A stretch of DNA of 64,000 nucleotides, taken from assembly GCA_951406725.2 (NCBI GenBank), contig OX597825.1, forward strand, positions 31,868,001 through 31,932,000. The letters run 5' to 3'. This document shows, in pieces, positions 1 through 64,000 of the stretch (the stretch's first letter is position 1; every line of letters starts with the position of its first letter). A program made the position numbers and the translations under genes. Below the pieces are notes generated by a model, which was not told where the DNA came from, searched no databases, and worked only from the letters and a program-made list of their open reading frames with translations. This stretch comes from Octopus vulgaris (Eukaryota).

Positions 1-604
1 TGAAGATGAAGGTGGGGAAAAAAATGTGAAAACCTGATAAACAGTTATAGGAAAAGTGAAAACCAACTTCTGTACCACCCACAATGTCCTATGTGTATGT
101 GTGTGTATGCATGCTCAGCATTAGTATTCCAGTCACTCTGAGGACATACAAACATCAATATTTGCCTGTTATAAGGGCATTAGTTTGGCAGTGGTGACTC
201 AACCAGCAAAGGCCACATTGTCAATACTTTCTATTTTGCATAATTTTAGATCTTTCTTTCTATCTTTTCTTTTCTTTTATTTTCCTTTCCACCCCCCCTT
301 CTTCTTTCCATGATTGTTTTAGTAAATTACTGGTAATTAAATTAGTTGATGTAAGTCATAGGCTCACCACTACAAGCTTGTGAAAGAGTGGGAGAGGGGG
401 GGGGGAATAATACATGGTAGAAATCCAATTGCTGCAAAGTGACAGTAGTCTCAGGTTCCTTGACCAGAATCAACTACTGGTACTTCTATTAATAATCCTT
501 GAGATAAGTACGATGAAATGGGCCAAGCAGAATTTAAACTGAGAATATAGATAAACCAGACCGAATATCCTAATACATTTTGTCTGATTATTCCAATCTG
601 TTAA

Positions 605-636
<32 letters not shown>

Positions 637-2088
637 GATAATTGTTTCTAATTTGAGTACAAGGCCAAACAGCTTGAGGAAAGGGGTTGAAAGTACCATC
701 AACTCCGTATTTGATTGGTAATTTATTTTATTGTTTCCAGTAAAATGACAGTATAGTTGACTTGAACAGAATTTGAACTCAGAGTATGAGGAGTTGAAAG
801 AAATACTGCAAAGTTATTTTCCAATTTTCTAACAATTTTTGCTTACCCACTCCCCTTTAGCAATTATTTCTTGTCTAAGTACAAGGCCTGAGACTTGGAG
901 TAAGGAACCATATTGAGATTTGAACTCAGAAAGCAAAGAGTCAGCACAAATACTGCAATGCATTTTTGTCTGAAGAAACAAAAGAGGGAGTTTTTATGTG
1001 GTTGATTGATGAGCTAGAAATAGCAGCTAAATCTGTCTCAAATCATAACCTCACAGTCAGTAAAAAAAGGACATGTTTGATAATGTGATCCTTGATTGCT
1101 AACAATGGGATGGTCATTGCTGGAATTCTTTTGATCATAGGTTCACTCCATCAGGGTTGTCCAGCTGTAGTCATGATTTGTAATTTTAGCACATAACCAC
1201 AAATTGGTAGAGAAGCAGTCATGTTGACTGAGTTCTCCTGAATGAATCCCATTATCGTGTTATTATCAACAATTGAAAATAGTGAGTGAGTTGTTGCAGT
1301 CCCTGACTGCCTCAGCGCACCCTCATGCAACATGCTCCAGTTTTCTCACTGCTTCTCCATCTAATATATCCTGTCTGTTGCACTGTGCACCTTCATATAA
1401 AGATCCCCAACCTATGCTCTATACCGTTAAACAAAGAACCCTGGCTGCTGAAATTACATCCCCATACAATGTACTCCAACTGACACGCTGCATCCCCCAC
1501 GCCACCCATGCAGCATGCTCTGGCTGCTGCACTGCATCCCATGTAACATTCCCAAAATGTCACATTGCACCTCTCAGTATGTTGCCTGGTGTTCTGTTAA
1601 CCTTGCTCATTTATTTTGGAGGTGGTTGATCTGCAGACATCATATATCTTAGTGTTATTTAAGTAAAGTTCCTTTGAGCTTAAGCTGCCATCATAACAAC
1701 TTGCAACTCGACAGTGCAAATTTATTTGTGTCTCAAGGATAAATTTGATGTTTTCTTTGCACCAGGAAAAAAAATACTAACATACATTTCATTGTTTAGA
1801 TATCCAAGTTATATTGAACTTAATCTAAGGATATTTTACAGTCGTTAGATACAGGATTAAACTGTTTTGGTTTATCTTCCTTTTGATAACCTGACCAACG
1901 TGTATTTGATATTATTAATTATTTGTGTAAAACAAATAGTTCTTAGTTTTTTTTTTCCTCTATGATATCCTCTATAAAAGTTTTATATATTTATTTATTC
2001 TAGTCATAACACTGCACTACATGCACCACATTCAAGGGTTTTTGTTGATTATTTTGGCCCCAGTATTTATATGTGGTTTGTATATGTG

Positions 2089-2108
2089 CACACACACACA
2101 CACACACC

Positions 2109-2153
<45 letters not shown>

Positions 2154-2172
2154 TGAGAGAGAGAGAGAGAGA
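2089..2172. repeat. Compound (CA)n/(TG)n/(GA)n microsatellite adjoining a decayed SINE A head (about 2175-2310, minus strand)
   Basis: Direct reading; TTTCAGTCTACCAAATCCACTC and GGACTGAACCC follow. Confidence 0.9.
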
Positions 2173-2657
2173 CAGGTTTCTTTCAATTTCAGTCTACCAA
2201 ATCCACTCTTAATCCTTTTGTAAGTGCAGAGCTCAAGCAGACATGTCACACAATAGGACTGAACCCCAAACAATATGGTTGGGGAGCAAACACCTTAACT
2301 GCATAGCCATATCTGGGCTTATATATTTATATAATGTCTGTTTTTATGGCTTTGATTGGTGGATTTCCTCATCAGATTATTTTGAGAAACTTTTTCTGTT
2401 AATGAACTAATTAATCAAATCATTTGGTAAAGTTCAGTTAAACCCTGTAAACTGATATCATTATTATTGATGATGATGTTGACTGTCAAGAGGAAGCTGG
2501 TAACTGAGATTTTAGAAACTATAAATGATATTGAAAATGATGAGCTGATGGAATTTAATAAAAAGAAACCAGACAGAGGCTGAACCATAGACTCACTTAA
2601 CATTGTACTGTCAGATCATGCTGTAGCCAACTCGCCTTTCCATTCTCTTTATACTGT

Positions 2658-2845
2658 ATCATCATCATCATCATCGTTTAATGTCCGCTTTCCATGCTAG
2701 CATGGGTTGGACAATTTTGACTGAGGGCTGGCGAACCAGATGGCTGCACCAGGCTCCAATCTTGATTTGGCAGAGTTTCTACAGCTGGATGCCCTTCCTA
2801 ACGCTAAACACTCCAAGAGTGTAGTGGGTGCTTTTTACGTGCCAC
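2658..2845 (-). mobile_element. RTE LINE 3' end fragment
   Basis: Near-identical reverse complement of about 26525-26705, including the (GAT)n tail. Confidence 0.85.
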
Positions 2846-4113
2846 ATATATACCAAACTCAGTTCAATTGGCTATGATCTTCTCTCTGCAAAAAATACAG
2901 CCTCTTGTTAGTATATAAAAAATCATTATTATGAAATAATTATTATATAAGCTATATTCTGCGCTGTATTTTCTGTGAATTTTTTTCATGCAGTCTACTG
3001 TATGTAAAAAGAAATAATTTTTCTCCCCCAAAACATGAAGATATCAGATTTCAGCTGTTTCCGTTGTTTTGCTGTGGTTCATTGAAGAAATAACTTTGTC
3101 AACATCATTATGTAATGATCATTGTACTGAAATAGAAAGGTTCTGATATTGATGACAAAATGAGGTGAGCTAATATGGTTAAGTTTTAGTATTAAGTCAG
3201 TACTGAGAATTACTTTGAAATAGACCATATTTAAGACTAGGTTGGCAGATATGTATGTCTACTACCCTTAATAGGTTAAATATCTTCATTGAACCTTCTT
3301 TGTTGTCTCATCTGGTTCTTATTTTGGGTGAGAATTTAGGATTTGGCTGAAAAATAGAACAAGCTGAGCTTGTTACTGTTTGAAGTTGCTATTGTAAAGG
3401 GTTTGATGAAGTTTTGGTCGCTACTTTTGACAGATCAGGCAATTATGCAGAATCTCCCTTTTTTGGTTCAGAGAATTTGTGGTTTCTAGGAAAGCTAATA
3501 GGGGTGGGTAAGATTCTTGTAATTTAAAGTTGTTCATAATTAGTTTGGTAGTGGTGGTATTTTCAGTAAGTGTGTTTGTATTTTGCTTTTGTTAAATGTC
3601 ACCAGATTCTCATTTTTATTGTAGAATGTGATGAAATCCATGTTGGTAGGAGGATGTGGAGACTTGTTGACTGACAGGAGAAATATCATTTAATGTGTAC
3701 AATTGTATTAAATGCACCAATGAAAACTGAGTATGAGTGACCTGGAAGGAAAGGTTAGAGACTACTGCTATGCTAGTACATGGGTGACCTAATGAACGAA
3801 GTGGTAGAGCCAGTGGAAGGGTAATTTCTAAAACTTGTAGTGAGGATTTAGGAAGAAAAAAATGTATTTGTAACTGGTGCAGTTCTCTTTTTTTTAGTCA
3901 AAAGGTTCTCACAATTTCACAGTGGTATGTTTGTATGATTTTGTCTTGTTTTTAGGTGGGTGGGGGTTGTCTGTTTTAAAGAAGGGATAGTAAAAACTTT
4001 GAATCATTTATAGTGATTTTAGTAGTTTGAAATTTCCAATTAATTAGTCATATTTCAATTTACTGAAATAGAAAGTGAGAATGGGAAATGTAAGTGAAGA
4101 GAGATATATATGT

Positions 4114-4500
4114 GGAGGGATAACTGTGCGGTTAAGAAGCTTGCATTGCAACTACATGGTTTCGGGTTCAGTCCCACTGCATAACACCTTGGGCCAGGGG
4201 CAAGTAATGTCTTCAATTATAGCTCCAGGCCAATTAATACTTTCTGAGTGAATTTGGAACATGGAAGCTATGTAACTTCATCGTGCGTGTGCTCATGCCT
4301 GTGTATGTGAGTCTTTGTGTTTGTCATCTCCCCCTTGATAACCAATGTTGGTTTGTTTATGTTCCTCTAACTTAGCAGTTCAGTACAAGAGGTTGATAAA
4401 ATAAGTACCAAACTTTATTTTAAAGAATAACTACTGGAGGCAGTTTGTTCAAATAAACCTTTCAAGGGTTTCATTCAAAGATTGAAACAAAAGTAAAAGA
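4114..4500 (+). mobile_element. SINE family A, older copy
   Basis: CATGGTTTCGGGTTCAGTCCCACTGC head and AACTTAGCAGTTCAG...ATAAAATAAGTAC second half, ending GAAACAAAAGTAAAAGA. Confidence 0.7.
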
Positions 4501-4889
4501 AGATATATAATTTGATTTTCTATAATAATTATGGAAATGTAGATGTGCTGTAATTGGTTATGTGCACTTGACTGAATGACTGTCAGTGATTACCTTTACA
4601 TAACCATTTTCTGAGTTCATCATATTCAGCTTCATTCAACTTTGCCTTTTATTTTTCTGTCATATTTTATATCTCTTCCATAACTGCATGGTTTGGATGG
4701 GTCTTCTCTTGTTCAACATCTTGCCACTTATTCCATTCCCTCTGTCATTTCTACCGGGTGTTTCAAGATTTTGAGATCAACCTTTACCACTTCTTCCTTG
4801 GCCTTCCTCTTCAACAGGCTGCTTCCACAGACAATGAACACAATGCAGCAATATATACAATTGCTTTTAACTTTCCAGCCATGTGCTTT

Positions 4890-5252
4890 CCAGTTCAGTC
4901 CCACTGTGTGGAACCTTGAGCAAGTGTCTTTTTCTATAGCCCCAGGGTGATCAAAGCTTTATGAGTAGATCTGGTAGATAGAAACAAGAATCTCTTCATA
5001 TTATGTGAATGTGTTTGTGCTTCCTTGCCTTGGCATCACATAATAATTGTAAACAAATGCCACCATCATACAAATAGTGTTAATTGTTTCAAATCTTCCA
5101 TGAAAACATGTCTGGTCATGAGAAAATATTAACCTGATTAGAAACATGTGAGAGTTGGCACCAGGAAGGGCATCCCATTACAGAAAATCTGCTTCAACAA
5201 ATTCTTTCTGACCCATGCAAGCATGAAAAAGTGTTACGACAACAATGATGAT
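4890..5252 (+). mobile_element. SINE with family A head and RTE-type 3' tail
   Basis: Head GTTCAGTCCCACTGTGTGGAACCTTGAGCAAGTGTC, then a different second half, ending AGGAAGGGCATCC...ACCCATGCAAGCATG...ATGATGAT. Related copies at about 33230-33510(-), 40590-41007(+), 55680-55860(-) and 61530-61830(-). Confidence 0.7.
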
Positions 5253-5983
5253 ATCCACTTACTGAAGTTTATTTATGAAATTTTAGTTTCATAGTAAATA
5301 AATTTACAGTAGACTCTTATTAAATATTAAAAGCACCAATTTAAGACAAAAGAACAGTATGGTCCATTGCCAGGGCCCAAAGCCCATATCTCTTGCTCAT
5401 TGCAGATGTCATGATAAGCACTTTGCAATTGGTAACACAGTTATCCAGCAAAAAATAGCCTTATGGTTTGAGACCTGTTACTAGACTGCTTATTATTTTC
5501 TGTCTCAAATTAGAGATTATACTATCTGATATTATTTACTTAGAAACCAGTTAATTCTAGAAGGAAGATGTTTCTCAAACTTTATTATGATTTTATTCTT
5601 ATATCCTTTTACTTACACTGCCTTCAAGGATTTAGATTGATTTCAATACAGGAACCTAACAGTTGCCCTATGTGTGTGCACTTGCACACACACACACACA
5701 CACATACATGTGTATATGTAAAAGTGTATATATGTATGTATATAAGTATGCATATGCATCAAGTTTTTGCTTACTCAATTCCACAAGGCTCTCATGCCAA
5801 GTAGGACTGGAACTAAGAACAATGTGGTTACAAAGCAAATGTCTATGTCACTCATGATTGTATGCCCATCTTCATCCTCATTTTACATCTGCTTTTCCGT
5901 ATAAGCTTGGGTTGGAAGGGTCTATTAGTCTTTCTCACTACTAACACATTAAATGGGAAACTGCCAATTGTGTTGTCATGACT

Positions 5984-6980
5984 AGGTGGTATCAAGAAGT
6001 TCCCAGACTAGTTATGTTTGATACAAAATAACTTATTTACCTAAGTTTTAACATAATCTCCTTCAAAATAGTTTCCTTATACAGCAGTATACCAGTCCCA
6101 GTGTTCCTACCACTTTTAGAATCTGGCCTGAGAGACATTTTCCATGAGCGAGTCAAGGACCTTCTGCGATTCACTCTGGATCTTTGAACAATGGTATTAA
6201 AACAGCAACCTTTGAGTTGCCTTTTCATCTTGGCGAAGAGATGGTAGTCTGCAGGTGCTAAATTTGGCAAGTAAGGTGGGTGCAGAAGTGATGCCATGTT
6301 GTCTTTGGCAAGAAACTCATAAGTGAGGAGAGCTCAGTGACAGGGTGCATTGTTGTCACAAAGAATCCAATTCTTTGCACTTCACAGATCCACTCACTTT
6401 CACTGAAGATCCTCCCTCAAACGCTTCAGAATGGCGCAGCATAACTCTCGATTGATGGTCTGACCTTGGGGGATGAATGCTTGATGCACGATACTGCAGA
6501 TGTCGAAAAACAATCATGAGCATGCTCTTGACTGAGCTGTGACTCTGTTGTACCTTCTTTAGTCATAGAGATGAAGGCCTCTTCCATTGTGACGCCTGCT
6601 GTTTCATCTCAGGGGTCGTACTTGTAGACCCAATTCTCATCACAGGTGATGATCCTTGACAGGAATGATGGGTCATCAGCAGCACGCTGATAGAGATCTT
6701 GACAGACTTCAATGCAATGTTCTTTCTGTCCAGTGGTCAGCAGGCAGGGAACAAATTTGACAGACACATTGCATGTTCAGTTCAGGCATTAGGATTACCT
6801 GTACAGACCCATACAACAGCCCAACATCAGAAATGTCATTGATTGTCCTCAATCAATGTACAAGCTGAGGAATTTTCTCCATATTTCCTGGTGTGACGCT
6901 CGTGGCAGGTCTTCCAGATCATTTATTGCCTTCCAGGGATGTTCTGCTTTTGAAGCACCTGTGCCACTCAAAACATTGCA
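5984..6980 (-). mobile_element. Decayed mariner (Tc1/mariner) transposon, 5' truncated
   Basis: Minus-strand remnants in the expected order: QCFEWHRCFK, KFVP.LLT..QKE, SRIITCDENWVYKYDP, DNNAP, HPPYLPNLAPADYHLFAKMKRQLKG. These correspond to mariner WVPR-like, ITGDETW, HDNAP and HPPYSPDLAPSDYHLF motifs. Terminus-like AGGTGGTATCAAGAAGTTCCCAGAC at 5984. Multiple frameshifts. Confidence 0.9.
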
Positions 6981-7037
6981 AGGATTATGGCAGCATTCAC
7001 TGACTTAAACAAGAGGATCGTTCAGAAGAGTTGCATG

Positions 7038-7073
<36 letters not shown>

Positions 7074-7079
7074 ATGCAT

Positions 7080-7360
7080 GGCTCTCACAGAGGTGTTAAC
7101 AAGTGATTGAGACTGTTGGCAATTTGCTGTGCTTGAGAAGTCATGTCAAACTAAGTGAAGTCATGTTTGTGGCCAATGCTGGTGATATGTAAAAGGTACT
7201 TGCTATACTCTTGGAGTGATTGGCATTAGGAAGGGCATCCAGCTGTAGAAACCAAGCCAAACCAGACTGGAGCCTGGTACAGCTCTCTGGTTTACCAGTT
7301 CCACTCAAACCATCCAACCCATGCCAACATTGAAAACAGACTCTAAATGATGATGATGAT
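7080..7360 (+). mobile_element. RTE-type 3' UTR fragment
   Basis: GGCATTAGGAAGGGCATCCAGCTGTAGAAACC...CCAACCCATGCC...ATGATGATGAT. A shorter piece lies at about 8185-8276. Confidence 0.75.
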
Positions 7361-8279
7361 CTCTCTCTCTCTCCCTATACATATATATATATATATATGT
7401 ATATAAATTAAGGATATAATCAATAAAATGATTATACCAGTGGCTAACATATAAAAAATGGCCATATCTCTAAAATTAATTTTTAGAACAAATTTAGAGT
7501 GTATTGTAAGTATTTGACATCTACTTCTAGTGTATAGGTACTGGCATTCCAGCACCCTTAATTATAATTGTATTTTATAATTATATACTTAAAAATAAAT
7601 AAATATTTATGTGTGTGTGTGTATGTATATATATATTATATTGCCTGTGGTTTGATACTGATTTACTTAGTTATGATATTCAACATGATTCTTAACTTTA
7701 AAAATTAATATTTTAAAATAGTAAATAACCCAAATAAAATAGAATTTATAAAAAAAAATAGTTTCATGCTGTCCTGAAAAGTAGTGTAATCTGCTACTTG
7801 TAGCCTAGCCTAGCAACCCCTGATCATATCTGTAAGTATTTAGTCTCACTGTGACATTAGATCCATGTGGACCTTAATCTGTTGGTATGTCTTTTTTTTT
7901 TTTAACTTTTAATATATTTTGTAGTCTGGAATTTAGATCTAGTATTATAAACCTAATTCTTTTTTAACTAAATTTCAGAATATTTATTTATGTTTTGGTT
8001 TCAAAAAAAAAAAAAAAGCATCTAGCACTTTTACAAGTTTTCCTTGTTTTACTATGATACCTATTTTCTCTATTGGTCACTTTTCTATATAAAGGACCCT
8101 AGCCTTCATACAAAGAGAGAGAGAAAGAGAATTTATACATCATTCTTAACTCTAAGTGCATGTATGTATATATATATATATATCAGACTTCAGCCTGGTA
8201 CACCTAACTGGCTTAGTAATTCGACTCAAACTGTCCAACCCATGCCAACATAGAAAACAGACACTAAATGATGATCTCA

Positions 8280-8285
8280 TCTCTC

Positions 8286-8374
<89 letters not shown>

Positions 8375-8398
8375 CGAGGCTATAATCATTAAAATAAT

Positions 8399-8440
<42 letters not shown>
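8280..8440. repeat. Compound (CT)n(TA)n microsatellite
   Basis: Direct reading; follows an RTE-type tail. Confidence 0.95.
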
Positions 8441-8443
<3 letters not shown>

Positions 8444-10043
8444 ACTTGGGAGTTACTATTTGAACAATTCAAATTATCCTCAGTAATATTTTATTTTCAT
8501 ATTTACCCTATTAGTCATTACTTTCTACAAACTCTGGTTTATAACAAATGCAAAGTAGTTAACTAGTAAGCCTATAGGTTATTATTCAGAAACTATTCAA
8601 CACATTATTGGTTGTAAGAGTGACCTATTTTGTGTTCAAGCAGCTGTCTCAACTTTTTGCTTTTTTTTTTTCCCTCTTCCCCCATTCACACAAGCTTTTG
8701 TCAGCTTGTTCATTAATGTGCCTCCTCCTTTTAATCTTACTATTAATATTATAATGCAGCTTTACTCGTTTGTCTATTGATACGTTTCCTCCATCAGAAT
8801 TATTTGCTAGTGAAAACGTGTTTCTGCTATTTCAGTTTATTTCACTCCCACTCATATAAATTTTTTTATCTTGTCTCTCTTTCTCTTGACTCTAGGACAG
8901 CTCTGACCAAACAGATCTGCCATATGATCAAATGCATTCTGTTCATGTTCATTCTGATATATATGTGTGTGTGTGTGTGTGTGTGTAGTAGTTATGTATT
9001 TGTGTATATGTGTCTTCGTGTTTGTGTGATTATATTGTTCAGTATATCCATCCTTTTTAGGACATTAACATTATCTTTTGAGACAGAGTTGGTTGCTATT
9101 ACTAGCAGGTTGAGTGACTACATAGTGGCGATGGAGAACTGGTGACACATGCATCAGCAGTGACATGCTGTTATTTTTTACAGCATCCAATGGACTTCGA
9201 AAAAAATACCTTCTCAATATCATGTTGTAAAAAGTTTATCCTTATTAATATTTACTTAAATATTTACTTAAAACTAAAATACATGTGACACTCTAATAAC
9301 AGGATTATTAAGGAAATTAAAATTTCAACATGCCAAGTTAAAAAGAAATCTGCTATCACTAATGTAGAGTTTTTCTTTTTGGTTTGAGTTTTCTTATGGC
9401 TAAATAATGTAAAACATTTCAAGTGTTATGCAAATTATTACTGGCCAAAAATGTTCACGAACACTTCTTTCTACATGTAAAAATCTTCTTTTTACTGATG
9501 AAGCAGGTTCCTATTGCCCATACTTCATGGACAAGCACTAATTAGACTGAAACATGTCTTGACATTGTAACTCTAACTAACAAAGATCAGATTTTTTTCC
9601 TTCATTCATGAGAATTAAATTTTTTTAAAGTAAATTTCATTAAATTATCCCCCTTTGAGTTGCTAATGTTTACCACTCGCTTTTTATTTACCTTTTTCGA
9701 ACAAAGAATATATTTATGTACACTATGCTAATTAAGAATATAGTTGTGTATGCTATGCTAATTAATATATCGATATTTGATGTAAATAATATAATTTTTC
9801 TCTTATTCTAATATTATCTGCTTTGAGTAATGGTTAGTGAAGGTTCAGTTTGTTTGTGCGTGAATTTTTACATGATTAGATATTGATACTATAGATTTTT
9901 ATAGGATTATGTGTATATTTGTGATGGCTTTGTGTTCTGTAACTTGTTAACTTTTTAGTCTTTAGAAACCACTGACTAGTTTGGTGTTTATTGAGAAAGA
10001 ATTAGCCTTGTTTAATTGGCCTTCACCAAGCTCGTTATATTAA

Positions 10044-10219
10044 CTCGTTTCATACAAACCTGCCTGAGACCACCTTTGGTTCTATGATACAAATTCTGCT
10101 TTAAAATGATCTGAATTAAAACATTCCATCAGGATGTTATTTTACTAAATTTCTCACTATTTTCAAAATTAATTGAAACAAGGCCAGACTATTTCAACAG
10201 ACATTGACTAATGAAAGGG
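10044..10219. mobile_element. TTAA MITE, family 2
   Basis: TTAA-CTCGTTTCATACAAACCTGCCTGAGAC...GAAAGGG-TTAA. A related partial copy lies at about 50319-50520 (ACCAACCTGCCTGAGA...TTTTCAAAAT.AATTGAAA). Confidence 0.6.
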
Positions 10220-10269
10220 TTAAGGTTTGAAATTCAGTGCTGCACTAAAATAAACTCGATCAGTTATAT

Positions 10270-10273
<4 letters not shown>

Positions 10274-10319
<46 letters not shown>

Positions 10320-10344
10320 CCTCTCACTCACCCACACACACACA
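10274..10344. repeat. (CT)n(CA)n microsatellite
   Basis: Direct reading. Confidence 0.95.
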
Positions 10345-11697
10345 TATTGCATCCAGCTCTTTTTGACATTTTGTATGGCACATATGTATGAATGTAGTGA
10401 ACTGGCTAAGTTGTCTAGGTGTTGGATTGAGTGCTTCATAGTATTTGTTTCAAGTCTTTGCACTCTGGGTTCAAATCCCACCAAGGTCAACTTTGTTTTT
10501 GTTTTAGAGTCAATAAAAATGTATCATTCCAGTGCTGTGTATTAGTGGGACTGTTAGAAAGTCAGACAAGATGATGTCTTGCGGTATCTCATCTGGCTCT
10601 TTGTGTTCTGACTGTTGAAATGCCTGAAATAATAATGGCACCAAGCTCTATCAGACAGTGAGTAAACATTATTGGTATAGAGAAAAGAGACTTACATTCA
10701 TAAACATCTGTCACACTTCTTTAAAAAAAGATTTTTTTTTTAATAAATTAAAAAAACTGCAGGCCTATCTGATTATATAACAATTTGTTTGATATTAAAT
10801 TTTTTGTTACATAATCTTCAGGTGTGAGTAATATAGTTTTGATATGCTTAGTGTACTATATGGTGCACTTAGTACTATCTATGATGATTGATATGTTATT
10901 ATTGTAAAGGCGAAGGCCTATTTATGATGAGCAATGTCTTGTAAGATCCACTACTAGAGTTAAAAAGTTCATATCGAAAATGGACACTGCACTCAATGCT
11001 TACTGAAATAAACTTTTAATAAGTGCAAGGTGGACAGGGTCATTTGAGAGTGAATGGCCTTAATATTAAGCAGGGTTTTCGCCAATATACTTCATACCAG
11101 ACTTGATCCTACAAGCTTTGCAACCATGAAAAACCAAGCTCTAAATTTATATTTGTGTGTGTGTGTGTGTGTGTGTTAACACTGACACACAAGCACCCTT
11201 AAAGTAATAGGACATTTGAGAATAAGCCACATGTTTCTGGTGTATGTAGTTTGGATTCTTTCATGATCTCTGATCTAGTTTACAAGAAACATGTATAATG
11301 ATATATTCTCAGAATTATTGCAATTTGAATACATTTGTTGTGTGTGAGTGTGAGTATGCACACACGCATGTGCTAGTTTCTTTTCTACACTTTCGTATTG
11401 TGCTCTGTCTTTGGCCTTTTTCCACAGAGACGTTATGTGTTCTCATTCTCAGAATAGAAAATGGCATTACAGATAAATGACGACATTTCTCTCTCTATTA
11501 TCATTGAGTTATTTACCTAATGTTAACTTGTTTCTTTAGATAATTGTATCTATTTTCCTATTAATTTTTTCTGTTTTTACTCTATTTTTATTTTGTTGAG
11601 ATCAAAATTTGGTAAATCAAACTAATTACTTAAGTTCAAATATGAGTAAGAAATCTAATTGTTGAAGAATTATGATCAGGTCTGATTGTTTTAGGAC

Positions 11698-11731
<34 letters not shown>

Positions 11732-14400
11732 GTTGTTATATGTAAGCTGCCTAATCTGTCAATAATATCTTGTGTAAGATAGCTGTCTCAGTTGTTCATG
11801 CTATGAGAATTTCTGACTTGGCACTCTGCCACCTTCTTACATTTATCTACATGGTGGCAAGTATTGAGTGAGGTTTTAATCTTGGTTGTTCACAAATTTT
11901 TCATGTCAAAACATTTTAAGCTATTTCTAATTTAATATCCTCCTTACTAGTGTGGTGAATTCAAGTAATTTATTGAATTAAAGAAAAGTTTTTGCTCTTT
12001 TTAAAATAATTTCCTTGTTGCTTTTTTTTTTTTTTTTTAAATTACTTACAGAGTTTGTAATGACTAAATAAATGTTATTAGCTGGGGAAGAGGACAGGAG
12101 AAATAAATATGAAGAAAAAATCCCTACCTCCCTGCCATCCTTTATCATAACAGAAATTTAAGCTACTTGTCAGAATGAGTTTAAAGTGTTTATTTTGAGG
12201 TTTCTTTATTTTTTGTTTTGATTATTTGCAGATGTTAGAATTTATTTTAGTAAGACTTGTTGACAGTTAATAAATATAGCTGGGAGCTATAAATGCTATT
12301 CTTCAAGTACAAGTGCCTGTATACTTTGAAATTAAGGAGAAATGTTTTGCAAATTTCCTTTTACAATCATTCTATTTGTTAAGAATTAGTTTCTACAGAT
12401 GACAAAACATAGAATTTCTTGGTTTTGGACAGAGCCGGAAAGTCTTATTACAGTCATCGTAAATCAATACTGATGGATGATAACTTGATAATGTGTTTAG
12501 AACGATATATTTCTGCATATCCTGTTTACAACCTTTGATCATTTAACTGAGAGGTTCCCTGTTAAGAAATCTAATTGAATTATTGTTTTCTTCTACTCTT
12601 TCAGAATTTATTATCATTGATCTGAGAATAAGTGTTTGACTTGATATTGTGTCATAGTTACTTAAGCTGTACAGTTCTTGGAATCTAATACCTATGTTCA
12701 CTCAGCTGGATCTTCTGGGAGTTTTCATAGCTATGGATTGTTTAGGGTAGTATAACTCCCCATTTTCAATGAATGAAGAATTGGGTAAAGTAATTATCAT
12801 TGTCTTAAGGTATAAGATGGGTCTGTCTATATTAAAAATGAAATGGTTAATAATATATAATTGGTTTGTATAAACTTGAGTAAATATATTTTGGACCAAA
12901 ATGATCATCAAAATTAGTTTTTATGCTTTTATAATCAACTTTTTATGTTTTCATTTGTTAGATGTGTTAATATTGATTTCTAACATTAGCATAAGGACAT
13001 TAATTTTAAGGGAAGTTTGATTAAATTGACCCTAGATCTGAACTGGTACTTGATTTTATCAACCTTGAAAAATTGAAATGCCAAGTACACTATGGGATTT
13101 GAACTTGAAATTTAAGGCCTAAGTCATTCTAAATCATTTTCACTGCTTTATTAATTTACATGAATTTATTTACATGAATTACCTTTTTTTAGGAAAATGT
13201 GTGAGATCACACCTTTTCTGTTGCGGGTAACCTTGAATAACAATATCAACATATCTCAATGTGTTGCTATTTAGTCCTTGCCAACCAAAGTAAATGTTAA
13301 TTAACAGATAACTGCTTTCTGTAATGAGTAAATGGCAGAAATAAAATGATTTAATATTTTATTAAAAGACATGGAGTGAATGACATAGCTGATTTTATGA
13401 TGAGCTCATGACAGAAACTCTACATGGCCACTTAATTTCCTGGAAAAGAAGGTAAATCTCTTGTAAACCAGCTTGTGACATGTTTGAAAAAAAAAAAAAA
13501 ACATTGGATAATGTAATCCAGGGTACACAGTGCTTAAATAAATGGAATGGACATGACTGGAATTCTTTTGATCGGGTGTTCAACCAGAATTAAGTTGTGG
13601 ATAATCAGCAACAGCAATAATTTCCTATGAAAATCCCAATGTTCTTATATTTTACAGATCCCCATTTTGGTTATGTTATATAGACTTCAGAATATTGTTA
13701 GATATGAAGAGAAGTGAATGAAAATATTAGCTTTGTTGAGAAATCTGTACCATATTCAGAATATTAGAAGAGAATAAATACATGTGGCATTATTAAATAT
13801 GTAGCAATTGCTTTATTTACTGATCAGAAAGTATGCTTGCCTCACTGAAGGATATTTCATTGGATATTCAGTTGGCTATTTGTATAAAATGTTTCTCCCC
13901 AACAATTTCATTTTGCAATATAGTTGTTGTGCTAAATCTTCTCTATCCAGCAAAATGAGCTTCATTGTAGCCTTTTGATCATATCCTGCATATTGAGACA
14001 TATTTTTGCATTCTGTGTGGACTGATAATATACTATTGAATATAAATACCATATATTCTCATTGCATATATAACCATTGCTAGTTTGTGGAACTTTATGT
14101 ATCATTTGTCTATCTAATGAGTCATATTATTCTTTGCATGTTATTGATGTTATTATCCAGTTATAATATAACAGAAGTGGGTGAATTTGCTAACATACAC
14201 ACACAAAGTTAAGATTATAGTGACTTTTGAAGTTTCAAACGTTTAGTTTGAAAAGTCTCAAGAGGCAAAGTTATTGTCCATATTCAAAAAAAATATAAAT
14301 TTGATGTAATATCTTTGTTAAATATTTCACTACAATATTGAGTTCTTAGTTAATGCTTTCCATTTTTGTATAAAACTAGCACACTTCTGTATCTATCTAC

Positions 14401-14762
14401 ATTTGTCTTGATTCAGTCCTTAGACTGTGGCCATGCTGGGGCACTACCTTGAAGGGTTTAGTTAACAGATTTAACAAATTGACCTCTGTACTTATTTTTT
14501 TTTAGTCTGGTACTTATTCTATCGGTTCTTATTGCTGAACTGCTTATTGCCAAAGTGTTGGAAGATAAACACAAACCTATACTCGTACACATACATACAT
14601 GTATATGATAGGCTTCTTTCAGTTTCTCTCTACTAAATCCCTTTTCAAGGCTTTGGTTGACCCAGGCTACAATAGAAGATACTTGCCCTAGCTGCCCACA
14701 TGGTAAGACTGAACCATGAACCATATGGTTGCGAAACAAACTTCTTACCATACAACCATGCA
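14401..14762 (-). mobile_element. SINE family A, older copy
   Basis: GACTGTGGCCATGCTGGGGCAC tail, GGCTTCTTTCAGTTTC...AAGGCTTTGGTTGACCC body and GACTGAACC B-box on the minus strand. Confidence 0.75.
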
Positions 14763-17559
14763 ATCCATCACATAAGACACCATCGATCTAAGAATTAGAT
14801 TATACTTTCTTATGCTGTAAGAATTAGTAATTAGTCATTTGATTTTATTGCAGGATATTTGAATCGATTATATTTTCAATCTGTTGTCTATAGCTTAAAA
14901 TTCTATTTAAAGAAAATTAGCATTTCAAAGAGTATGAGAGAACTTTGAAGCCACCCATTTTCTTAAAATTTAGTGGTAGTCTAGTGGTAATTGATCTTCT
15001 GATATACCATTAAATTATTGATAATTGATAAATGATATTTTTATCAGGAAGCTGGTTTTTATATTTCACATGGGTTAACTTGGAATGTTATTGGGATTAA
15101 TACTCTCTATCTAAAAATGTAATATTTGTTTATATGTAAGGGACTTATAGTATTAATGTCTAATTTTCTATGTTGGATTAATGTAAAGACAGTGACAGCA
15201 TTTTTTTAATAGGTCTTCATTTTGTACTATATCTTTAGTGAAGAATAATACTTCTCGATCTGACCGTGATACATTATTCTTAATTCTTCTTTGGTTGGAT
15301 CATTTCCAAATCAGTACCTCTTATGTTTTTGGTTTATTTTTTTCACCAAGCTTTCCTTATCTCCATCCATAAACCACAGACTTTGGTAATCATTCACATT
15401 CTCAATTCACTTGTGCTCAAATCTCAACATTTGTTTTTTTTTGCAATGATAATGATTGTAGATCTTTTTCTCAGCTCCCCCACCTCCCAATCATCTCCTA
15501 TTCATACTTCAGTGCCAAACAAGCCTTACACTGCCACTGGTTGGCAGAAAGAAAACTGTTGTTGCTCAGGAAGTGTCACCAACTCCACCCACAACTCTGA
15601 TTATATCCCTGCAATGAACCTGTACTCTTTCTACTTTATTAGTCTGCACATATTCTTATTTTAGCAGTTATATGCTTTGGAAATACTAACTCATTAGGAA
15701 ATTAATTTATATAATTATACATGTGTAGGTGTGGCTGTATTTGTGGTGTTAGTACTGCAGCTGCTGACTGAAACTGAATTACTATGGCAACTGTTGTTGA
15801 TGTTGCTGTTGTTGCAATACTTCCTCCTCCTCCTTCCTTCCTGTATAAGATTAGCTGTATTGGAGGCTTTAACCTAAGTGCAACATATCAACAAAGCACT
15901 CATCAATTATACAACGTCTGTGCTGCCTATGGCTAGAGCAACACCTAACATTTGAAGTGTTGATCAAGTGGTTTGTGTATTTGAGTATGTGTGATGGGTA
16001 AGAAAATGTTAAATACTGCTAGAAGCTTCAGGGATCTGTAAAGTTAGTATTTGCCTAGATCCTTGAATTAAGCAGATGAGAAATGAATCTTTCTTTGGCT
16101 AGGACACTTGCCTACCAGAGGTGCCTTCATCAGCTGTCTCTTCTATGTGATTCATTTAACTGAAGCATATAGTGTGAGCATGTTGTCTAAGTGCTGTGAA
16201 AAAATCATGTCATGCGCTAGGCTATTTTGCATACGCATGCATACATGCACAAGCATATGTTTGTGTGTGCATGCACTTGCAGATGCATGTAGAGGAAGCA
16301 GAGTAAAAGTAGAATGCATTTGTAATACTTTGATGTTGAGGTTTTTAAATTGATATCCTGCAACTCTTCGAGAACATATATTGACAGGCTTTTTATGTTG
16401 AAATGTTGTTAGGCTGCCAACATTTTTTATATTCAGTCAAGGGTTTTTACACTCACTACACTAGTGAACGTTTTGTTGGGATGGGGTGGGGAACAAACCA
16501 TCTCTGGTGGTCTCTGTTGGATATATGACAGAAAATAGCTTTCAAGCAGAGATACATTTAGATGCGTTTGTCTACTGTTTTTCACGAGGTTTTCTGACTT
16601 AAGGATACAGATAAGAATTAGTTGTTGTATAACTGACTGCAGATATTGCATTCTTCTCTCCCTCTCTGCTTTGTTTTGTAGCTATATCAGTTTATCATTT
16701 CAATATTGTCTTGTCTTTTTAAAAAGAAATTAATTTAAAATGAAATTGAAAAGTAATTTAGGAATACCAAGTTTTTTTCCATTAGAAAATGTATTTATGT
16801 ACACACATACACACACACACACACATATATATTAATATATGTTGTTGTTTTTATGTAGTTACATTGTTGTGAGACATGAATTGAAAGATTTACTCAAAGC
16901 ATTTAGAATATTAAATCTAATTTTTGCAAGGAAAAGATTGACAATGATTTCAGAGTGCCATCAGGCACCAGTTTTGTCAGATTGTAAAATTTTTAGCCAT
17001 TTCTGCTGTTTTATATGCTTTAGTTTATTGTGGTTGGGATCTAGCAAATGACACACATAGTGATTACCATTTCTTCTTTACAGAAGGCCATCTCTTGAAT
17101 TAGTAAATTCCATCATGAGACCTCATATGACTAGCAAGTCCAGCTTTGGACAAATAGAGACCCTACCAGCGAGTTAAATTTTCAGGTAGAAAAATGTATG
17201 GCATTAAGTCAAGCCCTGTTTACACCATGCACATTTCAATGTGGAGTGTTCAGATTCTTTACAACCATTGTTGATTGCTTCTTTCCAAACCAATCAAGCT
17301 TCAAGTCTTCAACATCCACACTAAGAGCCTTATGTCATTTTTGACAACATCACTAAAATGTTTCTTCAGTTTATGTTTTGGACGTTTACCATGTTGCAAT
17401 TCCCTCTAAAACAACTGCTCAGGTAACTTGTCATCCTGTATCCTAGAGAGATGCCTAGCCCAATGCATCTGATTGCATATGAGGAGGATCTCAATACTGG
17501 ATGTGTTCACTCACTGAAGAAGAATGCTAGCTGATGTTAGTCTGCCATTTGATGTTTAG

Positions 17560-17780
17560 CCCTTTAGCATTTAAACCGGCCATATCCGGCCAAAAATATT
17601 CTACCTGTTTTATGTTCAAACTAGCCCTATCTGGTCTCTCACACCAACCCTACAATATTGTTTTAAAAATTAACAGCTACCTCATCAAAATCTCATGGCT
17701 ACAAGATGATGAATGATTAGTTCAAAACAATGTGGATGAAGAAGCATTAATTTTGGCAGAATAGTGTGAACACTAAAGGG
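17560..17780. mobile_element. TTAA-targeting (piggyBac-like) MITE, family 1
   Basis: Termini CCCTTTAG...CTAAAGGG flanked by TTAG/TTAA. Homologous copies at 28926, 40162, 48108 and 59217. Confidence 0.8.
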
Positions 17781-17818
17781 TTAATATCTTATCCATGAAA
17801 TTTATATAAAATCTACTT

Positions 17819-17992
17819 AGGCGTAGGAGTGGCTGTGTGGTAAGCAACTGGCTTACGAACCACATGGTTCCGGGTTCAGTCCCATTGCATGGCACCTTGG
17901 GCAAGTGTCTTCTACTATAGCCTCGGGCTGACCAAAGCCTTATGAGTGGATTTGGTAGACGGAAACTGAAAGAAGCCCATCATATATATTTA

Positions 17993-18049
<57 letters not shown>

Positions 18050-18270
18050 GTGTGTGTGTGTGTATTTTTGTGTCTGTGCTTGTCCCTCCAACATTGCTTG
18101 ACAACCGATGGTGGTGTGTTTACGTTCTTGTAACTTAGCGGTTCAGTAAAAGAGACCAATAGAATAAGTACTAGGCTTACAAAAAATAAGTCCTGGGGTC
18201 GATTTGCTCAACCAAAGGTGGTGCTCCAGCATAGCCACAATCAGATGACTGAAACAAGTAAAAGAGTAAA
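17819..18270 (+). mobile_element. tRNA-derived SINE family A, full length
   Basis: A-box-like TGGCTGTGTGG and B-box-like GGTTCAGTCCC, then body GGGCAAGTGTCTTCTACTATAGCCTCGGG, a central TG/TA microsatellite, and tail GGTGCTCCAGCAT...GACTGAAACAAGTAAAAGAG. Near-identical to the copies at 22103, 46511 and 53910. Confidence 0.9.
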
Positions 18271-21200
18271 TATTTGCTGTGCTTGATATTATATTCTACT
18301 TAAACTTTTATTTTTGATTCTTATTTATTTAAACCTATATTATTAAAATTAATTTTTTTTCATTTTCAGTTTGATAATGGCTCACAGTAAATTGTTACTG
18401 AACTACATGATTAACCAATATCAAGCAGTCACCTCTGGATTATTTTAAACAAGGAACTTTTGAAATCAAAAATTATGGGTAATTGGCAATTGACAATGGA
18501 AACCTTGGTTGCCAAAGGAGGCTCCACAAAAATATTGGATTATTTAAAAAAATGTTTAATTGATATCCTATGAAATAATAAGTAACTGATATTTGAAAAA
18601 AATTATAAAGTTAAGGTAAGTACAAAACCAAAATTTATTCAGTTTTCTCAGACTGTGTTATCACTTTAACCTATATTTGCTGCAGTTGTGCTTTTGTATC
18701 TTTTTTAACAATAAGAATTTCTCACTTGTGTCACAAGGCTGCAAATCATCACCATCATCACCAGGTCAGGTGACTTGCCTAGATCAATGAGTCATGTTGG
18801 TCTTTTGATAGCCAAATGTCTCTTCTGCACATGCTACGATTACAGATGATTGCAGTAGTTTGCCAACTGAACTGGTTGATCCTAGCTGTTGACAGTTTGT
18901 TGATTGTGTACCTGTTCAACATCTGGTGATATTCTCCATTGAGTCAATAAGTTCATCTGCTGAAATAGTTCACATCCATTGTGCAGCATCCCATGATTTC
19001 AACATAACTCTGGCATGGATGGTTACCAGGTGGTAAGCATTGCCAAGAGGTCACCCATAATTTGGTCCAAGGCTGTTTATTCCCATATTCATGGCTAACC
19101 TCTATTTGCATGCCAATAAATCCATAACTGAGATCTTGACAGGTGCTACTCTGGGTTAAAGTAGATCTGAGAACATCAGTGGTCAGGGGGTGGTTCCACA
19201 CTCCTCAGAACCTTTGGAACTCCCAAACCAAGGCCCCACTGCCAGATGCAGTTTAAAGGAGGGGCATAATTGACAGAATCAGTTACAGCATACAAGGCTC
19301 TATTGTTCCTGGAGAAATGAGAGGTGAAATTCACCCCGGCAAGATTTGCTCTTGGAAATGTAAAGAGACTTAACTAAATTCTGCATACCATTTTACCTAA
19401 TGTGCCACCATTTTGGGTTTTTTTTTTTTTTTTACTCCAACACCTTGTTAGTAGATTTCTAACTTTTGCTATTTGATTAGAATAGCAGAGAAAAATAAGT
19501 TGGTTGACTCATTCCTATAATAATGATGATGATGACGACTACGACGTCTGACGTTAGTTTTTCTTTGTGCCACCAGGTCAGTTAATGACCTCTTGTGACT
19601 TCTTTGACAATTCATGGACGTTTCTAAGCAGGAGAGTGCAAAGCAAGCTATAAAAACTGACAAAAACATGAAAATATTGGGGAATTGAGTGAGGAGAGAA
19701 ACTATAAACAAATTCAGAAATTCTGTCAAAACAGAAGTATGAATCTAGTCAAATAGTTGAAACTAGCTAAAAATAAATAAACCTGTGCAGCCAATCATGG
19801 TTGTTCGCCAGTCTGCTAATTTAGAGTTTTTTTTTTTTTTATCCTGTCTGATTTTTCCAGCTTGAGAAGTAATTTTATTTGGCTGCTTGAAAAAAAGTTT
19901 TATTTTTTCTCTGTGTGTGTGTGTTTTTTTTTTAGGTTTTAAATTTTCTCTTGGTCATCTAAATAGGCATAGACATGACTATATGCTTGTAGTTAATTTT
20001 GAATCAGTTCACAACTACATAGTTTCAGGTTCAGTCCCATTATACTCAGCAAATACCCTGCCTCAGCTCAGTCAAATTTTAGAGAGACATTTGGATGATG
20101 GAAACTGTATAGAAGCCCTTCAGAGGGTTCATATCTAATTTCGAGTAATAAAATTTATTTGTCATCCAATTTGTCACCAGCATTTGGCCCTTGATTACTT
20201 TGTAATCATCTAGTTTAGGTATGGGGATCATTTTTTCCCATCAGTCTCAAAAGTCTTGAAAATAGTTGCACTGCCCTTCTTTCTCTGACTACCACTGGAA
20301 AAATGAAATTAATGGTTATATGTGTATAGTTAAGATTACTATCTTTGTAATTACTTTGTAAGTTCTCTCCATCCCACGAGGCACATAAAGCCACAACACA
20401 ATCTCTCCAACCTGCTTTGTTTTCTGCCACTGTTCTGGTCTCATTCCAGCTTCTTTACTTTTCTCATCTCCTTTTCTTATCTCTGGTTCTTGAGCATTTG
20501 AATTGGAAACTGTCCATTGTTTCCTCTTCCTTTTGTCACCTTCAAGTTTTCCCATCCATAGAATTAATATCGGTCAGAGCAATTTCTTTAACTGCTTCAG
20601 CTTCATTTTGCAACTGATACCTTTGCCTGTAATCACTACATCATTGTATGTCATATCTGCTTTTGAATCAATTTAAAATGTATGGTGTATTTCAAAAGTT
20701 ACCTTTTCTTTTCTCTGTTTTGTCTTTTACTAATTATACACTCTCTGCTTCTTGGGGTCTGTGTAACTTGACCTTGTCATTCCAGAGATTTTCTTTGGCA
20801 TTCTTTCTTTAAATAGTTTGCATCAAAACTTCCCAGCTGATCAGGAAGTGGTAAGGAGTAGAACTCTAATTATACAGCTAAACCTTTTCAATATGTTCTC
20901 AAATCCCATGAGAGTATAATAAGCAACCCACCAGTCAGTCTAGACAAACTGGGAGTTGATTTTGGCTGTTAATTGAAGTTTATTAGTTTCACAGGCATGA
21001 TCTTGACAAAGAGATAAATGAAAAAGTACCACTATTTTCCTTCTGCCTGTCAAGCTGGCTCTTTTCATTTTGGCAAAAGCTTCAATATTTCTTGTGGGCA
21101 CTCTTGAAGTTAGACCTAAACCCAGTGAAGGAAACTGCATGGTTGAAATAACTTTCTAAAAATAGCAGTCAAAACTTCCTCAAATCATACCCCACAGTCT

Positions 21201-22102
21201 TTAAAATAAAATGCATTGAATAATAACATTGCCCAACGTGCCCTAAAAAGTCAAGATGTTCAAATCTGCAACATCTTTAATAAAGTATCTGCTCAGCCAA
21301 GTCATTTGGGTAGGTATTAATGTAACACATCCATTTTCCCTTTCTCTTTGAGGCCTAACAACATTATCTCCTACCAGAAGATGGTTTTTGTAATAAATTC
21401 AATACTTCTCTGTTAGAAGTTCAACCCCCACCCACCTTCCTTAAAGCTGGCCATTTATCCTTAGGTTGAGGAAATAAGTATGAGTAACCGAAACTTTGAG
21501 AATTGTTTTTGCAATCTTACAAATTGTGTTAATGAATGGAATGATGGATTGGTTTCAGTGATGCTTCTCTCTTGCAGTGTCCTTTGTAAATTCTGACAGC
21601 AGTGTCAATAGTTTATGTACCATCAAATGAGGCCTGCAAGGAGAATTAATAAAATTTATATCCAGAAAACTGAGCACAAGTAAATATAAAAATTTAATCT
21701 TGTCTGATTCAACCATGCCAATAAAGATTTCTAACATGAGAGACAAGGCCATTAATTTACACAGAGAGATATTAGTAGATTCAATGGATTTTTTTCTATT
21801 TGACCAATACTTAGTTTATCATCCTTGAGGAATGAAAGCCCAAGTTGACCCGGTCAAGATTTGAATTCAAAATATAATTACATATGAAGTATTTTTGCCC
21901 AGTGCTCTGTTGATTCTGCACAATAGTCAGTTAACATCATTATCAGTACTGGACTGGCAACAGCTGTCCTCAAAAATCTACACATTTTTCTTGTGTCTCT
22001 AGTAATACTAGGTGTAAAAAGAAGAGTATTTATATTCATGTAGGTTGTCCTCCAAATTTTTGCATCCATCTTTTGTCTCTAATGAAATTCTGTGTAAAAA
22101 TG

Positions 22103-22497
22103 AGGAGTGGCTATGTGGTAAGTAGCTTGTTTACCAACCACATGGTTCCGGGTTCAGTCCCACTGCGTGGCGCCTTGGGCAAGTGTCTTCTACTATAGCC
22201 TCGGGCCGACCAAAGCCTTGTGAGTGGATTTGGTAGACGGAAACTGAAAGAAGCCCGTCGTATATATGTATATATATATATATGCGTGTGTGTGTTTGTG
22301 TTTGTCCCCCTAGCATTGCTTGACAATCGATGCTGGTGTGTTTGTGTCCCCGTTACTTAGCGGTTCGGCAAAAGAGACTGATAGAATAAGTACTGGGCTT
22401 ACAAAAGAATAAGTCCGAGGGTCAAGTTGTTCGATTAAAGGCGGTGCTCCAGCATGACCGCAGTCAAATGACTGAAACAAGTAAAAGAGTAAAGAGT
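22103..22497 (+). mobile_element. tRNA-derived SINE family A, full length, young (CpGs retained)
   Basis: Same head, body, microsatellite and tail as 17819-18270. Confidence 0.9.
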
Positions 22498-23179
22498 GTG
22501 TTTATAGTCAGTCCTCAAAATTTACCTGTTTGACTTTCTTATGGCAGTTATGAATTTGAATGGATGAGTCCTAAGGATTGCTCGTACTTTATTTTATCAA
22601 CTTATTGACTCCAGAAGTATAAATGGTCGAGTTGACCTTTGCTGGGGTTTAAACTCGGAATGTAAGGAGTTGTAACTGAATACTCCAAAGTATTTTCGTC
22701 GGAAACTCTACTGATTATTGTCTGGGTAAGGATTTGTATTTCACCACCTTCTTTTGAAGTACCCACCCTCCACAAGGATTCTTCCAGAAAAAATGTATAC
22801 TTGAAATTATGTTAGGAATAGAACACAGAATGAAAATAGATGAAAGGAAATAAGAAAATAAATAAAATAGAAACTATAGTAATAGAAGCATTTTTGGTCC
22901 CTTTACCACTGATAACTGCACTGAATACTCCTGGGATACAGCTTTAAAATGATGAAAAGAAGGAAGTATTTAAACTATTCCTGCTGACTGTTTTTTTAGT
23001 AGTGTTTTGGTAATTTGATAGATTTGGAGGTATTTAGACAGCTTACTAGAACTTTTGAGGTGAAGGGTGGGGATGTCAGAACAAAAATAAAAAAAAGCAA
23101 TATCATGGTGGTTAACATAGTCTCATTGATGCTGACAAGAGTGAAGAAATGAATCAATAAATAAATGAATTAATCTTTT

Positions 23180-25135
23180 CTTTATTATTTTTGCAAAGGC
23201 AAGGGACGAGAAAGACTTTATAGGGACAGGTTAACCAAAATGTGAGAGTTTACATAGAAATCAAATGAAATATATGTATTAAAATGAAAAAGTCACAGTG
23301 CACTGATATATGAGAAATTCCCATTGAATGAGTCACACATAAGACCAATCAAGGAACCCTTGTGGCCCAGGATTACTCTGACTACTAAGTGCTCTCACTA
23401 AGCTGTATTCTTCAACCTTCAAATGCCTGCTAAGAGTAGGCCCATACATTTGTCTACCAAATTACTGGAGGCAGCCCCTCCTTTTCTTCCTCACCTTTTT
23501 CTAAGGAGAACTTGTAAAACTTAATTAGGGCTTAGCCAAAAAGAAAGTATCAGTCTTTGATCCTCTCAGTTATGTCCATCATACAACCTCTTTTGTCATA
23601 GCCACCAGTCAGGAAAATTATTTGGCTTTCCCACCTGAAGGAGGTAATGATGAATTTGGCCAATAGCCAGATCTACTCTAAATGTGACTATAACTATTCC
23701 AGCTTATACGTCAGCAACTCAGACATTGGACAAGTCTGTGCAAAACATTTATAGTGCGTTTCCCACATTTTGATCAACAATACTTTGTAGCAACACTATC
23801 AGGTAACTCCCATAATTCTCCAGGACAGCTCAGCCCAGCCATTTGGTTCTTGTTAGTGTTTAGTATTTCTAAGAGGACATCATTGCTCTTCATCACTTAT
23901 CCTCTATAGAAAGCTAATGAAGTTTCACTGTTGGCGTTAGAGAGCTGCGAGTCCCTGACAACATCCCAAATGTCATACACCTAGTTTTGGTCTTCGCTTT
24001 AGTCAAGATTGCAAGCCCATCAATGATAGGAGTCGTGGCAAGACAGACTTGACAAGCTGTGATCCCCACATGTTTACTGCCCAGGAATCCCTTAATACTA
24101 TGGCCTCAGTACATGTCTGCACCTCATCACCCTTTCATGCCAATTCCAAACTTAGAGAGTATTGGAAGTAGAAGGACTTGCCAACTTGTTGAATACATCC
24201 ACAAGAAATGAAAGAGCAAACACTCCAATCTAGTCTGACAAAGATGACTGTCCAGGCATTAACATGATGGAGGTAATCTACACATTCATCACCTCTTTCC
24301 AACTATTCCCCCCGGCTCACTTCTGGGCAAGTTTGTTTTTCTTTCTGCTCATAACCTCATCTCAGTTTCTGTCTGGACTGAACTAGACTCTAATCAACTT
24401 AACCATCCCACCAGTCCAGTAACCCATGATACTAGCCTCTTTTGGTGATGAACGGCAAGCTTTCTGACTGCTTTCGATTAATTTTTGTTTCTGTTTCTGC
24501 TTCATATTCTTTTAAAATAATACCTTCACCCTCTACATCCATAGTATCTAACACCATTATAGTGGCACTGCCTGCATATGTTAACATGGCTCTCCTGCAA
24601 TATATTCAATGAGGATGCCCCTCAACGTCTAGTTTCTGCAGCAGTTACTCTAGAGTCAGTATATGCAGATGGTGTGAGAGTAATTTGAAATGATTCCAGT
24701 TGGTGGCCATTCATTTTATCAAGTAAATTCCACTATTCTGAAAACAGGTTCAAAATTGACTGCATTCAGGACAGTCACTATGTTGCATTGATTGACCCTA
24801 TTGTAAGTGACTGATTAATCCAAATAGACCTGAGTTCCACCAAGGACAGCTCTTTTTACTCATATTCTCTATGATGTGTGTCATGAGGTGAAACTTGTGA
24901 GTAGATCTGCTTTGATTTATATTGTACAAGTCTGCACTTTCCCAACCATACTATTGATGTCTTTGCAAGCACCTTGGCTAAAATCTTTAAATAGGCCAGA
25001 AATTGTCACTAGTGTCCCCTTTGATTTGATCATTACTTAGCAGTACTACTTCTACATAACTCAAACTTCAAGAAATGTTCATAGTTTACTGTCAGTTGTG
25101 ATAGATATTTACACATTGTACCTAATAAATTTGGT
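23180..25135 (-). mobile_element. Old L1/Tx1-like LINE, RT and 3' portion
   Basis: Minus-strand decayed motifs KGD..DNFWPI, LKILAKVLAK, YLD*S.TYNRVN, LSHHLHILTLE*LLQKL (like LSPLLY.LALEPLL), TYAGSATIMV (like AYADDVT), EYEAETETKINRKQS (like YE...GAKIN..KS). A-rich end near 23180. Confidence 0.75.
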
Positions 25136-25210
25136 GTGTATATATACATATATGTGTATATGCTGCTACACCAGTCATTGGGTGTGACTCCTTCGTGTAT
25201 CACCTGGTTA

Positions 25211-26705
25211 GTCACCTGTATAGTTAACCTGGTGATACACGAAGGAGTCATACCCAATGACTGGTGTAGCAGCATAATAGTCAACTGCTACAAAGGTAAA
25301 GGTGACACTCTAGGTACAAATAATTACAGAGGTATCAAGCTGTTGGATCAGGTAATGAAGATTGCGGAGAGGGTCATAGCCCAACTGATTAGGGAGAGAG
25401 TCACCTTCGATGTGATGCAGTTTGGTTTCGTGCCAGGGAAAAGCACCACTGATGCCATATTTCTGGTAAGACAGCTGCAGGAGAAATACCTAGCCAAAGA
25501 TAAGCCCCTGTAACTGGCTTTTGTTGACATGGAGAAAGCCTTTGACAGGGTCCCCCGATCCCTTATCTGGTGGTCAATGAGGAAACTAGGGATAGATGAA
25601 TGGTTAGTGAGAGCTGTGCGAGCCATGTACAGGGACGCTGTAAGTAAGGTGAGGGTTGGTAACGAGTACACTGAAGAATTCAGGGTAGAGGTAGGGGGTC
25701 CACCAAGGTTCAGTCCTCAGCCCCCTCCTATTTATCATAGTCCTCCAGGCAATAATGGAGGAATTCAAGACAGGATACCCCTGGGAGCTCCTCTATACTG
25801 ATGACCTTACTCTAATTGCTGAGTCACTATCAGAACTAGAGGTGAAGTTTCAGTTGTGGAAACAAGGTTTAGAATCGAAGGGCCTTAGAGTCAACCTAGC
25901 TAAAACCAAAATCCTAATAAGTAGGAAGGCAGACAAACCACAAATCCCTTCAGGTAGATGGCCCTGCTCGATCTGTAGTAGAGGCGTAGGTAGAAACTCT
26001 ATAAGATGTACCCAGTGTAAGCTATGGACACATAAGAGGTGCAGTAATATCAAATGAAGGCTAACGGGGAAGATAGTTTTTGTATGTGGCAGATGCTCGG
26101 GAGCAATAAGCCCTGACAATGCGCAGAGAACAACTTCTGCTACATTTCAGGGAGAAAAACTAGAAGTAGTTGATAGCTTCTGTTACCTAGGTGACCAAGT
26201 CAGTAGTGGGGGAGGGTGTGCTGAAAGTATAGCTGCTAGAATAAGAATAGTTTGGGCAAAGTTCAGAGAGCTCTTACCTCTGCTGGTGACAAAGGGCCTC
26301 TCGCTCAGAGTAAAAGGTAGACTGTATGACGCATGTGTACGAACAGCTGTGCAACATAGCAGTGAAACATGGGCTGTGACTGCGGAGGACAGGCGTAAGC
26401 TCGCAAAAAACACCACTCGAGCGGGATCATTACCAGCATCGCCTTACTAGCACCCATGCCGGTGGCATGTGTAAAAGATTTAAGCAAGATCGTTGCCAGT
26501 GCCGCCTGACTGGCCCCGTGCTGGTGGCACGTAAAAGCACCCACAACACTCTCGGAGTGGTTGGCGTTAGGAAGGGCATCCAGCTGTAGAAACTCTACCA
26601 AATCAAGATTGAAGCCTGGTGCAGCCATCTGGTTTGCCAGCCCTCAGTTATATGTCCAACCCGTGCTAGCATAGAAAGCGGACGTTAAATGATGATGATG
26701 ATGAT
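25211..26705 (+). mobile_element. RTE-clade LINE, 5'-truncated, pseudogenised RT with PHD-like insertion, internal deletion, 3' UTR and (GAT)n tail
   Basis: RT motifs YRGIKLL, QFGFVPGKSTTDAIFLVRQLQEK, AFVDMEKAFDRVPR, VHQGSVLSPLLF (frameshifted near 25695), LLYTDDL, NLAKTK, FCYLG. Stops at 25511 and 26055. Coding sequence jumps to the 3' UTR near 26410. Ends GGCGTTAGGAAGGGCATCCAGCTGTAGAAAC...GATGATGATG. Confidence 0.93.
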
Positions 26706-26720
26706 CACACACACGCACAC

Positions 26721-27650
26721 AAACATGTCCATAAAGCTTGTAATGTAGGCCATCTAAACCAAGCACTTTGCTCCTTACATAACGACTTTGTGCTGATCAT
26801 ATCTTGGCTGCTGCTATTGGCTTTTTGCATCATTTTGTGTCATCTTCAAAGGGTAACTGCATGTTGTTGAAGTATACACTGAAGTCCACTATCATCTTTA
26901 AACCATTGCTATCACTGCTTGGAATGGAATAGCACATGTTACCAGTGGCTGAATTGTGACTGTCATGTTGCACCTCTGCTAACCAGACTCATCAAACAGC
27001 TTTGTTCATGCATGTCTAAGAGCATGTTCCATAAATCTAGTAACATCACCATCATGTTTTATGTTTTATAATCACCTCTTCTAACTTGCTAAGTTACTCT
27101 GTCTCCATTCTGTTGCTGCTGTAATTAACTCTTTTGTTTCTAAAGTAATCACCCTTTTTGCAGTAACCCCTACTTTCCTCATCAACAGCTACTTAACTAA
27201 TTCACTAATCAAATTGCTATAATCCTTGCACATTTGGAACAATGCATTCAGCTTCTAATGACCATATTCCTATGTTCTATCTAAGTCAGCTGTATGGATC
27301 ACAACTTTGTAGTTTTTGTTGCCTACCACTTAAAATCTGGGAGACTCTACACCTCCTGTCTGCTGACTCAAATACTCTATCTAGATACAACTCAGTTGAT
27401 CCAATGTAATTGCTCCATATCAACACTGATGCATTTAAGAAATCCAACCTGTACCCGTTAGACAACTGAAACTGTCTAAAAAATTTTACAAGCCTTTTAT
27501 ATGTCCCTCTCCTATTGGTTAATCCTGCACAATCCCGATGGCATCTAAAACATCATTTTAGTCTTCTGCCAGTGTATGTGCTCATTCTTATTTTGTTCCA
27601 TGTTGGTAAGGTTTGGTTGGACACAGACAAGTTAGGAATATATGGCAAAT
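26721..27650 (-). mobile_element. Old L1/Tx1-like LINE, endonuclease and RT-proximal portion (same element as 23180-25135)
   Basis: Minus-strand remnants AIYIPN (like AVYAPN), D*NDVLD (like GDWN), FQLSNGYRLD, LYLDRVF, and KVLGLDGLHYKLY (like KSPGLDGLPYE.Y) next to the RTE insertion. May extend to about 27900. Confidence 0.7.
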
Positions 27651-28925
27651 TATAGAAATGCTGTTGCTACACATTAGAGCATTTATACATATGCACAGAT
27701 GATGGTACAGTGTGTTCATAACTTTGTTTATGTTTTGTATTTTATCATTTACATTTTGTTTATACACGTGTACATCCCCAGTTGTTTGTCTTCGAGGGTG
27801 AACTTGACTGTTTTTCCATATTGCATGTCTTTTGTGACTAACACATCAGTGTTAGACTCTGGTAGAAATAGTTGTCTTTTACAATATTTAATTTCCATTT
27901 TGCATGTTTTAAATTCAAAAGCTGCAAGGTGTGATTTTGTTTTCATTTCTCCAGAGTTGTGAAGTACCAGTGAGTTAGGCATAAGCCAGTAGGGCAGTAG
28001 GCAAAATGCATTTATTTATGTCTTTATATAACTTTAGTTGAAATTCTGCTGATGATCAACTTTGCCTGTCAGCTTTCCAGGATCAATAAAACACGTACCA
28101 GTCAAGTACTGGGTTTATTCAGCTCACCTTATAGCTTTGCTAAAAACTTAGTGACTTAGTGACCTCGTGATATTTTGAAAATCATTGTTATGAGAAACGA
28201 TAGTGCCAGACTAAAATATGTGGTATTTAGTCATGCCCCTTTACATTCCTCATTGAAATACCACTGAGTTTGGTTTTGCTTTTCAACCTTCTGATGTTTA
28301 TAAAATAAGTCTGTGCTAAGAACTGGGTATGATTAAATCATCTCCACCCTCTTCAAAAGATGTGCAACTTTTTTTGTCAGTCATGTAAAGTGTTATTTTG
28401 TGTTGAATAGTAGATTCATTAGAACGGTAGTGAAGAGTATAGTTTTTTTACATTTCCTTTCAGTGTTCAGATTAAATCACTCTAAGGTCAGCTTTCTTTC
28501 ATCACTCCATAGTTAATAAAATAAGTTGCCAAATTCCAAACCAAATCAGAGATTGGTTTGGAAATAATAAAAAAAAGAAAAGCTGTACATTATTTGTGCT
28601 TTTGGATAAAATAAACACTTGTGTTTCTGGTTTGTCCTCTACATTGGTTTCTAGTCTAGGACAGGTAGCAAAGGTCATGAACACTGCTACTCCACTTCCA
28701 TGTAAATAGAACAATACATGTCTTTGTTTTACTTCATGGCACAATGATATATGTATGTCTTCTATTTTGATTTACTGAATAATAATTAGAAATGTTTGTT
28801 TTTGTCTCTTTTTTATATTTTTTTACAGCTGTTTTATTTTGTACAGCACATTGAATAAATGTATAGATTTCAATATTTACACTTCTAGCTTAATTTTATT
28901 AGTTGAGGGTTAATATTTCTTTTAA

Positions 28926-29097
28926 CCCTTTAGCATTTAAACTAGTCATATCCAGCTCAAATATTCTACCTGTTTAAGTTCAAACTGGTCACACTTTCCC
29001 TGCAATGTGATTCTAAAAGATAAACAATCACATCTTTAAAATCCTGAAGCTACAAGCTACATTATTAATTTGACAAAGTAATCTGAATGATGAAGAG
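28926..29097. mobile_element. TTAA MITE family 1 copy
   Basis: TTAA-CCCTTTAGCATTTAAAC...ATATTCTACCTGTTT...GAAGAG-TTAA, homologous to 17560-17780. Confidence 0.75.
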
Positions 29098-30201
29098 TTA
29101 AGCTAATTCTTGAAAAATGATTTTGTCACTATAACTAAAGGAAATATCTGTCCAAGTTTTAGGGTAAAACACAACAAGCTACAGGGATGAGTAATTCATA
29201 TCCTTCCTCTGCTCCTTGCCTGTGGTTAAGGCACTTAAAACTCTAGGATGAACTTCCTGTTGTAAGTAAGTACCCAAGGGTAAACTGGCTGAACTGAATC
29301 AATTAATGGCAGCCGTATAAAACATTCATATTTTTTGAGGTTACACTGATGAGTCTATATGCTTGGAGAAGGTCATGTGGAAAGCAATCTATTAAGCACA
29401 TCTTGAATCATTATTATCTTAGTCTGGATTGTTGTAGTGGTGCATATCTGAAGATTTTCAGGAATTGGTTAAAGAATTTATGCTCTACTTTATTAATGCT
29501 AATATATATATATTTAAAAACATTTTGAATGAAATTTAAATTCTTGGTGGAAGAAGACTTACTGTGTTTATGTCTCAACCTTAACCAAAACATCACCATC
29601 AGTTATTTGAATAAATACTTTGTACAATCCATTTTTTCCTTAGAATTGCATTCATTTTTCAAACATCCTTTTCACATTTTCTCATAAACTTCAACATCAC
29701 ACTGATACCAACCCCTTCTCTGTATCCTTATTTCCCACACTAACGAGACTAAAACCTAAAAATTGTTATAAATACTGTATTCCCTTCTCTATCAAAATGT
29801 AAAAAAAAAAAAGAAGAGAAATTTAGGAAATGTGTAGCTAATGTATAAAATGTTTGTATTTCTATATAAAAACAGCAGATTATTCATGATTTTAATTTGT
29901 AATTTTTCTTCTTCACTACCTCTTCACCCCTTTAAAGAAGCAGTTTCCAAAACTTATAGGTTACAGAATGTTTTTTACTTTTTTTATATCCTCACAGAAC
30001 ATATAGCTATCTCTCCCCCACCCCCACACCCACCCACTGGCCTCTTTAATCATCAAGTGACTTAAACATAAATATTTAACAGGTCAGACCAATTCTCATG
30101 TGGGTTGCTTGAAGGTCGCTTCAACAACACCCAGTGGCCTGCTGGACAAATGATGAATGATACAAATTAAAAACAAATATCCAAAGAATTTAATTTTGTT
30201 T

Positions 30202-30232
<31 letters not shown>

Positions 30233-30400
30233 GACTAGTATCTTTTTATTTAAAATAATTGCTGGATTTTACTTAATTGCATATAAACAAGTGCACACAT
30301 GTACATAGACATTCTCTCTCTCTCTCTCTCTCTCTCTCCCTCCTCATATTTAAAAAAATATTTTTTCTTGTAGTTTAGTCTGTTTCAAAATTACATTAAT

Positions 30401-30450
30401 TGATGTATGACCAATCTATGATGTATGACCAATGTTTGATGTATGACTGA
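30401..30450. repeat. 18-bp tandem repeat, about 2.7 copies (TGATGTATGACCAATNTN)
   Basis: Units start at 30401, 30419 and 30437. Confidence 0.85.
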
Positions 30451-30995
30451 AAATATTTGGCTATTTACATTTATAACTATTTTCTTTCAGAATTATTTTG
30501 TTCTCATTCATTTATTATTCATTACACAGTAATCTGTGTATTTATTATACACAGATTACTGCGTATAATTTCTTTTAATGTATTTGGGGACGGAAAAGTT
30601 TTGTACTTAGGAAAAGAGAAAACTCACATGCTCATCATTCAATCATCCTTTCACTTCTAAAACTCTTTTCTTTTACTCTAATAGTCTCTGTTTCTCAGAA
30701 ATTGTCTATACAGTCTCCGTCTAAGTCAACCCCCTCCTGTCTGTCACACTCTAGACTCCACTCTAAGCACTTTATCCAATTCTACTCTAACAAGTGACCT
30801 TTAAAAGTTAATACCAAACATTAACCTTATCTAGCTGTTTTTGTCCCCTAATATAGAATCTGGAAAGATTATAAACACTGTCTTTCAAATTTAAGAGTTA
30901 AAAGTTGTTTTTGAAAATTTGCTGATCCTGTGAAACCCATAAATATAGAGTTTGCTTTGGTAGGGATTTCTAATTTTTATTTTATTATTCTAAAG

Positions 30996-31494
30996 CAAGG
31001 GTCACCAAACTATGGCCTGTGAGTCAGATCCAGCCCACCGCCACACTGTACCTTTTGTGTAAGTACCTGCAATGAAAGTTCATTTGCCTCTGGTATGGCA
31101 TCTGTCTGTGAGCAAACATTTTCAAAAATGGAGTATGTGAAATCAACACATTGAACAAGGTTGACTGATGAACATTTGAAAGCACTTCTCTTGGTTGGAT
31201 GCAGAGATTCCAAAGCAAATATTGATGATATCTTAATAGCTAAACACCAGTTTCAGAAATCTCATGAACCTTTTTCGCTGCTTAGTTTGTGAGATTCGGA
31301 TATGTGCACACTGGATGTGATATAACTATCTTATTGCTAATGTCGCCTTTTTGATACCTTTTTGGTAAATAAATATGTTGGTTACCTTTATTTTTTGTGT
31401 ATTAACTGTATTGTATTGAACAAAATGGTCATGCAGCCCAAGCTTATTCTCTCAGTTATCTGGCCCACTGTGAAAAAAGTTTGGTGACCCCCTG
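30996..31494 (+). mobile_element. Non-autonomous hAT (Charlie/SPIN-like) deletion derivative
   Basis: TIRs CAAGGGTCACCAAACT and AGTTTGGTGACCCCCTG. Degenerate 8-bp TSD TTCTAAAG / CTCTAAAT. Internal + strand remnant CEQTFSKM...RLTDEHLKALL...NIDDIL...QFQKSH of the hAT C-terminal dimerisation domain. Confidence 0.85.
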
Positions 31495-31737
31495 CTCTAA
31501 ATAAAGCAAAGTACAAGTGTGTTTCTCCTCAATGTGTCCAGTTGAATAGAGGTGGGAGTCTGCTTGGGTGGTTCAACAGAATATAAAAGTTGTCTGTACC
31601 AGTTGACATTCTTTGTGCTGCATAGGGACCTAATGTCAGTACAATAGTTAGGATTTAATGGAAAACAGAAAGATTTAATGAGAACTTTTTTCTCTCTCTC
31701 TCCAAACACACACATATGCATACATACACTTAGGTAA

Positions 31738-31995
31738 AGGTGCATGGCCAAGTGGTTAGTGTTGCACTCACAATTGCGAAATCATGGTTTCAATTCCCAG
31801 ACTGGGTGTTGCGTTGTGTTCTTAAACAAAGCACTTCATTTCACATTGCTCTTGCAGCTGTACAGGCAATGTCAATTTGATGGAAGGAGTGAGCTGATGT
31901 GAACACAGACATTTGATCACTATAAACAAATCATTTGTGCAGGTTGTTCAGCTAGAAATTGCAGACCCCCTCATATGTCATCTAACGACAGGAGA
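31738..31995 (+). mobile_element. tRNA-derived SINE related to the family B head, older
   Basis: TGGCCAAGTGGTTAG A-box and GGTTTCAATTCCCAGACTGGG B-box, followed by GTTGTGTTCTT...CACTTCATTTCACATTGCTC. Confidence 0.6.
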
Positions 31996-32483
31996 TGGAT
32001 GTAAGAAGATAAAAATAACTAAACTATGGACATGTTATTTATTGTCAGTCTCTTCCTGTATACTAGTGATGTGTTAGAACATGGGGCTTTACCATTAGTG
32101 CTTCTGTTGTAGTGCAAAACCACACTAACTTAAGCTCTGTAAAATGTCATGTAAAACTTGTAATTTTTAATGATACTACTACTTACAATAGTGAGCCATT
32201 GCATTCAGTGGTACTTCCTTACTTCAAAAGTGTGTTGGCATAGATGTGGCACAATACTAAGATACAAAATGATATTCATCTCCCTCTTTCACTTGTTATC
32301 TTCTCCATTAACTCAGCCATCAATGACTTATTGACTTGTAATGTAATGGAAATGTGTTGGTCAAAAAACAGATCAGATTTAAGAACATTGACCTTCACTG
32401 ATGAAATGACACCAAAATAGAAAGACACCAATATTTTAAAGCATGTTTATTGAAAATGTAGTAAAGAATTTTATTGTGTTTAA

Positions 32484-32713
32484 TTTATTTCTTTATTGCC
32501 CACAAGGGGCTAAACATAGAGGGGACAAACAAGGACAGACAAGGGGATTAAGCCGATTACATCGACCCCAATGATTAACTGGTACTTATTTAATCGACCC
32601 TGAAAGGATGAAAGGCAAAATCAACCTCGGCAGAATTTGAACTCAGAACGTAGCGGCAGATGAAATACCACTTGGCATTTCACCCAGCATGCTAACGTTT
32701 CTGCCAGCTCACC
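32484..32713 (-). mobile_element. MetaSINE-type SINE, well preserved
   Basis: Minus strand GAGCTGGCAGAAACGTTAG...GAGTTCAAATTCTGCCGAGGTTGATTTTGCCTTTCATCCTTTCAGGGTCGATTAAATAAGTACCAG resembles the recalled Meta domain (GCCTTCCATCCTT..GAGGTCG.TAAAATGAGTACCAG). Decayed relatives at about 470-960, 10400-10530, 13020-13110, 21800-21920, 22570-22700, 28050-28330 and 57930-58550. Confidence 0.8.
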
Positions 32714-34129
32714 ATTGTGATTAATATTTAATAATAGTCAAGGAGTATTCAATAATTGGGATGGGTTCCTTTTAAGTAATAACGAAGCATGATAAGAAAG
32801 CACAATGTTCAGTAAGTTGTTAAAATTAGATATCTTTAGTAATTATTCATATTAATGCTTATTAACTTTAGATCTCCTTTTCCCTATTAGAATTGAGTTT
32901 AAATATATCTGAAGTATTGTTTTTTAACTTCAATTACCTTTTCAAGTTACTGTCACTGTTCTAATGAAAAATCTTATCACTCCTTGATGATAATGTATGA
33001 AATCAATTTTTTTCACCTTGAACTTAAAAACATTGTTATTTCTCAATCTTTTTATTAAAAGAAATCTCTCTGTGTGTATGTGTGTGAGTGAAACAGAGAG
33101 AGAGTGAGAGAAAGAATATGTAGTGTGGTTGAATTGCTGGCCCTGTGGTTAAGCTGCTTGTTGTGAGTTCTATAATTAGGTCAAGACACATTAAAATAGT
33201 TATTAATTACATGTTGCTAACCTTCACCTGTTTCTAAACAGTCATATTTCCCCATGGTCAGACATGTTTCCACAAAATATGGGAAATGAATGACACTGCT
33301 TGTATAACAGTGGTACTTATTTATAACTATCACATGATGTCAGGACAATGAGTCATATACTTACATTTCATGTATTTTATATATTTACATTCACACACAA
33401 TGGGCACAATGGGCTTTTATCAGTTTCTATCTACCACATTTGCTCAGAAGGCTTTGATCTACCTGGAGCCATAGAGGACACATAGTATAATTGGACCTGA
33501 AACTATATGGTTTGTATTAATGCCCATGTCATTGCTGCAACTTCCTTTCTCTTTTAAATTCCTTGTTTTTTCCTCTCCTAGAACATCATTTTTCTCTTTG
33601 GAATTCATATGTTGCTTATTGGTTGTTACCCTGCAACTACTAGTGTGTAACAATTTAAACATATTATCGCTGCTAAGTATCTCAGTTCCCTAGCAGGAAA
33701 GAATTATAGGGGTTCTACTTGAAAAGCTGCATATCTTTAAGAACATTCAAAAAATAGAATTTCAAAGAACATTTTGCGAAGACATTACTTTTTCAGTGTA
33801 AGTAATGTCCTCCAGAAATATTTGATTATCCAATTGTCTTTGATATAAGATTGCAAATGAAGATCAGTCTTCTTCTCTCAGATTGAATTAAACATTTGCA
33901 GCTTTCACTGTGAAAAAGAAGCAGTTGTTGTCCAAATGTTGGCATACCTTTTTATTGTTTGTTATCCCTTGCAGAAAAAAGTGAACAACAGATGGCGGGA
34001 GTGTGACATTAGATTCAGATTACAACAACTAATATAAATAACTGAGTAAATTATAGAAGAAATATGACTAATAATGCATCCACCCATCTATTTTCACCAC
34101 CCATTATATCTGGGATGGTCATGGGGGTA

Positions 34130-34543
34130 GAGTTGTCAGGTATCTCCTCCATTGAGTCCTGTTAAACCTACCTGCTGGATTCCCAAACATGACCAACTGA
34201 GGCTATGGACATTATCCTACTATCTTGCTTGTGGCCTACCCTTAATTGTCCTACCAGGTGGCTCAGCTTGAAGAATCTGTCTTGTGATTCTTTCCTGCAG
34301 CATTCTAACCATGTCTCTAGTACTGGAGCTATGACTACTCATTGGGGTGAAATAGTAGCTTGACCAGGGAGATACTCCCTAATCTCTCAGCTATGCCCTC
34401 TGTTGCGTAATGTCCCTTCAGAGACCCTTTAGCAGAACCTCAATTCAACCAATTGCATTCACAATTGTAGTTTTTTGATCATTACCAAACATTCATAATC
34501 ATAGATGAGAATAGGTACAAAATTCAAATCAAAAACGACAGCA

Positions 34544-34575
<32 letters not shown>

Positions 34576-34735
34576 ATCTCTCATCTTCTGAAGATCGAAT
34601 ACTGAAGCTGGTGCATTACTGTACTAGCACCAGCAATCCCAACATCAAATTCAGTCTCCTGTTCCTCCCCCATCTCCATCCCTTGTGAATATGTCCTGGA
34701 GATACTTAAACTTCTCCACTTGTCTCAGTAATGTT
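34130..34735 (-). mobile_element. Decayed RTE LINE C-terminal fragment
   Basis: Minus strand reads QVEKFKYL, FVPILIYDYECLVM, RMLQERITRQILQAEPPGR..KGRP, matching recalled RTE VEEFKYLG, VPTLTYGHE.W and RMP..R..RQ...G.RPRGRP motifs. Interrupted by a run of about 29 T. Confidence 0.7.
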
Positions 34736-36361
34736 TTACTAACATGCACTAACAATGCATATGCACAGTTATTGGCAAAATATCAAAATGCAGCTATCTG
34801 TTAGCATATATTAAGTAACATTATCTTCCATTGGATTAAACGAGCATTAGACTTTTTTGTGTGAGTGTTATTATTTGATCCTGTGTTTACCCTTTTGAAG
34901 CAGACTTGACATAAAAGGCATTCCAGCCAAGACCCTCCCATCTATTTTTTAGATTGTAGAGTATGACTTGAGGTGGGAGTTCTTTGGCTGCTATTTCTAG
35001 CATGGAAAATTTCTATTAGAATGACCTTGTAGACTCCTCCTCATTGGCTTCTTTTTTGTTTTAGTTTAAAATATCAGACACCCTCTTTCTATGAACTGAG
35101 TATTTCTTAAGCACCTATTTTTACTTATAAATCATGGCAAATAAAAGTAATGCACCTTACTTGGGGGACTGTAATTCAGTAGCTGTTGGCAAGTCAAGCA
35201 TGAAGTGAATGATGTGTGTATACATAATTGACATGAATCACCCATCTTGATTGTGCGGTATATATTTATTACCTGTAGAGAAATTTATGGAAACATTGTT
35301 GTATAGTAAGGCTTGGTTGATGTCAGGTTTTCTTTTTCCTAGTTTATCAGTATTCAACCAATGCAAACTCACTTACTACATCAAAACCATTGTTCACAAT
35401 GATTAATTACCTACCACCTGTCTCTATTATGTGTAATATATGTTTACATTGGGAAAGCAGAGGCAAATAAGCCGTTGACATGACAACAGCTCCATAAATT
35501 GGAAAATCAATTATGTCGCACACACACATGCCTGTGGGCGTGAACATGCATTTGAGCATGCATATGTATGTGCATATGTGTATCTGAATGAAAGATAGCC
35601 ACAAGTGTTAGCTTTCATTAAAATGCTTCCTAATCAATTTTTCTGAAACTAAAACTTACAGAATGATTTTCAAAATGTTGGCAGAAGGAGGAAAATTGAG
35701 ATGCAAAGAAATTTTTTTTTTGTTTTAAACTTTGTCTTTTCTTTTTCCTTCAGCCTCTTTCTATTTTCTGAGTCTTCAGCGTCGGCTTCTTCATCATTAT
35801 CACCACAATTTATCACCACCTTCGTTCTCATTATTTCATGTGATATTTATCTATTTCTATCTTTTTCATGTTTAAAATCAGTGTCTTCTTACAAAGCAGC
35901 AAGTCAAATTATTGTGGGTTGAAGTAGATTTTTATATGGATCAATACAAGTGTTTGGCTCTGGGAAAATTTTAATTTTTACTTTTGAGGCTGTATCTGAA
36001 TGGATGGATGGATGGAAAGAAAGAATTTTTTTCCTCTTTTCTTTTTTTTTTTTGTCTTTTTTGTCCATTAGTCATCTGTTATTTGTATATAAATTAATAT
36101 TAATTCCAAATCTGCTTACCATACTGTCTTGTGTTAAAGAAACTTGTTTGGCTGCCATAGTAACTGTCTACAGCAGTTTTTCAACAAGGAAAAAAAGCAT
36201 ATGTTAAAATGTTGATGACCTCAACAAATGTAGCTGGACTTGATGTTTTATAAGCAAATATTCTTCTGAGTTCTGATTACGGTATTTGGAATCTCTGTAA
36301 TTATTATAATAAAAGTGATAAAAGTACAGTTTTATATTTAAGGGATGAGGAATTATGTACA

Positions 36362-36769
36362 TTATTTACATTTGATGGATATTTGTCCTCATCTTGTTTG
36401 TTGTTATCACAACATTTTGGCTGATATACTCTCCAACCTTCATCAGGTGTCTTGGGGATATTTCGAAACTGGGTTCTCATTCCTAAGTAAGGATAGAAAA
36501 ATATTCACTCTATAATTACCCACGGGCATATGGCGTAGTGGTTAAGAGCGCAGGCTACTAACCCCAAGATTCCGAGTTTGATTCCAGGCAGTGACCTGAA
36601 TAATAATAAGAAGAATAACAACAATAATAATAACATCGAAAAATACCTTAGGAATGAGAACCCAGTTTCGAAATTTCCCCAAGACACCTGATGGAAGCTG
36701 GAGGGTATATCAGCCGAAACGTATTAACAACAAACAAGATGAAGACAAACATCTGTCTAATGTAAATGA
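36362..36769 (+). mobile_element. Composite non-autonomous element: tRNA-like head between inverted Penelope-like arms
   Basis: Arms 36362-36487 and 36647-36769 are reverse complements. Centre 36524-36597 has A-box TGGCGTAGTGG and B-box GTTTGATTCC followed by (AAT)n. Each arm carries a CTGATGA-stem-GAAAC-like motif. Confidence 0.75.
36683..36726 (+). ncRNA. Degenerate minimal type-I hammerhead ribozyme motif (mirror copy at 36404-36451 on the minus strand)
   Basis: The two copies combine to GACAC-CTGATGA-A-GGCTG(loop)CAGCC-GAA-ACGT-T-GTG: stem I, CUGANGA core, stem II, GAAA, palindromic stem III. Each individual copy has core mutations. Confidence 0.6.
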
Positions 36770-36956
36770 CAGGATAATAGTAGTTGTGATTTCTTACTTT
36801 GGTACAAGGCTACATAATCATTGAGATGTCAGTTTAATTGACTGATACTTTTTTTAACCCTCCCCCCCAACACACACACACCATAATTTGCAAAAGGTAA
36901 ACTTGAAGGTTTGTAACTAAATGCCTTACAGAGGATTTAGTCTAGCATTACCAAAC

Positions 36957-36957
<1 letters not shown>

Positions 36958-37039
<82 letters not shown>
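36958..37039. repeat. (TA)n microsatellite, about 40 units
   Basis: Uninterrupted TA run. Confidence 0.97.
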
Positions 37040-37041
<2 letters not shown>

Positions 37042-37666
37042 CACAGAGCGATTTCTTCAGAGTGTCCTCATACTGCTCCTTGTTGCCCCCGTCTCAGTGG
37101 CCAGTAAAGAGTTCACAATATAGCCCAACCTTTGATAGGTGGTGATGCTTCTCCATCATAGAAACAAATAAAACAGGCTTGCACATAATTTACATCTATC
37201 AAATTCCCCTGGTAAAACACTGGCCAAGCTGGAGCTATGCTTGAAGATACTTGCCTAAGGTTCTGCACAGTCATATTTGATCTGTAATCATATGGTTGCA
37301 ATACCAGAAGCTTTAAAGGCAAAGTGGATTTGCTTTTAGCAAGATTTTAACAATAACAATGATAGTAATAAGTAGTAGTCATTTATTTTTAACAGTAGCA
37401 CAAAGTCACAATTGTGTGTTTTTGCTGTCTTACTGGTACATCTTGTTCTCTATGCAAAAGTGATGGAAAGTAGAGACAATTATGGCAAGACTTGAATTTA
37501 GGAGATAGAGAAAAGTAAATAAATATTGAAAGACATTTAGTTCAGAAGTTTGGTGACATTTCTTTATTACTAAGTAAATATACTACAAGATTGTTATAAA
37601 CATAAATAAAAAGTTAGTGTACTTTTACATACCAGTGTGTTTTTGTTTGTTTTGTTTTTGTTTTTC

Positions 37667-37873
37667 CAGTTTCAGCTCTTGAGCTGTGGCCATGCTGGGG
37701 CACCGCCATTGTGGTGAAAGAGTACAGCAGGGATCACCACCCCCTGCCGGAGCCTCGTAGAGCTTTTTTAGGTGTTTTCGCTCAATAAACACACACAACG
37801 CCCGGTCTGAGAATCGAAACCGCGATCCTGCGACCGCGAGTCTGCTGCCCTAACCACTAGGCCATTGTGCCTC
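37667..37873 (-). mobile_element. tRNA-derived SINE family B, young
   Basis: Minus-strand head AGGCACAATGGCCTAGTGGTTAGGGCAGCAGACTCGCGGTCGCAGGATCGCGGTTTCGATTCTC (A and B boxes) and tail GGCGGTGCCCCAGCATGGCCACAGC...GCTGAAACTGG. Confidence 0.85.
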
Positions 37874-40161
37874 TGTGTGTGTGTGATACCAAAGAAATAA
37901 CTAAGAAGTTGGCCATTGGTCCCCTATTACAAGCATTGGTTTATCTGCATGTGGCAAAAATACTAAACACATGAGCACTAAGTATTTGAGACCAACGTTC
38001 GGTGCTGCAGGGTCCTACAGTTCACAGCTGTATGGCGGCAAGTGTGTAACCTTGATGAGTATCCATTAGCTTGATATTGCATTCTATGCTCTCATCCCAT
38101 CCCCCCTCTCTCTCCCATTGAACACATATTCTTTGGGAGAGTTAGGTACTGTATCAGCAACTATCCTCTTAAAACCTACACCACTGCTGAAATTAATGAC
38201 ACAAGAAGTTGTGAAATCAAATTATTTGAAATATCATGCAGTATAATAAGTGGTTTCATATGTGCGAGTATGTTTAATGCTTGAAACGTATTTAGTTTTG
38301 CTGTTGAATAATGATACTGAGGTAAAAAATTTTGCTGAGTACTTTTAACAAGCCATTTCACTGATAACACCATGTCTTGAAGAGAAGACCAATAAGTCCC
38401 AAAAGTACTTGCTACATTGTCAGCTACATGACTTGATTAAAATAGAATTTACAATCAGTGTTGCAGGCCAAATAAAGCTCAATTAATGATCCATTATCTG
38501 GTCATCAAATACCTTATAAACTTAACCATTTTTATTTAGTAAAGTAAATGTAAAATATGTTTTAGAGCTTTGAAGTTTAATTCTCATTCCATTGTATAAA
38601 TCTTATAATGGATTTAAATTTACTAAAGATCTGGTACATACATTACTTAACTAAGGTTTGTAAAATTGAGTGAAAGACAACTGAAACACCTACAGTAAAT
38701 AAATCTACTATGTCTGAATTTCAATTTATTACTTTCACTTTGTTGCCCTATTAAAGACCTGATTTTTAACAATGGTCTCTTTTACAATGGCCCTAACACA
38801 TGTTGTACCTGGTTGTAGTTAGGGGCTTCAAATAGTTATGTTCTACTGAATAGAGTGAGCCAACTGATAAATTGTTTCTGACATCATAGGTAGTGTGAAT
38901 AAGGTAAACTTTCTCTTTCTGCTTGAGAAAATTCAAGCCTCCTGTTGGCTTTTCTCTATTTATTCTGCTACAACTGTACTGTAACTATTTTCTTTTATGT
39001 CCAATTGCTACACAATTATACATCCACTTGAAGTTTCTCAATACACCTGCTTGTATACATTTTGCTACTATTTCTCTTCTGTTTCTCTCTTGTTGAACTA
39101 AATGTTATAGGCAATCTTTATTGCAAAATCTAGTGGCTTACTTTCCCAAATGAAATGGAATGATCTGAGTGATTACAGTACTGGACTACTAGCTGCTCAA
39201 ACGACTTGACTTTATCACTTGCATTTCTTTGAGTATTTGAACAGATCAATTATTTTTTTATTGCCTTAATCCACCTACTCTGAGAATGTTGTCTGGCATT
39301 ATATCCAAGGAGAAATTTTTCTCTCCCATGCATCTTATCACCTTTACAACCATTTGTTTTTGTTTGTTCTCAATTTTACATTTTCTCAGTTCCAAGTTCT
39401 TGCGAATGCTTTGAGGAATGATCTTCAATGTTAATCTACATTGCATTAAATATGCAGAATGTCTCTAAAGTGAGATCATTGATGATATTTAAATTTCAGA
39501 GAGAAAAATAGAAACTATACAATCTTTTATGTACTTTTAGTAAAGTCAAAACAAAATAAATTTGAATACAAAAATACATAATATAATCAATAAATTTAAG
39601 AATTTCTTCACTCTAGTCACAATGTGCATAGATATGCAAATATTTCATTCTAGTATGTTTTAATGGCATTTAAATTTCAATCCATCACACTCAAATTTCA
39701 TCTGATTCATCTGTTCATCAAACTGAAGTGTTGTTTTACAAATGCTTCAAAGGAATTGGTTCATAAGGAACTTCAAAAGAATTTCAGCTTTGTACATACA
39801 TATTTGAACTCTGTGGATATCATTTTGTACAAGTTCACAAAATTTATAGCAGACACAATCAAATAAGTGTTATAGGATCCAGTAAAGTTAGGGACCAAAA
39901 AGGCCACATATCCTTCTCCTCCTAAACTATCCTGTCGACATAACCTTTGAAACTAGCTACTTTGAGCATGTAACCTATAGCAGAAGCATTTATCATTGCC
40001 ACATCAAATATACAAATGTTGTCATGAGAGGATTTTCATGTCTGTCTGTCAGCATCTGAAAGGCACATTTATAGGGTTAAAATACATTAAGTGTTGTAGA
40101 CCATTTTTCATCACCTAAATTCTCAACAGTTTTCTTGTTCAATTTCCTTTTCCTTCTGTAA

Positions 40162-40361
40162 CCCTTTAACATTTAGATTACTCTGTTAATCGTAATGCTC
40201 ATTCATTCACATGGTTTTCAATTAATTATGCATTATCATACAGCTTCAAGATTTTGATGATGTGATTGCTTATTTTGGTGGGAGAGGCTGCATCTGGTTA
40301 GTTTGAACATAAAACAGGTAAAATACTTGTGCCAGCTATGGCCGGTTTAAATGTCAAAGGG
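40162..40361. mobile_element. TTAA MITE family 1 copy, opposite orientation
   Basis: CCCTTTAAC...GTTTGAACATAAAACAGGTA...GGCCGGTTTAAATGTCAAAGGG is the reverse complement of the 17560 copy. Confidence 0.75.
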
Positions 40362-42100
40362 TTACACTTTCTTCTAATTAAAAAAACTTCTGTTTAAACT
40401 TAAAGCTAATACAATCCTACATTTATTTTTTGTAGTTGTAGTTCTGCTTGTCTGTTCTTATATGTTCCTGTCGTCTGGGTCACCTTTATTAAAAATGTAA
40501 TATTTTACTTTACCCAAATTTTATTTTCACTCCTTTCGTCACAAGCTTTTACAGCTATCACTTTCATGTATGTGTATTTAAGCACCAGCATGGTCATATA
40601 GTTAAATTCCCTCCAGAACCATGGGGTTTACGGTTTATTACCTCTGTATGGGCACTGTCCACTGGTATGTTCTTTTATTGCTGTAAGTTGACTTATTGAT
40701 AGACAGAAAGAGTAAGAAACCCATTGTATACGTGTGTGTGCATGTATGGATATGTTTGTGTGAGAGAAGGTTTTACTTTCCTCTCAACATTTACACACAA
40801 ATTGGAAACAGCATTCTTTATACAATGTCATTTGTTTACAATCTTCTACAAAAAACATGTTCAGCCTAATTAAAGGACAAAGGTGAAATATTACTTTGTC
40901 TGGGAACTGGTGAGGGTTAGCAACAGAAACATGTGGTCATAGAAAAATCTGCTTCAACAAGTTTCATTTGACCCATGCAAGCATGGAAAAGTGAATGTTA
41001 AAATGATGTCTGTCGTGTGTGTGTGTACTGCTGAAGTCCATATATTCTTAGCAGGCCTTCTTTTACAATGCCTTATGTTCTTAAGATTCTCTAAGCTGTA
41101 AAAGTCATGGCCATACTGGAATACAGCCATCAGGTGTGGTAATTTTTATGGTGTAGAGGAGTTAATGCTTGACATTTTAATTGCTGTGTCAAACGTCATC
41201 TCTGACAACAATCTTTTGTTCTTTAAGGACAAAAGGATTTTATATCTTATATTGATAGATCTCTTATTGACCATGATGAACTTTAGTTTCTCCATACAAA
41301 TGACACTTTTATCATTACTGAATTGAGTAATTAAATAACTTACTTCTGGCCACCACAAACCTACATCAGTCAAACTATCACACTACCTCAGCCCACTTTC
41401 AGTTTGCATCCACTGTTTGGAGTATCAGTGATTTCACTGTCCTGGAACTGATGGTTGATTAGCAGGCTAACTGATAATACCACTTCATATCCCTCTCTCT
41501 CTATCTCTCGCTCTCATTGACCTTTTTTTTTTTTTTTCTAATACTGGATAACTACCTTCCTTTCAGACAGGAAGGACTTGTCTACTAGGCTGACTGTAGT
41601 GGCTTAAGTATGTCTTTTTAGGGCAACACAAATGCAACCAAAGTTTTAGAGTGGTTGGTAACAAGGTGATATTTTTACCTAAAAGCAGGAATCAAAACTG
41701 GATTCAGTATTTTACCTGCTGAAATGTTCAAAGAATTTCAGCAATAATAATGAAAAGCTACATTCTGTGCTCGTCATCATCAACGGTAACAGCAGCAGCA
41801 GTAGTAGTAGTAGTAGTAGTGTATGTCATTAATACAAACAATAGTTGTAGCAGTAGTGATAGCAGTTTTCCATGTATATAGTAGCTCCAGTATAGTAAGA
41901 TATTAATTGTTTAATAGTAGTAGCAACAGTACTTGTTGTTTAACCTTAGGCTATTTTCAGCTGTGTTATCCAGTGTGTCCTTCCTTTTTTTTTTTTAAGC
42001 GTGTTATTTGAGGGAAGATTTGGCTGTTATTTCTATCAAGTTTGACCAGTTCATAAAGGGTCCCTGGCCAGCTCATAATTTTAATATTTCAGATTTATGT

Positions 42101-42170
42101 ATTATTATTATTATTATTATTATTATTAGTTGTAGTAGTAGTTGTTGTAGTAGTAGTAGTAGTAGTAGTA
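42101..42170. repeat. (ATT)n(AGT)n trinucleotide repeat
   Basis: Direct reading. Confidence 0.9.
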
Positions 42171-43092
42171 AATATTTTTATCATTGCTATTTTAGTTTTA
42201 GCTATTTTCATGTTTCACCTTAGATAAGGTGGAGGGGTGGGGCTAGCTTTACATGTATTCTGCTAATCTTGCTTTTCTTTTTAATTCTGGATTATAAAGT
42301 TAGCCATGTACTTGCTTGTAAGGGCACATCTTAGTTTTTAAAATTAGGGTTTTAAGCTTGACCTCATTGATTAAGGTTATATAGATAAGTTGCTCCCACC
42401 CCCTCACACACACACATGGACACATACATGAGCACTAGTCATCAAATTGTAGTGTTTAGTTTAGATAAATGAAATGTAGCTTGTGACTGTATGAGTACTT
42501 ACGAATTGAAGGCCTTGAGCCACTGTGATGATTCAGTGTCTATCATCTAGAATGTGTATATGTATGTAATGATGACGCTATGTGCCTTGTATAGAAAACA
42601 GTTCAAGGTAGGCCTTAGGCTGTGTGATAATATATACCACTGCAGCATGTCAAAAGTTGTGCGTGCTGAAATGGAATGAATTGTGAATATACATTGTATG
42701 TCCTACATGAATCTCACTGTAAATTGGTTGATAAAGCTATCAGTAGGATAAATTGTACTGATTTGGGAGATCTGGTTGTGTGTGCTACAAGGAAAGTTTG
42801 ATGGTTGTCAGGTAAGAGGTTTTAGGCCAAGGGGTTTTTAAGTGAATAGATTAGAAAATTATTTGTGTTAGTGAAGTCTTAAATGTGAGAAAAAGACAGC
42901 AAATTAAAGAGGAATGCAACAGAGGAGAGTAGCTATTAATAATAGTTTATTGGACAACTTGCTGGAAGGTTGACTGTTCTGGAAATCACCAGCTCTCCAT
43001 TACAAAATACTGAACTGTCAAAGGCCTAGTTCTCCTAATTATTAATCTCAACAAAGAAGTTATGAAGTTCTCGGTACAATTCCTTTCATTGT

Positions 43093-43242
43093 TCATCGTT
43101 TAACATCCATCTTCCATGCTAGCATGGGTGGGACAGTACCACAAGAGCTGGCCAGGCAGAAATCTGCACCAGACTTTTGTGACTGTTTTGGCAGGATTTT
43201 TATAGCTGGGTGCCCTTCCTAACGCCAACAACACAGCAGAGT
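43093..43242 (-). mobile_element. RTE-type 3' end fragment
   Basis: CATCGTTTAACATCC...CCATGCTAGCATGGG...GCCCTTCCTAACGCCAAC. Confidence 0.7.
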
Positions 43243-46200
43243 TTCATGTGACTAAAATCCTTTTTTTTTTTTTTTAAATCACTTAATCCAAAAGAGGAAG
43301 GGCAGTTTCAATAACCCTCTTTTCAGACTCTAAGATTGGTATGATGAACAGAGGAAGTTACACTCAGATTGAAGACTTGGCCCAAATGCTTGGATTTGTG
43401 AATAGATTCTGCTAAAGGCTTCCAGTGGCCATGTGGTGGTGTTACACTGGTATAGGTAATGCAAGATCATAGATTTAAATGATTAATTGGGATGCAATAC
43501 TCTTTTCATTTCCTCTACAGAGAAATATTTTTTTAAAAACCCTGTATAGACATGAGGCCTGACTGGAGTGATGGACACTTTTCCTGCAAGTGAAATTTAA
43601 CCCAAATTAAAATTTAAAACTGTTGCTTAAGTTATTAAAATCTCATAAAAATAGTTGAAGTCATTACACTGGTCTAACAGTACAGAAACCAAATGTAATA
43701 ACCATCATTATGGAGACCTTGTATTTTGCAAAGGATTAAATATAACATTATAGGTAAAACTAATGTGCCATATTTTCCAGCATACAAGTCAACATAGTAT
43801 GTGGTGTAAACATTCAAACATCTTCACTATCTTTTCAAATTCTGCTGCATTTCACATGGAATTTTTGGTCCTTCAAGGTTGTCATGATGTGTAAATTGAT
43901 TTACCTTTTTTGACTGTAAATTTGGGTCTGAAAAATTCAACTTTTATGTTGGAAAATATAGTAATGCTACTGTTGATGATGAGATTAACTGAAGTTACTA
44001 CTTAATGCAAGGAAATAAATTCTGAAGATCCTCTCAACATTTGAAAATGTATTTGTCGTCAAATAGATTTAAGTGCAAAGTAAACATAACAGCCATAAAT
44101 GGCAATTCTGCTACAGCCATTGTGTCGAGTAATTAAGCACTATTGTAGGCATCTACACATGAAAAATCATTGCTTCAAAAATTAGTACACAACTATTTCT
44201 GAATGTGTAGTACTTTGTACACTCTAATCTAGCTTTTATAGTTGAGTGGATAACGAACATTCTAATTATGTTTCAATTATGAGAAAGAGAGGAATTCCCT
44301 CTTTCCAGGCTCTTTAGCCCATTTTAAAAAGTTTATTTATTTATTGGCAGGAAGAGTCTGTTTATATTAGATTATCATGAATATCATCTATAACCATTTT
44401 CAGGAAGCACTGTTTCTACTCATATATTATGTTGGTTAGGTTTGAACGAAGAAACTATTTTTCAAATGTTAAAGTTTTTTAGCATGCTCATCCACTATAC
44501 TTACTGTGTAGTAACAGCTTGTCTATAAAAATACATAAAAATTTCATAATAACTGATTGGTTCAAATGGTTGATGTCTTTATATTCTGGTATAAAAAGAC
44601 ATAACATGTTTTTAATCATATGCTCCTCTAAACTGGTATTAAATGAAGAATGAGAATAAAGAAATGATACTGCTAGGAATGTGGTACAAGCAATTCCAAA
44701 GGCTAATCTTTGGTAATGGTAACAACAAAAATAATTTTGCATCCTATTTTTCTTGTCATAGAACTCTTTGAGGCAGTGTTTTATAGCCAAATGCTCTTCT
44801 TGACTATAACCCTTTGGTTTCCTCTTAGACAAGAATGCAATCTACTTATTCTAAATATCAGAATTTACAGGAAATATATCATAATAAATTTGCTAATGTG
44901 ACTGAGTTTTCAGCTAAACACAATATTAGTTCTATATAGCATAAATTCTGAAGGAAATACAATGTCAGAAGGGGCATAGTGTTAGGTTCTTTGCTACAGA
45001 GTCTGAATGTTGGTTCTGGTATAGTGCCAAACTTTTAATGTCCCTTCCCTTCTGTCTAATTCACTTCTTTTACTTGTAGGTGTGTAGTATTATGGTCCTT
45101 CTTCTAGGTTGTCAATTCTATCGATCTGTTGAAATGTCCCATATGTCTTGGAGTGGAATGTCTATTTGCTATAGGGCTACAGATCATAAAAGAATTTTAA
45201 CCCCAGCACTGCAGGCTAACAAAATTAAATTAGTGGCATCTTTCTCACTAATTTGAGCAGACTTAAAACAATTTTGTGAACTACCTTCCTTCTTCAGATT
45301 AAATGGCACAATAACACAAGATTTGTTGGCAAAGAATTGAACTCCATACATAACTGGTATCTATTTTGTTATTAATATTGAAAAAGGCATACTGTAAAGT
45401 CAGTCTCCGCTGTATTTGAACATTTGGTTATATGGTATCAAAACTAGATACACAGTTTAATACCTTACCATTTCTGGCATTTCAGCTTTTCCATCAGATT
45501 AAATAATAATAAATAAAAGAATTATGTATTCTCTTCTCATTGTTGTGAAGTTACAAATCTGATTGAGCAGACTTATTCTTCTTTTCACTATTTATGGTAA
45601 GGAATTGTACCATTTTGTGATACTTATTTATAACTGTAGATGGTCTGTGCTGTTGATAGGTAAGTTGGGTATTATGCTTTTGCCAGCTACACCACAGAGT
45701 CGCAATGGTGATCGGATACTAGCTTTGGATAATATGACTAATAGCTTACTACCTTAATACCTTGTTATTCTTACTCTCCATACTAAAGCACTGAACCTTA
45801 TTTTCCTCCCCTGCTCTCAACTATCTTTGTTATTCCACTTGGCAGCAGTACAAGAACAAAAAGAATGATTTACTGAAGGAATAAAGCACGAACTGGAGGC
45901 TGACAGCTAGATTGTTGGTTTATAGTTCCATGGTCTAATTCTGGGATTTGATTTTAGGTGTGTGAATGACTGGATATAAAATAGTATAAAACCTTGATGA
46001 TTTATTTCTTCAACAATTACCAGCTAAGTATGAATATAGAAAAACAAAAAAAAACCCAGCTTTTTATTAACGCTGAGAGAAATCAATTTATTCAGTGTTT
46101 TCGATTTAAGAAACCCTAACACTGGATAAATAAAATGTGTCTTATACATGACTCATGAGATAATCTATCTGAAATCTATCAAATGCTTATATGATTTGTT

Positions 46201-46510
46201 TTGATTTTGATTATATATTTTTTTAATTTTGTGAAAGTGTTAAAGGAAATTTAGTGAAAAACTTGCTCTCCTACAATTTTAGTTAATCTCTTAGGGATTA
46301 ACTATTATCTACCTTTTAGTTAATGATAGTCTATTTTCCTATACAATTTAATCTCTTGCTGGGTTTTAATGAGGCTAATAAACACTGCTTGGTCTTATTT
46401 ATTACCATTTCCTTGTCTCAGGAGCATTAATGACTAAAAAAATATTTTTTAAATTAAAGAAAAAACAAACTAGTTTCTTTAGTACTTTGGATAAACTCAT
46501 GACAAAACAA

Positions 46511-46902
46511 TTACTCTTTTACTCTCTTTTACTTGTTTCAGTCATTTGACTGTGGCCATGCTGGAGCACTGCCTTTAGTCGAGCAAATTGACCCCAGGAC
46601 TTATTCTTTGTAAGCCTAGTACTTATTCTATCAGTCTCTTTTGCTGAACTGCTAAGTTACGGGGACGTAAACACACCAGCATCAGTTGTCAAGCGATGTT
46701 GGGAGGACAAACACAGACACACAAACACACACACACATACGACGAGCTTCTTTCAGTTTCTGTCTACCAAATCCACTCACAAGGCTTTGGTTGGCCTGAG
46801 GTTATAGTAGAAGACACTTGCCCAAGGTGCCACGCAGTGGGAATGAACCCAGAACCATGTGGTTCGTAAGCAAGCTACTTACCACACAGCCACTCCTACG
46901 CT
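46511..46902 (-). mobile_element. tRNA-derived SINE family A, full length
   Basis: Reverse complement of the 22103 copy from the TTACTCTTTTACT tail to the ACCACACAGCCACTCCTACG head. Confidence 0.9.
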
Positions 46903-47186
46903 TTCTTCACTTTTTACATTTGCAGGTCGTTTCATTAGAAATTTATCTAGAGAAGTTTACTTTTTACTGCCTTTCAAATTTTTGAAACCTGGTGATATAT
47001 AATGGTAATATTTCTTGTCTTAAAAAGAAACATCTGAAGTTTAGTGTTTATTTATCCAGTTTTCTGTTCATTTGCTTTACTTTTGTAGAAAAAAATGAGC
47101 ATGTATATATACTGTACAAGCATAACTATCAATCTATCTATCTAATGCAGTGTAGAGCACTCATTTTCATCAGTCAACATTTACGA

Positions 47187-47523
47187 TGGGCCTCACGGAG
47201 GCAAAGTGGCTGAGTTCTTTTTGAGTGTTGGGCCTCACAGAGGCAATGATCAACACCTTTGGCATTATGTTGTGCTTGAGAAGAAGACCCATCAAACTTA
47301 GCAAAATTGCAGTCATGGCAGATACTGGTGTCACACAAATTGGCACATAAAAGCAGTCCTTACACTCTCAGAGTGGTTGGCATTAGGAAAGGTATCCAGC
47401 CATAGAAAACCATGCCAAATCAGACTGGAGTCTGGTGCAGCCTTTCAGCATGCCAGTCCAGTCAGATCATCCAACCCATGCCAGCATGGACAACAGATGT
47501 TAACTGATGATGATGATGATGAT
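47187..47523 (+). mobile_element. RTE-type 3' UTR fragment with internal direct repeat
   Basis: GGGCCTCAC.GAGGCAA occurs twice, then GTGCTTGAGAAG (shared with 7130), the conserved tail and (GAT)n. Confidence 0.8.
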
Positions 47524-48107
47524 TATATATATATAATAGACCTGAAATGTGATATTTATTCATAAAATATTTGTTATTACTTTTGGAGATTTAGGAGAAT
47601 GACTTTTGGAAAATTAATTCCCAATAATTAATTCCCAATGAGTGACATTTTTGAAATACTCAGTTTTGCTTCCCCAGATCACTTTTTGCAATTTTAATTA
47701 CATTTTAATTTAGAGAAACATGAAAAATAAATATTTACATGAAATTATTTCTTTGAAAATTTCCGTTTTATTTTGAGGATTAAGTATTTACAGGATTTTG
47801 TACTGTGAATTTCCGCTCCTACTTCAAGACAAAAATCTGCACAAGCCTCAGCTCATACAGCAAATTACTTGTACAATGGTGCACTTGTGCATTCTTTTAA
47901 GTTCTGAGTTCAGATACCAAATGGGTTGTCTTTTGCATTTGTTTCATGTTCATCATTAATATATATGTACAAATAACATACTGGAAATAAATGAATTGAT
48001 TATGCTCCTACTTTCATAAATGCATTACCTTGTAGCAGTGTAAGAAATCATTAATTTTTGTCTTCTCTCTTTTCTTTTAGTATTTGTTTTAGAGATTTGT
48101 CCTTTGA

Positions 48108-48270
48108 CTCTTCAGCATCTAAACCAACCATATCCAGCTTCTCACTCATTCCCTACAATGTCATTCTAAAAATAAACAATATCGTGAAACCATGAGATAA
48201 TTCATACTTAATTCAAAATATTGTGAATATATAAGTTTTGTACTTGATTGAATAATCTAAATGCTAAAGA
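48108..48270. mobile_element. TTAA MITE family 1 copy, decayed, about 110 bp upstream of the DENND4 ATG exon
   Basis: CAGCATCTAAACCAACCATATCCAG...CCTACAATGTCATTCTAAAAATAAACAAT...AATCTAAATGCTAAAG is shared with the other copies. Confidence 0.65.
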
Positions 48271-48377
48271 AAGAGTGGTTGATTTTGTATATTTTTACAG
48301 TCGGATTCTTTGCTGTGCATTGTCTGAAATTAAATAATTCATAATTCTTATCTCATGTTTATTTTTTTTATTTTTAG

Positions 48378-48673
48378 ATGGATGAACGTAGAGTTGCCGA
48401 TTATTTTGTGGTAGCTGGACTACCTGAAACACCTTCACCACTGGAAGAATCCACAAATGAAAGCATTATTAAACAAACACATAAACAAGATCCAATCACC
48501 GACATATGTGTCATCAATAAATCCTTAGCTGAAAAAGAACCGAAGGGTTATGTTTGTCTTGAGCGAACGCAAACTGGCTTTCTTGCAGACCTCAACCATG
48601 GTAGCATACGTTGTTCAGAAATGTACATTTGTTACCGAAGAGGCAGGGAGAAGCCACCATTAACAGATATTGG
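48378..48673 (+). CDS. DENND4: DENND4/Crag-family Rab GEF, first coding exon (start of MABP domain)
   Basis: Translation [15 protein letters not shown]...PITDICVI...ADLNHGS...[17 protein letters not shown] matches the recalled N-terminus of DENND4A/B/C and Drosophila Crag ([11 protein letters not shown]; YLCYRRGRDKPPLTDLG). Polypyrimidine tract and TTTTAG acceptor directly precede the ATG. Donor GG|GTAATT with GT at 48674 (phase 2). Confidence 0.95.
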
Positions 48674-48794
48674 GTAATTATTTCTTTTTTATTTTTATTT
48701 ATTTTCACCTGCCCCTCTATCATACTTTTTAACCTTACATCACCCAGCATAAAGCTACCTCCCTCAGCACTATACCTTCTCAGCCATGGATCTC

Positions 48795-49013
48795 AGCTAT
48801 GTCTTGTGAGTTACTTGGTGACCTCACAAGTGCCTGTGTTATGTGAAAAAGAAAGTATCCAGTCCACACTCTGTAAAGCAGCTGGCATTAGGAAGGGCAT
48901 CCAGCTATAGAAACCATGAGCATATGTTAGAGCTTGGCACAGTCTTCTGGCTCACTGACTCCTGTCAAACTGTCCGACTCATGCCAGCATGGAAAATGGA
49001 CGATGATGATGAC
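48795..49013 (+). mobile_element. RTE-type 3' end fragment in DENND4 intron
   Basis: GGCATTAGGAAGGGCATCCAGCTATAGAAACC...CATGCCAGCATGGAAAATGGACGATGATGATG. Confidence 0.75.
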
Positions 49014-50619
49014 ATACACTTACTACAGTATTTGTTATTCTAAGTGAGCAGATTTTACTTCTATTTGAGACTTCGCCACTTCAAAGTAATATTAATGATT
49101 TCAAAATGAGACTTTGCTCTTTCAGACTGGGAATAGCAATTTTGAAAAGAGATTAACACAAAAGGCTTTGTTTAATAGAAAATATAACACTTTAACCTCA
49201 TTTGTAATGTCAAAATGGCCTGGTTAATTATAAGCATTCATCAACCAAGCGCTGAGACAAAAAGCTCATATGGTTGTAATATCTTCCGGTTTTTTAGGGA
49301 GAAATATGGCAATGGCTCCCAGTGCTAATTTTCTGAGAATCTTATCTTGGGTGTGTGACTTTTCTAATGTCTGCAGTATTGTTAACTACTTCTGCACAAG
49401 TGTTTGGTAGGATAAGTTCCAATTTTAGTGCACATACTGTGTATGAGAATCTATGGAATTAAGCTTAAGCAAATATACTGGCAGACATTTCAAGCAGCAG
49501 TTATGAATACCTTGATTAAAAACTTGGAGAAAGGCTGCATTGTTGAACATTTAATATTATTCCTGATATTGAAAATGTTTAGTTTAATGACAAAGAAAGT
49601 TTTCAAACTGCAGGTAAGGCACATGAATATGAAGTTTATTCAAGATCACCTCCTCTATGCTTCATACAGCAGCAATGAAATTGAGATTTTTTTTCATTCT
49701 TGCTCATGAACAGTTCTAATTGAAGGCTGGCTCCTTAAGGATCAGCTATGAGCAGTGTGAAAGTTAAAAACCAATTTTATATAACAAAAATTTCTGGTTT
49801 TTCATAGAGAATAGCACTTGTCAAATATTATCCTTGGGCATTAGAACCAGGTTTTTTCCCCTTTGTTATCAGAATGCCATCTGTCACTTACAAGTGGTTT
49901 TTGTGGTGGCAAATCCAATCAAATGTCCTCATTTATCTTTTGTGAAGTGATTAATGATGAATTATTATTTATTGCCTTGCACAAATGGGCACACATCTCA
50001 CCAACCTTCATATTGTGTCTCCTGTCTCATTTATCATTTTCATAATGTCTAAAATTATTCCATTTTGCAATCTTCAAATTAATACCTAGCCCAAGCAAGG
50101 TCCTTGTATGTTGTTTGGTTCCTGATCATAATGACCTTTGAGCTGACTGTGGCAGCTATTGGATACAGGTGTCTTCTTTGTTCCATGACCACTTGATGCT
50201 ATTTGTTGAGATGTTTAAAAAATATGCTATTTAAAGAATAAGCAGTTTAAATGAGTTTAAGTTCTGATTAAATAACATATGTTTACTTAGAATTACAAAT
50301 ACTGTAATGTCTTATTAACTTACCGATACCAACCTGCCTGAGATCACTCCTAATTCTGTTATCAGCTTCCCCGTTTTAATGTGATCTAAATTAAATTAAC
50401 TTGAAATTTTTATAGAAAATTTTAAGTTCCAAACACCAGATTAATGATGACAAAATTATTTTATTAAATTCATCATTTTCAAAATCAATTGAAATTAATT
50501 GAAACCACGTGTGTCAACAGATTTTGAAAAATTTGGATGTTGCTTGTGAGATTATCAACTTTTGGAGAACCAAGCTCTATGTTAGTGCAGTTTTAAAACT
50601 CTTATAACCTTATTGTTTT

Positions 50620-52800
50620 CCTGGGTAGCTTCTGAGTGCAACTGTTGTGCTGTCATAGTCTCCTTTCTTGCACACTCAGCAGAGCATCAGCCAATTGCTT
50701 TCCAGCTATTGTACATCCACCATATTCAATGTTCATGTTTTATTTCCACAAGCATAGCACCTACCATTTACTTGGAGAGAGAATCTCTTTGTTGTCACCA
50801 GTGGTATTAGCTCCCTGTGCATTTTCTCTGGCTACCATACTTTCAAAACGTCCTCTTCCACTACTGATTATTTCATCTCAGAAATAAATGTTGTCACATA
50901 CCTTTGGAGAGCTTTCCAGACATTTCAAAGAATTCAAGAACAAAGAAGTCAACTTAGAATGTCTTCTGCCTGTATGCTAACTAAATTCTTCACTCAAATG
51001 ATAGCAACTCCTCTCACTAACAGTGTTTCAGTGCACAGCTTACAGAGCTGTCACAAGTCCTTCATCCATACTTAGTTTTCTTAGTGACCATCAGACTACA
51101 GAGTGTAGTGTTCTATGAAAGATTTTCTCCTGCTCAACAAATGCTATAGGTCTAGAGGCTTACTGAGAACTTCTGCAGTCCTCCTTTTAAGAACATATTT
51201 GGTTGTATAATACTTGAGCACAAACCTAAGCTATATCGCATCAAGACTAATTCTCTTCATAATCAATTGTGCTTTCTGTTACTTTCATAACTTGATGCCT
51301 CTCTTGTTGCTTCTGTCTAAAGCACTTCCTTTGCCTCTGCAAAAGTTGATGGTGAAGCCGCTAAGCCAGTTACTGTGTGTGACACTTCCCTTTGCCACTT
51401 GATTGACTATGCATGTGACTAGTGCATGTCCTACTTTGCCAGATATTTTAAGCCTCTCAGTAACTCTCCCTCATGATTCAGCTTCTTTCCCTGCTTCATG
51501 CTTTTAATTACATTGTCAGCCACATAGCCAACAACTTCAGTAGATGGTTTCTGTGTTGGGTCTGTTTGGAGAAGTCTCTTTCTCTCTTAGACATCCTCCT
51601 CATTCAGCATCCTTTGATAACAATTTTATGCCTCTTTCGTTTTTTGGTATCATTCTGACAATTGTTCCACTCATTCTGTACACACTTTTCCCAAAATGAC
51701 AACTGCTTTGCAATCTGGAACACCTTTGATCACAGAGAAAGGGTAAACATTTTACTTTTCGTTTTTCTCCTTGCTTTGTATACATTACATATACCTGCTC
51801 TTCTAGCTACCTGATATTGTTCCTTGTTCCCAATCTTTCTATGGGTGTCTCTTAACTTCTGAAACTCTACAATACTATTCAACAATTGTGTCACCTTTCA
51901 TCTGACCTGGACTTTACACTTTCTACAAATTTGACCTGTGATTCATTGGCAGATGTCTCATAGAAACTCCCAGTTGTCCATTGTTCAGAATGTCTATTCC
52001 TCCGCTTTCTCATCATATATCTCTACTAGTACTTCTGTGAACCTATACCTGGCCCAAGGAGTTTTAGATTCAGTGCCTCCTTTCTCTAGATTTCATGTTT
52101 CTGAGTCCTTCTATTCCTGAAGTTACTGATCCCTAGTTTATATTGAGGAATGTATTCTTCATTAGAGGAGTACTTAGTGTTCACAATCTATTTCCTATCC
52201 TGCTTCTTGGTGACTATGAAGTCCAGTTGGTTTATGTGGTTACCTGTCTGGTTGGTGAACAGGTAATGCTACAAATGGTTTTGTTACAAAACTCCAAGAG
52301 CTTTGATCATTTTTTATTCCTAATATATTAATCATAGCAGCTATGTACATCAGGGTAGCTTTCATGTTGTTGCTTAACATGCCCATTAATCACTCACTGA
52401 GGTGACGAGTTTGCTGTCATGTTTTTAATGAGGTAGGCTTCGTAGAAATGTTTCTTTTATTCATCAGTCAGTCTGGTTTGTGGTACATATACAGAGATCA
52501 CTGTCATTGTGTTTGTTACCTAAGACTAGTCTAAGCTTAATTATTGTCTCATACTCAAACTTATTTCAGTTACTTTACCTATCCATATCTCTGCCAATAT
52601 GTTTATTTTGCCAACTCATTTGCTGTTATTCAGCCAGAACTTCTGCTTGTATTCCTTGCCTGTGAGAAGCCTGGTTGAGTCCCCTGCCTTCTATTTTCTC
52701 ACTTGTACACAGTATCTTCTTACCTGTTCTAGCATCTCTACAATCTCTCCAGATCTAGCTTCCATCATGCCAGTGCTGATGATAATATCCTTGAGGCCAA
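50620..52800 (-). mobile_element. Old, heavily decayed RTE LINE (EN+RT) related to the 25.2-26.7 kb element
   Basis: Minus-strand remnants FLTGKEYK, IIKLRLVLG..TVISVYVPQ, AQLIMKRISLD, IAFVEQEKIFHR..VV*WSLRKLSMDEGLV, RELIPLVTTKRFSLQVNGR. The RT remnants parallel the young copy's AQLIRERV, AFVDMEKAFDR..IWWSMRKLGIDEWLV and RELLPLLVTKGLSLRVKGR. Confidence 0.75.
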
Positions 52801-53909
52801 AAAGAGGGTTTTCAGTGGTGGGTGGATGGTTGGGTTATTTGCATTCCTGTATCTGAAAGGAAGAGTTACAGTTAGGAATTTTCTGTAAACTCTCTCCCAA
52901 GCTTTCTACTTTTGCAATTTAAGCACCCTTAAGCATAATGGAAAGATATGGCTCCCCAGATATAGTGAAAGCAACTAAATGAGGAGAAGGAATAAAAATT
53001 GAATAAAATCCTGCACAGGAGACATATCAACTCCACATGCCACAGTTAAGGCTATTTTATATCAGAGAGCAGTAACTCTGAACACACACTGATACAGTGG
53101 TGTGTATAGTAGGTCCACTCTACACACTACAATGGCACATGCCATTCTTGTCATTGGTAGGCTTTCATGTTGAGAATCTCCACATCATTATCATCAGAAG
53201 TATTCCAACATCTGATTCTTTTGTTGCTGTCAAAGGTTGGACAGTTCAGACATTCAACAAACATATAGCTACTTGTTTCCTGTATTTTATTTGTATGTGT
53301 ATGTGTGTGATCAGCATGGCTTGTCATCCTTTGATCTGCCTTTGCCACTGTTCTGTGTCTTTCTCAAGTCCTATTTCTGTCTCAATATTGAGGATTTTAA
53401 CTTTTTTTTTTATTCTGCAATGTTTGATAAAATAAGTAATAGAAATATTCTGAGCTACTACTCTACCAATATGCACCATTCTTAGTCCTTGTTAGGAAAG
53501 ATTATTATAAGCATTAGAGAAAAACGTAAAGTTCTGAGTAAATGTGTAAGATTGTACATTGGTTGGCATAGGAATGGCATAATTTATTTTCTTTAATGGT
53601 AGAAATAATGTTCCAACTCCTTCAACAGAATCTTCTTTATTTGCCATTAGTTGTTTAAAGATAAACTACATTTTTTTTCCTATGTATAATCATTTCATTT
53701 ATTCTTTTTTGTTTTTACATATATTTTTTTAAAACTTTTTTCTTCTTACAAAATGTCTTCAAGAATTAATCTCATCTCAAAAGATTCTCATTAGGGAGTG
53801 TCTATTTATTCTTTTACTTGTTTCACTCATTTGACTGACCAACTTTCAATGGTTATTTTATTTCCATTATAAATGTGTGCATGGGTATAGACACTCATGC
53901 ATATATATA

Positions 53910-54483
53910 TACTCTTTTTACTCTTTTACTTGTTTCAGTCATCTGACTGTGGCCATGCTGGAGCACCGCCTTTAGTCAAGCAAATCAACCCCAGGACTTA
54001 TTCTTTGTAAGCCTAGTACTTATTCTATCGGTCTCTTTTGCCGAACTGCTAAGTTACAGGGCCATAAACACACCAGCATCAGTTGTCAAGCGATGATGGG
54101 GGGACAAACAAAGACACACATACATATATATATTTTCCTCTGTCTTCCCTCCTTTTGATCTTTCCTTTTCCGGTGTTTCTGACGAAGAACTCTGCTTGAA
54201 ACATTAAACCCTCCTTCTTTCCTGAGCGTCCAATAACACTATACTTGTTCCACGTCCTCGCGTTGTTGTGTTTTCTCTTTGTGTTTTCATGTTTGGATTA
54301 ACTATATATATATATGTATACACATATATATGACGGGCTTCTTTCAGTTTCTGTCTACCAAATCTACTCACAAGGCTTTGGTCGGCCAGAGGCTTTAGAA
54401 GAAGACACTTGCCCAAGGTGCCACACAGTGGGACTGAACCCGGAACCATGTGGTTGGTAAGCAAGCTACTTACCACACAGCCA
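53910..54483 (-). mobile_element. tRNA-derived SINE family A with a foreign insert of about 170 bp in its central TA tract
   Basis: Tail 53910-54120 and head 54330-54483 match the other copies; 54133-54303 is unrelated sequence flanked by (TA)n. Confidence 0.88.
54175..54209 (+). ncRNA. Degenerate minimal hammerhead ribozyme motif in a Penelope-like fragment
   Basis: GTTT-CTGACGA-AGAACTCTGCTT-GAAACATT-AAAC: closing stem GTTT/AAAC, CUGANGA and GAAA cores, imperfect stems II and III consistent with CpG decay. Confidence 0.55.
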
Positions 54484-54554
54484 TATATATATATATACAT
54501 ACATACATACATACATACATACATACGTACGTACGTACGTACGTACGTACGTAC
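54483..54554. repeat. (TA)n(TACA)n(TACG)7 compound microsatellite
   Basis: Direct reading. Confidence 0.95.
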
Positions 54555-55481
54555 ACGTGTGTAATTTTTTTCTATAAAGTTATGGAAAATCACAATTTAA
54601 ATAAAGGACTCAATGGTAGAGAAGATGTTTATAGGAATGCTAGCAAATTTGCAATCTTTCATTTGCAGAACCTAACAATCTCTCTCTCTCCATGTGTGCG
54701 CACACGCACACACACACACATCACCATCAGTGTCATGGTTTGCAAATATCTTTGAGACTGATTTAGATGCTCTTCCTGATGTCAACCCTTAAAGTTACCT
54801 TTATAACATGCTTCAGCATTAAAATATATTTTCTTTGTTGTGCATAAACACACACAATCTCTGTACACATTCATGCTCATGCATATTCGAACATATGAGT
54901 GGTTGTTTAGAAATGTAGTATTTCAGGCTCTTTCATTGATTAAGTTTCACAGCAGTCTTTAGAAAATTTTGCAATTCAAAGTTATAAACTTTTTATCTTT
55001 TTTTTTTACTATTTTTTCTTACTTTTTCACTGTAAGATTCTGAGTCTACTGGCTGCTTAGATTTTGTCTGATGGTATCAAAGCAAATTGCATATGTGAAT
55101 GTGTGCTTGTGTTTCTTTCTTCATCTTTGTATTGAACTCAAGTATCATTCAGACATCTTATGAAAATATTGCTATTTTCTTGGTGTATTTATTCTGCAAA
55201 GTTTTTACCATTTTTTTTTTTCTTTATCAGTTTCATTGATTGTTGCACAGAAAATAACATTACTTAACCTACTCCTCTCTCTCTCTCTCTCTCTCTCCAT
55301 CCCTCCCCGCTCAAAGTGTAGGTCTAATTAAAAACACCATAAGGATAACTATTCTTTTTTTGTTTATTTCTTAGATTTTTATGGATCAATTACTCCACTT
55401 GCTTCTCTTATGTTTCAGCTGTCAAGTTTATTATATTCTGTATTTGAAGTGAGCTTAAGAAGTGACGCTGTGATTTTTCTT

Positions 55482-55516
<35 letters not shown>

Positions 55517-56739
55517 GTATATATGTTTGGTGATGATTTTATTTTACTGGTTTCAGTCACCAGACTGGGTTACTGGCTTCGATTAAATCAACTTTGGTAT
55601 TTGTTTAATCAGCCAAGAAAGGCTGAAAGATTTGAACTTGGACTGTAATCGGGGCCATCTTAAGGTATGGGAACCCTTCCCCATGGCCTGACATGTTTTT
55701 GTGGAAGATTAGAAACAAAGGGCACAGCTCGTATGGTTATGATGGTCATTTACAACCGAAATGCAATATGAAGGCAATGAAACATGGACACATTGGTTCA
55801 TGAACATATCATCAGTATCATCGTTGCTTTAACATCCAGTATTCTATGTTCGCTTGGTTGGATGGTGTTTACTGAAGAGTATATGAAAACCTTGCATCGC
55901 AATCTAGAATTCCTCATACTTTTGATCCTCTTACTTTCATTTTCTCTTCTAGCAATCTAATATGTTTTATTCTCTACTTTATTTTTTTCCAGACGTCCCT
56001 CTGTCTTTTAACATACCATCTGTTGTACTATTCGGCCACTTTATTACTCTACTCTGGCTAAAACTGTGCACCCTCTACAGACTTAATCTACAGCTCAAAG
56101 CAGATTATTCTCTCATTACAACAAACAGTTGTCTCACCTCTGCCTTCCCATTCTAGCATTTCTTTGAATGTACATCTTCCCAAGGGATTTTTCAGTCTTT
56201 ATACCTTGCTTCTCCAGATTGTCCTCTGTCTCTGTCAAGCTCTTCCTCTAATACCACATTAATCACTAGTCCTTTAAAACAGATGTTTCACATTTGTAAA
56301 AATAATTTGGAAGGAAATTATTTTTATCCCACTTGAGGATCCTCTTGCTTTACTAATAAATATTTTAACGTGACCATTCGCTCTGTTTGGTTTAGTTTTG
56401 GCTGATGTGATCTTTTACTTCATTGATTTCTTAGCTGCTGTTTAAACAGCTGACATTGTATTGACTTGGCCTAAATTAAACCAGTATTTAAATGGACAGA
56501 TTTAAAAAAAGAAAAAATTAAATTTTATTTATTTGTGGTTCTCTTTTTCTTTCCTTTTTTTTTATACTTTAATGTTTTACATCAAATTTTCCTGTCTCAT
56601 AGGCAGGATATTCTAGCTATTTTATTTTTAACAATTGTTTTTATTGTTCAGTGATCTTTCTCTTATAAACCACTCAACTGTGAATAATGAAACCTCTATG
56701 TGGTTGCTGGACCTCCTAGAAATAACCCAGACAAGTGAG

Positions 56740-57320
56740 TGCAGCATTGTGCACCATGTCTTTGAACACTATCCAATCCTCTTCTGCTCCCTTTATCCCA
56801 ACATCAAGTTGCTGTCTGGGTCCTCACTCAGGTTCTGTTTCATGTTGTGCCATTCCAATTTGCTGACGTTGAGTCACTTGTTTGCTGGCTTCCCTTGCAG
56901 TCACCACTTGGGCTGAATGTGCCTGTTGAGTTTTGCAATGATGTGTCTATGATCTTTCCAGCCTTCTGCACCACACATCCTGCCTGTCCCATCTCTTGAC
57001 TTTGACATAGTCAATTAGATGTCAATGTTTGCTGCATGGATGTGGCCAGGATGTCTCTTTGTAGTTGGGAAGGTGAAACACTGTGTTGATGATCAGCAGG
57101 TCAAGTGCTGCACAGGTCTTCATTTGTAGATGACCATTGCTATTGTTTTTGCCGACTCTGTTTCTCTCATTGACTCCGTCCCATATCTGGTAGTCTGTAC
57201 CAGCTGTGGTGTTGAAGTTGCTAAGAACAACAAGCTTGTCCTCTTCCGGCACAGCTGCTATGAGAGCTTCCAAATCATAAAACTTGCCTTTGACACCCTC
57301 AGGGTTAGCCATGGTGGGTG
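56740..57320 (-). mobile_element. RTE (BovB-like) AP-endonuclease fragment
   Basis: ORF 57022-57312: KGKFY.DL..LIAAVPEEDKLVVLSNFN...GKNNSNG.L..KTCAA.DLLIINTVF....TSW.HP.SKH, followed by LIDYV. Matches recalled RTE-BovB endonuclease motifs (GDFNARVG, NSNG.LLL, SWMHPRSKHWHLIDY). Confidence 0.85.
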
Positions 57321-59216
57321 GGGATCGGCTTTTTATGTGATACTTGGGTTAAGGATCTCAGTTCTGTTGTGGTAGGCAGGTTTTCTCGAGTACAGGAAGA
57401 AATAATTTAGCAAAAGCTTTAGCGCAGGGTTTAAAAGGGTAGACACACAAAGCATACGTGAACCAGGGAGGTGCATATATATGACCTTGGAGAGAAGTAG
57501 AATGCAACCTTACAACCTGCAAAAAATAGAAGCTGTAGTAGTAGTAGTAGTAGCAGCAGCAGCAGCAGCACAGTAAAAACTATATGGCATGACTCTGTAG
57601 CAATCTGTATATTCTTATTTCATAATATTTTAAATATGGTGTAGCATGTATCAATCAGTATTCTCCTTGAAGTGGTACTTACTGCATAACAAGTCTCACC
57701 TTTTGTACGTGCTTTTAGACTGAAATGAGTGGCATTTTGTGTTAAGAGTTCTAACATTCCACATGACTAAAGAGCTATGTTTTTTTACAAAGAAAATATT
57801 ATTACATTACTAATGGAAAAAGAAACCACTTGACTTATGATTTTCTCCTTCTTGAAGAGCTTTTCAATATTTCCTGATTCGGTGCATCTTGGAAATTTTC
57901 TTCTATTTGTTGAGTTGCAAGTTACAGAAACTGCATAACATTAGTTGAAATGCTTTTGTAGCATATTTGTTATGCCTCACTATGTTCTGAGTTCAAATTC
58001 TATTAATATTATTTTGCTTTCCTGAGTTTATAAAATAATTATCAATCCTGGGGATGATTTAATCAATTACGCACACCCTGCTCCCAGATTGTGGTTTTAT
58101 GCCAATGTAAGAAATTGTTGTTTTAGGACAGGATGACAGAAACAGCAGAGCATCAGTGAAAATGTTTTGCAGTATTTTGTTGTATTCTTTTACAATCTGA
58201 ATTCAGATTTGACCTTATGTCATATTTGCTTTTCATCCTCTTGCCTCGATAGAACTAGTACCACTCATATAATGGGGTTCAAATTTCACCATATTTGACC
58301 TTACTCTCCATCCTGCTGAGTTAAAGGAATAAATACTGGTTTTGCATCTAAGTTCAGTCAGCCATACCCACTCCCTCAAGATGTGTGGATATATACTAAA
58401 GTTATAAATAATAATCAAAATTCATGGAAGTGGATGTTGAAATCTGTTGGTCACAGAATGGTTTGATTTTTATTTTAAAATTTTAGTTAGGTCTTGTTCT
58501 GAGTTCAAATTCCAACAAAGATGACTTTGCATTTCATGCTTTCAGGATTCATCATCACCATTATTGCAATTATAAATATTGTTCCTTTTTGTTTTTAAAT
58601 CTCTTAATGATACTTTTAAAACTAACCAATTATAAGATGTCTCAAGTACAATAAAATTACTGAGATTATTATTCCTTTAAACTTTATTTCTTCAGATTCT
58701 CCAATTCTGAATTTGTCTTAATAAAGATTTTATTGCTTTGTATGTAGGGAACTAAAATTATTTAAACTCTCGATCAATCTGTATTTCAAGCTTTTGTTTA
58801 CATTAGACAAATATACAAAGGAGAGGACTTCAGCCCTTTCACTGCTGTACTCAGCTTTTGTTGAATTACCTGTAAGACTCTTCTTCCAACTTCACATGTA
58901 AATACCTTACACTATCCAAAATATTATTCACAAATTCAACCCTATCTCTGATCCACCAATGTGCTGATTCCTCTCTCTGTATTTTTTCCTGCTACTACAA
59001 TGGCTTCTGCTCCTTTTGGACTTGCCGGTCTCATGTTATTTCCACCCAAGAACTTCTAACTTTTCATCTCTCCTCTTAACACTGTGTCCACTGTCACTTT
59101 CCCTGGCCCTACACCAACTGTTCGTCCATTCCTTTCTCCCCAGAATGTCATCCTTTTAGCATTCCCTCTCTGCCAATGTTTTCTTTCCCTGCAACTATCA
59201 AATCACAGCCGTTTAA

Positions 59217-59437
59217 CTGTTAAGCATTTGAACCAGCCAGATCGACCCCCCAAATATTCTACCTGTTTTATGTTCAAACTGTCCAAATCCAGCCTTTCAC
59301 ACTTACCCTACAATGTCATCCTGAAAATAAACAATCACTTCATTGAAATCTCAAAGCTATGAGATAATGCATGATTAATTCAAAATAACATGAATAAACA
59401 AGCATTACATTTGACAGAATAATCTGAATGCTAGAGG
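59217..59437. mobile_element. TTAA MITE family 1 copy
   Basis: Flanked by TTAA on both sides. Shares AAATATTCTACCTGTTTTATGTTCAAACT and CCTACAATGTCATCCTGAAAATAAAC with the other copies. Confidence 0.75.
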
Positions 59438-59717
59438 TTAAAGTGGCACATTAACTACATCAGTCCAGCTGGTCTCAGAGATCCTGTGAAGGCAATAGGC
59501 CTCACCATTCCTTTAGACAACACAAAAACAAAAGAAATGTATAGATGTTCACATTTATTTTGTTGAGTAATTCTGTGTTTCTGATTTCCCAATTGCATGC
59601 ACAACTAATTCATCAGCTGTGCTTTAGCCTGAACCGTAGTTGAAACATCACTGAAAAGGAGTTTACATAATTAAATTTAATTTATTCATTATAATTTTTA
59701 CATAATCTTTTCTTTTT

Positions 59718-59903
59718 TTATATGAAGGGAAGGAGAAACTGATGTCAGGTTGTGAAATTGTTCATACGACTGCACATGGTCATTCAGCCAACGTAAATAA
59801 TAGCAATAGTAGCCGTATTTATATCACATACCGAAGAGCTTCTGATATGGCTTCCAGTGATACTTTAGCTGTTGTTGATATTTGTATCATACTTACCAAT
59901 AAG
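59718..59903 (+). CDS. DENND4: DENND4/Crag-family second coding exon (5' boundary uncertain)
   Basis: Frame reads [62 protein letters not shown], the direct continuation of DENND4 (recalled GVLY..KERL..GCEII..TP.G..AN....RIYITYRRA....TLAVTDICII..K). Donor AAG|GTACTG with GT at 59904 (phase 0). No in-frame AG acceptor is visible (see findings). Confidence 0.9.
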
Positions 59904-60624
59904 GTACTGTTGTACTTTTTCTTTTTTTTCTTTTTACATTTATTCTCCATGATAGTAAATGTTGGGTCTACAAGCATACTCATTCATTATACAGATTCTC
60001 TCTTTCTTTCTCTCTCCCACTTCTCTCTCTCCACCCACCTCACTTCTTTCTCATTCATATGCATTTACACGCTTACTTATACATACCCACAGCCTCATTC
60101 ATTCATAAACACATTCACTCATATATTCTTATGCATGCATATTTGTTTATGCAAGCATTCACACTAATACACACCCAACTTATTTGAAGCTAAAACTTCA
60201 CTCCGTGAACTTAACACACTGAAGGTGATTGATATGTAGTTGAAATTCTTTTAATGAGTGCAAAAGTCATTTGCTTGCCTGCCTTTATGGCATGGGTCAG
60301 TTGTTAGCTACTCATGGCAGTTTGACAAAAATTTACCACCATAATTAAATTGTTTAATCAATTTTAAAATTACACAAGCCACAAAATTATCACAAAAGAA
60401 AGTAATAGCACTGCCACAATGAAGTGGTTTAACAACATAATAAAGAAGCACTGCAAATTTATACTCAGACCAACATAAAATGTTAATCCCCCATGTATAA
60501 AAAAAAACCTTTAGAACTTCATTATAAATTCAGCCCCAGCTATGAAATCAACAACTAGGCCAACAACAGAATCACTACATGAACACTTTATTTGATAGCA
60601 ACAGAAGTTAATTGTCCCTTAAAG

Positions 60625-60851
60625 CAGCAGCCCCCTTCCATTTTTTGCACCACGAACCAGTTTCATGCAAGACAATTTTTCCAGTGACTAGAGATCACAT
60701 GCGTAACAACACAAAATGCATAATATATAATTTAATTACTACATATATTGTACATATATGATGCAGAAACCTTCTGCAGACTGTGATAAATAAACTAAAA
60801 ATAAATTTTTAAATTTATTCATTTGTGAGGTCCGTTGTTTGAGAATCTCTG
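60625..60851. mobile_element. hAT-type MITE (MER1/Charlie3-like terminus), decayed
   Basis: Left end CAGCAGCCCCCTTCCATTTTTTGCACCACGAACCAGTTTCATGCAAGACAATTTTTCCA resembles the recalled MER1-type terminus. Right end TTGAGAATCTCTG. TSD poorly preserved. Confidence 0.6.
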
Positions 60852-63800
60852 CTTTCAAAGATACCCTTACCATCTTAAAAGAGGAATGAACACATAAGAC
60901 TGTGTACTCTTGGATACTCTTTAAAAGGGCAGTCACTGCTGGAGAACCATTGAATATAGGTTTACTTGCGGCTAAACAACCAGCCTCAATATGATGCATA
61001 TTGGGAATTAATTTTTTTGTTTGCTGGTGAATTCTGAGTAAAAAGTGAAAAGAATAAGCATTTCATAATCAGCATAATTAGTAACCATGGATCTGAGGTA
61101 CATGAGTTAATGGGTTTATACATTCTAGCCATTCTGCTCAGATTTAGAACTGTGGACAAGTGGATGGGTCAACAGTATTCTGTCTCATAAATAGCTAATT
61201 CTTAGTCAAGTTTACAAATAACCTATTAGAAATATTTAAGGAATTTAACCTAAATACCACCATTAAAACAGATTTAAGTACCATTAACTTTTTAAACATA
61301 ACTGTTGTTTTTATAGAAAGCCAAATAAATACTTATTATGTATTGATATTTATAACTCTTATTTACAATTATTAAAAGAAGACATGTAGTCAGTAACATT
61401 AGCAAGAGGTTTGTCTCATATAAGCTGACAAAAAAGATATCTATATGGGTTGTATGGTGTTACAATGATGGACTGAGAAAAGTCAGATTTAAAGAGAAAC
61501 TGGAATAAATATAGACACACACACACACATGTATCATCATCAGTTTAACATCCACTTTTCCACGCTCAACTGTTTCCAGGCAAGGTAATATTTCCCCATG
61601 ACCAGACACAGAACATTGCAAATGGAAGACACTGCTTATATGACAGTGACACTCATTTACAGATGTCACCATCATATAAGATGGTAACACACACGCATAC
61701 CTATATATGTCATCATCATCATCCTTTAATGTTCTTTTTCCAGCACTTGCCCAAATTGTCATGCAGTGGGGCTAAACCCAAAACCATGTGTTTAGAAGGC
61801 AAGCTTCCTACCACACAGCTTTGCTTGCACCTATGCTATACCTGTCTGTGCATGTGATGCAAAAAAATGCATGCTTGTATGTTCAATAACAAAATTCCCA
61901 AGGTACAAGACTCAGTTCCATTAACCTTTTAGCACCATTCTAACATCCAGCATAGCCAGAACTTTCTTAGCATTGATCAGAAACACCTTCCCACTAACTA
62001 TACCTATGTTAACTGTTTGACAAAATCACATAGAAGTTAAGTATAAACAATAAGATCAACAGTGCATCAAGGATCAAGTCAAACCTGCTACTAGAATTTG
62101 ACAACTGTAGCACATTATTCTCTCTACTCAGTGGAAAATACCTCTCCAGGTACAGTTTGTCTGAATGAGCACTCTGTCTGAAATGACAAGAAATTCCACT
62201 ACACTATGGAAGTACATTTGGTGCTTGAAAGATCAAAATTGAGGATTTTCACCAAGCTCCCCTTTTCTTGTGCATGACATCAGGGATAGGCAAGTCTTCA
62301 ACTTTTGTACTCATTAAAAATTTGAACACCACCCCAGTTCTTTGAAGAACATACAAGAACAAAATGTTCTGGCTCATACTGCAGAGAACTTTAAGCTTTG
62401 AGTAATGAGTTGGCTTTATTTTATATATCACATTTCTTCTGTCTTTCTCCTGTTTGTGTAAGTATGTCTATTCTCTCACACACATACAAAATCATTTTTA
62501 CATTCATTTTTCAAAGTGAACAGGATTTTAAAACAATGTCTTATGCCCAGATACCCTTCCTGACACCAAACCATTAGTTACCTTTTATGACATACAAGGA
62601 TATTGTTTATTCCAAAACTTCAGGGATATATACAGATTTGTGTTTGTGTACACACACACACACACTTGTGTAAATATGGCATATATACATGCTCAGGCAT
62701 AGAGATGTATCCTGTAAAGTAATATGTACATGTTAAAATAACTATTGAAAGATAAAGAGAGTTGGTGGAGTAATTCCATTTATAGTTTTGCTATTTTATA
62801 AAATGATTGTTAAAAGTATGGCAAATGGATTGAAGTATTTGATATCATGAGGTTATGATAGTTAAATTAGTAGGTAAAGAAAAATTATCTTGTCATAGTC
62901 CATGGCTTTAGTATGTTACTACTTCTTTGATAAACAAGAAGTAGAGATTTACAAATACTTACAGGTTGAAATCAATGTTATTTTGCTATGAATGCAAATC
63001 TTGTGTGTGTGCGCACATACATTCAAATAGATGCAAGCTCACACACAACAAGTTCCCATGCACACACACTCAGACTTACACATGCATGTGCATATAAGCA
63101 CACTCAATACACATATGCACACAAGAACCACTTTACTGTTAGATCCTAAATTGTTAAAAATAAACTGATCTTGACTGATAATTAAGAGCAGGGATGGTTT
63201 AAGATGATAGGGCAACAGATAAACAAGAGGTTGAAGGTTCAACCTTGGTTGAAGGTTCATGTCATATCATGTCACTATGAGTGTGTATTCCATCTAACTG
63301 CTAAAGACAGACAGCAGAGTAGTTTGCATTGCTGATTCCTGTCCTTCTTATGGGTGTTACCTGAAGATTTACTGGTCTCACTTGGCAGTCAGTAGAGCTA
63401 ATCATTCTTTGATACCAGAGATCATAAAACATCAAAGCAGCAAATCAGCAGAAATCCTTGGAACAATGGATGACAAAATATCTTGCAGGATTTATTCCTG
63501 TTTGTTTGGTCCTGAGACTGTTCACCTTTCATCATTTCGTTGTTCTGTTTCAGGCAGAGGACTGACAGAACTGTGAGATCATTGACCGATAGTTTATTGA
63601 CCCTGCCAGGGGCCAACTATTGGTTTAATTCAAACTGCACATCTCAGCAAATGTTGATCAAATATCTAGATCTATTCCTGCTTTTCTCCATCGTTATAAA
63701 CTTTGTTTTTCTCCGTTTATAAAACTAGTTAAAAACAAAATTGTAGACATAACATGCTGTTTAGTCAGTATTTAAACATTTTGATGTAATGTTAAATGTT

Positions 63801-63859
63801 GTCTTTCTAGTGAGACACTTGTTTTAATGTAGGTATGTATATAATAGTGTGTGTATGTA

Positions 63860-63896
<37 letters not shown>

Positions 63897-64000
63897 TGGG
63901 AATTTAAAGTGTTAAACACTTTTGGTATGCAAATTAGGGAATCCTTCGTAGAGTAACTGCTGCATTTGTTGAGTATATAAACAGTTTGGTTGGCTGTCAG

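Follow-up and report, generated by a model that had tools for sequence, protein, structure and literature searches.

Penelope-like elements (PLEs) of the Penelope/Poseidon type, such as PAc of Anolis, have just one open reading frame (ORF), encoding a reverse transcriptase (RT) with a C-terminal GIY-YIG domain. In the available portions of their descriptions, these elements have terminal repeats (pLTRs) arranged as partial tandems, are 5′ truncated, and display an inverted 5′ copy, a tail of 30-40 nt, two preferred 3′ ends and a hammerhead that overlaps the start of the ORF (PMC11167929, PMC8557442). Truncation, the inverted 5′ copy and the one-sided tail are given as typical of PLEs in general (PMC8557442). 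The pLTR promoters of D. virilis and Chlamys overlap a 5′-UTR intron, and the available text mentions no tRNA head (PMC11167929, PMC8557442). Dual hammerheads 100-700 bp apart on opposite strands have been described in metazoan pLTRs; the words "tRNA", "Pol III" and "octopus" do not occur in the main text of that report (PMC4209133).

Small-RNA-derived sequences are also found in other mobile elements. As far as the available text goes, the nearest described system to the one treated here is Sm-alpha of Schistosoma, which, as with Sj-alpha, has a tRNA-related Pol III promoter followed by a hammerhead and is non-coding, tandemly arranged and released by cleavage (PMC6765202, PMC2770079). A tRNA head joined to the end of a retrotransposon is found in tRNA-headed SINEs with LINE-derived tails (PMC5786205, PMC4494074) and in the octopus CORE-SINEs OR1 and OR2 (PMC4824008, PMC4758252). 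In Cassandra, Helenus and Ajax, described as non-autonomous LTR elements in the accessible part of the source, a small-RNA-derived sequence is located in the terminal repeat (PMC10886601).

The octopus family presented here shares with PAc and other PLEs the features listed above for the Penelope/Poseidon type, and its hammerhead resembles those of metazoan pLTRs in the core, the extra unpaired base before stem II, the short stem I and the palindromic stem III. It differs in that a tRNA-derived head with A and B boxes, together with an (AAT)n linker, stands at the start of the pLTR, most copies begin at this head, and the sense strand has no T4 run. Unlike the Schistosoma elements, the octopus unit is the end of a coding element and its ends are not set by cleavage; unlike tRNA SINE/LINE pairs, the partner is a PLE that carries the same head itself; and unlike Cassandra and its relatives, the family is an autonomous PLE. 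The head runs directly into (AAT)n and the pLTR with no space for a CORE body, which sets it apart from OR1/OR2 by their available descriptions rather than by their sequences. A full-text literature search, which covered few subscription journals and did not extend to Repbase and Dfam, found no PLE with a tRNA-derived pLTR and no PLE-dependent tRNA SINE. For O. vulgaris, 190 Penelope-like families and many unclassified SINE families are listed without sequences in the accessible text of PMC13282606, and the family may therefore already be in that library under either label.

The window, a stretch of 64,000 nt of the Octopus vulgaris genome, contains one such insertion (Table 1). It is probably a decayed Penelope/Poseidon pLTR whose built-in tRNA-derived head likely acts, judging from the sequence, as a Pol III promoter. 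By alignment to the family, the feature is a decayed insertion consisting of one truncated and one inverted copy of the end repeat. A sequence-only reading of the window had described two inverted arms enclosing a tRNA-like unit. The arms are real: 36364-36487 and 36647-36767 match over 124 nt at 86% identity (E 4e-37 in the window self-comparison) and are the only matches of the element within the 64 kb, and the inverted duplication is Penelope anatomy. The left arm extends 35 nt further out than had been described, to 36327, which takes in the Penelope tail. As RNA, 36327-36767 has a predicted folding energy of -196 kcal/mol (z -16.7), and none of 100 shuffles folds equally well.

Table 1. 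Parts of the window insertion; in the family numbering, +1 denotes window position 36524, where the tRNA-like head begins
Feature	Position	Strand	Basis
Inverted, 5′-truncated second pLTR copy (+121 to tail end), with the Penelope tail of 30-40 nt at 36327-36363	36327..36487	-	alignment to family majority; tail in other copies
Minimal type-I hammerhead of inverted copy; intact CUGAUGA, G12-to-A change in GAAAC, predicted dead	36406..36451	-	
Remnant of last ORF codons (about -61 to -44) and pre-head spacer	36484..36523	+	alignment; the corresponding stretch of other copies translates as ORF
tRNA-derived head, best match host tRNA-Arg; cloverleaf stems mostly lost	36524..36599	+	
A box of head	36531-36541	+	
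B box of head, one C-to-T change here	36574-36585	+	
(AAT/AAC)n linker, length differs among copies	36600..36633	+	
ATG (+128), a candidate start codon that shares the RT reading frame in tandem copies	36654..36656	+	
Minimal type-I hammerhead of forward copy; CUGAUGA changed to CUGAUGG, 3 nt missing from 3′ strand of stem I, predicted dead	36683..36726	+	
Post-hammerhead part of pLTR, stops at first AATGTAAAT repeat, the more proximal of two common 3′ ends	36727..36767	+	alignment to family majority; 3′-end mapping

The forward copy begins at about -61, inside the final codons of the ORF, and ends at 36767; its stop codon was removed by a 21-nt deletion. The 36 nt in front of the head are a remnant of the Penelope ORF end and not a neutral spacer. 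That the spacer is a fossil fold-back of the head was also considered and is not significant (p 0.20). The forward and inverted copies join at a microhomology of 4-5 nt, and a G-to-T variant common to both arms fits copying from one template. Both hammerhead cores are mutated, as had been claimed, and so is the B box. As an insertion, the window copy is unremarkable and dead; what is of interest is the promoter arrangement of the family.

Elsewhere in the window, the plus strand at 48379-48674 displays a coding exon whose ATG directly follows a splice acceptor, with a weak MVB12/MABP match (E 2e-4); the exon presumably resembles a DENND4-type N-terminus. An upstream non-coding exon must exist, and the element may therefore lie in intron 1. 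Broken LINE RT fragments (RVT_1) are found at 25085-26450 (+), a region that also contains a palindrome of 118 nt at 25159-25276. Short repeats of at least three further families occur in several copies each (2655-2845, 17821-18270 and 17554-17784, and copies of these), none of which matches the tRNA head.

The genome (G000; 2.8 Gb, 227 contigs) was searched with head and arm together, which yielded 4,341 candidates; 40 were scored and 30 loci were fetched. Head and arm recur as a unit genome-wide. In many of the 30 loci, the sequence 5′ of the head translates as the end of an RT-endonuclease ORF. This ORF has an RVT_1 match (E 2.4e-10) and a YVDD motif, and the majority sequence built from 42 long copies has an uninterrupted frame of 785 codons. 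No direct Pfam GIY-YIG match was found in the family ORF; its C-terminal region aligns with the PF01541 (GIY-YIG) stretch of the homolog P0069, at 40% identity overall. The Neptune-type Cys linker is absent from the family ORF and present in the genome's Neptune-type family.

The link between head and ORF is seen from both sides. In 12 of 15 loci picked by protein alone (10 complete, 2 internally deleted), the head is located 34 nt past the stop codon; the remaining three end before the stop codon. Copies that have the 5′ part of the ORF display a head-to-tail unit in front of it, with the tail continuing into the ORF in frame. Translated in frame across the hammerhead, these tandem junctions show 48% identity over 96 aa to the N-terminus of the homolog P0003, and the first in-frame ATG is at +128. 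By this translation, the hammerhead sits in frame within the N-terminus of the next unit. The order is therefore ORF stop, 34 nt, tRNA head, (AAT)n, ATG, hammerhead, tail and next ORF. It follows from the ORF linkage and the in-frame junctions that the head-to-tail unit is the pLTR of a Penelope/Poseidon-type element. The family is, by its sequence features, an EN+ PLE of the Penelope/Poseidon type, a clade assignment made from domain layout and unnamed homologs. A pLTR in partial tandems, an inverted 5′ copy and a 30-40 nt tail are all found in the family. One copy (L165) has the ORF end, the pLTR and the next ORF in one piece, which indicates that read-through RNA also served as a template.

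The earlier supposition that Penelope machinery is at work is thus borne out by the ORF-linked copies and tandem junctions, and the arm does match the terminus of an autonomous Penelope, being the pLTR of an RT/GIY-YIG element. The same reading had confined the head to a non-autonomous element, which does not hold: the head sits in the autonomous element's pLTR. A head-less ancestor was not found in a genome search with the 68%-identical homolog P0001, which gave no nearer sister family among 75 scored candidates.

Several observations were made alongside. The Pfam GIY-YIG search of the genome, set aside as a route to the family, yielded Neptune-type families that were then used as controls. 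The young Neptune-type PLEs at L188-L195 (e.g. G000:C16:20835500-20840500) form one family, whose 781-aa ORFs are intact. At their 3′ end, where the tRNA-headed family has its head, there are repeated GATTGG and TGACGTC words, which we take to resemble CCAAT and CRE boxes. Two copies of the tRNA-headed family, L067 and L068 (G000:C1, 8.94 and 9.05 Mb), have private changes and the downstream flank in common and are likely a segmental duplication. Several truncated copies (L073, L083, L087, L088, L091, L102, L106, L111, L142 and L150) are located directly 3′ of (AAT)n tails belonging to other families, a position that points to AAT microsatellites as sites of insertion or of template switching. 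At least half of the sampled words of L060:1330-1640 are present in 20 public sequencing runs from 10 studies under five organism labels, and the family is therefore likely common to related species; no RNA run is among the listed runs that contain these words.

The tRNA-like unit with A and B boxes followed by (AAT)n is present from 36524 as the sequence-only reading described it. In the family head the A box is at +8 and the B box at +51, and both match the consensus. Among host tRNA genes from 30 fetched loci, a set without tRNA-Arg(ACG), the best match to the head is tRNA-Arg (49/76 nt, z 7.9). ARAGORN called no tRNA in the window or in 57 loci, and an Rfam search gave no hammerhead in the region or in 20 loci, because the motifs are too degenerate or minimal. 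A separate locus, L205 (G000:C12:25267077-25270148), is a tRNA-Cys gene cluster with variant anticodons, one of which was read as ACT.

Copy number changes sharply at the head. Exact 20-mers from the middle of the head (+31), the spacer (-38 to -19) and the ORF (-121 to -102) occur 4,372, 1,013 and 742 times in the genome, with controls at 0. Calibrated on 136, 46 and 38 segments, respectively, these counts correspond to about 12,100, 2,100 and 1,900 copies, with about 15,500 for the arm, totals that are rough since the calibration loci are biased to low divergence. The number drops about 6-fold across the head, and head-start copies exceed ORF-linked copies by about 5 to 1. Of 95 segments extending into the 3′ half of the head, 37 end at +5 to +55, 37 at -8 to +4 and nine at -20 to -9 (some of these being alignment overrun at fold-backs), and 12 extend past -20, only three of which end within the following 100 nt (Fisher p 0.0005). 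In a second sample of 30 loci chosen by the middle of the head, six of whose insertions are also in the first, 19 end at -8 to +4 and two pass -20. The outer edge of the pile-up, -7/-6, is 13-14 nt upstream of the A box, a distance that agrees with the start of type 2 Pol III transcription. As most short copies start at the tRNA piece, this piece is likely the element's own Pol III start signal. The A and B boxes and the pile-up thus favour the Pol III initiation that had been proposed, as the likely origin of most short copies.

The abundance of short copies might also reflect a true self-propagating SINE, in which short tRNA-headed copies have their own Pol III transcripts and use the Penelope enzyme in trans for copying, the autonomous element having only acquired the same head. 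The 5 to 1 excess of head-start copies fits this, as do the A and B boxes and tail kept in the short copies, and Schistosoma has Pol III plus hammerhead SINE-like elements, as reported in the available text (PMC6765202, PMC2770079). Such a SINE should have a history of its own, and this is where the comparison turns against it. The 55 head-start and 34 ORF-linked segments have an identical majority over 214 columns; the smallest column p is 0.008, non-significant after correction, and divergence is 5.8% in the former and 6.6% in the latter. In this sample the short form shows no independent history, and the separate non-autonomous lineage that had been envisaged is not supported, there being neither a diagnostic change nor an age difference. 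A family arising in a single burst is also compatible with SINE masters that do not differ in sequence. None of the copies selected by protein ends differently on the 3′ side. In addition, the PAc template requires ORF sequence up to +172, according to the part of the report available (PMC11167929), and short copies may be without it. An independent SINE is thus considered unlikely.

Whether a Pol III transcript could span the whole element depends on T4 runs, the candidate terminators. The sense strand of the 2,675-nt majority unit is free of them, against 30 on the opposite strand, and no T4 site is common to more than four of 29 copies. The expected number is 2.65 by codon shuffles (p 0.039) and 5.2 by a composition null (p 0.002), a modest deficit measured on the majority sequence and not on a live copy. 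Runs of A5 are likewise low (7 against 12.4, p 0.016), which makes the deficit less specific, and general homopolymer avoidance may contribute to it. As a control, T4 runs number 8-9 in each of eight copies of the young Neptune-type family, whose length and T content are the same. In related metagenome ORFs (80 loci, of which 36 with an open frame of at least 400 aa were used and 44 dropped), at least one T4 run is found in 35 of 36. None of the 36 has A and B boxes together within 700 nt downstream, six having less than 220 nt of downstream DNA; ARAGORN with a lowered threshold gave only noise on the metagenome loci. With no T4 terminator on the sense strand, a Pol III transcript could span the whole unit.

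A different source of the pile-up would be an inert passenger head, with RT stalling or folding back at a GC-rich hairpin at the head start, on Pol II read-through RNA. The stretch from -21 to +17 is predicted to fold as a hairpin of -17 kcal/mol, which by itself could make RT stall or fold back; at the head start many junctions are of the fold-back kind, there is a minor cluster of 5′ ends at +13 to +17, and a read-through template is demonstrated by L165. On the other hand, about 10 of 19 head-start copies, read by eye, have no fold-back at the local hairpin, the A and B boxes are at consensus though the cloverleaf stems have decayed, and the sense strand is without T4 runs. We regard an inert head as quite improbable.

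The mechanism first proposed for this locus was that of a retrozyme-like element, with hammerhead self-cleavage defining its ends. The family does carry, on sequence and predicted structure, a minimal type-I hammerhead with a palindromic stem III, and the core earlier deduced from two mutated copies is the family state: the intact 36-mer has 1,827 exact matches in the genome and its reversed control none. In the minimum-energy fold predicted for the monomer, the hammerhead core is buried. Animal retrozymes have been reported as Penelope derivatives (bioRxiv 10.64898/2026.07.22.740005); the main text of this preprint does not contain "tRNA" or "promoter". The 3′ ends speak against the mechanism. 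Cleavage is predicted after +197, and none of 94 copies, drawn from the leading 100 entries in the list of exact hammerhead matches on contig C1, ends at or near this site; all 94 continue past it, mostly to the AATGTAAAT repeats or the tail. The claim that self-cleavage sets the 3′ end is thereby contradicted. Family copies are dispersed singles or inverted pairs and not tandem arrays of units bounded by hammerhead cleavage, and hammerhead mutants of Anolis PAc still insert in vitro, as stated in the accessible text (PMC11167929). A retrozyme-like origin is largely refuted and very improbable. The 3′ ends fit internal RT initiation at two sites, which is also the case in PAc. Two long inverted arms that flank a short core would also suit a MITE with long terminal inverted repeats that received a tRNA head in a single insertion; this reading is refuted, as arm lengths and junctions vary in every insertion, the arm is a Penelope pLTR, the head recurs with the arm about 12,000 times and no direct repeat abuts the two ends of the window copy.

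The best reading of these sequences is that a captured Pol III promoter in the pLTR sheds SINE-like copies and may drive the whole element. Pol III would start near the G at -6. The RT/GIY-YIG protein would nick AT-rich DNA, and RT would begin internally at the repeats or tail, as in the anole PAc. Starting at the tail nearest the RNA 5′ end, RT would run off at the head and produce a 290-nt SINE-like copy; in many cases it would then fold back or jump to another template and so give the inverted partner. Starting at a downstream tail, it would produce ORF-containing copies such as the window copy. The hammerhead would need a dimer or help from protein and would not define insertion ends. Since read-through templates exist (L165 and the window copy), the protein may come from Pol II read-through.

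A more extended hypothesis, possible yet on the whole doubtful, is that in an autonomous coding Penelope the promoter was replaced by a captured tRNA gene, with end-to-end Pol III transcription, a 2.7-kb sense strand purged of terminators, and SINE-like pLTR copies shed by internal RT initiation. Against the main reading, 37 of the 95 segments already end inside the head, and translation of an uncapped Pol III RNA needs explaining. Three raw RNA runs (one study, organism B), mapped on L165 at 80% likeness, have equal depth in both directions and no concentrated molecule starts or ends, and are uninformative on start site, strand and cleavage. An excess of A>G/T>C in these runs stems from CpG decay of the reference copy L165 rather than from editing.

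Pol III internal promoters are a hallmark of non-coding SINEs. An annotation would wrongly file about 12,000 head-bearing segments under SINE. A coding PLE with a tRNA head, if this is true, raises the question of how the ORF product could be made from or alongside an uncapped RNA whose hammerhead lies 70 nt inside the reading frame. Because the head likely marks the RNA 5′ end, thousands of insertions would record the behaviour of a PLE RT at the end of its template, i.e. run-off, fold-back or jump, and this record bears on the origin of inverted pLTRs. If true, the arrangement would represent a route to the birth of a SINE inside its autonomous partner.
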